This document shows, piece by piece, positions 1-64,000 of a DNA stretch of 64,000 nucleotides. The position numbers and the translations under genes were made by a program. How positions within the stretch are numbered: the stretch's first letter is position 1; the number at the start of each line of letters is the position of its first letter. The DNA comes from Mobula hypostoma (taxonomy: Eukaryota), in the NCBI RefSeq assembly GCF_963921235.1, contig NC_086097.1, positions 108,254,001 to 108,318,000 of the forward strand, in the 5' to 3' direction. The notes beneath the pieces are model-generated. The model saw nothing but the letters and a program-made list of their open reading frames with translations, ran no database searches and had not been told where the DNA came from.

Positions 1-1024
1 GGTCACTTCTCAATGATAATTTCTGATTGTCTCCAGGTTTTGATCAATTTATTCATAAATTCTTTGTTTCTGACTCCCAGCTGATTCCACATTGTAAACC
101 CATCAACAAACAATGATAGGAGAACGCCATCTCTGAGTGCTTGAAGGAAAAGAAGAGATACATTTATAAGTGTTTACATGCCAAAGTTTGGAAAGTTTAT
201 CAGAGAATATTTACTTTTTAAGGGGGTGAACATCTAATATAAAGAAACTGCCTGAATTGATCAGAATTAACTGAATTATATCCGTTCTTTAGTCATTTCT
301 TCACATATATTCGTAGTTCCTAAATGATTTATTGTTGATACATGCATGAAAGTTAACCTCTAACTTTATTTTTATATATTTTTATTGTCTTTATAATTAT
401 TGAACGATGTTGCATGTCGTACCAAGAGACCACAGCAAATTCCTAATATAGTAAATGTATATGGTGAATAAGATTGATCTTTGAGTCACTGAGCATGACT
501 TTCAGGAGCTAATTTGCTCAGTCCTGGTAGACCACATTTTAATGTAATCACAGCCCATGCTAATCTTATTTATGGTGTAACTACCTTGTTAATTGTGAAA
601 TCTGATTTCATAACAGTCTTGTTCAATAATCTTAATTCTTTTTTATCTTGGAATCTGTCAACTTTGAAAGCTATTTTAAATAGAAAAGTATTTTATACAG
701 AACAATCGACAGTTTTAAAGACAGGATTAACAACCGAACATCAGCAGCAATATCTGTGCCTTTCAATTACATCAAGTTAAATCACAATACAATTGAAAGC
801 AGGTCCTTAGCAAGTCATTTTGTGTATCAATTAATGTGTATTTGTAAAAATGATACATATGCTTTGTTGCTTAATCAGTTTGAGGTTCTATTTAAATAGA
901 TTTGAGTTTGCCTCTCTTTGACAACTTTATGTTTGGTGTAATCAACGTCAGAACCATCCGAAGGCTTAATCTCCAGTCTGCTCTAAGGGTTATGTTGTCA
1001 CTGCGCTGTTTATGATGTTTCAGA

Positions 1025-3210
1025 TTCTGTGGCGGCAAAAGGTAATCCAGAATGTTGTGTTGCCTCCCTGGTGCCAGGGTTGAGGAGTGGTTGCTGAACA
1101 TCGCAAGAGAGGAAGGTAAAAGAGGGGGCAGTAAGTTTCACTAATAATCAGGGACATATCACAGCTGCACTGAGTCTACATGGGTATTCACAAGGCAGGA
1201 GTTTGAGTGGCCTGAGGTCATTATGCACATAGGCACAAATGATATAGGTGGAAATAGGGATGAAGTCCTGCTGAATGAATGTAGGGTAGGGAGTTAGGAA
1301 AGAGGTTATAAAGCAGAACTTTGAGGCATGTGCCATGAGCTTGTAAGAGTAAGAATAGAAAGACATGGCAGATGAATGTGTAGCTGAAAAATTGGTGCTA
1401 GGGGCAGTGATTCAAATTTTTGGACTATTGAGATTTCTTCTGGGACAGAGGTGACCTGGACAAGAGGGACAGGGTGCACCTGAACTGGAGGGGATCAATA
1501 TCCTGGTGGGCAGGCAGATTTATAAGAGTTTAAAATATATTGGTGGGGGGGGGGGTTGGATATATAGCAGCAGTAGGATAGGTGGGAGGTTAGAATTTGA
1601 CACAGAATTGAATAGGAACCAGAGTACTAAGTCGGAAAGTGGAGGGATGGGGTGGGGTGCGGGTGGCGAAGATAGATGTCATGACAGGAAAGTCTGTAAG
1701 GAAGGTCAGGCAAGAGAAAGGTGATGCAGACAACTGGTTGGAAGTTAGAGCACAGGTCAATACGTGAGACTATGATGTTATGGGCATTTCAGAGACTTGC
1801 TTGAGAGAGGAGCACAAATGGATGCTTAATGTTCCAGGGTTTCAATGTTTTAAAAAGAGATAAAGAGGAAGGTAAAAGAGGGGCAGGGAATTTCACTAAT
1901 AATCAGGGACAATGTCACAGCTGCACTGAGAGGGTACAGTAATGGACGATGCATCCATTGAGTCTACATGGCTAGAACTAAAAAACGATGAGAAAGGTGC
2001 AATCACTGACCACCAATAGTTACAGGGACATTGAGGAACAGATATGCAGGCAGGTTAAGGGAAGGTGCAAAAGCAAACAGAGTAGTCATAATGGTTATTT
2101 CAGCTTCCCGAATATAGTCTGGAACCTCATGGTAAGCTCGTCCAGAGATTAAGATGCATAGGATCCATGGTGGCTTTAACTTCTTGGGTTCAGAATTGGC
2201 TTGCCCATAGAAGACAGAGGAAAGTGGTCGATGAGTGTTATTCTGGCTGGAGATCTATGACTATTAGTGTTCTGCAGTGATCCATATTGGAAGCTATGGT
2301 GTTTGCGATATACATAAATGACTTAGATGGGAATATGGATAGGTGGGTTAGTAAATTTACAGGCAATACAAAGATTGGTGGTGGTGTGGATAGTATAGAA
2401 GATTGCCAAGGCATACGACAGGATATAGATCAGTTGGAAAAATGGGCAGAGAAATGACAGGTGGAGATTAATCTGACCAAGTATGAGGTGTTGCACCTTA
2501 TCAAATATAAAGGGAAATTACACAATTAATCAGCATTGATGTGCAGAGAGATATTGTGGTCCATTGCCATTGCTCTCTGAAAGTGGTGAAATTAATTGAT
2601 AGTGTGGTAAAGGAAGGATATATGGCATGTCTGCCTTTATTAATTGAGAAGCTGAGCACAAGAGTCAGGATGTTATGTTGCAGCTTTATAAAACTCTGGT
2701 TCAGCTCTATCTCAAGTATTGGATTCATTTCTGGTTGCCTCATTATGAAGGATACGGAGGCTTTGGAGAGGGTACATAATATGTTTGGATTAGAGGGCAT
2801 GAGCTATAAAGAGAGTTTGGACAAACTTGGTTTGTTATCGCTTCATGATGGAGGCTGAGGAGAGACCTGATAGATAATATTACCAGAGGCATAGATAGAA
2901 TAGAAGGATAGCCAGGTATCTTTTTTTCCAAGGTTGTATGTAATGTCTAATACTAAAGGGCACACATTTAAGGCGAGAGGGGTAAAGTTCAAAGGAGATG
3001 TGTGGGACCTTTTTTAATGCAGTGAGTGCTGTGTGTCTGGAATATGCTGCCAGATGGGGTGATGGAGGTTGATACGATAAATTCATTTGTAATGAATGAA
3101 TGTGGACCATGTGCAGGCAAAAGGAATTAGTTTAATTTGGTGCTGTTAATTTGTATAGCACAAAATGGTGAGCCAATGGGCCTGTTCTTTAGCTGTACTA
3201 TTCTACGTAC
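1025..3210 (+). mobile_element. Decayed CR1 LINE (ORF1 esterase-like remnant, endonuclease and RT pieces, 3' end) with large internal deletions
   Basis: TTGCCTCCCTGGTGCCAGGG and CACATAGGCACAAATGATATAGG resemble CR1 ORF1; ORF 2541-2858 (ALERVHNMFGLEGMSYKESLDKLGL) matches the CR1 ORF2 C-terminus; many stops and frameshifts. Confidence 0.8.
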
Positions 3211-3884
3211 TAAAGCCAATAAGCTGAGCATTAAGAAAAGTGGTACAGATTTTTATGAATGTGGATTAAAAAATCAGAAGGCCACAATGATAGGCAATGA
3301 AAGACTAGGATTTCAAACATTTTGAGATTAGTAAGGAGAACAATTTTGGCAAGAAACTTTTCTAACTTCATAAGAGAGTTGCACTGAGAAAACCTTATTT
3401 AGAGTAATCTTCCGAATTATCTGGGTGAAGAAAAGAGGCATGCAAATATTTGGAAAACAATGAAAATGTTATTGGATTTGTAGGATGCAAAATTTGACTC
3501 CATAATGCTCAGTGCTTGGGAGTTTGAATGGTCTCCAGTATAGCAGCTTACAGTTGTACTAGTTACTATATTGATAAAGATGATGATGCACATTTTGCTA
3601 ACATGCACCAAAAGTATCAGCAGAGAGCAGATTGAACAGAAGAAGCAGCTGATTTGACCACAGATGTGCTCAGATCTAAACAGATTCCAAGTGGAACAAA
3701 GGAAATGTGGCCATTTTATGCATAGAAACAAAATCAAAATGTGTGAATGCGGTAATCTTGACAGCACAAGTCCCATATCTCTATGCGCTGCTCATTCAAA
3801 TAGCTGTCCAGATGCCTCTCAAGTGTTATTACGCTTACTGCCTCCACCACCTTCACTTGTAGTTCATTCCAGATACAGCTGCTT

Positions 3885-4670
3885 AGAGAGGGTCGTCAAC
3901 AGTGGTTTCGGCAGCAAACTTAAATATGGCATTACATCCGTGCTTAGAGTAGAGCAGAGGACTGAGCACACAGCTTGTGGTGCCCCTACGCTTCTTTTTG
4001 AGTGTGGAGGAGATGTTGAACTGACTGGGGTCTGTAAGTGAAGAAATTGAGGATCCAGTTGAACAAGGAGGTATTGAGGCCTAGGTCTTGGAGCTTATTG
4101 ATTAGTTTTAAGGGGATAAGAGTGCTGAATGAAGAGCTGTAGTCAAAGAAGAGCATCCTGATGAATGCATCTTCACTGTCCAGATGTTGCAGGGCTGAGT
4201 GGAGAGCCAAAGAAGTGGTATCTGCTGTTGACCTGTTGTGATGGTAGGCAAGTAGGAATGGATCCAAGTCACTCCTCAGGCAGGTGTTGACATGTTTCGT
4301 TGCGAACCTCTTAAAACATTTCATTGCTGTGGGTGTAAGTGCAACTGAACGATAGTCATTGAGGTAGGTCGCCACGTACTTTTGGGCACTGGCATGATTG
4401 AAGCCTGCTTTAAATAGGTAGGTACCTCAGACTGCCAAAGTGAGAGGTTAGAGGGATCAGTAAATATTCCAGCCAATTGATTAGCTTAGGTCTTCAGTAT
4501 TTAGCTAGGTGCACCCTCTGGGCCAGATGCTTTCCATGGGTTCACAGTCCTGAAGGATGCTCTCTTGTCTATGTCAGACACTGAAATCATAGGGTTGTCA
4601 GGGGTTGAGAGAGTTCATAAAGGTTCTCTCAGTCAAAGTAAGCATGAAAAGCACTGAGCTAAACCTTGTT
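3885..4670 (-). mobile_element. Rex1/Babar-type LINE RT fragment
   Basis: ORF 3986-4375 LNDYRSVALTPTAMKCFKR...RMLFFDYSSSFSTLIPLKLINKLQDLGL. Confidence 0.85.
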
Positions 4671-5269
4671 GTCACATATTTTGTAGCCTGGGGAAAATTA
4701 CAAATGCATGACAACAAATAATTTTTCGGGTCTTTAATTCCTTTATCTGTTTGAGATGTTTCAGTGCAGAAAGAGGGTATCAAAATAAAAACAATGAAAT
4801 GAATTTTTAAAAAAAACAGTTCTTGCTGTTATAATCTCAGTTTAATTTCGGACCATACCCTTGTTACGTATGTAGTATGAAAATAAACATAACAAAATAT
4901 ACCAAGCCAATATGGTAGTGACAATTTTTGGCACATACGTGCTTAACTTCCAAACACATTTAGGTTAAACCCTGAAATGAGTTTTCCTTGCTAACACTAT
5001 TAGGCCGATAAGGAAATTCACACAGTACTATTCCAGTGCTGATCAATTTTCTCATGAAAATCTTTCCTTCTCAAATTTAGGGAAAACACTCGAATGTCGT
5101 TCTCTCTAGAATATGGCAACTCTTCGTTCTACACTCGTGCAAAATGATGTCACCATTTTCTCTTAAAGGCGCAGGCAGCTATTAGCATTACCAAGGCGGA
5201 TGGGTGCACTTTAACAATTAAAAAAAATGATACTCAATGGTCACCTGCTTACACGTATGTCGCTTGGTT

Positions 5270-6000
5270 TTAACTTTGTTAGGTGGTGATAGCATTCAAG
5301 CACTACTACAGCTGTTAAGCATCCTTCTGTGATTCACGTTTGGTTTGGATTTGCCACTTCCACATGTGAGATGGCTTTCCAGAAGTCATACCCAGACCTG
5401 TTGTACTTTCCTTGGTTGCAAGACCTGAACACCCAGTGATCTAGCCTCTCCTGGTTCATCCAGGCCTTCTGCTTGGGGAAGACTTTGAATGATTTTGTAG
5501 GGACACACTGGTCCACAGGTGTCTTCATAAAGTCTATTTGACAACCATGCCACAGTCATTCATATCATGAGTTTTTGAACATGGCCGAGTCCACCTACTC
5601 AAAGCAGTTCCATAGCCACTCCACTGCCTCCCTCGGCCTCCTCTTTGTTGTCCTGACCACGAGTGTTTTGCCCTTTAGCCTCTGCCTTTATACAGATAGG
5701 TGGAGGACAGCCAGATGATCAGATTTACTGAAATGTGAACGGGGTGAAACATTCCTGATTGTAGTCTAACAGTGGTTGAGTAGGTTGGGCCTCGGTGCTA
5801 CAGAAGATACGTTGATGACAAATGGGCGAGACTTTTCCAAGCAAGTCTGATTGAGGTCTCCAGCAATGATGTGCAAGCATCAAGGTAGGCTGTTTCTTGT
5901 TTGCTAAGTGTGGCCCTCAATACATCAAGTGCTTGCTTAACACCTGCCTTTTGGCAATATGTAAACTGTAGCCAAGATCACGGAGGAGAACTCTAGCCTT
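5270..6000 (-). mobile_element. Rex1/Babar-type LINE fragment (endonuclease/linker region)
   Basis: ORF 5334-5528 VDQCVPTKSFKVFPKQKAWMNQE; similar to the Rex copy at 36100-36700. Confidence 0.7.
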
Positions 6001-6089
6001 TATACTGTTTTGCTACTTGTTGATATTATCTGCATGTGATGTTATTTCAGATATCTTTGTTGAGACGAACCTCTAAGATCTCATTAATA

Positions 6090-6368
6090 AGGCATTTTCA
6101 CACGCAGAGCTGATGCTCACTGGATGTTTTTTTTTCACCATTCTAGAGATTGTTGTGTGTGAAAATCCCCTGGAGATCAGCAGGTTCTGAGAAATTTATA
6201 CCACCCACTCTGGCACAAAGAATCATTCCACAGTCAAAGTCACTTAAATCACATTTCTTCCCCATTCCTATGTTTGGTCTGAATGACAACTGACCCTCTT
6301 CACCATGTCTGCAATGAGCCACATGACCAGCTGATTAGTTATTTGCACTAATTCTTGCCACTGAGTGT
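6090..6368 (-). mobile_element. Tc1 transposon 5' end fragment (terminus plus transposase N-terminus)
   Basis: Minus strand reads ATGGGGAAGAAATGTGATTTAAGTGACTTTGACTGTGGAATGATT = MGKKCDLSDFDCGMI, a Tc1 N-terminus; plus strand ends ...GCCACTGAGTG followed by TA. Confidence 0.75.
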
Positions 6369-6804
6369 ATATGTACTTTGTTAATGAATTTACTTTGACT
6401 TTGAGAGATTGGCTAGACTGAGATACTGTCGTACAGTAGGTTGTGGAGTGACTGTGTAGAGATTTATGAGGGACAGAGATAAGGTAGGTAGTTGCAATCA
6501 TTATTCAAGGGTAGGGAGTGTAAAGCTGGAGTACAAAGATTGAAGATGAGAGGGAAAATAGTTAAAGAGATTTGAGGGGCAGGTTCTTCATGTGGGGGGG
6601 GGGGGGAAGGTGAGTATATGGAATAGGCTGCCAGAGAAGAAGTAGAAACAAGTGCAATCACAACATTTTAAAAGCATCTGGACGGGTAGGTGAATATGAA
6701 ACAAGTAGCTGGATATAAGCCAAATACAGTAAAATGAGTTAGCAACTCTGTCAGCATGGATGAGGTGGGATGAAAGGCCTGTTTTGACTGTGTGACTCAG
6801 ACTC

Positions 6805-7125
6805 AGAATCAGAATCAGGTTTAATATCACTGGCATATGTCGTGACATTTGTTGTCTTTGTGGTAGCAGTACAATGCAATACATAATAATAAACAAAAAG
6901 TGTGCATTACAGTAAATACATTAATTAGTTAAATTAATAAGTAGTGCAAAAATAAAAAATTTTTAAAAAGTAGTGAGGTAGTGTTCATGGGTCCATTCAG
7001 AAATTGAATGGCAGAGGGGAAGAAGCTGTCCCAGTATAGTTGAGTGTGTGGCTTCAGGCTTCTGTGCCTCCTTCCTGATGGTAGCAATGAGAATGAGCCG
7101 TGAGCTGGGTGATGGGGGACTCTGG
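6805..7125 (-). mobile_element. Rex1/Babar 3' end
   Basis: (AGAATC)n tail on plus strand; ORF 6929-7138 HHPAHGSFSLLPSGRRHRSLKPHT...SFFPSAI. Confidence 0.8.
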
Positions 7126-7356
7126 CACTCTGATGCATTGATTTTTCCAGCTATGCTTCTATGCCAAATTGTATTTGCCATTGCATTTAACTGACCTTAA
7201 TTACAGGAGAGAGGTTAGTGAACTGCTAACCCTGCACACCCCCCCCCCCGCACCCACAGCCAGCGACTATCTTCCACTGCTTTAGTGGTGTGTTTTTGGA
7301 AATCCGCCTGCATCTCTACGGAGCAAGGACATCTCCTGGCCTAGAATAACACATAG

Positions 7357-7560
7357 AAAATGCTCAGCAAAAGGAACTCAGCAGCTCAGGCAGCAGTAAT
7401 AGGGAGGAATAAGCAGTCAATGTTTCAGGCTGATGAAGGGTCTCAGCCTGAAACGTCAGCTGTTTATTCCTTTCCATGGATGCTGCCTGATCTGCTGAGT
7501 ACCTCCAGCATTTTGTGTGTGTTGCTCTGGATTTCCAGCATCTGCAGAATCTCTTGTGTT
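7357..7560. mobile_element. Fold-back (head-to-head) pair of Penelope-like element tails with a hammerhead core at the centre
   Basis: Arms 7357-7433 and 7443-7514 are inverted repeats (perfect GTTTCAGGCTGA/TCAGCCTGAAAC at the centre); same sequence as the Penelope tail at 29945-30041. Confidence 0.75.
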
Positions 7561-7574
7561 GGTCATCTCCTGAC

Positions 7575-7905
7575 CTGCTGGAGCGTCTGTGTATCTCTCC
7601 TGCAAGCGATGCGGGCAGGATTTTCCGACTGAGAAAGCCAGAGGCCCGAAGGCCTGACTTGGGGTTGGAGGACTGGCTGTGTGTGGGGAGGGGGATGGGA
7701 GGAAAGGAGCTTGTTTTGCTACCGTTGTTTTCTTGCTTGTTGTGTTCTGTGTCATTCTGCTGAGCATTATGGGTATGCTGCGTTGGTGCAGGAATATGTG
7801 GCAACACTTGTGGGCTGCTCCGAGCACATCGTTAGGTTATGTTGGTTGTTCACACAAATGACACATTCACTGTATGTTTCCATGTGATAAGTGAATGAAT
7901 CCGAA
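7575..7905 (+). mobile_element. Non-autonomous retroelement/SINE 3' part
   Basis: 3' part is shared with 20990-21202 and with the tail of the SINE at 57757-58083. Confidence 0.55.
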
Positions 7906-8149
7906 CATCAAGTTGGTGCACTGCTTACTTCAGAAATGACATAATCAGATACAGTGATCCTCATATCTGTCTTCGGGTTATTATCAAATGAATCGGAGAA
8001 TCTTACGGCTTGAAAGGAAGCCTTTGAAATTCAAAGCCCAGCTCTTACTTGAACCCTGCAAATTCTTCAGCTTGTGTCCAGCCATTTTATCCAAGTAGCT
8101 GAGATTTTGATTTGATCCACAATTTAGGGAATGCAGTCAAGATTCCATT

Positions 8150-9130
8150 GATAGGGCACTGAATGGTGTGGCACTGTGGAATGCGCTGGGACAAGGATCT
8201 GGGGATACAGATCCATAATTCCCTGCAAGTGGTATCACAGGTAGATAGGGTCATGAGAGCACTTTTGGCACATTGGCCTTCATAATTCAAAGTATTGAGC
8301 ACAGGACCTGGGATGTTATTTTAAAGTTGTATAAGACTAATTTGGAGTATTGTGTACAATTCTGGTTACTTATCTACAGGAAACATATGAATAAGACTGA
8401 AAGAGTACAGAGAAAACCTACAAGGATGTTGCTGGGAGTTGAGGGCCTGAGTTCTCGGGAAGAGTTGAACAGGTTCGGACTTTATTCACTAAAGCATAGG
8501 AGAATGAGAGTAGATTTGATAGAGGTGTACAAACCTTTTTTTTAAGCGTGCCGCACCAGACAGTCAACCATTCTTGTCTGGTGCGTGGTGTTAGGATTGG
8601 TCTCCTTTTGGATTAACCAGATCACGATATGAACGTTCCTGACATGACCTTTTTTTTTACAAGGCCGAGTGGCTAGCTCGACGCTCAACCCGGCACCGAT
8701 GGAAAGCGTGCTCGGGGGGGTGGCCGGACTTGGATTCGAACTCGGGAACCTTCGCTCCGGAGTCCGGTGCTGATGCTATTGTGCTACCAGCCGGCCTACA
8801 AACCTATGAAATGTATAGATATGGTAAATGCAAGCAGGCTTTTTTCCACTGAGGTTGGGTGAGACTAGAACTAGAGGCCATGGGTGAAGGATGAAAACTG
8901 GAACGTGTGGGGGAACTTCTTAGCTCAGATGGTGGTAAGAGTGTGGAAAGAGCTGCCACTGGAAGTGGTGAATGTGGGTTCAATTTAAACATTTAAGGGC
9001 AGTTTGGATAAAGACGTGGATGTGAGGGGTATGAAGGATTGTGGTTGATGGGACTAGGCAGAATAATAGGGTATGGACTAGATGGGCCAAAGCACCTGGT
9101 TCTGTACTGTACTTTTCTGCAACTCTCTGA
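8150..9130 (+). mobile_element. CR1 LINE 3' fragment interrupted by a SINE
   Basis: ORF 8273-8545 AFIIQSIEHRTWDVILKLYKTNLEYCVQFW...; sequence resumes after 8805. Confidence 0.85.
8537..8796 (-). mobile_element. Young tRNA-derived SINE, 260 bp
   Basis: 9-bp TSD TACAAACCT (8528-8536, 8797-8805); A-box-like TGGTAGCACAATAG and B-box GAGTTCGAATCC on minus strand; poly(A) tail; CpG-rich. Confidence 0.9.
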
Positions 9131-9659
9131 CCATGGTGACTGTATAGTGGGAAAAAATTCTCTCAGTTTCCCTTCTAGCTCTTTTGTGATTTATTGTAAA
9201 TCTCTGGCCTTTGATTGTCAGCTCACTTGCCACAGCAGAGAAGCACTGAAGTTACAGCAGTTAGAGATCAGATTAAGATATATTATCATTGATATGTGTC
9301 ATAAAATTTGTTGCTTTGTCACAGCAGTACAATGCAAGAAATAAAAATTACTATAAGGTTCAAAAATGTTTCAAAAGAAGAATAATGAGCAAATAGACCT
9401 CCTTAAATAATATTAAATCTCTCTTGGTAATTTCACCAACTTCCCCAAATAATGGAAGACCAGTATCAACATTATTACCTGTGACTTCTCTGTGTGCAGA
9501 GCATCACTGTGGCATTGTTAAAGTGTGATGTCCGCAACTGCACGCATTGCTGAACTGAGCCTCCAGTCAGTATTTGTTCAGTGCGCTTCCTGCTTCCTTA
9601 GTGTTTGCATTTAATACACCAGTCTGCAAGGCACAGTATTCTCAATTGCCAATCAATTT

Positions 9660-10320
9660 GCCCTCAGGGCATTGAATATAGAAATTGGATTTGTTATGTT
9701 GCATTTGTGTAAGATATTGGTGAGACCACAATTGACCTTATTGTGACTAAAACTGAACACCAAGCTATAGGAAAGACTTCATGAAGCTGGAGAAAAGGCA
9801 GAGATTTACAAGGATGTTTCCAGGACTTGTGGGACTGGGTTACAGAGGATTACTGAGCAGCCTGGATCTTTATTCACTAGCTTTTAAGAGAATGAAAGGT
9901 GATCTTACAGACAGGTATAACAATGTGAGGAGTATAGATTGGGTCAATGCAAACACTCATTTCACTGGAATTGGGGACATCAAGACCTAGAGAGTATAGG
10001 TTTAATTGGAGAGGGGAGAGATTTGATAGGACACTGAGGGGCAAGTTTTGCACCCATATGTGAAATGAGTTACCAGAGGAAATGGTTAAGGTAAGTACAT
10101 TAACAACACTTGAAAGTTATTTGGACAATTACAGCAGTAGGAAAGGTTAGAGGGAAATGGGTAAAACATAGGCAATTGAGACTAGCTTAGCTGGGAATCT
10201 TGATTGGCATGGAAACAGGTCCAAGGGAGATAAGGAGGTGGAGGAGGTAATGGGATTGATGAGATCACCCTGCTGGGTGTTGGCCTGGACCTAATGAGTC
10301 AAATCACTTACTCTGATGTA
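9660..10320 (+). mobile_element. Decayed CR1 3' fragment
   Basis: ORF 9781-9990 QRFTRMFPGLVGLGYRGLLSSLDLYSL. Confidence 0.75.
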
Positions 10321-11337
10321 GTAAACAAGCAAGTTGTCAAATAGAAAATGTTATTTAATGATAATACAATTTTTTTAATATGCAAGATTACAGACAATTT
10401 TGCATTTATGTGAGCAGGTAATGTCAACCCTCTTGGGCTCTTTATTGAATCTATGTTTCAACCTTGTCAAGACTTTGGTTACAATGAGCCAGTAATAGGA
10501 GCTGGTTGCCACTGGTTGTGTTGTGGATGATTTTATAACCCAAACCCTAACTACTCTTACATACACCACAGTTGAGGTGTTCCAACATCTTGTGCCATTT
10601 ATACATTAACTCCATTCTTCTCATGCTTAATTTTACCCAGAAATGATTGCTGACGCAATTTATTTACATTGAAATCTACTCAGGAATTTTTGAAAAAAAG
10701 CAAGTACAGTACTTGTCTATAACAATGCGTAAGGATTCTCTTAAGGCCATGGGATCCATGCTGGCTTCCAAAGCATATCCCATCAGCTCCTTTTCCCACT
10801 TCATTTCTATTTAGCTCTGCTAGTTTAATCTTTCTCATGTACTCATCATCTCTCTTTTGATCCTTTTGCCACTCACCTATAATTTGCAGTGACCACTTTT
10901 TGGTAGCAGGGAATCAAAACAGACGGGGAAACTCAAGTGTGCAAACAGCACACAAGGTTAGGACTGAGGATGGACTGCTGGAGCCATTGAGCAGCAGAAC
11001 TAACTGCTGTGTTACTATGCTGCACACATGCTACAGGTTCTAGGCAGATGTACTGCAATGGTTTTGTTACAGGGGATAAGGAGAAACAACTCATATGGCA
11101 CTTTTTGATATACGAAAGCTCTTTATAGATTATAATGTACTTCAAAATTGTAGTTGCTGTTGTATTATTAGAAAGATAGAGATTATTTTGTACATCTGAA
11201 TGACCAAATAATGGCCAAATCTCTACTTTTGTAATACTGAGTGAAAGATTGGCTATATATAACTACCCTATTTCTGTTGGAAACTATTGATTGTCTCCAC
11301 AGCTACCATCGATGTCTACAAAATTCAAGAAAATGTC

Positions 11338-11635
11338 AGTCAGAATCAGGTTTAATGTCACTGGCATATGTCATGAATTGTTGTTTTAAGGCACATTAAG
11401 GTAAATTGCAGTACTTAATAATAAATAAACCATAAATTACAATATGAAATATATTTTTTAAAAATCAATTAAATAAGTGTGCAAAAACAGAAAAAATATT
11501 GAGGCAGTGTACATGGGTTCACTGTCCATTCAGAAATCTGATGTTGGAGGGGAAGCAGCTGTTTCTAAAACATTGAGTGTGTGTCTTCAGGCTCCTGTAC
11601 CTTCTACTTCATGGTAGCAATGAGAAGAGGGTATT
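11338..11635 (-). mobile_element. Rex1/Babar 3' end
   Basis: Same tail as 6805-7125 (CAGAATCAGGTTTAAT...CACTGGCATATGTC). Confidence 0.75.
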
Positions 11636-13250
11636 TGTTTGAGCCCACTAGTGGAAAGGCAATTCTAGATTGGGTGTTGTGTAATAAACCAGATTTGATT
11701 AGGGAGCTTAAGATAAAGGAAACCTGAGGAGACTGTGATCATAATATGATAGAAATCACCCCGCAGTTTGAGAAGGAGAAGATAAAGTCAGATGTATCAG
11801 TATTACAGTGAAGTAATGGGAATTACAGAGCCATGAGAGATAAGCGAGTCAAAGTTGATTGGAAGGAGACACCATCAGGAATAATAGCAGAACAGCAATG
11901 GCTGTAGTTTCTGGGGAATATTTGGAATATATCCGAAAAATAAGTATTCTGAAGGGAGAATGAGGCAATCATGGCCGACAAGGGAAGTCAAGGGCACACA
12001 AAGCCAAACAAAGGGCATATAATAGAGCAAAAAAATTAGTGGGAAGGTAGAGGATTGCGAAGCTTTTAAAAACCGACAGAAGGCAATTAAAATAAGCCAC
12101 AAGAAGAGAAAAAATGAAACATCAAGGTACATTAGCCAATAAGACAAAAGAGGATACCAAAAGTTTTTTCAGATATAAAGAGTAAAAGAAAGGCGAGAGT
12201 GGATATCGGATTGTTGAAAAATGATGCTGGAGAAGTAGTGGGGGGGGGGGGAACAAAGAAATTCCAGATGAACTTAAGTATTTTGCATCAGTTTTCATTG
12301 TGGAAGACACTAGCAGTAAACCAGAAATTCAAGAGTGTCAAGGGGCAAAAATGAATGTAATTGCTATTATTAAGGAGAAGGTGCTTGGGAAGCTGAAAGA
12401 TTTGAGGGTAGGTAAGTCAGCTGGAGCAGATGGACAGCACCCAAGGGTTCTGAAAGAGGTAGCTGAAGAGATTGTGGAGGCATTAGTAAGGATCTTTCAA
12501 GAACCATGAGATTCTGAATGATCTGGAGAAATAGAGAATTGCAAATGTCATTCTACTCTTTAAGAAGGGAGGGAAGCAGAAGTAAGAAAAGTATAACCTA
12601 GTTAGCTGAACTTCTGTGGTTGGGAAGATGTTGGAGTCCATTATTAAGGACGAGGTTTTGGGGTACTTGGTGGCACATGATAAAATAAGCTGAAGTTAGC
12701 ATGGTTTCTTTAAGGGGAAATCTTGCCCCACAAATCTGTTGGATTTTTTTTTGAAGAAATAACAGGCAGGATAGATAAAGAAGAGTCAGTGGATATTGTG
12801 TACTTGGATTTTCTGAAGGTCTTTGACAAGGTGCCACACGTGAGGTTGCTTAACAAGGTGAAAACCTATGGTATCACAGTACTAGCATACATAGAACGTT
12901 GGCTGACTGGCAGGAGGCAAAGAGTGGGAATAAAAGGAGCCTATTCTGTTTGCTTACGGTGTTCCACAGGGTTCAGTATTGGAGGCACTTCTTTTCATTT
13001 TATATGTCAATGATTTAGATGATGAATTTGATGGCATTGTGGTCAAGTTTACAGACGATACAAAGAGAGGTGGTGGGGTAAATAGTGCTGAGGAAGCAGG
13101 GAGTCTGCAGAAGGACTTGGACAGATTAGGAGAATGGGCAAAAAAGTGGCCGATGAAATGTAGTGTAGGGAAATGTATAGTCTTGTACTTAGTAGAAGGA
13201 ATAAAGGCGTAGACAATTTTCTAAATGGGGTGAAATTTCAAGAATTGGAA
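11636..13250 (+). mobile_element. Decayed CR1 ORF2 fragment
   Basis: ORFs 12300-12509, 12723-13013 (VDIVYLDFLKVFDKVPH), 12979-13212 (KFTDDTK). Confidence 0.9.
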
Positions 13251-13254
13251 TATG

Positions 13255-13745
13255 AAAATAAAAATAACCATAAGTTAGAATAAGAAATATAACAATTAAA
13301 TCAAATAAATAGTGTAAAAGGAGAGCAAACCATGATAAGTTTAGTGAGGTAATGTGTATGGGTTAATTTTCCATTCTGAAATCTGATGGCCGACAGGAAG
13401 AAGCTGTTCTTAAAATGTTGAGTGTGAGTCTTTAGGCTCCTGTACCTTCTCCCTGATGGTAATAATGAGAAGAAGTTTTGGCCTGGGTGATGGAGATCCT
13501 TAATGATAGATGCTGCTTCTTTGAGGCATCGCCTTTTGCAGGTGTCCTCGATGTTGGCGAGGCTAGTGTCCATAATGGAACTGGTTGAGTTTGCATAATT
13601 CTGCAGTTTTTTCCATTCTTGTACCAAATGGTGATGCAACCAATTAGAATGCTCTCTAAGGTATACCTGTATAAATTTACAAGGGTCTTTGGTGTCAAAT
13701 CAATACTCCTCAAGCTCCTAATGAAATAAAGATGCTATCGTGCTG
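13255..13745 (-). mobile_element. Rex1/Babar 3' fragment
   Basis: ORF 13301-13639 AASIIKDLHHPGQNFFSLLPSGRRYRSLKTHT. Confidence 0.85.
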
Positions 13746-14269
13746 CTGTGTAAGATACAAGTTCTTCTCTGGGGAGAACACCATGTTATTCCTATATATC
13801 CACCCTAGAAAGCAGTTAAGGTCTCCAATTGTCCAGCACTCCCTGTATTCAGCTATAGTGTCATGTTAGGTATTTGCCCTCAAATCTCGGATATAAATCA
13901 AGAATCTAGAAAGTTGAAAGCTAGAATTCTCGTAAAATCTGGTAAAATAGGACCCGGAACCTCTGGAACCTGAAACACAGAATGTACCTCTGGAAACTAG
14001 AACCCAGAAGCTACCTCTGGAGCCCAGAGCCATTTCTGGAAACTAGAACTGTTGCAATTCAGGAACTAGGGCCCAACTCTGTCACCTGGAACCCAGGCCT
14101 CACCTTGGAATCTAGAACCTGCAGAATCTGGATCCTGAGCCAACCCGGGGAGCATTGGACCTTAGTATACAATTCCCATGATGCTGAAGGCTGCAACACA
14201 GGCTCACGAGGTGGTGAAGATGTGCATTATGAAGAATAACATGACCTGGAAACTGCATGTTATTGAGAG

Positions 14270-15385
14270 AGGAATCCTTGTGCATATAATAGAAAATAGC
14301 AATCTCTGCAGGTGACACAGAGAACTGTAGGTTATTTAAATATTCTCTAGAATAGCACCACCTGTACAAAATAATGAGAAGAGCAGCCCCCATGTATCAA
14401 GGGTCAACTTTATTCACCATAAACTTTTACGTGTATTAGGAAATTGCTGTGGTGGTGTTAGCACTGCATTCAACAAAAACTGGCAACATTCAACAGTTAT
14501 ATAGAATAAAGAATTATGTAAAAATAAAGTTAGAAACACAGATGGAATAAGAAGTCCCTAAGTACATAAATATCAGCATAAACTTACGATGTGACACTGC
14601 AGTGACTGAGGTAATAAATAGAAGGGATAGTGTACGGGGGGCTAACTAGAATGATTGATCAGATGAATTGCCTGGCCGTAGAAAAGTTTCAGATGGTGTT
14701 ATGAATTTTTATGTATTATACAGAACAGCAACTCTTGTATTATGGATAATAACTGTACCTATGTGTTGTATAAAGAATGGCTGCCCCTAAATATATTTAA
14801 AAAAGAATATCAGTGCTTGTGTATTTTATAAAACGTCACATTAGCCTGTATTTATAACAGTAAATAATAGGCCCTTTCTTTGTCATAGGGAAATGGTGCA
14901 TTACAGAGAACCATCAGTCTGTGTTTATTACAGAGATAATCAGATCGTGCTTGTGTCAAGTTACAACATTTAGGAGACATTTGGATAGGCACAAGGATCC
15001 AGAAGATTTTGAGGGATATAGGTCAAGCACAGGTAAGTAGGACTAGCAAACAACCTGGTTGGCATCAATGAGCTGGGTTGTAAGTCTGTTCTTGTACTGT
15101 GTGACTCTGTATTCTGTGTGCACAAAAGGAAGGAACAGCTCCTGTGTGTGTTGCTGCGTACGAGTACATTCTAGATCGTGGCAGCCTGTTTGTCCATGTA
15201 TGTCATGGGGACCAGCAATCACATGTGCAGTATATTATAAAGGGTAGAAGCTCCATTCGTATTATAGACAAGAACAGCCACTGGGTGAATTGTGGAGAAC
15301 GGCAGTCCACTGTGTACATTATAGAGAATAGGAGCCCCTGTTTATATTATTGAGAATACCAGTCTCTGTGTAGATTATAGGGGAT
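14270..15385. repeat. Degenerate minisatellite, unit about 28 bp (approx. TGTGTATATTATAGAGAACAGCAGCCCC), broken by TE fragments at about 14400-14700 and 14955-15115
   Basis: Recurrent variants such as TGTGTACATTATAGAGAATAGGAGCCCC, TGTTTATATTATTGAGAATACCAGTCTC, ATGTATTATACAGAACAGCAACTC. Confidence 0.65.
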
Positions 15386-15556
15386 ATTTGGAAGGTACAC
15401 TGACAGGAAAAGTTTAGACGGGTATAGCTCAAATGGGACTAGCTTAGGTGGGTATCCTGGTCGACAGGGACCAGTTGTTCCAAAGGGCCTGTTTCCCCTG
15501 CTGTAATTTCTCAAATGTGGAACTCGAATCCCACCTGTGGAATCTGGAGCCCTGAA

Positions 15557-15825
15557 CAGAGTGGTTAGCACAACGCTTTACATTAGCTGTGACCAGGTTC
15601 AGTTCCTGCTGCTGTCCGTAAGGAGTTTGTACGTTCTCCTAGTAACAATGCCAGTTTCCTCCAGTGCTCAGGTTTCTCCCCACAGACCAAAGACGTACCG
15701 ATTGGTAGGTTAGTTGGTCACTGTGGATTGTCCCATGATTAAACTAGGGTTAAATTGGGAGCTGTTGAGTGGCATTGCTCGGGGAAGGGCCTAATCCATG
15801 CTGTATCTTAATAAATAAATAAATA
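15557..15825 (+). mobile_element. tRNA-derived V-SINE
   Basis: Head GAGTGGTTAGCAC...GGTTCAGTTCC; V-domain-like GGAGTTTGTACGTTCTCC...GTTTCCTCCAGTGCTCAGGTTTCTCCCCACA; (AATA)n tail. Confidence 0.8.
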
Positions 15826-16137
15826 ACACAGAACCTATGTCTAGCACCTCACTCCTGTCTCTGGAAACCAGAACTCAGAACCTACCACTCATCTATAGAA
15901 CCTAGAATCAACAACTCATTTCTAGATCTAAAACCTCTGGACTGAATGGCAAAAGTTTTACTGGGGACCTTATCTGACAGAATTCCTTTATTCATGGCTT
16001 GTCAGAGTGCTTTGTTTTTGTTTAAGCTCTTACAAATCTGACTTCTTTTGTGTGTTTTGGAATGTAAAAGCACAAATGATCATTATAAAGATGCCTATTA
16101 AAGAATAGATGTGGCAGAAACCTCTTACAATTTGTTT

Positions 16138-17969
16138 CATAGAAACATAGAAAATAGGTGCAGGAGTAGGCCATTCGGCCCTTCGAGCTTTCACCGCCAT
16201 TCAGTATAGATCATGGCTGCTCATCTAACTCAGAACCCTGTACCAGCCTTCCCTCCATACCCCCTGATCCCTTTAGCCACAAGGGCCATATCTAACTCCC
16301 TCTTAAATATAGCCAATGAACGGGCCTCAGCTGTTTCCTGTGGCAGAGAATTCCACAGTTTCACCACTCTCTGTGTCAAGAAGTTTTTCCTCATCTCGGT
16401 CCTAAAAGGCTTCCCCTTTATCTTTAAACTGTGATCCCTCGTTCTGGACTTCCCCAACATTGGGAACAATCTCCCTGCAACTAGCCTGTTCAATCCCTTT
16501 AGAATTTTATACGTTTCAATAAGATCCCCCCTTAATCTTCTAAATTCCAGTGAGTATAAGCCTAGTCGATCCAGTCTTTTGTCATATGAAAGTCCTGCCA
16601 TCCCAGGAATCAATCTGGTGAACCTTCTTTGTACTCCCTGTATGGCAAGAATGTCTTTCCTCAGATTAGGGGACAAAAACTGCACACAATACTCCAGGTG
16701 TGGTCTCACCAAGGCCTTATACAACTGCAGTAGTACCTCCCTGCTCCTGTACTCGAATCCTCTCGCTATAAATGCCAGCATACCGTTCGCCTTTTTCACC
16801 ACCTGCTGTACCTGCATGCCCACTTTCAATGACTGGTGTACAATGACACCCAGGTCTCGTTGCACCTCCCCTTTTCCTAATTGGCCACCATTCAGATAAT
16901 AATCTGTTTTCCTGTTCTTGCCACCAAAGTGGATAACCTCACATTTATCCACATTAAATTGCATCTGCCATGAATTTGCCCACTCCCCTAACCTATCCAA
17001 GTCACCCTGCATCCTCTTAGCATCCTCCTCACAGCTAACACTGCTGCCCAGCTTCGTGTCATCTGCAAACTTGGAGATGCTGCATTTAATTCCCTTGTCT
17101 AAGTCATTAATATATATTGTAAACAACTGGGGTCCCAGCACTGAGCCTTGCGGTACCCCACTAGTCACTGCCTGCCATTCTGAAAAGGTCACGTTTATTC
17201 CCACTCTTTGCTTCCTGCCTGCCAACAAATTCTCTATCCACATCAATACCATACCCCCAATACCGTGTGCTTTAAGTTTGCACACTAATCTCCTGTGTGG
17301 GACCTTGTCAAAAGCCTTTTGAAAATCCAAATATACCACATCCACTGGTTCTCCCCTATCCACTCTACTAGTTACATCCTAAAAAAATTCTATGAGATTC
17401 GTCAGATGTGATTTCCCTTTCATGCTGACTTTGTCCGATGATTTCACCGCTTTCCAAATGCGCTGTTATCACATCTTTGATAACTGACTCTAGCAATTTC
17501 CCCACCACTGATGTCAGGCTAACTGGTCTATAATTCCCCGGTTTCTCTCTCCCTCCTTTTTTAAGAAGCGGGGTTACATTACATTAGCCACCCTCCCTTC
17601 AGGAACTAATCCAGAATCTAAAGAGTTTTGAAAAATGATCACTAATGCATCCACTATTTCTTGGGCTACTTCCTCAAGCACTCTGGGATGCAGACCATCT
17701 GGCCCTGGGGATTTATCTGCCTTCAATCCCTTCAATTTACCTAACACCACTTCCCTACGAACATGTATTTCACTCAGTTCCTCCATCTCACTGGACCCTC
17801 GGTCCCCTACTATTTCCGGAAGATTATTTATGTCCTCCTTGGTGAAGACAGAACCAAAGTAGTTATTCACTTGGTCTGCCATGTCCTTGTTCCCCATGAT
17901 CAATTCACCTGTTTCTGACATTTGTCTTAACCAATCTTTTTCTTTTCACATATCTATAAAAGCTTTTAC
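16138..17969 (-). mobile_element. Young 5'-truncated CR1 LINE
   Basis: Uninterrupted 377-aa RT/C-terminal ORF 16230-17363 (YLDFQKAFDKVPH, GVPQGSVLGP, KFADDTK); (CATAGAAA)n tail on plus strand. Confidence 0.95.
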
Positions 17970-18229
17970 TGGACATTGCAATTAACCTCTCAGCAAATTG
18001 TCAATGCTACCTGATCCAAATGTTACTTTGATAGAAACATAAATATTTGTCTTTAATGTTCTGCAAGTCACATTATTTATTAATAATTCAGATCTCTTTG
18101 GACTGTGTTTCACATTCTTCAATATGCTTAGTTTCTACTGTGACATCAAACATGCAACAAAATTTCAGTTCATATTAATTCTTTTGTTTTAAGTTTCTTT
18201 TGTTTACTCTCTTCTCCTTTTTCATCAAG

Positions 18230-19835
18230 TAAGGTACAAGAGGTACAATCTCTGGAAAGCCATCTCACGTGCAAAGTGGCAAGTCTGAAACTTAAATCAC
18301 TGAAGGATGCTCAATAGCTAAGGCAGGGCTTGAATTCCTTTTGTCTCTTACAAAGTGAAACCAAGCGATATATTGCAGATGACAACAAAGCTTTGCTCCC
18401 AATGAGCTCAATGCCCTTTATGCTCATTTTGACTGTCAAAGCATGCAGGCACCTTCACGAACTCCCACAGTCCGCTATGACTCTGTGACTTCAGTCTCTG
18501 AGGCTGACGTGAAAACACCATTCAGAAGGTTGAACCCACAGAAAACATTTGGCCCAGTTGGAGTACCTGGTCAAGTATAAAGACCTGTGCTGATCAACTG
18601 GCTGGACTGTTCACCGATATCTTTAACCTCTCACTTCAGTCGTCTGAGGTACCCACCTGCTTCAAGCAGGCTTCAATTATACCAGTACCGAAGAAGAACG
18701 TGGTAACCTGCTTCAATGATTATCATTCAGTTACATCCACGGTGATGAAGTGTATGAGGGGTTGTTGATGAAGCACGTCAACTCCTGCTTGAGGAGTGAT
18801 TTCGATCCACTCCAATTTGTTTATTGTCACAGCAGGTCAACAGCAGATGCCAGTTCACTCAACCCTGGAACATGTGGATAGCAAAGATGCATATGTCAGG
18901 CATACATGCATACTTGATTAACTACAGCTCAGCATTCAATACTATCATTCCCATCAAAACTAATGAATAAATTTTAAGGTCTTGGCCTCAATACCTCCTT
19001 GTGCAATTGGATACTGAATTTCCTCACTTTCAGACCCCAGTCAGTTTGGATTGACAAAAAAATCTTCTCCACAATCTCTATCAGCACACGTGCACCACAA
19101 AGCTGTGCTCTTATGACTGCATGGATAAGCACAGCTCCAATGCCATATTTAAGTTCATTGATGACATAATTGTTGTTGGCCGAATCAGTATATAGGAGGG
19201 AGATTGAAAATCCGGCTGAGTGGTGCCACAACAATAACCTGCCACTCAATGTCAGTAAGACTAAAGAGCTGATTATTGACTTCAGAAGGAGGAAACTAGA
19301 AGTCTATCAGCCAGTCCTCATAGGGGGATCAGGGATGGAGAGGATCAGTAACTTTAAATAGCTCAGTCCTGTCATTTCAGAGGATCTGTTCTGGGTCTAG
19401 AACATAAGTGCCATTAGGAAGAAAGCACTGCAGAGCCTCTATATCCTTAGGAGTTTGCGATAATTTGAAACAACATCTAAAACTTTGACAAACTTCTATA
19501 GATGTGTGGTAGATAGTATATTGACTGACTGCATCACAGCCTGGTGTGGAAACACCAAGTCCCTTGAAAGAAAGTCCTACTGAAGGGTCTCGGCCCAAAA
19601 CGTCAACTATACTCTTTGCCATAGATGCTGCTGGCCTGCTGAGTTCCTCAGCATTTTGTGTGTGTTGCTTGAATTTCTAGCATCTGCAGATTTTCTCTTG
19701 TTTGTGATTAGATCCTACAAAAAGTAATGGATACAGCCCAGTCCATCACAGGTAAAGCCCTACTGCCCATTGAGCACATCTACATGGAGCCCTGTTGCAG
19801 GACAGCAGTATCCATCATCAAGGACCCCCTCCATC
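18230..19835 (+). mobile_element. Decayed Rex1/Babar LINE with a Penelope tail inserted at about 19575-19707
   Basis: ORFs 19170-19361 (EWCHNNNLPLNVSKTKELIIDFRR) and 19727-19909; insert GAAGGGTCTCGGCCCAAAACGTC...CAGCATTTTGTGTG. Confidence 0.85.
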
Positions 19836-20439
19836 CTAGTAGGCTAGATTGTACATTATGTGATAATGAAATGGGGATACTAGCAAATCAGTCGACTATG
19901 ATTTGTTAAAGTTCTTTTGTATTTCAGTTTAATTGAATGAAAATAAGAATCATATATTCAAATCAGGAGTAATGGTTAATATCCAACACTCTCCCAGCAT
20001 CGAGCTCCCTGTTACAGAAAGCATTTGTTGTTTGGCAGACTCAAAGAGAAATAGACAGCTGATTGCACTGTCTAACGAGATAACCACTCTGCTGTTAACG
20101 AGAGACTTCTATGACATTTCCAAAGCTCACTGGATACAACCACACACAACTTCCAAAGTACTTAGATTGCACTTGAATATTTGTGTGCTTTTACTAATTA
20201 AGATATTCATTTTAATGATGTCTCAGTTGCTTTCCTCTGGCAACACATTAAGAGTGTAAGTTTTGGGCTAGGTTTCACAGGCAACTGAAGGAAGGTTGAA
20301 GATTGGGGGAGGATGCACAGGTATACACACCTGGATAGACTGTATTCCCATGGACCTTTCAGAGAGACAAGTCCACCGGTGGCCTGTCGGGGGGTGTGTG
20401 TGTGTGTTTGTAATGTATGTGTGCGAATTGCTGGATGAG

Positions 20440-20960
20440 GTGAGGGCCTCCACTGGTCAAACTTGATCACGGATATTGCATCCTAGCTGTCTAGATAGAC
20501 AAGCCTGAGCAGTACGATATGGAGAGCAAGCTGTTGCGCATGTAGCAAGCTCTCCCTCTCCATGCATCTGGTGACCCAAAGGACCAGTAGAGACTGATAC
20601 AGTTTGTTACCAGAGGAGTCGCAGGAGTTGCCAGTCAGCATTGAACTCAATGTATGATTGCCTTAGGGACTCCAACTGCAGATTTTCCCTTGGGGTTTCT
20701 TCATGTGGGTATAGCCGCAAGGCAGCGGAGGTTTGAGATCAGAGTTTTCCTTCTCCTAGATGAGCTGCCAACCCTGGCTGATAAGCTTCATCTGCCCGAA
20801 GCAACTGGTTTTAAGGCGCCAGTAACCTGGCTTTGCCTCTTCTGTCAGTAGAAACTGTTCCGCCGGGCTTAGTAGCTAAGCCACACATGAAGGCCAGGAA
20901 CTGAACTTGGTTGTCAGAGGCTATTTGAGGCACATGCCATTGGGAGCATTTAATAGGCTA
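20440..20960 (-). mobile_element. Probable RTE-derived non-autonomous element
   Basis: TTTTCCTTCTCCTAGATGAGCTGCCAACC resembles the antisense of RTE 5' regions (recall only); no ORF support. Confidence 0.4.
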
Positions 20961-22059
20961 TAACAACCTTAAGGAGGGTAAGAAGTAAAATTAGGGGCCT
21001 GTTTTGCTGTTGTTATTTTGTTAGTGTTGTTGTTGCTGCTTGCTGAACATAGTAGGCATGCTATGTTGGTGCCAGTGTTGGTGTCAGAATATGTTGTGAC
21101 TCTGAAGGACCAGCCCAGCACATCCTTCAGTATGTTGGTTGTTAACACAAGCAATGCATTTCACTGTGTATTTCAATGTACATGTGGTAAATAAATCTGA
21201 ACTTTCTACCTTGACTTCTGCAAAGATTGATGTTGACAAGAGCTCAGCTGAGAGAGCCACCAAAGGCATGTTATCTTCCCTGGGACAACCTTCAGCAACA
21301 CACAGGCCCAGACTGCTGTCACTGTGAAGGTTCAGATCATCATCACTGTCAGATTCTGAGCATCAGGATCATTCCAAATGGCTACAGAAAAACAGCTATG
21401 TATCGCAGTTTGTTGCTCACCACAATCTTTGGGACATTATACATTTTTATTATTCTAGGACCAATCTCCAGTATTTTTATTTCAGTGAGGAGCAGGTGAT
21501 ATTACATGCACAGTGGTGATTTGCTACCATTCCAGCCTTCCACAAGTTTCAGAGTGTCATCAGCTCAACTCATGACCATGTTGCTTCACTGAGAAAATCC
21601 CAAGCTTTGCAGTAAAGGAAAGGACGACCTCTCCCTCTAGATCTAAATAGCTAATGAATATATTTTGCATGGTCTGTGCCACATTTCATGGAAGCTCCCA
21701 GGATATCAGGATTCATTCGTTCTTCACTTGTCAGACATTTCCCTAAGGACTAGATCTTGGGCGACAATGGCTACTCACTCTTTAAGTAACTTCCAAAATC
21801 TTTACAGACTACAGTTATTACAGGTGAGTATTAGGACAAAGGGAGACAGGATGCGAACTGATCAGTAGTAGAAAATGTCATACGTCTTTTCAAATTAAAA
21901 GACCCACATCTCCAGCAAACCATGGGGGTGCTTGAGTGTGGAGACTGGAGTTTTGCCTTTCATACTTCACACCTCTCCAACAGGAGGTCTGAAACCATGC
22001 TCAGGAAAAGGCCAGTTAGAAGTGAGGAACAAGAAAACAATTGTCCCTCGGAAAATAAT

Positions 22060-22420
22060 GTCAAAGTTGAAAGTGAATTTATAATCACAGTACATGTACA
22101 TTATATTACCATATACTATTTGGGAGTCACCTTCTTGCAGGCATTTACAGGAAAGAAGGAAATACAATAGAATTTATGAAAAACCATACATCACCATACA
22201 AACAGCCAATAAGTAAAAGAAGATAAATCGTACAAAGAAATAATATTGAGACTATAAGTTGTAAAGAGTCCTTGGAAATGAGTTGGTAATTTGTAGAATC
22301 AGTTCAGAGTTGTGGTGAGTGAAGTTATCCAGTCCGGTTCAGAAGCTTGATGGTTGTAGGATAATAACTGCTCCTGAACCTGGTGGTGTGGCACCTAAGG
22401 CTCCTGTACGTCTTGCGAGA
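22060..22420 (-). mobile_element. Rex1/Babar-like 3' end
   Basis: CTCCTGAACCTGGTGGTGTGGCACCTAAGGCTCCTGTAC is the antisense of the YRSL..HTTRFR motif region. Confidence 0.6.
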
Positions 22421-22671
22421 GGAGCAGTCTTCTTGAATGGAGACAAGAGTGCCTAGTGAAGTGGCTCAACAAGCTCAGAGCTGGAACAGCACAGGGCATT
22501 GACCATGTGTAGGATTTCCAAATTTTCAGGAATAAGAGAACCATGGCTAAACTTGTTTTGGATTGTGACATTCAGTTGGTCATTTTGAGAAAGACAATGA
22601 TTATTTAATAATGGAAGCTTACAACTGGCACGATCAATTTTCACTCTCCTCCTGTAAATCAAGTGTCCACT

Positions 22672-23290
22672 TAGACAAAAAATGCTGAAGGAACTCAGCA
22701 GGTCAAACAGTATCTATGAAAGTGAGTAAACAGTTGACATTCAAGCCAAGACCCTCCTTCAGGATTAGAAAGGAAGCGGGGAGAGGCCATAATAAGAAGG
22801 GGAGGGGAAGAAGTACAAACTGGAAAGTGATAGATGAAGTCAAGTGGATGGTGGTGGAGGGGGGAGAGAAGAAGTAAGAAGCTGGGAGGTGATAGGTGGA
22901 AAAGGAAAAGGACTGGAGAAGAAGGAATCTGATAGGAGAAGAGAGTGAACTATGAGAGAAAGGGAAGAAGGGGGACACCAGGGAGGTGATAAGGCAGTGA
23001 GGAGAAGAGATTGGGGGAGCAGAGAGGCAACTGAAGAAGAGGGAAGGAGGAGGGGGAAAATTACCAGAATCTGGAGAAATCGCTATTCACTCCATCAGGT
23101 TAGAAGCTACCTAGACAGAATATGAAGTTTGCTCCTCCAATCTGAGGGTGGCCTCATCATAGCAGAAGAGGAGGCCATGGACAGACATGTCAGAATGGGA
23201 ATGGGGATTGGAATTAAACTGGCTGGCTTCTGGGAAATCTTGCTTTTTATGGATGGAGTGAAGGCACTCAATGAATCTCCATCAGGTCTC
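22672..23290 (-). mobile_element. Penelope-like element 3' fragment
   Basis: Antisense of the HSDMSVHGLL...EATLRLEEQ region, pyrimidine tract and tail seen at 29500-30041. Confidence 0.8.
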
Positions 23291-24338
23291 ACGTTGTATC
23301 CCCCAATCTATGTCATGCATTTGTGAGTTGTTGCTTGGGGTTTCCAGCATCTACTGAATCTTGTGTTCACTTCATACATTCCTGGTCAAGGAACTACTTT
23401 GGATGAATGCTATTTGATTTATTCATTCAGCTTTGAAGGGAAGATGGACATGAGACAACAGGTGATAAGCTGTGAAGGTCTAGCTCCACATTGTAGCCCC
23501 CTCTCTGTCTGTAGCCCAGCAGACAGTGGGAAATGGGATTGCGTTGTGAGTCAGCAACCATATTGCCGCTGCCTGGCTGCCATGGGGATTGTGCTTCAGT
23601 GGATTGAAATCCAGCTCTCCTTTCTATGCCACAAACTTCTGACAGAATTCCCAGCACTGCCTTTGGGAACTATGCAGATAATGCTTTTCCCGCACCTTTA
23701 GGCTTGGAAGCTAGAACGGCAATTTTGCAGAGAATGTTGTGATCTTTTCAGAGAATCCTCTTGTTCCAAAACTGAAGCAAACTAATATTTTTGTCTTGTG
23801 TTAAATGATTATTAATGTTGTTACTACCAAGCTAATTAGATGGTTTTAAATTCCTTTATTAGATATATTAATAGACTTGTGATATATTCAGGGTATGGTC
23901 AAAATTGGCAATTTCACAAAGCAATATAACTCAGTATTTACCTTTCATCATTCCTGTCCGCTTTAGTTCCTTTGCAGTTTCCCAGCTGAGGTATTGAATG
24001 TGACACTGAAAAAGGTGCCGTCTACCCTTGTATTTATCAAATTGAATGAATTTCAACAGAGTCAATTTGATATTACTTGCTGATTTATTTTGTCCAAACA
24101 ATGTGGCATTGAAAGAATAACTGAGAATTGGAATGGCTTGTGTTTTTCACAACTCTTATTCACATGCAAAACAAATCCACACCCCTAATGAAATAAATGA
24201 AGAGTAATGATGATTACTGTGATTCAGAGTAATCTGATGCTTGGGTATTCTTGAGAATCAGAATCGGGTTTAATATCACTGGCATATGTCGTGAAATCTG
24301 TTGTCTTTGCAGCAGCAGTACAATGCAATACATAATAC

Positions 24339-27300
24339 AAACATAGAAACATAGAAAATAGGTGCAGAAGTAGGCCATTCGGCCCTTCGAGCCTGCACCG
24401 CCATTTATTATGATCATGGCTGATCCTCCAACTCAGAACCCCGCCCGAGCCTTCCCTCCATACCCCCTGATCCCTTTAGCCAGAAGGGCCATATCTAACT
24501 CCCTCTTAAATATAGCCAATGAACTGGCCTCAACTGTTTCCTGTGGCAGAGAATTTCACAAATTCACCACTCTCTGTGTGAAGAAGTTTTTCCTAATCTC
24601 GGCCCTAAAAGGCTTCCCCTCTATCCTCAAACTGTGACCCCTCATTCTGGACTTCCCCAACATCGGGAACAATCTTCCTGCATCTAGCCTGTCCAATCCC
24701 TTTAGGATTTTATACGTTTCAATCAGATCACCCCTCAATCTTCTAAATTCCAACGAGTACAAGCCCAGTTCATCCAGTCTTTCTTCATATGAAAGTCCTG
24801 CCATCCCAGGAATCAATCTGGTGAACCTTCTTTGTACTCCCTCTATGGCAAGGATGTCTTTCCTCAGATTAGGGGACCAAAACTGCACACAATACTCCAG
24901 ATGTGGTCTCACCAAGGCCTTGTACAACTGCAGTAGTACCTCCCTGCTCCTGTACTCGAATCCTCTCGCTATAAATGCCAGCATACCATTCGCCTTTTTC
25001 ACCGCCTGCTGTACCTGCATGCCCACTTTCAATGACTGGTGTATAATGACACCCAGGTCTCGTTGCACCTCCCCTTTTCCTAATCGGCCACCATTCAGAT
25101 AATAATCTGTTTTCCTATTTTTGCCACCAAAGTGGATAACTTCACATTTATCCACATTAAATTGCATCTGCCATGAATTTGCCCACTCACCCAACCTATC
25201 CAAGTCACTCTGCATCCTCTTAGCATCCTCCTCACAGCTAACACTGCCACCCAGCTTCGTGTCATCTGCAAACTTGGAGATGCTGCATTTAATTCCCTCA
25301 TCCAAGTCATTAATATATATTGTAAACAACCGGGGTCCCAGCACTGAGCCTTGTGGTACCCCACTAGTCACCGCCTGCCATTCTGAAAAGGTCCCGTTTA
25401 TTCCCACTCTTTGCTTCCTGTCTGCTAACCAATTTTCCATCCACATCAATACCTTACCCCCAATACCGTGTGCTTTAAGTTCGCACACTAATCTCCTGTG
25501 TGGGACCTTGTCAAAAGCCTTTTGAAAATCCAAATATACCACATCCACTGGTTCTCCCCTATCCACTCTACTAGTTACATCCTCAAAAAATTCTGAGATT
25601 CGTCAGACATGATTTTCCTTTCACAAATCCATGCTGACTTTACCGCTTTCCAAATGTGCTGTTATCACATCTTTGATAACTGACTCCAGCAGTTTCCCCA
25701 CCACCGACGTTAGGCTAACCGGTCTATAATTCCCCGGTTTCTCTCTCCCTCCTTTTTTAAAAAGTGGGGTTACATTAGCCACCCTCCAATCCTCAGGAAC
25801 TAGTCCAGAATCTAACGAGTTTTGAAAAATCATCACTAATGCATCCACTATTTCTTGGGCTACTTCCTTAAGCACTCTAGGATGCAGACCACCTGGCCCC
25901 GGGGATTTATCTGCCTTCAATCCCTTCAATTTACCTAACACCACTTCCCTACTAACATGTATTTCGCTCAGTTCCTCCATCTCACTGGACCCTCTGTCCC
26001 CTACTATTTCTGGAAGATTATTTATGTCCTCCTTAGTGAAGACAGAACCAAAGTAATTATTCAATTGGTCTGCCATGTCCTTGCTCCCCATAATCAATTC
26101 ACCTGTTTCTGTCTATAGGGGACCTACATTTGTCTTTACCAGTCTTTTCCTTTTTACATATCTATAAAAGCTTTTACAGTCAGTTTTTATGTTCCCTGCC
26201 AGTTTTCTCTCATAATCTTTTTTCCCCTTCCTAATTAAGCCTCCTCTGCTGAACTCTGAGTTTCTCCCAGTCCTCAGGTGAGCCACTTTCTCTGGCTAAT
26301 TTGTATGCTTCTTCTTTGGAATTGATACTATCCCTAATTTCTCTTGTCAGCCACGGGTGCACTACCTTCCTTGATTTATTCTTTTGCCAAACTGGGATGA
26401 ACAATTGTTGTAGTTCATCCATGCAACCTTTAAATGCTTGCCATTGCATATCCACCGTCAATCCTTCAAGTGTCATTTGCCAGTCTATCTTAGCTAATTC
26501 ACATCTCATACCTTCAGTCACCCCTCTTTAAGTTCAGAACCTTTGTTTCTGAATTAACTATGTCACTCTCCATCTTAATGAAGAATTCCACCATATTATG
26601 GTCACTCTTACCCAAGGGGCCTCTCACGACAAGATTGCTAATTAACCCTTCCTCATTGCTCAAAACCCAGTCCAGAATAGCCTGCTCTCTAGTTGGTTCC
26701 TCGACATGTTGGTTCAAAAAACCATCCCGCATACATTCCAAGAAATCCTCTTCCTCAGCACCTTTACCAATTTGGTTCACTCAATCTACATGTAGATTGA
26801 AGTCACCCATTATAACTGCTGTTCCTTTATTGCACACATTTCTAATTTCCTGTTTAATACCATCTCCGACCTCACTACTACAGTTAGGTGGCCTGTACAC
26901 AACTCCCACCAGCGTCTTCTGCCCCTTAGTGTTACGCAGCTCTACCCATATCGATTCCACATCTTCCCGGCTTATGTCCTTCCTTTCTATTGCGTTAATC
27001 TCTTCTTTAACCAGCAACGCCACCCCACCTCCCCTTCCTTCATGTCTATCCCTCCTGAATATTGAATATCCCTGAACGTTGAGCTCCCATCCTTGGTCAC
27101 CCTGGAGCCATGTCTCTGTGATCCCAACTATATCATAATCATTAATAACAATCTGCACTTTCAATTCATCCACCTTATTACGAATGCTCCTTGCATTGAC
27201 ACACAAAGCCTTCAGGCGCTCTTTTACAACTCACTTAGCCCTTATACAATTATGTTGAAAAGTGGCCCTTTTTAATGCTTGCCCTGGATTTGTCGGCCTG

Positions 27301-27485
27301 CCACTTTTACTTTTCTCCTTTGTACTTTTTGCTTCTACCCTCACTTTACACTCCTCTGTCTCTCTGCACTAGTTTCCATCCCCCTGTTGTGAACTAACCT
27401 CCTCACGCCCAGCCTCTTTAATTTGATTCCCACCCCCCAACCATTCTAGTTTAAAGTCACCTCAGTAGCCCTCGCTAATCTCCCT
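24339..27485 (-). mobile_element. Young CR1 LINE with essentially complete ORF2 (APE endonuclease + RT) broken by a few frameshifts
   Basis: ORFs 26781-27206 (NARSIRNK, GITETWL, VGVVYRPP, MGDFN), 26514-26780 (SDHN), 26231-26521, 25621-26097, 24556-25566; (CATAGAAA)n tail. Confidence 0.97.
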
Positions 27486-27521
27486 AAATTACAGATTACA
27501 GTACGTGTGTACATATACAGT

Positions 27522-27523
27522 GA

Positions 27524-27568
<45 letters not shown>

Positions 27569-27572
27569 TATA
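27522..27572. repeat. (TA)n/(CA)n microsatellite; its other half lies at 32621-32668
   Basis: Direct reading; the Tc1 sits in a TA of this tract. Confidence 0.9.
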
Positions 27573-27733
27573 CAATGGCATGCAAAAGTTTGTGCACCCC
27601 TGGTCAAAATTTTGGAATCTCTGTTACTGTGAATCGCTAAGCGAGTAAAAGATGAACTGATTTCCAAAAGGCATAAAGTTAAAGATGACACATTTCTTTA
27701 ATATTTTAAGCAAGAAAACTTGTTTATTTCCAT

Positions 27734-30674
27734 ATAACCATATATAACTATATAACAATTACAGCATGGAAACAGGCTATCTCGGCCCTTCTGGTCCGTG
27801 CCGAACTCTTACTCTCACTGACCTGCACTCAGCCCATAACCCTCCATTCCTTTCCTGTCCATATAGCTGTCCAGTTTAACTTTAATCGACAACATCGAAC
27901 CTGCCTCAACCACTTCTGCTGGAAGCTCGTTCCACACAGCTACCACTCTCTGAGTAAAGAAGTTCCCCCTCATGTTACCCCTAAACTTTTGCCCTTTAAC
28001 TCTCAACTCATGTCCCCTTGTTTGAATCTCTCCCACTCTCAATGGAAAAAGCCTATCCACCTCAACTTTATCTACGTCAACTCTATCTATCCCCCTCATA
28101 ATTTTAAATACCTCTATCAAGTACCCCCTCAACCTTCTACACTCCAAAGAATAAAAACCCAACTTGTTCAACCTTTCTCTGTAACTTAGGTGACGAAACT
28201 CTGGTAACATTCTAGTAAACCTTCTCTGTACTCTCTCTATTTTGTTGACATCTTTCCTATAATTCGGTGACCAAAACTGCACACAATACTCCAAATCTGG
28301 CCTCACCAATGCCTTGTACATTTTTAACATTACATCCCAACTCCTATACTCAATGCTCTGATTTATAAAGGCCAGCATACCAAAAGCTTTCTTCACTACC
28401 CTATCCACATGAGATTCCACCTTCAGGGAACTATGTACCATTATTTCTTGAACCCTCTGTTCTACTGCATTCTTCAATGCCCTACGATTTACCATGTATG
28501 TCCTATTTTGATTAGTCCTACCAAAGTGTAGCACCTCACATTTATCAGCATTAAACTCCATCTGCCATCTTTCAGCCCACTCTTCTAACTGGCCCAAATC
28601 TCTCAGCAAGCTTTGAAAACCTACTTCATTATCCACAACGCCACCTATCTTAGTATCATCTGGATACTTACTCATCCAATTTACCACCCCATCATCCAGA
28701 TCATTCATGTATATGACAAATAACACCAGACCCAGTACAGATCCCTGAGGCACACCACTAGTCACCGGCCTCCTGACTCTCACAGCTATCTGGACTATTC
28801 CTCTTCTCACCCTGTCTCTTGCAAAAACGCCATCCCCTTCTCGCAATTCCTCCGTCTCCGCCGCATCTGCTCTCAGAATGAGGCTTTTCATTCTAGGACG
28901 AGGGAGATGTCTTCATTTTTTAAAGAAAGGGGCTTCCCTTCCTCCACTATCAACTCTGCTCTTAAACGCATCTCCCCCATTTCACGTACATCTGCTCTCA
29001 CTCCATCCTCCCACCACCCCACTAGGAATAGGGTTCCCCTGGTTCTCACCTACCACCCCACCAGCCTCCGGGTCCAACATATTATTCTCCGTAACTTCCG
29101 CCACCTCCAACGGGATCCCACCACTAAGCATATCTTTCCCTCCCCCCCCTCTCTGCATTCCGCAGGGATCGCTCCCTACACAACTCCCTTGTCCATTCGT
29201 CCCCCCCATCCCTCCCCACTGATCTCCCTCCTGGCACTTATCCGTGTAAGCGGAACAAGTGCTACACATGCCCTTACACTTCCTCCCTTACCACCATTCA
29301 GGGCCCCAAACAGTCCTTCCAGGTGAGGCATCACTTCACCTGTGAGTCGACTGGGGTGATATACTGCGTCCGGTGGTCCCGATGTGGCCTTTTATATATT
29401 GGTGAGACCCGACACAGACTGGGAGACCGCTTTGCTGAACATCTACGCTCTGTCCGCCAGAGAAAGCAGGATCTCCCAGTGGCCACACATTTTAATTCCA
29501 CATCCCATTCCCATTCTGACATGTCTATCCACGGCCTCCTCTACTGTAAAGATGAAGCCACACTCAGGTTGGAGGAACAACACCTTATATTCCGTATGGG
29601 TAGCCTCCAACCTGATGGCATGAACATTGACTTCTCTAACTTCCGCTAGGCCCCACCTCCCCCTCGTACCCCATTTGTTACTCTTTTTTATGCACACATT
29701 CTTTCTCTCACTCTCCTTTTTCTCCCTCTGTCCCTCTGAATATACCTCTTGCCCATCCTCTGGGTCACCCCCCCCCTCCGTCTTTCTTCCCGGACCTCTT
29801 GTCCCATGATCCTCTCGTATCCCCTTCTGCCTATCACCTGTCCAGCTCTCGGCTCCATCCCTCCCCCTCCTGTCTTCTCCTATCATTTTGCATCTCCCCC
29901 TCCCCCTCCAGCTTTCAAATCCCTTACTCACTCTTCCTTCAGTTAGTCCTGACGAAGGGTCTCGGCCTGAAACGTGACTGCGCCTCTTCCTATAGATGCT
30001 GCCTGGCCTGCTGCGTTCACCAGCAACTTTGATGTGTGTTGCTCCAATCTGACAAACCACTTTCCACCACCACTCTCTGGCGTCTCCCATCCAGCCAATG
30101 CTGAATCCATTTTACTACTTCAATATTAATACCTAATGATTGAACCTTCCTAACCAACCTTCCGTGTGGGACCTTGTCAAAGGCCTTACTGAAGTCCATA
30201 TAGACAATATCCACCGCTTTACCCTCGTCAACATTCCTAGTAACCTCTTCAAAAAATTAATAAGATTTGTCAAACATGACCTTCCACACACAAATCCATG
30301 TTGACTGTTCCTAATCAGATCCTGTCTATCCAGATAATCCAGAATAAGTCCATCCCTAAGAATACTTTCCATCAATTTACCCACCACTGATGTCAAACTC
30401 ACAGGCCGATAATTGCTAGGTTTACTCTTAGAACCCTTTTTAAACAATGGAACCACATGAGCAATATGCCAATCCTCCGGCACCATTCCCGTTTCCAATG
30501 ACATTTGAAATATTTCTGTCAGAGCCCCTGCTATTTCCACACTAACTTCCCTCAATGTCCTGTCAGGACACGGAGACCTATCCACTTTTATATTCCTTAA
30601 AAGTTCCAGTACTACTTCTTCAATCATCATAGTTTCCATAACTTCCCTACCCGTTTCCCTTACCTTACACAGTT
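27734..30674 (-). mobile_element. CR1 LINE (second subfamily) inserted in the left Tc1 TIR
   Basis: 7-bp duplication TTTCCAT (27727-27733, 30675-30681); ORFs 30133-30681, 30017-30214 and the CR1 part of 27815-28891. Confidence 0.93.
28774..30041 (+). mobile_element. Penelope-like element 3' part (RT thumb, GIY-YIG endonuclease, tail) inserted in CR1
   Basis: DSHSYLDYSSSHPVSCKNAIPFSQFLRLRRICS; ORF 29323-29649 GVIYCVRWSRCGLLYIGETRHRLGDRFAEH; CTCC on both sides (28770-28773, 30042-30045). Confidence 0.93.
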
Positions 30675-30961
30675 TTTCCATCTTTTACAGTTTCAAAATA
30701 ACAAAAAAGGAAAAGAACCTGAAGCAAAAGTTTGGGCACCCTGCATGGCAGTACTTAGTAACACCCCCTTTAGCAAGTATCACAGCTTGTAAGCGCTTTT
30801 TGTAGCCAGCTAAGAGTCTTTCAATTCTTGTTTGGGGGACTTTCGCCCATTCTTCCTTGCAAAAGGCTTCTAGTTCTGTGAGATTCTTGGGCTGTCTTGC
30901 ATGTACTGCTCTTTTGAGGTCCATCCACAGATAGACCTCAAAAAGTTCTATTCAAAAGGTT

Positions 30962-31571
30962 CAAAGGAACATCTAAACAAACCTGATGCATTTTGGAAAC
31001 AAGTCCTGTGGACTGATGAAGTTAAAATAGAACTTTTTTGGCCGCAATGAGAAAGGGTATGTTTGGAGAAAAAAAGGTGAAGAATTTCATGAAAAGAACC
31101 CCTCTCCAACTGTTAAGCACAGGGGTGGATCAATCATGCTTTGGGCTTGTGTTGCAGCCAGTGGCACGGGGAACATTTACTGGTAGAGGGAAGAATGAAT
31201 TCAATTAAATACCAGCAAATTCTAGAAGCAAGCATCTCACCGTCTGTAAAAAAAAAGCCAAAGATGAAAAGAGGATGACTTCTACAACAGGATAATGATC
31301 CTAAACACACCTCAAAATCCACAATGGACTACCTCAAGAGGCACAAGCTAAAGGTTTTGCCATGGTCCTCACAGTCCCCTGACCTAAACATCATCGAAAA
31401 TCTGTGGATAGACCTCAAAAGAGCAGTGCATGCAAGACGGCCCAAGAATCTCACAGAACTAGAAGCCTTTTGCAAGGCAGAATGGGCGAAAGTCCCCCAA
31501 ACAAGAATTGAAAGACTCTTAGCTGGCTACAAAAAGCGCTTACAAGCTGTGATACTTGCTAAAGGGGGTGT
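30962..31571 (+). pseudogene. Tc1 transposase catalytic-domain remnant, DD34E
   Basis: KEHLNKPDAFWKQVLWTDE, TVKHRGGSIMLWAC, QQDNDPKHTS, SPDLNIIENLW; 34 residues between second D and E; frameshifts and a stop; N-terminus absent. Confidence 0.92.
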
Positions 31572-32247
31572 GGGATGGTTCCTCTCTGTTCTGGTGGTCA
31601 AAGTGAGTATAGAAGGCATTGAACTCCTCTGGACGCAAAGCTCTGCTGTCCTCTATGTTGCAAAATTTAACTTTGTAGTAGGTTATGGCATTCAAATCCT
31701 GCCACAGCTGTCAAGCATCCCTCATTAATTCCAGCCTAGTATAGAATCTCCTCTTCGCCCGAGAGATGGCTTTCTGGACATCATTTCTGCACCTCTTGAT
31801 CTCCAGACTTGACTGCCTATGACCTGGCTCTCAGCAGGCTCCAAATTTCATTGTTCATCCAGAGCTTCTGATTGGGGTAAACCCTGAACGATTTTGTGTA
31901 AAGTCTGTAACAATCCTGATGTAGTCACTCAGGTCCTCAGATGAGTCCTTGAACATGGCCAAGTCTACTGACTCAAGGCAATCCTGTAACCGCTCCTCAG
32001 CCTCCTGCGACCACCTCTGGTTGTCTTGATCTCTGGAGCTTTGGTCTTTAGGCTTTGTCTGTATGCAGGAAGTAGGAGTACAGCCAAATTGGCAGGGCTT
32101 TCTTCAGATAGACCTGGTTAAAGTCACAAACTATAATTTCAAACGCGTCGAGTTGAACCGCTTCTTGTTTTCAGACAGCATGGTGCAGTTCCACGAGTGC
32201 TTGCTTATAACCGGCCACACTGTGGTCAGGAGCACGGATAAGAATTC
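31562..32247 (-). repeat. 686-bp inverted copy of 36099-36784
   Basis: Reverse-complement match with 2 mismatches by eye; ORFs 32063-32341(+) and 36071-36283(-) share their first 62 aa apart from one residue. Confidence 0.97.
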
Positions 32248-32372
32248 CATGGTTTGCTGGAGATGTGGGTCTTTTAATTTGAAAAGACGTATGCCATTTT
32301 CTACTACTGATCAGTTCACATCCTGTCTCCCTTTGTCCTAATACTCACCTGTAATAACTGTAGTCTGTAAAG
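32247..32372 (-). repeat. 126-bp inverted copy of unique sequence 21800-21925
   Basis: CCATGGTTTGCTGG...TACTCACCTGTAATAACTGTAGTCTGTAAAG is the reverse complement of 21800-21925, 2 mismatches by eye. Confidence 0.96.
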
Positions 32373-32636
32373 CTGTGAAAGAGGGTGCTAGTAGGTACTG
32401 CCATGCAGGGTGCCCAAACTTTTGCTTCAGGCCCTTTTCCCTTTTTGTTATTTTGAAACTGTAAAAGATGGAAATAAAAAAGTTTTCTTGCTTAAAATAT
32501 TAAAGAAATGTGTCATCTTTAACTTTATGCCTTTTGGAAATCAGTTCATCTTTTACTCGTTTAGCTATTCACAGTAACAGAAGTTTTGATCAGGGGTGTC
32601 CAAAGCTTTGCATGCCACTGTATGTATGTATATGTA

Positions 32637-32668
<32 letters not shown>

Positions 32669-33448
32669 GTTAAATAAGTACTGCAACAATAACAGAAACA
32701 AAAAAGTAATAAGGTTGTGTTCATGGGTTCAATGTCCATTCAGAAATCAGAAGGCAGGAGGTGAATAAGCGGTCCCTGAATTGCTTCGTGTGTGCCTTCA
32801 GGTTTCTCCATTCATTCCTGATGGTAACAATGACAACTTGGGTGATGGGGATCCTTGGGATGCCATCTATTTTGAGGCATCACTCCTTGAAGAGGTCCTG
32901 GACACTGCAGAGGCTGGTGCCCATGATGGAGCCGACGAAGTTTACAACTGTCTGCAGCTTACTTTGATCATGTGCAGTAGCTCCCCTCCCCCCAGACTAG
33001 ACAGTGATGCACCCAGCCTGAGTGCCCTCCACGGTACATCTGTAGAAATTTGCATATTGTGGAACCAGAGAATTGTGGTCTGTTTTATTAGTTTGTTCTA
33101 TTGATTTCAATTGCAATAAATTTCAGAAGCAGAATGTAACACTATCCCACTTGATATCACATACTTCGCCCTACTGACTGGCTGACCAGGGATGAAAATT
33201 GTATCTATCTTTGTATGTATGTTGTAAGGAAGGAGACCGTGTTGTGACTAACTTAAACTAAAGGAACAAGGATTTGGGAGAACGGACAAAATTGCAGGGA
33301 AGAATATTAAGTGGTGAGGTTGTTCACAGCAGAAGGGTATTCTTTCTGGGATCATGCAAGGCTACAACCAGAAAAATGCCTCATCCAAAGAAAAATGAAG
33401 AGACCTTTAACTTAACCGTATCTGTAAAACCTATCAAATACTTAAAAT

Positions 33449-33662
33449 GGCAGCATCTATGGAAAGAGCAAACAGTCGATATTTTGGGCTGAGACCTTTC
33501 ATCAGGACTCTGCACCGTGTTCTTTGTCAGGACTTCAAGGGTCTCAATCCAAAACGTGAACTGTTTGCTCTGTTCCGTAGATGCTGCCTGACCTGCTGAG
33601 TTCACCCAGCATTTTGTGTGTGTTGCTTTGATTTCCAGCATCTGCAGAATCTCTTGTATTTG
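33449..33662. mobile_element. Second head-to-head pair of Penelope tails
   Basis: GGCAGCATCTATGGAAAGAGCAAACAGT (33449-) pairs with ACTGTTTGCTCTGTTCCGTAGATGCTGCC (-33588). Confidence 0.7.
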
Positions 33663-34057
33663 TAATATTTAAAATACTTTGATTGTTTAAATACTTGAAA
33701 GCAAAAAAAAGGTCAAAACATTTAAAATTAATAAAAATAAAATACTTAAATAGCTAAGTAAAAACTAAAGATAAAATATGCTAGAATACTTAAAGCCTAA
33801 AATTAGGGTGGATAAATTTCCAGGACATGACAAGGTATCCCCTTGGACCTTGTGGGAGGCTAATACAGAAATTGCAAAAGTCCTGGTAGAGATATTTAAA
33901 ATGCCCTTTCCCATGGGTGAGATGCCAGAGGGATGGAGGATGCTAATGTTATTTTCTCATCAAAGAGTTCACTGGAAAAATTTAGGCTACTAAACCTGAC
34001 ATTAGTAGTGGGTAAATTATTAGAAGGTTTTTTTTTAGGGGACAGGATTTATAAGTA

Positions 34058-34692
34058 CAGTGGATTCCAGTTAATTTGGCCATCATTAGTTGGGGCGGCC
34101 GCTTATTTGGGACTACTCTTAAGAAAAACAACAAAACTAATTGAGAAAATTTGGGACACTATGCTGCTTAATTGGGACAGGAGACTGTTGCCAAACAGTT
34201 TTTAACTAGTGTCAGTCACATGCACTTGTGTGGCAGTTAGACACTACACCATGCTTAGAGTGAATAGTTTTTAAATAATGTCAGTGGCATGTACGTAGTT
34301 ATGTTATCCATTTGGGCCAATGGACGCTGATTCAAAAAACAATGATTTTTGATCATTTTGGTTTGAAGACAGTCTATTATCTGCACTAGGTGCCTATGCT
34401 GATTTTGCTTATTTACATTCAATCAAAAGAACATAGTAAAGTACACAGGACGAATTCCTCTGTCGATAACTATTTGGAACTAATACATAGTTTTACATAC
34501 TGTAGTAGTATTGGTAGTGTTCTAATTTGTTCTGTATTTCATATAAATAATAATTTTTACACAGTTACATGGTAGTTTGTCTTTTTGAAAGCTTTTTAAC
34601 TATTTTCATGAAACTTCGGCTAATTGGGGCGGCAGTTTAATTGGGCTAAAATGTACTAGTCCTGAGATGTCCCAATTAACTGGAATCCACTG
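34058..34692. mobile_element. Tc1/mariner-superfamily (Tigger/pogo-like) MITE, 635 bp
   Basis: TIR CAGTGGATTCCAGTTAATT (19 bp perfect, 27 bp with 2 mismatches); TA on both sides; no ORF. Confidence 0.88.
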
Positions 34693-35545
34693 TACAGGTA
34701 TTTGGATAGACAACACCTGGTCAGGGATAGTTAGCCTGGCTTTGTGCATGGTAGATTCTCCCTAACCAATCTTACAGAGATTCTGAAGGCTGTTACCGGG
34801 AAAGCTGATGAAGGCAAGGTAGTGGATGTTGTCTACATGGACTTTAGCAAAGCTTTTGACAGAGTCCTGCACGGGAGGCTGGTCAAGAAGGTTCAAGTCA
34901 CTTGGCGTTCAGGATGAGAGAGTAAAATGGATTCAACATTGTCTTTGCCTGTGACGTGGTGTGATGGGTCCACCTTCCTTGTCACTTATGATAATATGGT
35001 AAACCGGATAATATGACAATATGGTAATATGGATGATAATATGGTAAACTGGATCAGCAGATATGCAGATAACACCAAGATGGGTAGTCTACCTGGCAGC
35101 AAGGAAAGCTATCAAAGTTGGCAGAGGAATCTGAACCACTTGGAAAAATAGACCGAAAAATGGCAGATACAAATTAATGCAGATGAGTGTCAGGTGTTGC
35201 ATTTTGGGAGGGAAAAACAGGTTAGGACTTACACAATGAGCACTGTGCATGGAGCACAGTGGGTTCTGAAGAGTGCAGTAGAACAGAAGGATCTGGGAAT
35301 ATAGATCCATAATTCCTTGAAAGTGGAGTCACAGGTAGATGGGTCATAAAGAGAGCTTTTGGTATATTTGACCTTCATAAATCAAAGTATTCAGTACAGA
35401 AGTTGGGATTTTATATTGAAGTTGTATAAAACGCTGATGAGGTCTAATTTGGAGTATTGTGTGCAGGACTCGTCACCTACCTACAGGAAAGATATCAATA
35501 AGATGGTAAGAATTCAGAGAAAATTTATAAGGATGATGCTAGGAG

Positions 35546-38500
35546 TTTTCCTCTTAAATATACTCCTTTCGAAATACTTTCACTGCAATCTGCAGCATGT
35601 AAATTCCCTCTTAAAAAAGGACTACAAAATTATATCAGTGATCTTCAGAACTCGCATTTAATGGTTAAATGCAGAGCAGTTAAGCACGGTGGCTTTAAGG
35701 GTCAATACCAAAGCCGAAAATGTGGGAGGAGAGATGGAATTCTAACCAGGCTGAAGTGTAGATGGATGAGGCCTCTTCTGCCTTCCATCTTGTTAACGAA
35801 TGTGCAGTGACTTGCAAATAAGATTGACGGTCTCAGGGCAAGAATGCTCTATCAGAGGCTGATCTCTCAACTGTTTGTTGCATTGAGACTTGGTTAACAG
35901 CAAACACGCCAGACACAGCTATCCGACCAGGAGGTTTTACGATTTTCAGAATGAGTTGAACCTCAAATTCTGGTAAGGAAAATGGTGGCGGAGTGTGCTT
36001 TTTCGTGAATTCTCAGTGGTTCACGGGCACTGGTCAACTTCATCTTTCCCTGACTTGGAACAACTGATGATTAAATGTAGACCATTCTACAAGCTTCAGA
36101 ATTCTTATCCGTGCTCCTGACCACAGTGTGGCCGGTTATAAGCAAGCACTCGTGGAACTGCACCATGCTGTCTGTAAACAAGAAGCGGTTCAACTCGACG
36201 CGTTTGAAATTATAGTTTGTGACTTTAACCAGGTCTATCTGAAGAAAGCCCTGCCAATTTGGCTGTACTCCTACTTCCTGCATACAGACAAAGCCTAAAG
36301 ACCAAAGCTCCAGAGATCAAGACAACCAGAGGTGGTCGCAGGAGGCTGAGGAGCGGTTACAGGATTGCCTTGAGTCAGTAGACTTGGCCATGTTCAAGGA
36401 CTCATCTGAGGACCTGAGTGACTACATCAGGATTGTTACAGACTTTACACAAAGTCGTTCAGGGTTTACCCCAATCAGAAGCTCTGGATGAACAATGAAA
36501 TTTGGAGCCTGCTGAGAGCCAGGTCATAGGCAGTCAAGTCTGGAGATCAAGAGGTGCAGAAATGATGTCCAGAAAGCCATCTCTCGGGCGAAGAGGAGAT
36601 TCTATACTAGGCTGGAATTAATGAGGGATGCTTGACAGCTGTGGCAGGATTTGAATGCCATAACCTACTACAAAGTTAAATTTTGCAACATAGAGGACAG
36701 CAGAGCTTTGCGTCCAGAGGAGTTCAATGCCTTCTATACTCACTTTGACCACCAGAACAGAGAGGAACCATCCCACACCCCCTTATCTCCTGATGACCTG
36801 ATGACAACATGATGTGCGGGCTGCCTTCAAGAGGGTGAATCCAAGGAAAGTATCCGGTCCGGACGGAGTACCTGGCCGAGTACTGAAGACCAGTGCTGAC
36901 TGGCTGGCATGTTCACAGATATCTTTAACCTCTCACTCCAGCAGTGTTTGGTACCCCACCTGCTTCAAGCAGGCACCAATCGTACCGGTGTCCAATAAGA
37001 GTGAGGTAACCTGTCTCAATGACTATCGCCCAGTGGCACTTACATCCACAGTGATGAAGTGTTTTGAGAGGCTGGTGTTGGAGCAGATCAGCTCCTGTAC
37101 AACTCCCCTACCGAAGCAACAAGTCTAGGGCAGATGTTCTCTCGTTGGCTCTTCACACAGCTCTGGAATATCTGTACAGGAAAGATACATACATCAGAAT
37201 GCTCTTTTATCGATTACAGCTCAGCATTCAACACCATCATCCCCTCAAAACTAATCAGTAAACTCCACTACCTGGGCTTCAATACCTCCTTGTGCAATTG
37301 GATCCTGGATTTCCTCACTTGAAGACCCCAGTCTGTTCGGGTTGGCAACAAATCTCATCCATGATCTCAATCAGCGCAGGAGCACCACAGGGATGTGTAC
37401 TTAGCCCCAGCTCTACTCGCTTTACACCTGTGACTGTGTGGCTGGTACTGCTCCAACACCATATACAAGTTTGCTGATGACACCACTGTTGTGGGCGTAT
37501 CAAAGGGGGTGATGAAACAGCATACAGGAGGGAGATTTAAAACTTGGCTGAGTGGTGTAATAACAACAACTTATCACTCAATGACAATAAGACCAACGAA
37601 CTGATTGTGGACTTCGGGACAGGAAAACCAGAGGTCCATGAGCCAGTAATCATCGGAGGATCAGAGGTAGAGAAGGTCAGTAACCTGAGTGTCACTCTCT
37701 CAGAGGACCTGTCCTGGACCCATCATATAAATATAATTGGAAAGAAAGCACGACAGCTCCTCTACTTCCTCAGGAGTCTGTGGAGGTTCGGCATGTCACC
37801 AAAAACCTTGGCAAACATTGACAGATATGTGGTGGAAAGTGTGATGATTGGCTGCATTATGGCCTGGTATGGAAAAACCAATGCCTTGAGTGGAAAATCC
37901 TACTACAGGTAGTGAATTTGACCCAGAACATCACAAGTTAAACCCTCCCAAACACTGAGCATATTTACATGAAACATTACAGTAGAAAAGCAGCATCCTT
38001 CATCAAAGACCCTCACCACTCAGGCCATGCTCTGTTCTCGCTGTTGCCTCAGGACCCACACCACCAGGTTCAAGAACAGTTACTACCTCTCAACTGTCAG
38101 GCTCTTGAACAAAAGAGGATAGCTAAACTCATTTAAGGACTCTGTTATATTGATGGATGTAATATTGTTATTTCACAAGACCATAGACAAAGGAGCAGAA
38201 GTCGGCCATTCGGCCTATCGAGTCTGCTCCGCTATTTTATCATGAGCTGATCTATTCTCCCATCTAGTCCCACTCCCCTGCCTTCTCACCATAACCTTTG
38301 ATGCCCTGGCTACTCAGATACCTATCAATCTCTGCCTTAAATACACCCAATGACTTGGCCTCCACTGCTGCCCGTGGTAACAAATTCCATAGATTCACCA
38401 CCCTCTGACTAAAAAAATTTCTTCGCATTTCTGTTCTGAATGGGCGCCCTTCAATCCTTATGTTATGCCCTCTCGTACCAGACTCCTCCATCATGGGAAA

Positions 38501-39575
38501 CAACTTTGCCACATCCACTTCTGTCCATGCCTTTCAACATTCGAAATGTTTCTATGAGGTCTCCCCTCATTCTTCTAAACTCCAAGGAATACAGTCCAAA
38601 AGCGGACAAATGTTCCTCATATGTTAACCCTCTCATTCCCGGAATCATTCTAGTGAATCTTCTCTGTACCCTCTCCAACGTCAGCACATCCTTTCTTAAA
38701 TAAGGAGACCAAAACTGCCCACAGTACTCCAAGTGAGATCTCACCAGCGCCTTATAGAGCCTCAACATCACATCCCTGCTCTTATACTCTATTCCTCTAG
38801 AAATGAATGCCAACATTGCATTCGCCTTCTTCACTACTGACTCAACCTGGAGGTTAACTTTAAGGGTATCCTGTACGAGGACTCCCAAGTCCCGTTGCAT
38901 TTCAGAACTTTGAATTCTTTCCCCATCTAAATAATAGTCTGCCCGTTTATTTTTTCTGCCAAAGTGCATAACCATACATTTTCCAACATTGTACTTCATT
39001 TGCCACTTTTCTGCCCATTCTTCCAATCTATCCAAGTCTCTCTGAAGACTCTCCATTTCCTCAGCACTACCGGCCCCTCCACCTATCTTCGTATCGTCAG
39101 CAAACTTAGCCACAAAGCCATCTATTCCATTATCCAAATAGTTGATGTACAATGTAAAAAGGAGCGGCCCCAACACTGATCCCTGTGGAACACCACTGGT
39201 AACCGGCAGCCAACCAGAATAGGATCCCTTTATTCCCACTCTCTGTTTGCTGCCAATCAGCCAACGCCCTATCCACGTATGTAACTTTCCCATAATTCCA
39301 TGGGCTCTTATCTTGTTAAGTAGCCTCGTGTGGCACCTTGTCAAAGGCCTTCTGAAAATCCAAATATACAACATCCACTGCATCTTCATGTTTGTTATGA
39401 TTGCTATTCATTTATATTTGCATTTTCACAGTTTGTTTACAGTTTAGTTCCTGATATTTACAGTTACTGTTCTATAGATTTGCTAAGTATGCCCACAGAA
39501 AAACAATCTCAAGGTTGTATGTGGTGACATGCATGTACTCTGATAGTAAAAATTACTTTGAACTTTGAACTTTTT
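35546..39575 (+). mobile_element. Near full-length decayed Rex1/Babar LINE with nested CR1
   Basis: Endonuclease remnants near 35800-36250; ORFs 36814-37128, 37134-37322, 37544-37912; 3' tail CTTTGAACTTTGAACTT at about 39557-39572. Confidence 0.88.
38176..39385 (-). mobile_element. Young 5'-truncated CR1 (third subfamily)
   Basis: ORFs 38463-39389 (GVPQGSVLGP, KFADDTK) and 38264-38518. Confidence 0.93.
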
Positions 39576-39889
39576 TGAGGACCTGAGTTATAAGGAAAAG
39601 TTGAACAGGTTCGGACTTTATTCCCTAGAGCGTAGGGCAATGAGAGGAAATTTGATAGAGATGTACAAAATTATGAGGAATATAGACAGGGTAAATGCAG
39701 GCTGACTTTTCCTCTGAGGTTGGGTGAGACGGGAACTAGAGGCCATAGATTAAGGGTGAATGGTGAAATATTTAAAAGGGTAGTCTGAGTAGGAACTTTT
39801 TCACTCAGATTGCGATGGCAGTGTGGTTTGTGCTGCCAGCTGAAGTGGTGGATGCGGAGTTGATTTCAATATTTAAGAGAAATTTGAAA

Positions 39890-40265
39890 ACCTTTTGAAT
39901 GTTGAAAGGCCTGATATGGTGGATGTAGAGAGGATATTTTCTATGGTGGGGGAGTCTAAAACCAGTGGACACAGCCCCAAAATACAGGGGTGTCCTTTAG
40001 GACAGAGATGAGGAGGAATTTCTTTAGCCAGAGAGTGCTGAATCTGTGGAACTTGTTGTCACAGACGGCTGTGGAGGCCAGATCATTGGATATGTTTAAG
40101 GCAGAGGTTGATAGATTCTTGATTAGTCAGGGCAAGAAGGGATACGGAGAGAAGCCAGGAGATTGGGCCTGTGAAGGAAAATGGATCAGCCATGATGAAA
40201 TGGTGGAGCAGACTTTTTGGGCTGAATGGCCTAATTCCGCTCCTATATCTTATGGTCTTATGGGC
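39890..40265 (+). mobile_element. CR1 3' end
   Basis: ORF 39990-40280 FRTEMRRNFFSQRVLNLWN. Confidence 0.85.
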
Positions 40266-40939
40266 TTTCAAATGCATTAAAAAGCTGACTTAAATTAATG
40301 CATTAGCAATTTATAAGTGATTTCTAAAATATTAACGATTACCTAAAAGACTGCAATAATGCCTTACGTTTATTTAATTTGATTCAAACGAGGGAATGCA
40401 GCTAGTTACACCTTTTCATTCTTGTTACTTCTTTGAGCATGGAATGTAAGTATAATGCAGTTTACTGCTCCTATGTTGATCTCCTACACAGAATCCAATG
40501 TTGCTGTGCAAATCAGATGTTCAGCTGCGAATCACTGTTAACAATTTACAGATTTTCATGATCTCAAAAAAGTCTGGAAAGGGAAATAGAAAAGCTCAAA
40601 ACTGGATGTTGCTGTCAGGGGCACAAACTCTTGCCAATAATGCTTGATAAAATATTGGGCAATATAAATACCAGCTGATATAATCTAAACCATGCAATCA
40701 GACAGCATCATTAGCGTTGGATGTTCATTCAATATGTGCAGGCTTAAAGCCAGCATTAACTACAATGATTAATCAATCTCTTACAGAAATAATTCATAGA
40801 GTATAGCTGTTTGGAAAGACTTCATTCGGCCGAACCTACCTATATTGGCTCTTCAATCAAGGTCTTGCTCATTTGCTATAGTACTGTAAGAATTCTCCTT
40901 ACAAAATATTATCCAATTTCCTTATGAATAGTCCTCTTG

Positions 40940-41365
40940 AAATGAATCTTAACATTGCATTTGCCTACCTTACTATCAGCTCAACCTGCAAGTTAATATT
41001 TAGGGAAATCCTGCACTAGGACTCCCAAATGGCTTTCTACCTCTAATTTCTGAATTTGCTTCCTGTTTAGAAAATAGTCTACACATGTATTCCTCTTAGC
41101 AAAGTGCATGACCATACATTTTCCTACGCTGTATTCAATCTGCTGCCTATTTGTCCCTTCTGCTAATCTTTCCAATCCTTCTACAGACTTCATGCTTCCT
41201 CAACAGCAATTGATCCTGCACCTATCTTTGAATGATCTGCAAACTTGGCCACAAAGCCATCAATTCTGTCATCCAGATCATTAACATGTAAAGTGAAAAT
41301 TAGCAGACTCAACACTGACCTCTGCAGAATACCACTCGTCACTGCAAGTCAATCAGAAAAGGCCT
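40940..41365 (-). mobile_element. Decayed CR1 RT fragment
   Basis: ORF 40993-41193 YSVGKCMVMHF...HLGVLVQD. Confidence 0.8.
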
Positions 41366-41467
41366 GATGTGTAGATGGGTCTTGTGGTTTGAGTCCATTG
41401 TTTCCTGAAAGTGGCTTCACTAGTAGATAGAGCGGTAAAGAAGGCATATGGCATAGTTCTTGCCCTT

Positions 41468-41765
41468 TATACCTCTTGCCCATCCTCTGGGTCACCCCCC
41501 CCCGTCTTTCTTCCCGGACCTCCTGTCCCATGATCCTCTCGTATCCCCTTTTGCCTATCACCTGTCCAGCTCTCTGCTCTATCCCTCCCCCTCCTGTCTT
41601 CTCCTATCATTTTGCATCTCCCCCTCCCCCTCCAGCTTTCAAATCCCTTACTCACTCTTCCTTCAGTTAGTCCTGACGAAGGGTCTCGGCCTGAAACGTC
41701 GACTGCGCCTCTTCCTATAGATGCTGCCTGGCCTGCTGCGTTCACCAGCAACTTTGATGTATGTT
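41468..41765 (+). mobile_element. Penelope tail fragment, nearly identical to 29741-30037
   Basis: ORFs 41467-41790 and 29443-30090 share long identical stretches. Confidence 0.9.
41668..41705 (+). ncRNA. Minimal type I hammerhead ribozyme motif in Penelope tail
   Basis: TAGTC-CTGACGA-A-GGG(TCTCGG)CCT-GAA-ACGT-C-GACTG: stem I, conserved core, stem II, palindromic ACGU stem III, GUC triplet. Confidence 0.7.
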
Positions 41766-41949
41766 CCTTTATTCCCATTCTTTCTTTCAAAGGCGAATAC
41801 TAGAGGCAGAGCTAGCAACAGAGGTAGTAAACTCGTATCTTACAGTAGTGCCTGGTACAAAACTATATCAGAAGTTTTATTACATGATCTGCTCAGTTCC
41901 TAAAGACTTACTCAATTTGTCAACACCACATAAATCTTTAAGAATATAG

Positions 41950-42740
41950 TAAATAGATGTATGAGTAGGTCATCAGCCATTATTGCCTGTCCCACCATTT
42001 AACAAGTTCATGGCATACATGTCATTGCAGGGTCAGTTTCCTGTACTAACCTTCTGTCCTTTGATTCGCATCATATTCAATAACATACTGATGTTTGTTT
42101 TGAACATACTTGAGGACAGAGCCTTCACTCGCTGAGATAACTTCAAAGACTTGCCACTCCTTTATGAATAAATTACTTCTGATCTCCATCCTAAATCAGA
42201 TAATCTCTCACCTCTCTAATGTGTGGAGAATACAATTGGTTTAATCGGTCCCTACAGGGCGTCATCTGCCTCTGCATTCTAGGAACCTCAAAGACATTGA
42301 TAAAAGCAAGCCTACTGTGTGGTTCCCAGAATACAACATGCTTACCCAACACAAGTCAAATCAATGTTTTTGCTTTCTTTTTTTGTAATCTTTCTATTAA
42401 TAAAACCTTGAATTCCTTTCTCGAAATCCTTCTGCTATTATCATATCACAATTAAAGATTTATGTATGTACTAACCCAGGTCTCTGTCTTCTGCTTCTCA
42501 TTCTTCCTATCATAATAAATCGCCTTGTACTTGGCTGCACTAAATTTCATCTGCTTAACTTGCTAGTCTATGTTCTCCTACAATCTATTACATTCTGTTG
42601 CTGTTACTTGTCACTATTTATTGCATTTCTGAATTTCCTGTCATCTACTAACTTAGGAGTTATGTGCTCTTTAGCAAAGACCAAGCTATTAATATATATC
42701 AAAAAGATCATTGATTCTGAGGACTATCTCTGAATTTGTC
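41950..42740 (-). mobile_element. Very old CR1-like fragments
   Basis: Remnants such as TAAATTTCATCTGC and TGTCATCTACTAACTT (antisense of the KFADD region). Confidence 0.45.
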
Positions 42741-43596
42741 CCTCATTTTTTTTTAAAAAAAGAACAACTATTCACCATGAATGATTTTTTTTCTGTACAT
42801 TGGCTGCTTTTCCATATATTTCTCCTCCAGTAAACAACTCAATTACTATTGGGTTGTCAGCTGTGAACTGAGATCACCTTCTAACTCACATAGACAGAAT
42901 GTATGCAGACAGAAACTAAATGAGAAGAATAATCAGAAGCATACCCTATTGTAAATTGCTAGGTTAAGATTACTTTGTATATTCTCCTTAAAATAAGACA
43001 TTATTCTTCTTTTGCTGCCACTACCTTCTTGGGCCCTTAACTCACAGTGAAGCACAGGCCAGTGATGACCTCCACTCTCCATTGTCCAAAGTCAATGGTC
43101 TGGTTGGAGTTCATCGATGTTTCTGTAATCCATTGAATCCACTGTACGGGGGATTGGCCTATACAGCTTCCCCAGAGCCCTGTTGGCTGCCCTTACCTGC
43201 TTCTTTTTTTTTTGTAATTTATTTTTTATGGAAGTTCACCATCAAACAAAACTTTCCGTAAGATGTATTTCAGATACTGGGATGTAGGTTTGGACTTTGA
43301 GAGGCATTCCTCTTTTGCCTGCTGTTGTAAAATAACACCTGAGCTCTGACCTCAATTGTCTTTTGTCCTAGCAGAGATACTTTTACATTAAATCGTGCTT
43401 CTGTAGCATTGCCTCATGAGTGGTCATCATAGGCACCTGTGAAAAGTTGCAGTTACATCAGCATTCCTATGCTCCAAAATAAATCACTTTTCAGAAACAG
43501 TGGCTATGGTATTTATCACTCATCTTCATTGTACCCACCACCACAATAGGGAGAGAGTGGGTGAGTGAGGGATTAAACTGACAAATTATTCCCAAC

Positions 43597-44430
43597 ATTC
43601 AATGGTTCCATTTAATATCAGAGAATATACAGTAGACATATACAACCTGAAATTCTTATTCTCCACAGGTATCCTTGAAACAGAAGAAAAACTCCAATGA
43701 CAGAAAAAAGCCTAAAAAACCCTCACCTGCATAAGCAGTAGCAAGCAGTGTCAACCCCCCCCTCTTCCCACTCCCCCCACTTACTCTAACATAAAGTATC
43801 AGCCCCCCACTTCCTGCTCCCCCCACTTACTGTAACATAAAATATCAACCCCCCCGACTTCCCACTCTCCCCGCTTACTCTAACATAAAGTATCAGCGCT
43901 CTCCCATCACCCACCAAGCAAGCAACAGCAAAGCCCCCAAGTGAGACCGCGCTCTACAGTTCATCGAAAACTAACTGTTCACTCCAACATTTCAACACTC
44001 CTCAGGCCCTCTCTCTCACTAACAAAGGAGAGACAGATATTGCTCCTTCCACAGCGAGAGGGGAGACAAACAATTGTTGTTTCGATGTTACAGTCACAGT
44101 CTGAAGTGTTGCTTTTTATTTCAAGTTCCCTGACTTGATAATCGACAGCATACTGTCACTCACCATTGAGTCAGAGGAAGTGATTGCTCACCGAGTGCAG
44201 AGCTTTGAAAAGCTGCTCTCGCAGTCTTCGATGTTCCGGCTCCCGCCACACTTCAGTTTGCGACACTGGCAAGAATTCACGTCCACAGGGGCTGTGCAAG
44301 GCTGCACCCCGAAGACGCCGGACTTCAGGCCGAATCTGGACGTATCGAAAATGTAGCTGATCGGCAAGCTCCGAGAACAAGAACATGCTGCCGTGCAAAA
44401 CTGCAGTTTGGGTGCTGTTGTAAATCAACA
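43597..44430 (-). mobile_element. Non-autonomous retroelement related to 55049-55868
   Basis: Shared blocks CATTTAATATCAGAGAA, CCTGAAATTCTT, CACAGCGAGAGGGGAGACA. Confidence 0.6.
43755..43897. repeat. Three tandem copies of a unit of about 47 bp
   Basis: CTTCCCACTCCCCCCACTTACTCTAACATAAAGTATCAGCCCCCC and two variants. Confidence 0.85.
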
Positions 44431-44770
44431 ACCCCAACAAGTCTCTCCTCAGACTGCTGTGAACAGAGAAAGCAACTCCATATTGTTCAATATCTCCTGA
44501 AAGAACATGTCCTCTAATCCAGACATTCCAGGCAGCAAACTGGTAAACCTCTTCTGCACTCTTCCTGAAACCTCTATATCCTTCCTTTAATGGGGTGACC
44601 AGAACTGCATGCAGTACCCTTAGATATGACTTGAAGCAGACTTTTATAAAACTACAACATAACTTCCTGATTCTTGAACTCACTGCGACTAGTAAAGACA
44701 AGCTTCTTTACAATTCACCTCCTTTAACTTGTGTGACCACTTTCAGAGAATAATGGACTTAGACCAATAT
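44430..44770 (-). mobile_element. Old CR1 3' fragment
   Basis: GGTAAACCTCTTCTGCACTCT and TGACCAGAACTGCATGCAGTAC (antisense of YCMQFWSP). Confidence 0.7.
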
Positions 44771-45479
44771 TTGGCCCCATTTCCCCACCCTCTGCCTGTA
44801 GCCCTGGCAATATTTTCCCTTCAGTGCTGCAGTTCAATTTGCCTCCTTTCTGGTGCAAACCAGCTCTGCTTCTAACTTTTGTCCAATTACTTGTAATTGT
44901 GTGCAGAGGCTAAATGGGCATTATTACTGTATGCAGCAGAATCCAGACATTCAGCCCATCAGGTCTGCCCCACCATTCGATCATGGCTGAATGTACCAAC
45001 GTGCATATAGTAGGTTATGATCTGATACAGTATACCATATGATACATATACATAATATACCAAAAAGAATGTAAACAACTCTGCCTTTATTATTGCTGGC
45101 TCTAAATTCTGTAACTGCACCCAACAACACTGTACAGGTACCTTCTTCAGAACAACTGTCGCGGAGGTTCAAAAAGCTGATTTACCACCACCATCTCAAA
45201 CACAGACAGGCTGAGCAATAAATAGTGGCCTCGCCAGTGAAAGCACGTACCAGGAAAATGAATAATAAACAAGGCACAGTTAGGTCCAAGGGTAAATAAA
45301 TCCACTGGAACAAAACAGAGGAGAATTGATAGGAGACAGGAAGTTGGAGCAAGTACAGAACCTGTCTTCAGAACAGGGAAGGGATAGAACATAGAACAGA
45401 CAGCACAGGAACAGCCCCTTCAGCCCACAATGTTGTGCTGAATCAACTAAATTAGTAGTCCAAACCAATTAAGTTAGTA

Positions 45480-45860
45480 ATCATTCGTTCATTATGTGCC
45501 ATGTCATATGACATGGGCAATTATGGATGACAATGATTGTTCTTGGCAAATTTTTTTTTACAGAAGTGGTTTGACTTTGCATTCTTCTGGGCAGTGTCTT
45601 TACAAGATGGGTGACCCTAGCCGTTATCAATACTCTTCAGAGATAGTCTGGTGTCAGAAGTTACATAACCAGGACTTGTGATATGCACCAACTGCTTACA
45701 TGACCATCCAACACCGGCTCCCATGGCTTCAGGTACTCTGATCAGGGGCTAAACAGTTACTACATCTACTACATCTTGCCCAAGGATTACCTGCAGGCTA
45801 GTGGAGGGAAGGAGCACTTTACACCTCCTTTGGCGGAGACGCATCCCCACCCCGCCACTC
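45480..45860 (-). mobile_element. Probable RTE-associated SINE
   Basis: CAGAAGTGGTTTGACTTTGCATTCTTCTG resembles a block found in RTE-mobilised SINEs (recall only). Confidence 0.4.
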
Positions 45861-45984
45861 TAGTAATCATCAGTGATCTGAAGACTGTAACCAGGGAGAA
45901 CGTCAGATTCCTGAGATATTTTGTAAATGTTATATTTTGTAAAGTTTTGTGAGATAATATGTAAAGACAGCAGGTGCTAAGTTG

Positions 45985-46615
45985 GAGAATTCAGTGTTCT
46001 TGCTGTTGGGTTGTAGACCACCCTGGCGGAATATGAAGTCTTTCCTCCAGTTTACTGTGCCTGACATCATCTATATATCCCAAAGGCAGGGATATTGAAT
46101 TCTCCAACTTCTGGTAAACTACATCCGTTCTATTCCTTTTCTCTCTTCTCCTGTTCTACTCAGTTCATCCTACACTTATCTCAGCTCCCATTACCCTGTT
46201 TCTTTTCCCTCCTGCACTCCATCTGCCCATCACCCTCACACTCATTCTACTGGTTCCCCTCCCCCACTGTTCTCATCTGCCCTCTTCATTTCCTCACTTG
46301 ATTCCATATTCCACCATCCTGTACTGTTAGGTTCCATTATCTTCAGTGTTTTGTCACCTTCACCTCTCACCTTCGAGCTTCACCCTCCTTTCCTCCATTT
46401 GCCTATCACTCTGCACCCCCACTTCACTTATCACTAGCTAGCACTTACTCCATCCCTTCCCTTCACCTTTTATAGTGTTGTTTCCTTTCTATCTTTCAGT
46501 CCAGATGAAAAGCCTTGATCTAGAATGTTGACTGTCTATTTCCCTCCATAGTGCCTGACCTTCAGAGTTCCTCCAGTATCTTGTGTATTGTCCCAGATTC
46601 CAGTCTCTTGTCTCT
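45985..46615. mobile_element. Old Penelope fragments, mostly plus-strand pyrimidine tract and tail
   Basis: Decayed tail CAGTCCAGATGAAAAGCC...AATGTTGACTG at about 46497-46533. Confidence 0.55.
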
Positions 46616-48524
46616 CCAAGAATTGATTACAGTTTGTTATCAAAGAGTTTCAAGTCATTGAATAGCGTGTGGCTCTGTCATTTAAAAACAAAGAAGATTT
46701 TTTGAGGGATGTGGACATCACAGGATGAGCCAGCATTTAATTGTCCATCCCTGCTTCCACTTGAGAAGGGGTGGTGAGCTTCCTTCTTGAAATGGATCAA
46801 AAAACTGTAGCTGCTTACAACAGAACTTTCGATTTAAGGGTCATAAATATTTAACCTAATGCTGTTTCTCTGATGAACAGTGGAGGATTGACTAAAGAGC
46901 AAACCACCATTGGGGAATCAGAGTATACAAGAATTCCATGAGAAAGCATGGCTACACTGGCCCAGACATTTCTTCCAGTCTTCCCTATATTGTGAGCCTC
47001 CCTCAGTTATGCTTTGCCTTGTACAATTTTGTTTGAATAATCTGTACTTTGGGCATCCCCTCCTCCAGCAATTCAACCAAAGAACCTGCCTTATCTTTGG
47101 GTACAGCCTCCCCTCTTCTTACTTAATGTTATTCCTTAAAGTTTACAAAGCAGTTTCTGACATCACTGAAAAACATTAATAAGTAATTTTTATAGTTTGT
47201 TTGTGGGACTTAGCAGAATTTGGATGTTGCAATCGTGTACAAAGTAAGTAACTACCATTCAAAACTAAGTCTTGGATGTAATATTCTTTGAGACATCATG
47301 GCTTGATTTATCACTCCATCTATCTATCCTATCCATCTATCTGATCTATCGATGTTGTGTCTGTGCACCACTACATATTGATTAAATAAAAAGCACGCAC
47401 ATGGGAGATGGCTTTAACTGGTGTATTCACATTACAGCGAGAGAGAGAGCAGCACACATGTGCAGACAACAGATCAATAGGTAGTGCTAAGGGGGTGGGG
47501 GGGGGGGTTATTGGTCTAAAAGAAATAGATCCATACGTTACCACCTACAAAGAGCACAGAACAGGCCCCTCCGGCCCCTTGAGCAACACCACCCAGCAAT
47601 CCCCGATTTAACCCGAGCCTAACCACAGGACAATTTGCAAGGACCAATTCACCTTCCAACTGGTAGGAAGAAACAGGAGCACCCACAGCAAACAATCATG
47701 GGGGAAATCGCAGTCCCTTAAACTGAAGGGTTTTCTTGAGAAATGGTGTCCATGACTAGATAACTATATAAATCTCAGTCCATGATGGCATTTAACCAAA
47801 GCAATGGCATAGCAGAGCTGTGTGTTTCTTGACCATTCTTTTGTATTTTGTGCCTTCACTCTACATGTTCAAATCCTCTTTCTGAAATGTTGTGGTTTCT
47901 TGGTGAAAAAGCAGACTTCAAAGGGGGAAAGAAGTAATACCATGTTCATGAAGTAATAACAAGAAGTAATAACATGTTCATGGTAGAAATCAACATGTAT
48001 TATTAAGTAACTTTAAGAGACACTCCACACTATCTTTGCCTCAAAAAAACTGAGCTGCAGTTCGTATCAGTCACTACAGTGGCCTTGGTTCCTTAGTTCA
48101 ACTCTGATATAAGGTTACCAGTACTGTAGATGTAATGTTGTCACTTTGATTGTACTACTAGATTTCTTCAATATTTATGAGACAGTAAATTATGTTCACT
48201 TCTGCTTGACTGAGTAGCTATACAACTAGCTTTCAGGGTTTTGTAATATGCCCGACACATGCAGTAATAATAATTTTCAGACTGATGGAGCTTAAAGGGG
48301 TGGTGTTACCTTACTGAATCATTCTCAGTAGGTTTTAATGCAAGAGCAGCCATTATGTGTTTGGTAGAATATTTATATATTGTGGATAGTCTGTTAGCCA
48401 TGCTGTATTTCAAAGGCTTGCTTTGTTTTAAATGGCCCACATTTCCAAGCCTAGAAGCCAGTTCCAGAGAGACCCGAAGCCAGTTCCAGAGAGACCCGAG
48501 GCTTTCCAGCAATAGTAGTGCAAT

Positions 48525-49330
48525 CACTGGACTTGAGTATGAAGTTCTCCTAAGGGGTTGTCTATTGGTGAGTCTTCAACTGGCTGTAGAGGCCGATCCA
48601 GGATCCTGATAAATAGGGAATGCCTGTGCATGACTTTGTTTTAACATGAGAAGGCTGATGCATCGGCATCCACCATAGTCCTCGACAGAGGTGCCTTTCA
48701 CCACCTTCACTGCCACTGTGATGTGTCATCATCTTCCATCAGCTCCACTGCTGAGGTCATGATTGGATCGCTCTTCATCTGTCACCTTATTCACCGTGAG
48801 TGACCCTTCAAGGAGTTAGGCACCAGAGAGCTAAACTCCAGGCTGTATCACTTCCGGGAGCTCAGGAACTTGCATGCTTCTCCAACATGACAAGGTGGCA
48901 ATCCTTGGAGAAGTACAGGGAGAGGGGTAAGAGGATAGTTGGAAATCTTTCAAAGATGAGGGTAGCATGCTACCACTCCAATTCTGTGGGTGCATCAGGG
49001 ACCTCAGAACCCAAGGTAGGATCCATAAACTGAACAATTGGTGCAGCACAAGGTGTATGGTAAGATGAACGAGTGGGTGGTTTGCGGGGTGGGGGGCTTA
49101 CTGTCTGTTCTCCATGAATCGATTCAAGATGCTGATTGGCATCTCGAATGTTATTCCTCCACTTTGAGTGGTCCAGGGATTTCCATGAGTAGGTGGAGAT
49201 GTTACACTTTTTCAAGAAACTTTTAATATCATCAATGGATCATTTCTTCTAAGCACCTGATAGTCTTTTGTCATGTCAAAATGTGGAGGGGAATATCTGT
49301 ATCAGGAGTCTACTGCCATGCAAACAATGT
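48525..49330 (-). mobile_element. RTE-clade fragments
   Basis: ORF 48970-49215 KKCNISTYSWKSLDHSKWRNNIRDA resembles the RTE ORF C-terminus. Confidence 0.5.
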
Positions 49331-50690
49331 GAGCTGGCCATTGAAGCTAATTAGAGCTTGTGACTCTATGTACAAGTGTGCAGCTGTGGTATCATCTCAG
49401 GCTTGTAGATGGTCTCAGAGGAGAATGTGGTCATGCAGTCATGAATGTACAGGGTGTAAAGTAGGGGGCTGAGGGCACAACTTTGGAGTATAATTATAGT
49501 GGTGGTGTTCTCTGTCCATACTGATTGTGGTCGGTTAGTCAGGAAGTCAAGAATCCAGTTGCTGAGGAAGGTGTTGACTCCCAGGCTCTGGAGTTCAGCG
49601 ATGAATTTGCTTGGAGTTCCAGTAATAAAGGTGAAGCTGTAATCAATAAACTGTAAGGGGGTTTCGACTTTTATGTTACTGCGGAGGCTAATTAAAGTGG
49701 CATCTTTGTTATGTTAATGTGGGGAATGCGGCTTTGTTCTGTTAAACGCTGAGAAAGTTTGAGCTAGCAGCTTGTTTTGGTTTAGAGGGTGATAAGAGGG
49801 TGCTATTAACCAATTGGGATAGTTGTTATAGTTTTGGTGTATTTGAAGATACTGTATGCGCGGGGTTTTGGGGCTGAAGGCAGGAGAGTGAGACAGAGGA
49901 TGGACCAGGTGCTGTGATGTCCGCTAACGGGGTCAGACCCCAAGAGGGGTGTTCGGCGAGGAGAGGAGATGGAGATGGACTCGTGTGGAGTGTCTGGTCG
50001 GCCACCGTTGTTGGTCCCAGGCAGCCGGTCGAGGTGGTCCGAGGGGTCGCAGGGTGAAGAAGGTCCTTGAGCTCCAATTGTTTTGTGCACGAAGAGATTG
50101 AACTTTGATAAGTGTGGCGCCTTTTATTTTCCTTTTATATTTTATTCTCTCTTAATTATATAGTTCCAGTAATATCTATAAACTGTAAATCATTTAATTG
50201 CATCTGGTGTATTGTCTGTTATTTGGGCGGGGTGGGGTATATCACACAGCATCCACACAAATGAATTATCCAGTTTGGCGGGGCCCAGGCTGTTTCCCTA
50301 GACGACAGCGAGCCGAGTGACCCTGACATACACTAGGTGACCTTACTGTCCAGACGCTCCAGAGAAAAGTGTAGGGCTAAAAAGATGGCACCTGCCATAA
50401 GCCTGTTTCTGCAAATGGTGAATTGCAGTGGGTTGGGATTGTCAGGAAGGCCAGAATTAATGGGTGCCGTGACCAGCTTCCTGAAGCACTTCATAATGTG
50501 GATGTCAGAGTCGCTGGGTGGTAGTCATTAAGGCAGGTTATCTTGTTTTTCTTCTGTACTCTGTTGATAGTGGTCTTCTTAAAGCAGGTGAGAATCACAG
50601 ATTGAAGCAGGGAGAAATTAAAAATATCTGCAAGTAACCTCGGGAGCCGATCTGCACACTGTCTAAAGGTGCAGTCAGGGGATGAGTATA
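49330..50690 (-). mobile_element. Decayed Rex1/Babar RT fragment interrupted by a solo LTR
   Basis: GTCAGGAAGTCAAGAATCCAGTTG (NWILDFLT) left of the LTR and GAAGCACTTCATAAT (IMKCF) right of it. Confidence 0.7.
49652..50330. mobile_element. Solo LTR, right end damaged
   Basis: Begins TGTAAGGGGGTTTC; colinear with 62143-62825; no TSD found. Confidence 0.8.
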
Positions 50691-50839
50691 TTGGGAGCCT
50701 GTCCAGTTTCAGAGTTTCAAACAGAGTGTATGCTCTGTTTCAGTGTGAGGTCACACATGCAGTACCTGCTGGCAGACACAGTATCTTGTAAATTTTTGCT
50801 GTCATACCACATACAAGGTGTTTAATTTGTGCAACTCAA

Positions 50840-51770
50840 AATCAGAATCAGGTTTATTACCACTGACATTTTCCATGCATTGAAATTCGTTGCTCTGCAG
50901 CAGCAGTAGATTGCAACAGATTAGAAAATTACTGAGTTACAATAAGAAATATAAAAAAGAGCAGAATAGTGAGGTAGTGTTCGTGGGTTCATGAACTGTT
51001 CAAAAATCTGATGGCAGAGAGCAAGAAGTTCCTAAAATGTTAAATGTGCGTCTTCAGGCTCCTGTACCTCCTTGCATTTGAGATGTGGACATACGGACGA
51101 GTCCTCAGGGTATCATACATTGAAAGGAGATCCAACAATTTCATCCTAGAAAAGACTGGCCCAAAACCAATACTTCTGGAAACCATTATTCAAAGGAAAC
51201 TTTGCTATTTTGGACACACCTCAAGAACTGATGACACACTGGAACGCACTGTGCTTGAAAGCAGAGTAGAAGGAAGCCACTCGTGAGGCAGACAGAGGAC
51301 AACCTGGATCGACAACATCAAGAAGTGGACCAACCTCATCGCCAGAGATGCAAGAGGTTTGACTGCCGGCAGATGGCAGTGGAAGAAAGTGGTTGCCGAG
51401 GCTCTGGCAGAGTATGGCACATGATGATGATGATGATGACCTTGCTGATGGTAGTAAAGAAAAGAGGGCATGTCCTGGGTGATTGAGGACCTTAATGATG
51501 GATACCGCCTTCTTGAGGCATCGTCTTTTCAAGATGTCCACGTTAGTGGGGCCTTGAGAGAGCTTACTGAGTTTACTACTCTCTGCAGTTTTTTCTAATC
51601 CTGTGCATTAACGTCTCCATACCAGCCAGTGATGCAGTTAAAATTCTCTCCATGGTACGAATGTAGAAGTTTGCGAAAGCCTTTGATGACACACTAAATC
51701 TCCTCAAACTCTTAATGAAATGTAGCTGCTGGGTGCCTTGTTAGTAATTGCACCAGTATACTGGCCATCT
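50840..51770 (-). mobile_element. Rex1/Babar 3' end with RTE insertion
   Basis: ORF 51221-51541 N-terminus RRCLKKAVSIIKVLNHPGHALFSLLPS; AATCAGAATCAGG tail. Confidence 0.8.
51076..51439 (+). mobile_element. RTE-clade LINE 3' end
   Basis: AFEMWTYGRVLRVSY...RKLCYFGH...VEGSHS*GRQRTTWIDNIKKW; (TGA)n tail; 6-bp TSD CCTTGC (51070-51075, 51440-51445). Confidence 0.88.
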
Positions 51771-52309
51771 CAGGCTACTTTACAATATTTTCTCTTCAGC
51801 ATGAGCATTTTTCGAAGTCGCAGATATAATTCCTTTGATAGAAAGAAGTAACAACTAATATTGGTTCCTTTGCTGTAATATTTAAATAAAAATATCATGC
51901 AATTTTTTTTGTTCAAATCACTCCACACAAGTGTAGTGCTCTGTAATGTTGAAATCACTTGCTAGCTGTGTCTCAGGTTTTACCTTAAGCTGCTGCCGTA
52001 ATGATACACTCAGGCTGAGGTACGGCTTCCCTGCATTTGATAAATTATTTGCATATATGAAAAAAGCAAGTCAATTTTTACACATATACAGTGATAAAAA
52101 CAATCAACATATTTATTTTCTTATGCACTCACATCTTCCCATCTAGTCATGTTCTCTTAACTGAGAAGGTGCATTTAATTTAAAGACATGGCAATAATAA
52201 TTTTATAGCTGTGCATTGTGTCTGATATGCACATACACATATGCACATATCATTTTACAGTCTAAACGCAGGGCTATAGGGGAAAGAGAAAACTGAATTG
52301 ATTGTTCTA

Positions 52310-53160
52310 GTTCAAGTTTAATGCTGGCACAGGCATACATAGGGTTTAAGTACAACAAAAACTCACTTTTTGCAGTAGCACAGTACATTACAAGACATGA
52401 ACAGACATAAGTTCACAGAAACTTCAATTAGCATAAGTTACACATAGCTTATATGTGGGTAAAATATACAACAAAATAAATGTAACAACACTCGTGCAAG
52501 ATAGAGAGAAAGAATCAACTGATTTTTTCTGGTTGTTGTGAGAACCCGATAGCAGTGGGAAAGAAACTGGTTGAACCTTGAAGCATAGTCGATGAGGCGT
52601 TTCCGTACCAGGGCATGATGCAACCAGTCAGAATGCTTTCCGCTGTATACCTGCAGATGTTCAACAGAGTCTTCGATGACATGCTGAATGTCTAAATTTC
52701 TAAGAAAGTAAAGATGCTGGCGTACCTTCCTTGTGATTGCATCTATGTGCTGGGCCTGTGGTAAGTCCTTTGAGATGTTGACACACATAAGAACTGGTGC
52801 ATTTTTGCCTTCCTTTGCTTCCTAAAGTCCACAATCTTGTTAGTATTGAGCATAATATTGTTACATCAGCATTCAGCCAGCTGGCCTATCTCTCTCTTGT
52901 ATGTCACCTCAACACCATTCATGATTCTGCCAATAACAGTGGAGTCCTCAGCAAATTTGGAGTTGGAGCTATACTAAGCCACGCTATCAGAGGTATGGAG
53001 AGAGCTAAGCACACAGTTTTAAGGTGAGCTTGAGCTGATAATTATTGAGGAGGACCTGGTGTTTCTGAACCACACTAATGTGATCTCTTAATGAGGAAGT
53101 CAAGGATCCAATTGCAGAGGGAGGTGTGGAGGTTCAGGTCTTGGAGATGGATGATTAGGT
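52310..53160 (-). mobile_element. Decayed Rex1/Babar 3' fragment
   Basis: ORF 52438-52788 HIDAITRKVRQHLYFLR. Confidence 0.7.
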
Positions 53161-53164
53161 TGCA

Positions 53165-54350
53165 TGTGGCAAAGTATACAAATCATAACAGATTATATCC
53201 ACCCTGCACATCAACTGCAACGATGCCTCCAATCCTGACAGGCTGAATGTTGCCGATACACAATTTGATGTAATGAATGATATGACATTGAGGAAAGTCC
53301 CCACTCCCCCTGCGGAACAGGCACTTGCCTCGCTGCTGCTAAGGTGAGGAGGTAAACCCACAAAGTTTGCAGGTCAAACAGCGTACCTGGTCAGGTGCTG
53401 AGGGATTGTGCAGCCCAGCTAACAGAGGTCTTAGCAGACATTTTTATTCTCTCTTTGAAACAGTCCACTCTCCCTGCAGGCTTCAAGGCAGCCACCATTA
53501 TTCTGGTACCCAAGAGGACAAGAGTAACTGACCTAATTGATTAATGCCAGTGGCACTGACTTCAATAAGTGCTTCAGGAAGTGCTTTGAGCAGCTGGTAA
53601 TGGATCGTATAAAATGCCACCTTTCAGCTACACTGGACCTTTCCATTTCACCTACCACTCAAACAGGTCCACTGATGATGCCATAACCTCAGCCCTCCAC
53701 TCCATCCTGTCCCACCTAGAAAACGATACCTCATACGACAGGATGTTGCTCATCGACTTTAACTTAGCATTTAACATGATCTTCCCTCAGAGGCTGGTGT
53801 GTAAACTGTTCTTATTGGGACTCAACATCCCTCTCTGTAACTGGACCTTGGACTTCTTGATGGAAAAACCCCAGTCAGTCTGAGTTGGCAGCAACATCTC
53901 AAGCCAAATCACATCAAACACTGATGGCACACCAGAGCTGTGTGTTCAGCCCACTGCTGTTCACACTGCTGACTGACCCTGCACTGCCAGATCCAGCTCA
54001 AACCGTATAATCAGGTATGCTGATGATGCAGCAGTGGTTGGCCTCATCTGCAACAATGATGAATCGGTATACAAGAAGAGGTAGAGAGGCTTGTCAAATG
54101 GTGCAAGAACAACAACCTGAGTCTCAGTGTGGACAAAGGAGATGACTGTGAACTTCAGGAAGGCACAAGTCGACCACTCTCCATTACAAATCAATGGCTC
54201 TGCCGTGGAGAGAGTGAAGAGCACAAAGTTCCTTGGTGTGCACATAATGGATGATCTAACCCAGACCACAACACCACCTCACTAGTCAAGAAGGTACAGC
54301 AGCGTCTACTCTATCTCAGGAGATTGATGCATGTAAGGCTTCCCACCCCC
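53165..54350 (+). mobile_element. Decayed Rex1/Babar RT fragment
   Basis: ORF 53614-53883 [13 protein letters not shown]...[12 protein letters not shown]...[12 protein letters not shown] codons near 54017. Confidence 0.85.
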
Positions 54351-55048
54351 ACTATTACTTCTTTGAGGTCATATGACAAGAACCTACTTGGACCATGCAA
54401 TTCAGCCATGCAATTAGATTAATTATTTGTAGACTCAATTATCACTAGCCATTATCTTCTGAGAAAACTGCGTAAGCTCACACTGAACTGACCACAACAG
54501 ACATATGGGTTTCACCAACTATTCTTCAGACTGTTTTGGACTGTGGAAATGCGGTGGTGAAGACACCTCTTCATTACATGAAAAGATATTCTCTGAATAT
54601 CTGACCATACAATACAAAGAATTAATGCAACTGAGAATGTTGCATGTGGAATTGTTGGCATCTATGCTCATTATAATTTCCAGAGGAATCAGTGATTTGA
54701 TTAAAGGTGCTTAGAAATAAGTCCTATGATTAAGACTTCTAGATCTGCACTCAGCATTTGTCAGTCCAATTCTGCCTATAAACTGTTTCTGTTAATGTCT
54801 GTCTTTTATACACAAGTCACACATAAAAGTAATTTAACCTGGAGTTAGATCATCCTGTTTTTCATTTTCAGCTGAAGTTGTAGCCAACTCTGCTATTTTC
54901 CTGACTTTCATGAAGGCAAGACATGCACCCAGGATGTCACAAGTCCCATCGTGCCATTTCTTCCCAGCTGCTCTGGATTACAGCTTCTGTGTGCAACTTC
55001 TGATGTTTGCTATAAAAAGATAAAATTCTGGAAACACTCAGTGAGGTA

Positions 55049-55868
55049 CAATAGGTGCATTTAATGTCAGAGAAATGTATACAATATACATCCTGAAATT
55101 CTTTTTCTTTGCAGACATCCACAAAAACAGAGAAGTGTCCCAAAGAAACGTTAGAACCCCAAAGCCCCCGCAGCTCCCCCCTCCCACGCACAAGCAGCAG
55201 CAAAGCAATGACCCTCCCTCCCCAATCAGCAAAAAAAGCATCAGTATCCTCCACCGAGCAATCAAGCGTTAGCAAAGCATCAATAAAGACACAGACTTGC
55301 AGTACCCCAAAAACTACTCATTCACCCACCAATTCGACATACTCTAGGCTCTCTCCCTAATAAGGGAAAAAGCGATGTCCCCATTTCACAGCGAGAGGGG
55401 AGACATAACAAGTAACTCCCTGATTTATGATATTGAAAGTCTGATGCGTCACTTTCTCTGAGCTCTGCACCCGGAGGGAGAGTTGGCACCAAAAAGGCAC
55501 AGCTCTCCGGACACACAACCCCCGGCAGCTAACCCGCTGCTCCCGATGTTCTGTGTTCTCCCGCGACGCCTCAGTCAGGGGCACCGGCCTAGAATCAGCC
55601 CATCCCCAGAGCCACAAAATCCTGGAATACTGAAGGTATGCTGGTCTTGCAGGCCGCATCCCTGGCATCCCTGGAAAAGCGGCAGGTTGTGAGGCCCTGA
55701 GAGTGGATCACATTCCTGCAAAGAACGAAAGTCAGAGTGTAGCTCCAGGTCAGGGTGTTGAAAAGATACACACACACACACACACACACGCAGAAAAAGA
55801 AAAATAGAGATACCCAAGATAGAAATAAAGCTGTTTCCAAAGATGCAAGCAAAGGAGTCGCCATTTTG
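55049..55868 (-). mobile_element. Apparently full-length non-autonomous retroelement, about 820 bp
   Basis: Minus strand starts CAAAATGGCGAC and ends ...GACATTAAATGCACCTATTG; 5'-truncated copy at 63271-63522; no TE-like ORF. Confidence 0.65.
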
Positions 55869-56389
55869 TGTCATCTTAACTTCACCCTGCCTTCTCAGAA
55901 AATAAGTTAAGCCACTCAACAAGAGAATCAGTTGGTGTTTCTAGTCTGGGACCACTAGATTTGGGAAAGAGAGAAACAAGTTGGTTCAGATGGCAGAGAA
56001 GATGAGGAGGGCTCATAAGTGAATTGCTCTGATAGGTTGAGACAGCATGACCTCATGTGGCAGCTTGTTCACTCACAATGTAACTAGGTATACAGCATGC
56101 AACTGATTGCACTTGTGCCAACTTTAAAGGATGTGCCACTGATATTGCTAGACTCTGTGGTGTAGCCTCAGAACTCACTGCAAGCTGATTGAATGTCTTT
56201 CAGAGTTTGGTAAGTCTGGTACAGCTAATGGGAAGCATTTTCTGTAGCATGCTGATGTTGGCATACTTGTTTAATAGTCACACTGCTGGCAGTAGTTTAT
56301 TACCAAACACATTGTTATGCATGACTTTTAGAAGCCAGTTCAAGTTCAAGCAAACAAACTTTATCAATCATTAAACTTTATCAAACTTT

Positions 56390-57480
56390 GATGATTTTGA
56401 GACTGTGTGCCCTGGTTCTGGACACCTCAGCTAAGGGGTGAACTGTGGGAAAATTCTTTGGATTTGATAAGGTAGATGCAACGTCCCTGTATCTACCTTA
56501 TCAAACCCAATGAATTTCTACAGTTCAATGAAATTATCTCTTACTTTCCTAAAGTAAGAGTGAATAGGGAGTGACCTGCTTAATTACCCCTTGAACATCA
56601 AAGCTGCTGTTCTATCAGACAAGCTGGCAAAGCTTTGCTGGACTTGCTCCATTGCAAGAATATTCTTCCTTACATAGGGATACCAGATTACCACAGTACA
56701 AAGACACAAAAAAAGGATCAGGAATAGTCCACCCTACCCCTCAAGTCTGCCCCACCATTCACAATGAACAAAGCAGATCAGTACTCCAGGTGCAGACTCC
56801 AGGGCCTTGAATAATTGGAGGTAAGATGTCCCTACTTTTGTACTTGAACTCCTCTGTAAAAAAGGTCAACTTTCCACTTGCCACCTTGATTTCTTGCTTT
56901 ATCTGTTGATTTTCAGTGATTTACATTACAATAATACCAGGTCCCATCTGTCATTCCCACTTAGCTTTCTATTATGTATTTATTTATTGCATACAGCATG
57001 GAGTAAGCCCCTCCAGCTCTTTGAGCCACGCTGTCCTGCAATCCCTCAATTTAACCCCAGCCTAATCACGGGACAATTTACAATGACCAATTAACCTATC
57101 AACCAGTATGCCTTTGGACTTTGACAGGAAACTGACCCACCCAGAGGAAACACACGAGATCTTGGGGAATAAGTAGAAATCCCTTATAGATAGCGGTGGG
57201 AATTGAACCCATGTTGTCTGTACTATGAAGTGTTGTGCTAACTACTATGCTACTGTGCTACCCTACCATTCTACATCATGATTTCACATTTTTCCACTAG
57301 ATGTTCCTTTTGTCATGTCTCTGCACATTCAGTAATCCTGTCTATATTTCCCAGAAGCATCACTGCATCCTCCACAAACAACATTGCCACATAGTTTTGT
57401 ACCATCAGCATACTTGGACATATTACAGGTGATGCCCTCAATCATATGGATATGGATTATGAACAGCATAGGCAACACCT
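56390..57480 (-). mobile_element. Old CR1 fragments interrupted by a V-SINE
   Basis: GTGCCCTGGTTCTGGAC, CAGTACTCCAGGTG (HLEY), ACCATCAGCATACTT (KYADG). Confidence 0.55.
56977..57265 (-). mobile_element. V-SINE
   Basis: Reverse complement resembles 15557-15825; GGGAATTGAACCC B-box antisense; TATTTATTTATT tail. Confidence 0.75.
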
Positions 57481-57756
57481 TCATCCTGAGGAAGACTAAG
57501 TTGCCTGATATTTTCAGTGCTTAGTGCCGCCACAAGGGATAGATCCCTTGGAGCAAAGGCTGCTGTCCATCTCCACAGCTCTTCATACCTACAATGGCTG
57601 TAGAACACTGCTACAGCAAGAGCAACACGTGTCAGAATGGTGACTAGGATTCCATTGGTACTTGGAAATGAATTTCCACTGTTCCACTGTCTTTGCAATA
57701 CTTGCCCATCATGTTGCTTTGTTCTACGTGGTCTTGCTACATAGTCTTTAGCCAGC

Positions 57757-58083
57757 ACAGTAGCATAGCGATTAGCATATCGCTCTATAGTGCCAGCCAT
57801 CTTTCACCAATCAGGGTTCAATTTCCCACTGCTATCTGTAAGGAGCTTGTACGTTCTCTCCGTGACCGCGTAAGTTTCCTCTGTGTGCCCTGGTTACCTC
57901 CCCACATTTTAAAGCATACCGTTAGACCTAGTGAGTTGTGGGTATGCTATGTTGGCACATGAAGCATGTCAATACTTGCGGGCTGCCCCCAGTACATGCT
58001 CGCTGATTTGATTTGATGCAAATGACACATTTCATGCAATGTTTCAATGTACATGTAACAAATAGAGCTAATCTTTATCTTAT
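57757..58083 (+). mobile_element. V-SINE variant with a different 3' tail
   Basis: GTAGCATAGCGATTAGC head, GGGTTCAATTTCC, V-domain-like GGAGCTTGTACGTTCTCTCCGTGACCGCG. Confidence 0.75.
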
Positions 58084-58769
58084 TCTCTGCTCCTCATAGA
58101 CAACAGCTAAGCTTGAAATGACAGAAGCACGTACAAGAATTGTAAGCAGGGTCATGCCATTTTGTCCTTTTCGATTGCTCTACCATGCATCAAGATCATA
58201 GTATCATTTCCAGCTCTATCATTAAATCCCTTGATTCCCTTAATATCCAGCAATCTATCAATCTCTGTTACAAAACAATTCAGTGACTGAGCCTTGGTGG
58301 CCCTCACGGGTACAAAATTTCTAAGTTTCACCACTGTGAGTTTCATCTCAGTTCAGAACAGTCTATTTCGGAGGAAAGACTGGAGGGAAGAGGGTGTCTG
58401 ATGGTATAATGGTCACAGTCTATCACTGATGCTTTTCAGAGACTAGAACTGCAGACACTGAGCAGCTGTGGTTAGAGGAATGCACGTTGTAGGGACATAG
58501 ACCAGTAATTTGCAGTCTGGCATCAGGGAAGAGAATCTGATGTGGGGTGATTGGGGCATGGTGGGAGCAGTGGGTGGAGTATTGACATGTCTTTATTGTC
58601 CCAGAGGACTTATATTGGGGCTTTGTTCGGAATGCATTCAAGACAGGCTGATGCAGATATGTATCAAGATTGTTGGCAGCTGAACAGGTATGCCAGGCCA
58701 ATTGTAGGAGATGATAAGAAGCTTGGAGAAGTTCCATTCCCTCCACCTCCGTGCTCTAGTTGTGCAGAT

Positions 58770-59012
58770 GCAGGATATCCCTTTAAAACAGAGATGAAGA
58801 GGAATTTCTTTAGCCAGAGGGTGGTGAATGTATGGAAATCATTGCCACAGGTGGCTGTAGAATTGGATATATTTAAAGCAAAGGTTCATAGCTTTTTGGT
58901 TAGTAAGGGTGTCAAAGGTTCCAGGAAGAAGGTAGGAGAGTGGGATAATAATGATCAAATGGTGGAGCAGACTCTATGTGATGAAAATTCTGCTCCTACT
59001 TTTTATGGTTTT
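58770..59012 (+). mobile_element. CR1 3' end
   Basis: GYPFKTEMKRNFFSQRVVNVWKSLP within ORF 58551-59084. Confidence 0.8.
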
Positions 59013-59559
59013 ATGATCATGACTTCCATTTTACAAGGCATGTGCAGCTCTTTGAAAGGCCCCAGTGAATATCTTGTCACATAGAACTTACTGGAACAGG
59101 TAAGTGAGGAAACAGGAATCCTTTGCCCTCCCGGTATTAAGGATGCTGGATTTGTGTTGGACCCCTGCCTTCTGGCACCTGCAAATCTGTGAGGTGCAGC
59201 TCACAGCAATCCTGCAATCCCTCGAGCCACGACAGAATTTCCAGTTCAGGCTGTTTTATGTTTTATAGTTAACTGCTGGATCTCCTGTCCATTTCCCTCA
59301 GAACTGGGAATTATTCAACGAAGCGTCATATTCTTTGGAACATTTCAGGATGTCAGATGTGTCAGTTGAACTCTCCCAGCTGATTTTTGGTGGACTGGTG
59401 TGCTATTCAGTATTATTGGGAAGAGTGGATGAATTAGCTTGTAGAGGGAATTTCAATATGTAGACTCCTCATAGAAATTGTCTCTATCCTTGGGATTCCC
59501 CTTATACCTTGTGTAGTCAATATCTGCATCTTCTGCTCAGCTGGGAGATGAGGTTATAG

Positions 59560-60290
59560 ATGTTAAGCAAGGCAGGACATCTGCCTCGTAACCATCTTCT
59601 TCTTGCTGATGCTCCTGCTCATAGTTCTCAGGGTCCAGTTCTCTTCCTTCCTTTGGCACCAGCTGTTGTCTTTGGCAAAGTTTCTGCAGCTCGCAATAGA
59701 TGATAATGGAATCTTCACATTAGTGTTGTGTACAATGCAAAGCAATGAAATTTCATCTTCAGGAGACACGTGTCAATAGTCTTAGTGCTTGTATGGCTCT
59801 GGTTGTACCTGCACTTAGCTGGGGAGTGTAATGGTGTAAGTACCCTTCTCTTCCAGGATCCATCTCCTGAACAGTTTCAGCAAAAGGAAATGCTGGGTAT
59901 TATTGATTCCCCCAGACTATGTGTTCATGGCAGTCTCCATGAGGAATTTACTTTGTGATCTCCAGTGAGGTACTGATTGAGGATTTAAAAAGCCTCTCTT
60001 GTTCATTAATGATCTGGAATATTAATAGGATACCTTTAGGACATGTCAGTCCAGAAAACAGTTACAGTTACACTTGTGGGAAGCCAACAATGTTGGCAAA
60101 TCCCAGTGTCCAAGATGTTATTTCTTCCTGACAGAAGGTAAATTGTGATAGTTGCTTTGCAATTGCAGTGCCCCGTTAGATGCATCAGTGAGCAAAAACT
60201 GGGAGAGTGGGCACAGATCTTCTAAGTGGAAGAAAAATGCAGGTCAACAGTGCCTTGAATTCCATGGAGAGAGCTGATTAGGTAGGAAAG
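59560..60290 (-). pseudogene. Highly decayed PIF/Harbinger (HARBI1-like) transposase
   Basis: Ordered motifs on minus strand: GFANIVGFPQV (60103-60071), MNKRGF (60006-59989), LNQYLTGDHK, WILEEKG (59862-59842), RYNQSHTSTKTIDTCLLKMKFHC (59810-59742), IIIYCELQ, acidic tail. Confidence 0.7.
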
Positions 60291-61200
60291 CATGGCAGAA
60301 TGTCATGTATTTCAGCGATCATAGCCTTGGTGAACCAGAACCTGCAAATAGATGGTTCATGGGAGAGATCTAGTTTGGAGCTGGGAGTAGGCAGTTCACT
60401 GAGGGGCACATTATTGTTTGCTGTCCAGAGCTTTCTGACCTATCCTAACTGGCCACTTATTCCCCAAATAGCAATTTCATACCTGAGATACTCCAGGTAA
60501 CTCAACCCGTAATAATTTAATTGACAGCAAATAGGCCTGAAAAGCTTAATGGCCAATTCCTGTTCCTATGAATAGTTTTATGTTTCTCTAACTGCATGAT
60601 AGAGATGAACTAAAGACAGCACAGTCTTTTTTTATATAATCTGTTTAACAGTGTGATGAGTTTTAATTACTGCCAAATAAGCACACTGGCACTGGAAATT
60701 AACTGTCACAATTACCCTTCAGCTTTCATGACAGCACAAGAAATAGAAGCAGGAATAGTTCATTCAGATTTTGTACACATTTCACCAGCCAGGAATATTA
60801 CCGTTAATCTTTTACTCCAGAGCCACCTTCTTGCACGAGCCCCTCCAAGCCTGACACCCACATCTCCCAAAGTCCTGCTGAACTCTGTCTTGGATATACT
60901 CCACAACTGAATTGCCACAACCCTTGGGTAATGAATTCCAAGATTTTCCCTTCTCTGGGTGAATATATTTGTCCTCATCCTGTCTGGAATGGCTATTATT
61001 TTGAGACAGTGCTCCCTAATGCAAAATGCCCTGGCAGGAAAATATCAATTCTGCATCAGATGTCAAATGGTTTAATGAAATTTATCAATGAGATCAAATG
61101 TGAGAGTCTGTTTATCTTGCCATCGCTGGATGTCCGGATCGTTGTGTTACCCCACTGGTCTCAGCTTCCCAACCTGGAAGTGACTTATATATTTGGAGGG

Positions 61201-62045
61201 CAACACACAAAATGCTGAAGGAACTCAGCAGGCCAGGCAGCATCTATGGAAAAGAGTAAACAGTAGACATTTCAGGCCTGGAAAGAAAGATGAGAAGACA
61301 GAGTAAGAAGGAAGGGGGACGGGAGGAAAAAGCACAAGGTGATAGGTGATAGGTGAAGCCAGGAAAGGAGAAAGGGGTGAAGTAAAGAGCTCCGAAGGTG
61401 GAAGAGATAAAGGGCTGGAGAAGGGGAATCTGATAGGAGAGGATAGAAGACCATGGAAAAGAAGTAGAAGGAGGAACACTAGAGGGAGGTGATAGGCAGG
61501 TAAGGAGATGAGGTGAGAGAGGAAAATAGGAATGGGGAATGGGGAAGGAGAGGTGGGGGGCAATTACTGGAAGTTCGAGAAATCTAAGTTCATGCTATTG
61601 GGTTGGAGGCTACCCCAGCAGAATATAAAGTGTTGTTCCTCCAACCACAGTGTGGCCTTATAGCAACAGTAGAGGAGGCCATGGACTGAGATGTTAGCAA
61701 AGGAAGTAAGATTGAAATGGATGGCTACTGGGGGACTCACCGATATACAGGAGGCCACACCAGGAGCACCTGATACAGTAGATGACCTCAACAGACTCAC
61801 AGTTGAAGTGTCACCTCACTTGGAGGGACTGTTTCTGGCCCTGAATGGTAGTGAAGGAGGAGGTATAGGAGCAGGTGTAGCACTTGTTCCACTTGCAAGG
61901 ATAAGTGCCAGGAGGGAGATCAGTGTGGAGGGACGAGTAGACAAGGGAGTCGAGTAGGGTGCATTCCCTGTGGAAAGTGGAAAGTTGTGGGGGGGGAGGG
62001 AAAGATGTGCTTGGTGGTGGCGGAGGTTAGGGAGAATTATGTACT
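61201..62045 (-). mobile_element. Penelope-like element 3' fragment
   Basis: ORF 61564-61800 VHGLLYCCYKATLWLEEQHFIFCWGSLQPNSMNLDFSNF; tail at 61201-61280. Confidence 0.85.
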
Positions 62046-62049
62046 GGTG

Positions 62050-63270
62050 CCTCTACACCTCCTCCCTCACTACCAATCAGGGCTCCAAACAGTCCTTCCT
62101 GGTAAGGCGACACTTCACCTGTGTCTGTTGGGATCATCTACTTGTAAGGGGTTTCTTCTTTTATGTTACTGCGTAGGCTAATTAAAATGGCTTCTTTGTT
62201 ATGTTAACTGCTGGGAAAGTTCTCTCTCTAGTAGCTTGTTTGGGTTATAAAGAGAATTGTATTCATTTGCTAACCAATTGGGATAGATGTTATTCTTTCT
62301 TGTGTGTTTGTAAGCTATTGTGTTGCGTGGGCTTTGGGGCAGAAGGCGCGATGGGGACAGAGAGAGGAGACGCGATGCTGTAAGCTGGCCGATGGGACGG
62401 ACCCTGAGCGGGAGTCCAAGGCCCAGGGTCTTTGGCGAGGAGAGGAGACGAAGACAGACTTGTGTGGAGTGTCTGGTTGACCACTGTGGTTGGTCCCAGG
62501 CGGCGGGTTGAGGTGGTCAGAGGGGATCAAATGGTGGAAAGATCGTTACTTGAGCTGCAACTGTTGCGCACGAAGTTGCTGAACTTTGATAAGTTTGGTG
62601 CCTTTTACTTTCCTTTTATATTTTATCTCTATTAATTACATAGTTCCAGTAAGATCTATAAAGTGTAATCATTTAATCGCATATGGTGTATTGTCTGTTA
62701 TTTGGCGGGGTGGGGTACATCACACATATCCACACAAACTTGATTACCCAGTTTGGCGGGACCAAAGGCTGCTTCCCCTAGACGAAAGCGAGCTGAGCGA
62801 GCCTGAGGCTTACCAGGGGGCTACATACTGTATCTAGTGCTCACAGTGTGGCCTCCTGTATATCGGTGAGATCTGATGTAGATTGGGAGACTGCTTTGCT
62901 GAGCACCCCACCCCCTCTCCTCACCATTCCCCATTCCTCATTCCTATTTCCCTCTCTCACCTTATGCCTGTCTGCCAGAAAAAAATGGGATCTTCCGGTA
63001 ACCACCCATTTCAATTCTATTTCCCACTCCCATTCTGACATGTCAATCTATGGCCTCCTTTACTGCCTTGATGAGGCCACACTCAGGTTGGAGGAACAAC
63101 ACCTTATATTCTGTTTGGGTGGCCTCCAACCTGATGGCATGAGCATCGATTTCTCGAACTTCTGGTAATGCCACCTCCCCCTACCCCCCATTCACCATTC
63201 CTGTTTCCCTCTCTCACCTTATCTCCTTCCCTGCCATCACCTCGCTCTGGTGCTGCTCCTCTTTCCCTTT
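62050..63270 (+). mobile_element. Penelope GIY-YIG fragment interrupted by a solo LTR
   Basis: ORF 62848-63168 HSDMSIYGLLYCLDEATLRLEEQHLIFCLGGLQPDGMSIDFSNF. Confidence 0.85.
62143..62825. mobile_element. Intact solo LTR, 683 bp (4-bp TSD suggests Gypsy type)
   Basis: TGTA...TACA termini; TSD TACT at 62139-62142 and 62826-62829; Penelope sequence continues across it. Confidence 0.9.
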
Positions 63271-63522
63271 CAATAGGTACATTTAATGTCAGAGAAATGT
63301 ATGCAATATACATCCTGAAATTCATTTTCTTCACAAATATCCACGAAAACAGAGGAGTGCCCCAAATAATGAATGACAGTTAAACGTTAGAACCCCAAAG
63401 CCCCCCCCCAGCTCCCCCTCCCACGCACAAGCAGCAAGGCAACGACCCCCCCCCCCCACTCCCACCAGCAAAAAAGCATCAGCGACCCCACCGAGCACTC
63501 AGGAGTGCAGTAAAACATCAAA
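63271..63522 (-). mobile_element. 5'-truncated copy of the 55049-55868 family
   Basis: CAATAGGTACATTTAATGTCAGAGAAATGTATGCAATATACATCCTGAAATTC nearly identical to 55049-55101. Confidence 0.8.
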
Positions 63523-63559
63523 TTCTTCCATGGTCTTCTATCCTCTCCTGTCAGCTTCT

Positions 63560-64000
63560 GTGCAAGTCCAGAGCTTTACTCACTTTATCCCTATGATTGT
63601 GTGGTTACAAATAGCGCCAATGCCATATTTATGTTTGCCGACAATAGCACTGTTGTTGACTGTATCAAAGGTGGTAACGAATATGTATATAGGAGTGAGG
63701 TTGAATGGCGCCACAACAATAATTTGTTACTCAATATCAGCAGAACCAAAGGGCTGATTATTGACTGCAGGGGGAGGAAACTGGGGAGTCCATGAGCCAG
63801 TCTTCATTAGGGGATTGGAGGTGTAGAGGGTTAGTAACTTTAAATTTCTTGTTGTTATCATATCAGACGATTTATCCTGGCACCAGCACATAAGTGCCAT
63901 CACAAAGAAGGCATGACAATGGCTCTACTTTCTTAGAAGTATGTGTAGAATCAGCATATCACCAAAGCTTTGACAGACTTCTATAGATCCAGAGTGGAGA
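63560..64000 (+). mobile_element. Rex1/Babar RT fragment, runs off the window
   Basis: ORF 63601-63795 FADNSTVV...EWRHNNNLLLNISRTKGLIID. Confidence 0.85.

Follow-up and report, generated by a model that had tools for sequence, protein, structure and literature searches.

An 811-nt insert interrupts the remnant of a Tc1-like transposon in the window (the whole 64,000-nt stretch of DNA analysed here) and consists of two inverted copies of neighbouring DNA, each with its donor. Most probably these were laid down in one transposition-independent repair event, by microhomology-guided serial template switching of the FoSTeS/MMBIR type, at a hairpin-prone fold-back Tc1 that was already long dead. 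The event is real and known in kind, and the fold-back remnant with its cargo has probably never moved: neither a captured gene nor any sign of spread was found in the data analysed. With every template still readable, it provides a clean and datable case, from the germ line, of a repair outcome that is already known, suitable for teaching or as a benchmark. The coordinates of the features are collected in Table 1.

Table 1 Features of the host element, the insert and the two donors (window coordinates)
Feature	Positions	Strand	Details
Donor 2	21800–21925	+	Single-copy DNA, 9,637 nt away from insert; no Pfam or Rfam matches
Left TA target site	27571–27572		Edge of TA/CA microsatellite; from sequence
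Left terminal inverted repeat, outer part	27573–27733	+	Against reverse complement of 32468–32620: 143 matches, 10 mismatches, 8 gap columns
LINE in left repeat, 5'-truncated, 2.9 kb	27734–30674	-	RVT_1; TTTCCAT duplicated at 27727–27733 and 30675–30681
Left terminal repeat, inner part	30675–30760	+	Inner direct repeat intact; 67/70 nt match reverse complement of 32398–32467
Inverted transposase 3' end (fold-back left arm)	30751–30932	-	168/172 nt match reverse complement of 31400–31571; tblastn
Fold-back joint	30933–30961		Filler templated from 31408–31421, reverse complement of 31026–31041, 9 nt without traced source
Frameshifted Tc1 transposase remnant	30962–31571	+	Residues about 133–337; Pfam DDE_3, E 1.6e-8
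Entry microhomology	31562–31571	+	10 nt, common to Tc1 and donor 1 (36775–36784)
Cargo 1	31562–32247	-	Inverted copy of 36099–36784, LINE-type repeat fragment; 684/686 identical
Cargo 2	32247–32372	-	Inverted copy of single-copy 21800–21925; 124/126 identical
Error-laden return patch	32370–32397	+	Re-copy of 31544–31571, 9-nt gap, 4 substitutions
Right terminal inverted repeat	32398–32620	-	Terminal CAG intact
Right TA target site	32621–32622		TA/TG microsatellite next
Donor 1	36099–36784	+	Within decayed LINE-type repeat; 3,727 nt away from insert

The insert had been described in an earlier note on this DNA, and self-BLAST of the window bore out its coordinates, lengths and orientation. Cargo 1 matches its donor at 99.7% over 686 nt and cargo 2 at 98.4% over 126 nt, each with 2 mismatches (at 31892, 32171, 32294 and 32318). 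The two cargo/donor pairs account for two of only four self-matches of at least 40 nt at 95% identity or above in the window, whose remaining copies of the donor-1 repeat reach 68–73% identity only. Both donors remain in place, 3.7 and 9.6 kb from the insert, as had been claimed. Cargo 1 comes from a dispersed repeat, presumably Rex (the label also used in the earlier note), so that dispersed repeat accounts for 686 of the 811 nt, the single-copy part being only 126 nt; depth over cargo 2 is 21.9 in run X1, against thousands for repeats. At 8 of the 10 variable sites listed for the repeat family, insert and donor 1 agree on a minority base; the count leaves out two further rows, one specific to organism B and one to the insert. 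Because these minority bases are shared, the local source of the cargo is confirmed, and the claim that it was copied from this locus rather than from a retrotransposed family copy stands.

A search for a host gene or captured exon with Pfam, which took in frames of at least 55 amino acids plus 13 candidate short exons, gave matches in 1/150, 5/78 and 0/13 frames, none of them a clear host exon. The six matching frames fall in reverse-transcriptase, endonuclease or DDE families (four) and in ALKBH8_N (two, one of these inside the LINE adjoining donor 1), and Rfam matched nothing within 20000–38000. At 21800–21829, donor 2 has the sole plus-strand CAGGTGAGT of the window, 16 nt past a TTTACAG and antisense in the cargo; this would make a candidate micro-exon, at about chance level.

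The junctions point to how the insert was made. The entry microhomology, AAGGGGGTGT, is present at both of the sites given for it in the earlier note and occurs in the 64 kb only at the Tc1 entry, in donor 1 and in the element's own left arm. Two-sided matches of at least 10 nt arise in 3.5e-5 of 200,000 random inverted site pairs, an overlap beyond chance of the kind expected at a breakpoint of a Pack-TIR (a terminal inverted repeat element with captured DNA). The 1-nt overlap at the middle junction and the 3-nt AAG overlap at the return also exist, as had been noted, but both are at chance level (0.44 and 0.057), and the return is not a clean rejoining at AAG. Here 32370–32388 re-copies Tc1 31544–31571 (28 nt) with 9 nt missing, and the patch at 32378–32397 differs from the left arm at 4 of 20 nt (32382, 32388, 32391 and 32394). 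In all four runs compared, loose contig ends show that family members continue past 31571 with TACTAAGTAC, as the left arm does, and the substitutions are therefore private to this junction. A cluster of 4 in 20 nt has a p of about 0.004–0.01 at background rates, for a window picked post hoc. When the window was searched for a further template of the 25-nt return patch, the element's own left arm came out best (18/25); a 12-nt match at 49794 does not extend.

Since the return re-copies Tc1 sequence with a gap and substitutions, a degenerate duplication does exist at the insertion site. No hallmark of retroposed or RNA-templated DNA was seen at the insert: there is no tail or poly(A), no clean target duplication and no GT-AG joint, the duplication being degenerate and the skipped stretch running from GG to AG. 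What is found is what FoSTeS/MMBIR would leave, namely multiple join-points from local templates with microhomology (overlaps of 10, 1 and 3 nt) and intact donors, together with replication errors clustered at a junction (the return has 4 substitutions and a 9-nt gap inside 28 nt). Microhomology-guided entry and serial template switching, as proposed in the earlier note, are thus supported by two local donors in the same orientation and by the 10-nt entry overlap.

The host element spans 27573–32620, with TA on either side, and lies within microsatellites that mirror each other, (TA)n(CA)n at 27528–27572 on the left and (TG)n(TA)n at 32621–32668 on the right. It has the Tc1-type DDE transposase sequence (DDE_3) of a Tc1-like (DD34E, IR-DR) transposon and, in degraded form, the TA duplication and terminal inverted repeats with inner and outer direct repeats. 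Base 3 of the left end is A where the right end has G (CAATG versus CAGTG), the left terminal repeat has 8 nt more than the right arm, and the right outer direct repeat shows 3 changes relative to the inner one. The LINE in the left repeat, which we take to be CR1-like, has a 7-nt target duplication and RVT_1 matches in 27818–28912 (E 2.8e-10) and in 30136–30684 (E 2.4e-4, below Pfam's cut-off). Nested within it, at about 28774–30043, is a further element, presumably GIY-YIG/Penelope-like, with CTCC at each end, in which a 173-aa frame gave no Pfam hit; the end of this element, 29741–30043, matches 41468–41768 at 96.7%.

The transposase remnant shows 50% identity (tblastn) to the ORF of a relative at locus L002, and its homologues make up 285 of 295 candidate proteins, the named ones being mostly Tc1-like or TCB1 transposases of fishes and amphibians. 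Among metagenome contigs, DNA relatives were found at 80 loci (best protein identity 66%), 5 of which were used, only for mapping missing parts. Residues 1–132 are absent and the remainder has frameshifts and a stop, so there is no intact transposase with a DNA-binding domain and the element is not autonomous. Between the inner left repeat and this remnant lies a second, inverted transposase 3' end, coding for residues 281–340 of the 340-aa L002 relative. Read from its sequence, therefore, the host element is a fold-back of two transposase 3' ends. The earlier note missed this fold-back, the LINE that splits the left repeat and the re-copying at the return.

The stretch 30675–31571 is predicted to fold into a 172-bp stem at -268 kcal/mol, with none of 20 shuffles equally stable. 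Family sequence ahead of 30962 is unlike that of this copy. Contigs with the joint 30939–31041 on opposite strands number two in run X1, four in X3, three in X5 and none in X9, and at the joint 32 contigs of X5 have loose ends equal to the reverse complement of what follows 31041. The fold-back joint contigs stem from other copies in which the left arm is longer, and a fold-back subfamily therefore exists. Its copies are built from two 3' ends separated by some 70 nt of spacer; others are seen in organisms A and B and none is listed in C. The Tc1 family as a whole (30962–31571 and 32390–32615) is extremely abundant in all three organisms, with a summed depth of 3e5–1e6 against a single-copy depth of 18.5 (X1), a figure that is not a copy number. 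We infer that about 360 nt of the left arm were later lost from the present copy, the filler copied from 31408–31421 staying behind; local-template patching would then have hit this fold-back copy twice, once in the arm filler and once in the cargo. The subfamily is the lead worth pursuing, and counting palindromic Tc1 copies genome-wide could test directly whether secondary structure in dead terminal inverted repeat elements drives capture.

The relative age of the capture can be gauged from divergence. Between cargo and donors, 4 of 811 nt differ (0.5%, CI 0.13–1.26%), and between the two arms, with the return cluster left out, 17 of 395 nt (4.3%; Fisher p 6.5e-6 against the cargo), although the arms may have differed already at insertion. 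Compared with the family majority, this copy differs at a minimum of 20 listed places in 610 nt, at least 12 of them at 95% of depth or more (p 7.6e-5 and 0.011). In a comparison of the flanks with older repeat copies, the right flank matched well and the left weakly. Divergence of the cargo is lower than that of the element by a factor of 4 to 9, and the closeness of the cargo to its donors, relative to that of the arms to each other, would make the capture several times younger than the element and place it long after insertion.

From the templates, their orientation, the overlaps, the errors, the anatomy and the relative age that can be observed, we infer a single replication-repair event in which synthesis stalled, or the DNA broke, within the palindrome arm, templates were switched three times and the restart was error-prone. 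A fold-back Tc1 with two 3' ends would have inserted at a TA, decayed, lost the 360 nt of its left arm with templated filler and, perhaps still before the capture, taken up the LINE in its left repeat. The remaining arms could form a hairpin, stalling or breaking a fork at 31571. The free end may then have annealed at 36775–36784 and copied 686 nt, after which the growing end would have jumped to 21925, copied 126 nt and returned via AAG to a point 28 nt behind the break, there to resume with a slip and four errors.

Contigs provide independent, if indirect, support. Of 23 sequencing runs listed, four from organism A contain about 0.7 of the sampled words and four from organism B about 0.47; four of the 23 were compared over 30856–32615, in every case as contigs: X1 and X3 (organism A; one sample, maybe the assembly's own), X5 (organism B, a close relative whose divergence, by word share, is very roughly 1.3%) and X9 (organism C, word share near 0.2). 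Organism A contigs branch exactly at the middle junction, 32247, which is where two records (6 and 14) stop and two others (7 and 15) start. Records 6, 7 and 15 have the insert's bases and record 14 deviates from them at one position; the organism A table of other letters also contains the donor's A at 32171. In X1 the donor-1 pieces have depths of 37, 36.6 and 35.6 against 18.5 for the donor-2 contig, and in X3 18.6 and 16.3 against 4.81, giving donor-1 ratios of 2.0 (X1), about 3.6 (X3) and 2.3 (pooled). These depths fit the donor plus one extra copy, with a second extra copy possible at the ratio and low depth of X3. The excess depth over 32272–32276, by arithmetic on bin means, is about 40 in X1, 11 in X3 and 0 in X5, as expected if the branch gives rise to two contigs in A and to none in B. 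Among the 32 pieces listed, out of about 60,500, none crosses one of the three junctions with 31 letters to its left and 31 to its right; beyond the third breakpoint, records 7 and 15 continue into donor flank. The insert is real, on contig support that is good but indirect.

No cargo junction was seen in organism B, in one run of contigs and with an orthologous Tc1 indistinguishable from other copies. Its record 23 (1,119 nt) crosses both donor-2 breakpoints unbranched and its record 22 (333 nt) extends 54 nt beyond the donor-1 breakpoint, though the latter may be a paralogue (12 other letters in 279); organism B carries the donor's base at 32171 and at 32294. In organism C (X9) most of cargo 2 is without contig cover, and such a contig hole is no evidence.

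Depth also bears on an alternative in which a chromatid or homologue first lost 21926–36098 (14.2 kb, the whole Tc1 included) and a single inverted switch then copied 811 nt across the resulting joint into the intact allele. Read on the plus strand, the cargo is 21800–21925 joined to 36099–36784, in genomic order and in one orientation as at a deletion joint, and one switch fewer is needed. Such an allele was not seen in these contigs, however, and those leaving the middle junction in X1 sum to about 40 against a single-copy depth of 18.5, so the 21925/36099 joint is an extra copy and not an alternative allele. Two rare events at one locus would also be required, and we consider this order of events very improbable.

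A second alternative, in line with the inference of the earlier note that the element could move host DNA, is a transposase-driven origin: excision in trans, abortive gap repair capturing flanking DNA, and a Pack-Tc1 that could be mobilised or had been already. TA and recognisable termini are present on both sides, the inner direct repeats are intact, the family is very abundant by summed depth (no measure of copy number) and fold-back relatives occur elsewhere. Formally, then, both termini and the TA do survive as that note had it, but base 3 of the left end is mutated, both outer direct repeats are changed and the left repeat is split by 2.9 kb of LINE. In Sleeping Beauty work, ends with such damage block mobilisation. 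The break is moreover internal, with no Tc1 sequence lost, and abortive gap repair after excision is made unlikely by the much younger age of the capture compared with the element. A mobilised element would be expected in several copies, each with its own target duplication and at a distance from the donor; such copies were not found in these data: the donors are adjacent, at 3.7 and 9.6 kb, and the depth ratio (2.0 in X1, 2.3 pooled) fits one extra copy. For an element 5 kb long with a left terminus in this state, the movement of host DNA in trans envisaged in that note finds no support, and we regard a transposase-driven origin as very improbable.

Equally little credence attaches to an RNA patch, in which a broken end annealed by 10 nt and primed reverse transcription on a plus-strand transcript spliced from about 21926 to 36100, giving an antisense insert in cis like those of class 2 TSIPs. 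Both pieces are antisense and colinear, and AG exactly ends the skipped stretch (36098–36099), as it does in 0.127 of 55,443 random jumps with a 1-nt overlap, an AG end with GT within 2 nt occurring in 0.038 of such jumps; RNA-derived templated insertions have been described (PMC5110952). The skipped stretch (21926–36098) nevertheless begins with GG rather than GT, which lies two bases further on, the acceptor has an unremarkable pyrimidine tract (30% of 4,448 AG sites do as well), and a consensus donor site at 21821–21829, within the donor-2 piece, went unused. The Pfam scan yielded no host gene, and the DNA search listed no RNA dataset containing the locus. Were the RNA patch true, a vertebrate germ line would have kept a heritable trace of a break repaired in cis on an RNA template, across a 14-kb splice. 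Least credible is an assembly artefact or haplotype chimera, for although no listed contig spans a junction and the first and third junctions are without direct read support, the graph branches exactly at 32247 in two runs, insert-specific bases occur in contigs, donor-1 depth is doubled, four substitutions separate copy from donors and the return junction is structured.

Template switching in a dead element has close published parallels. Tan et al. (2021) described single-copy Pack-TIRs formed by transposition-independent gap filling, with 370 cases in 100 animals, 115 of them TcMariner; donors lay less than 15 kb away in 160 of 281 and microhomology was present in 190, and from breakpoint positions these authors proposed that the breaks are possibly induced by secondary structure (PMC8277862). 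As in those elements, the cargo here sits in an old terminal inverted repeat element, with an internal break, microhomology at a breakpoint, capture long after insertion, a single copy and cis donors under 15 kb away that are still in place. Its 811 nt lie between 31571 and 32373, two parts of one element, and so within the 100–5,000 nt that define internal cargo, and the parental copies, compared within the window, are well above 90% identical. The present element differs, on the part of that study available for comparison, in having two donors in series, in a return that duplicates Tc1 sequence rather than deleting it, and in its host, a fold-back one of whose repeats contains a LINE. Repeat DNA makes up 85% of the cargo and donor 1 lies within a dispersed repeat, whereas Tan et al. 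require non-TE cargo with no TE within 100 nt of the parental copy, a filter on parental flanks that would discard it. The element thus works like a single-copy Pack-TIR yet fails their non-TE filter and is best filed as a locally templated insertion.

The earlier suggestion that such capture is not well described for a vertebrate Tc1 is not supported, as single-copy TcMariner Pack-TIRs are known in animals, including zebrafish Pack-TC1DR3 with a donor about 2.6 kb away (Supplementary Data 1, row 363; PMC8277862). No two-donor vertebrate Pack-Tc1 was found in a literature search that covered one file of 12 in the supplement of Tan et al. and left subscription papers mostly outside its scope.

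Other systems share some of the features. At human PLP1 junctions, where iterative FoSTeS/MMBIR switching is accompanied by replication errors (small indels and single-base changes), BAB8949 has an 861-bp insertion from two flanking regions with likely three switches (PMC6902434). That insert lies at the joint of a large pathogenic duplication, whereas ours stands alone in a transposon fossil and persists in the germ line. Pack-MULE and Pack-TYPE elements of plants, like the present one, are terminal inverted repeat elements with a TA target site and pieces from more than one locus, multi-locus cargo being found in 19% of rice Pack-Mariner elements (PMC8903248); they often hold gene fragments and many are amplified by transposition, whereas here neither a gene fragment nor a second copy was found in the data analysed. 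Class 2 TSIPs resemble the insert in an intact donor plus one extra copy, in the lack of poly(A), in microhomology and in being break-repair patches, but their donors are distant and are argued to be RNA-derived (PMC5110952), while here neither donor is as much as 10 kb away and DNA is the better-fitting template.

Elsewhere in the window, 16138–17969 and 24342–26177 are two copies of one LINE, 92% identical over 1.85 kb, on the same strand and 8 kb apart.
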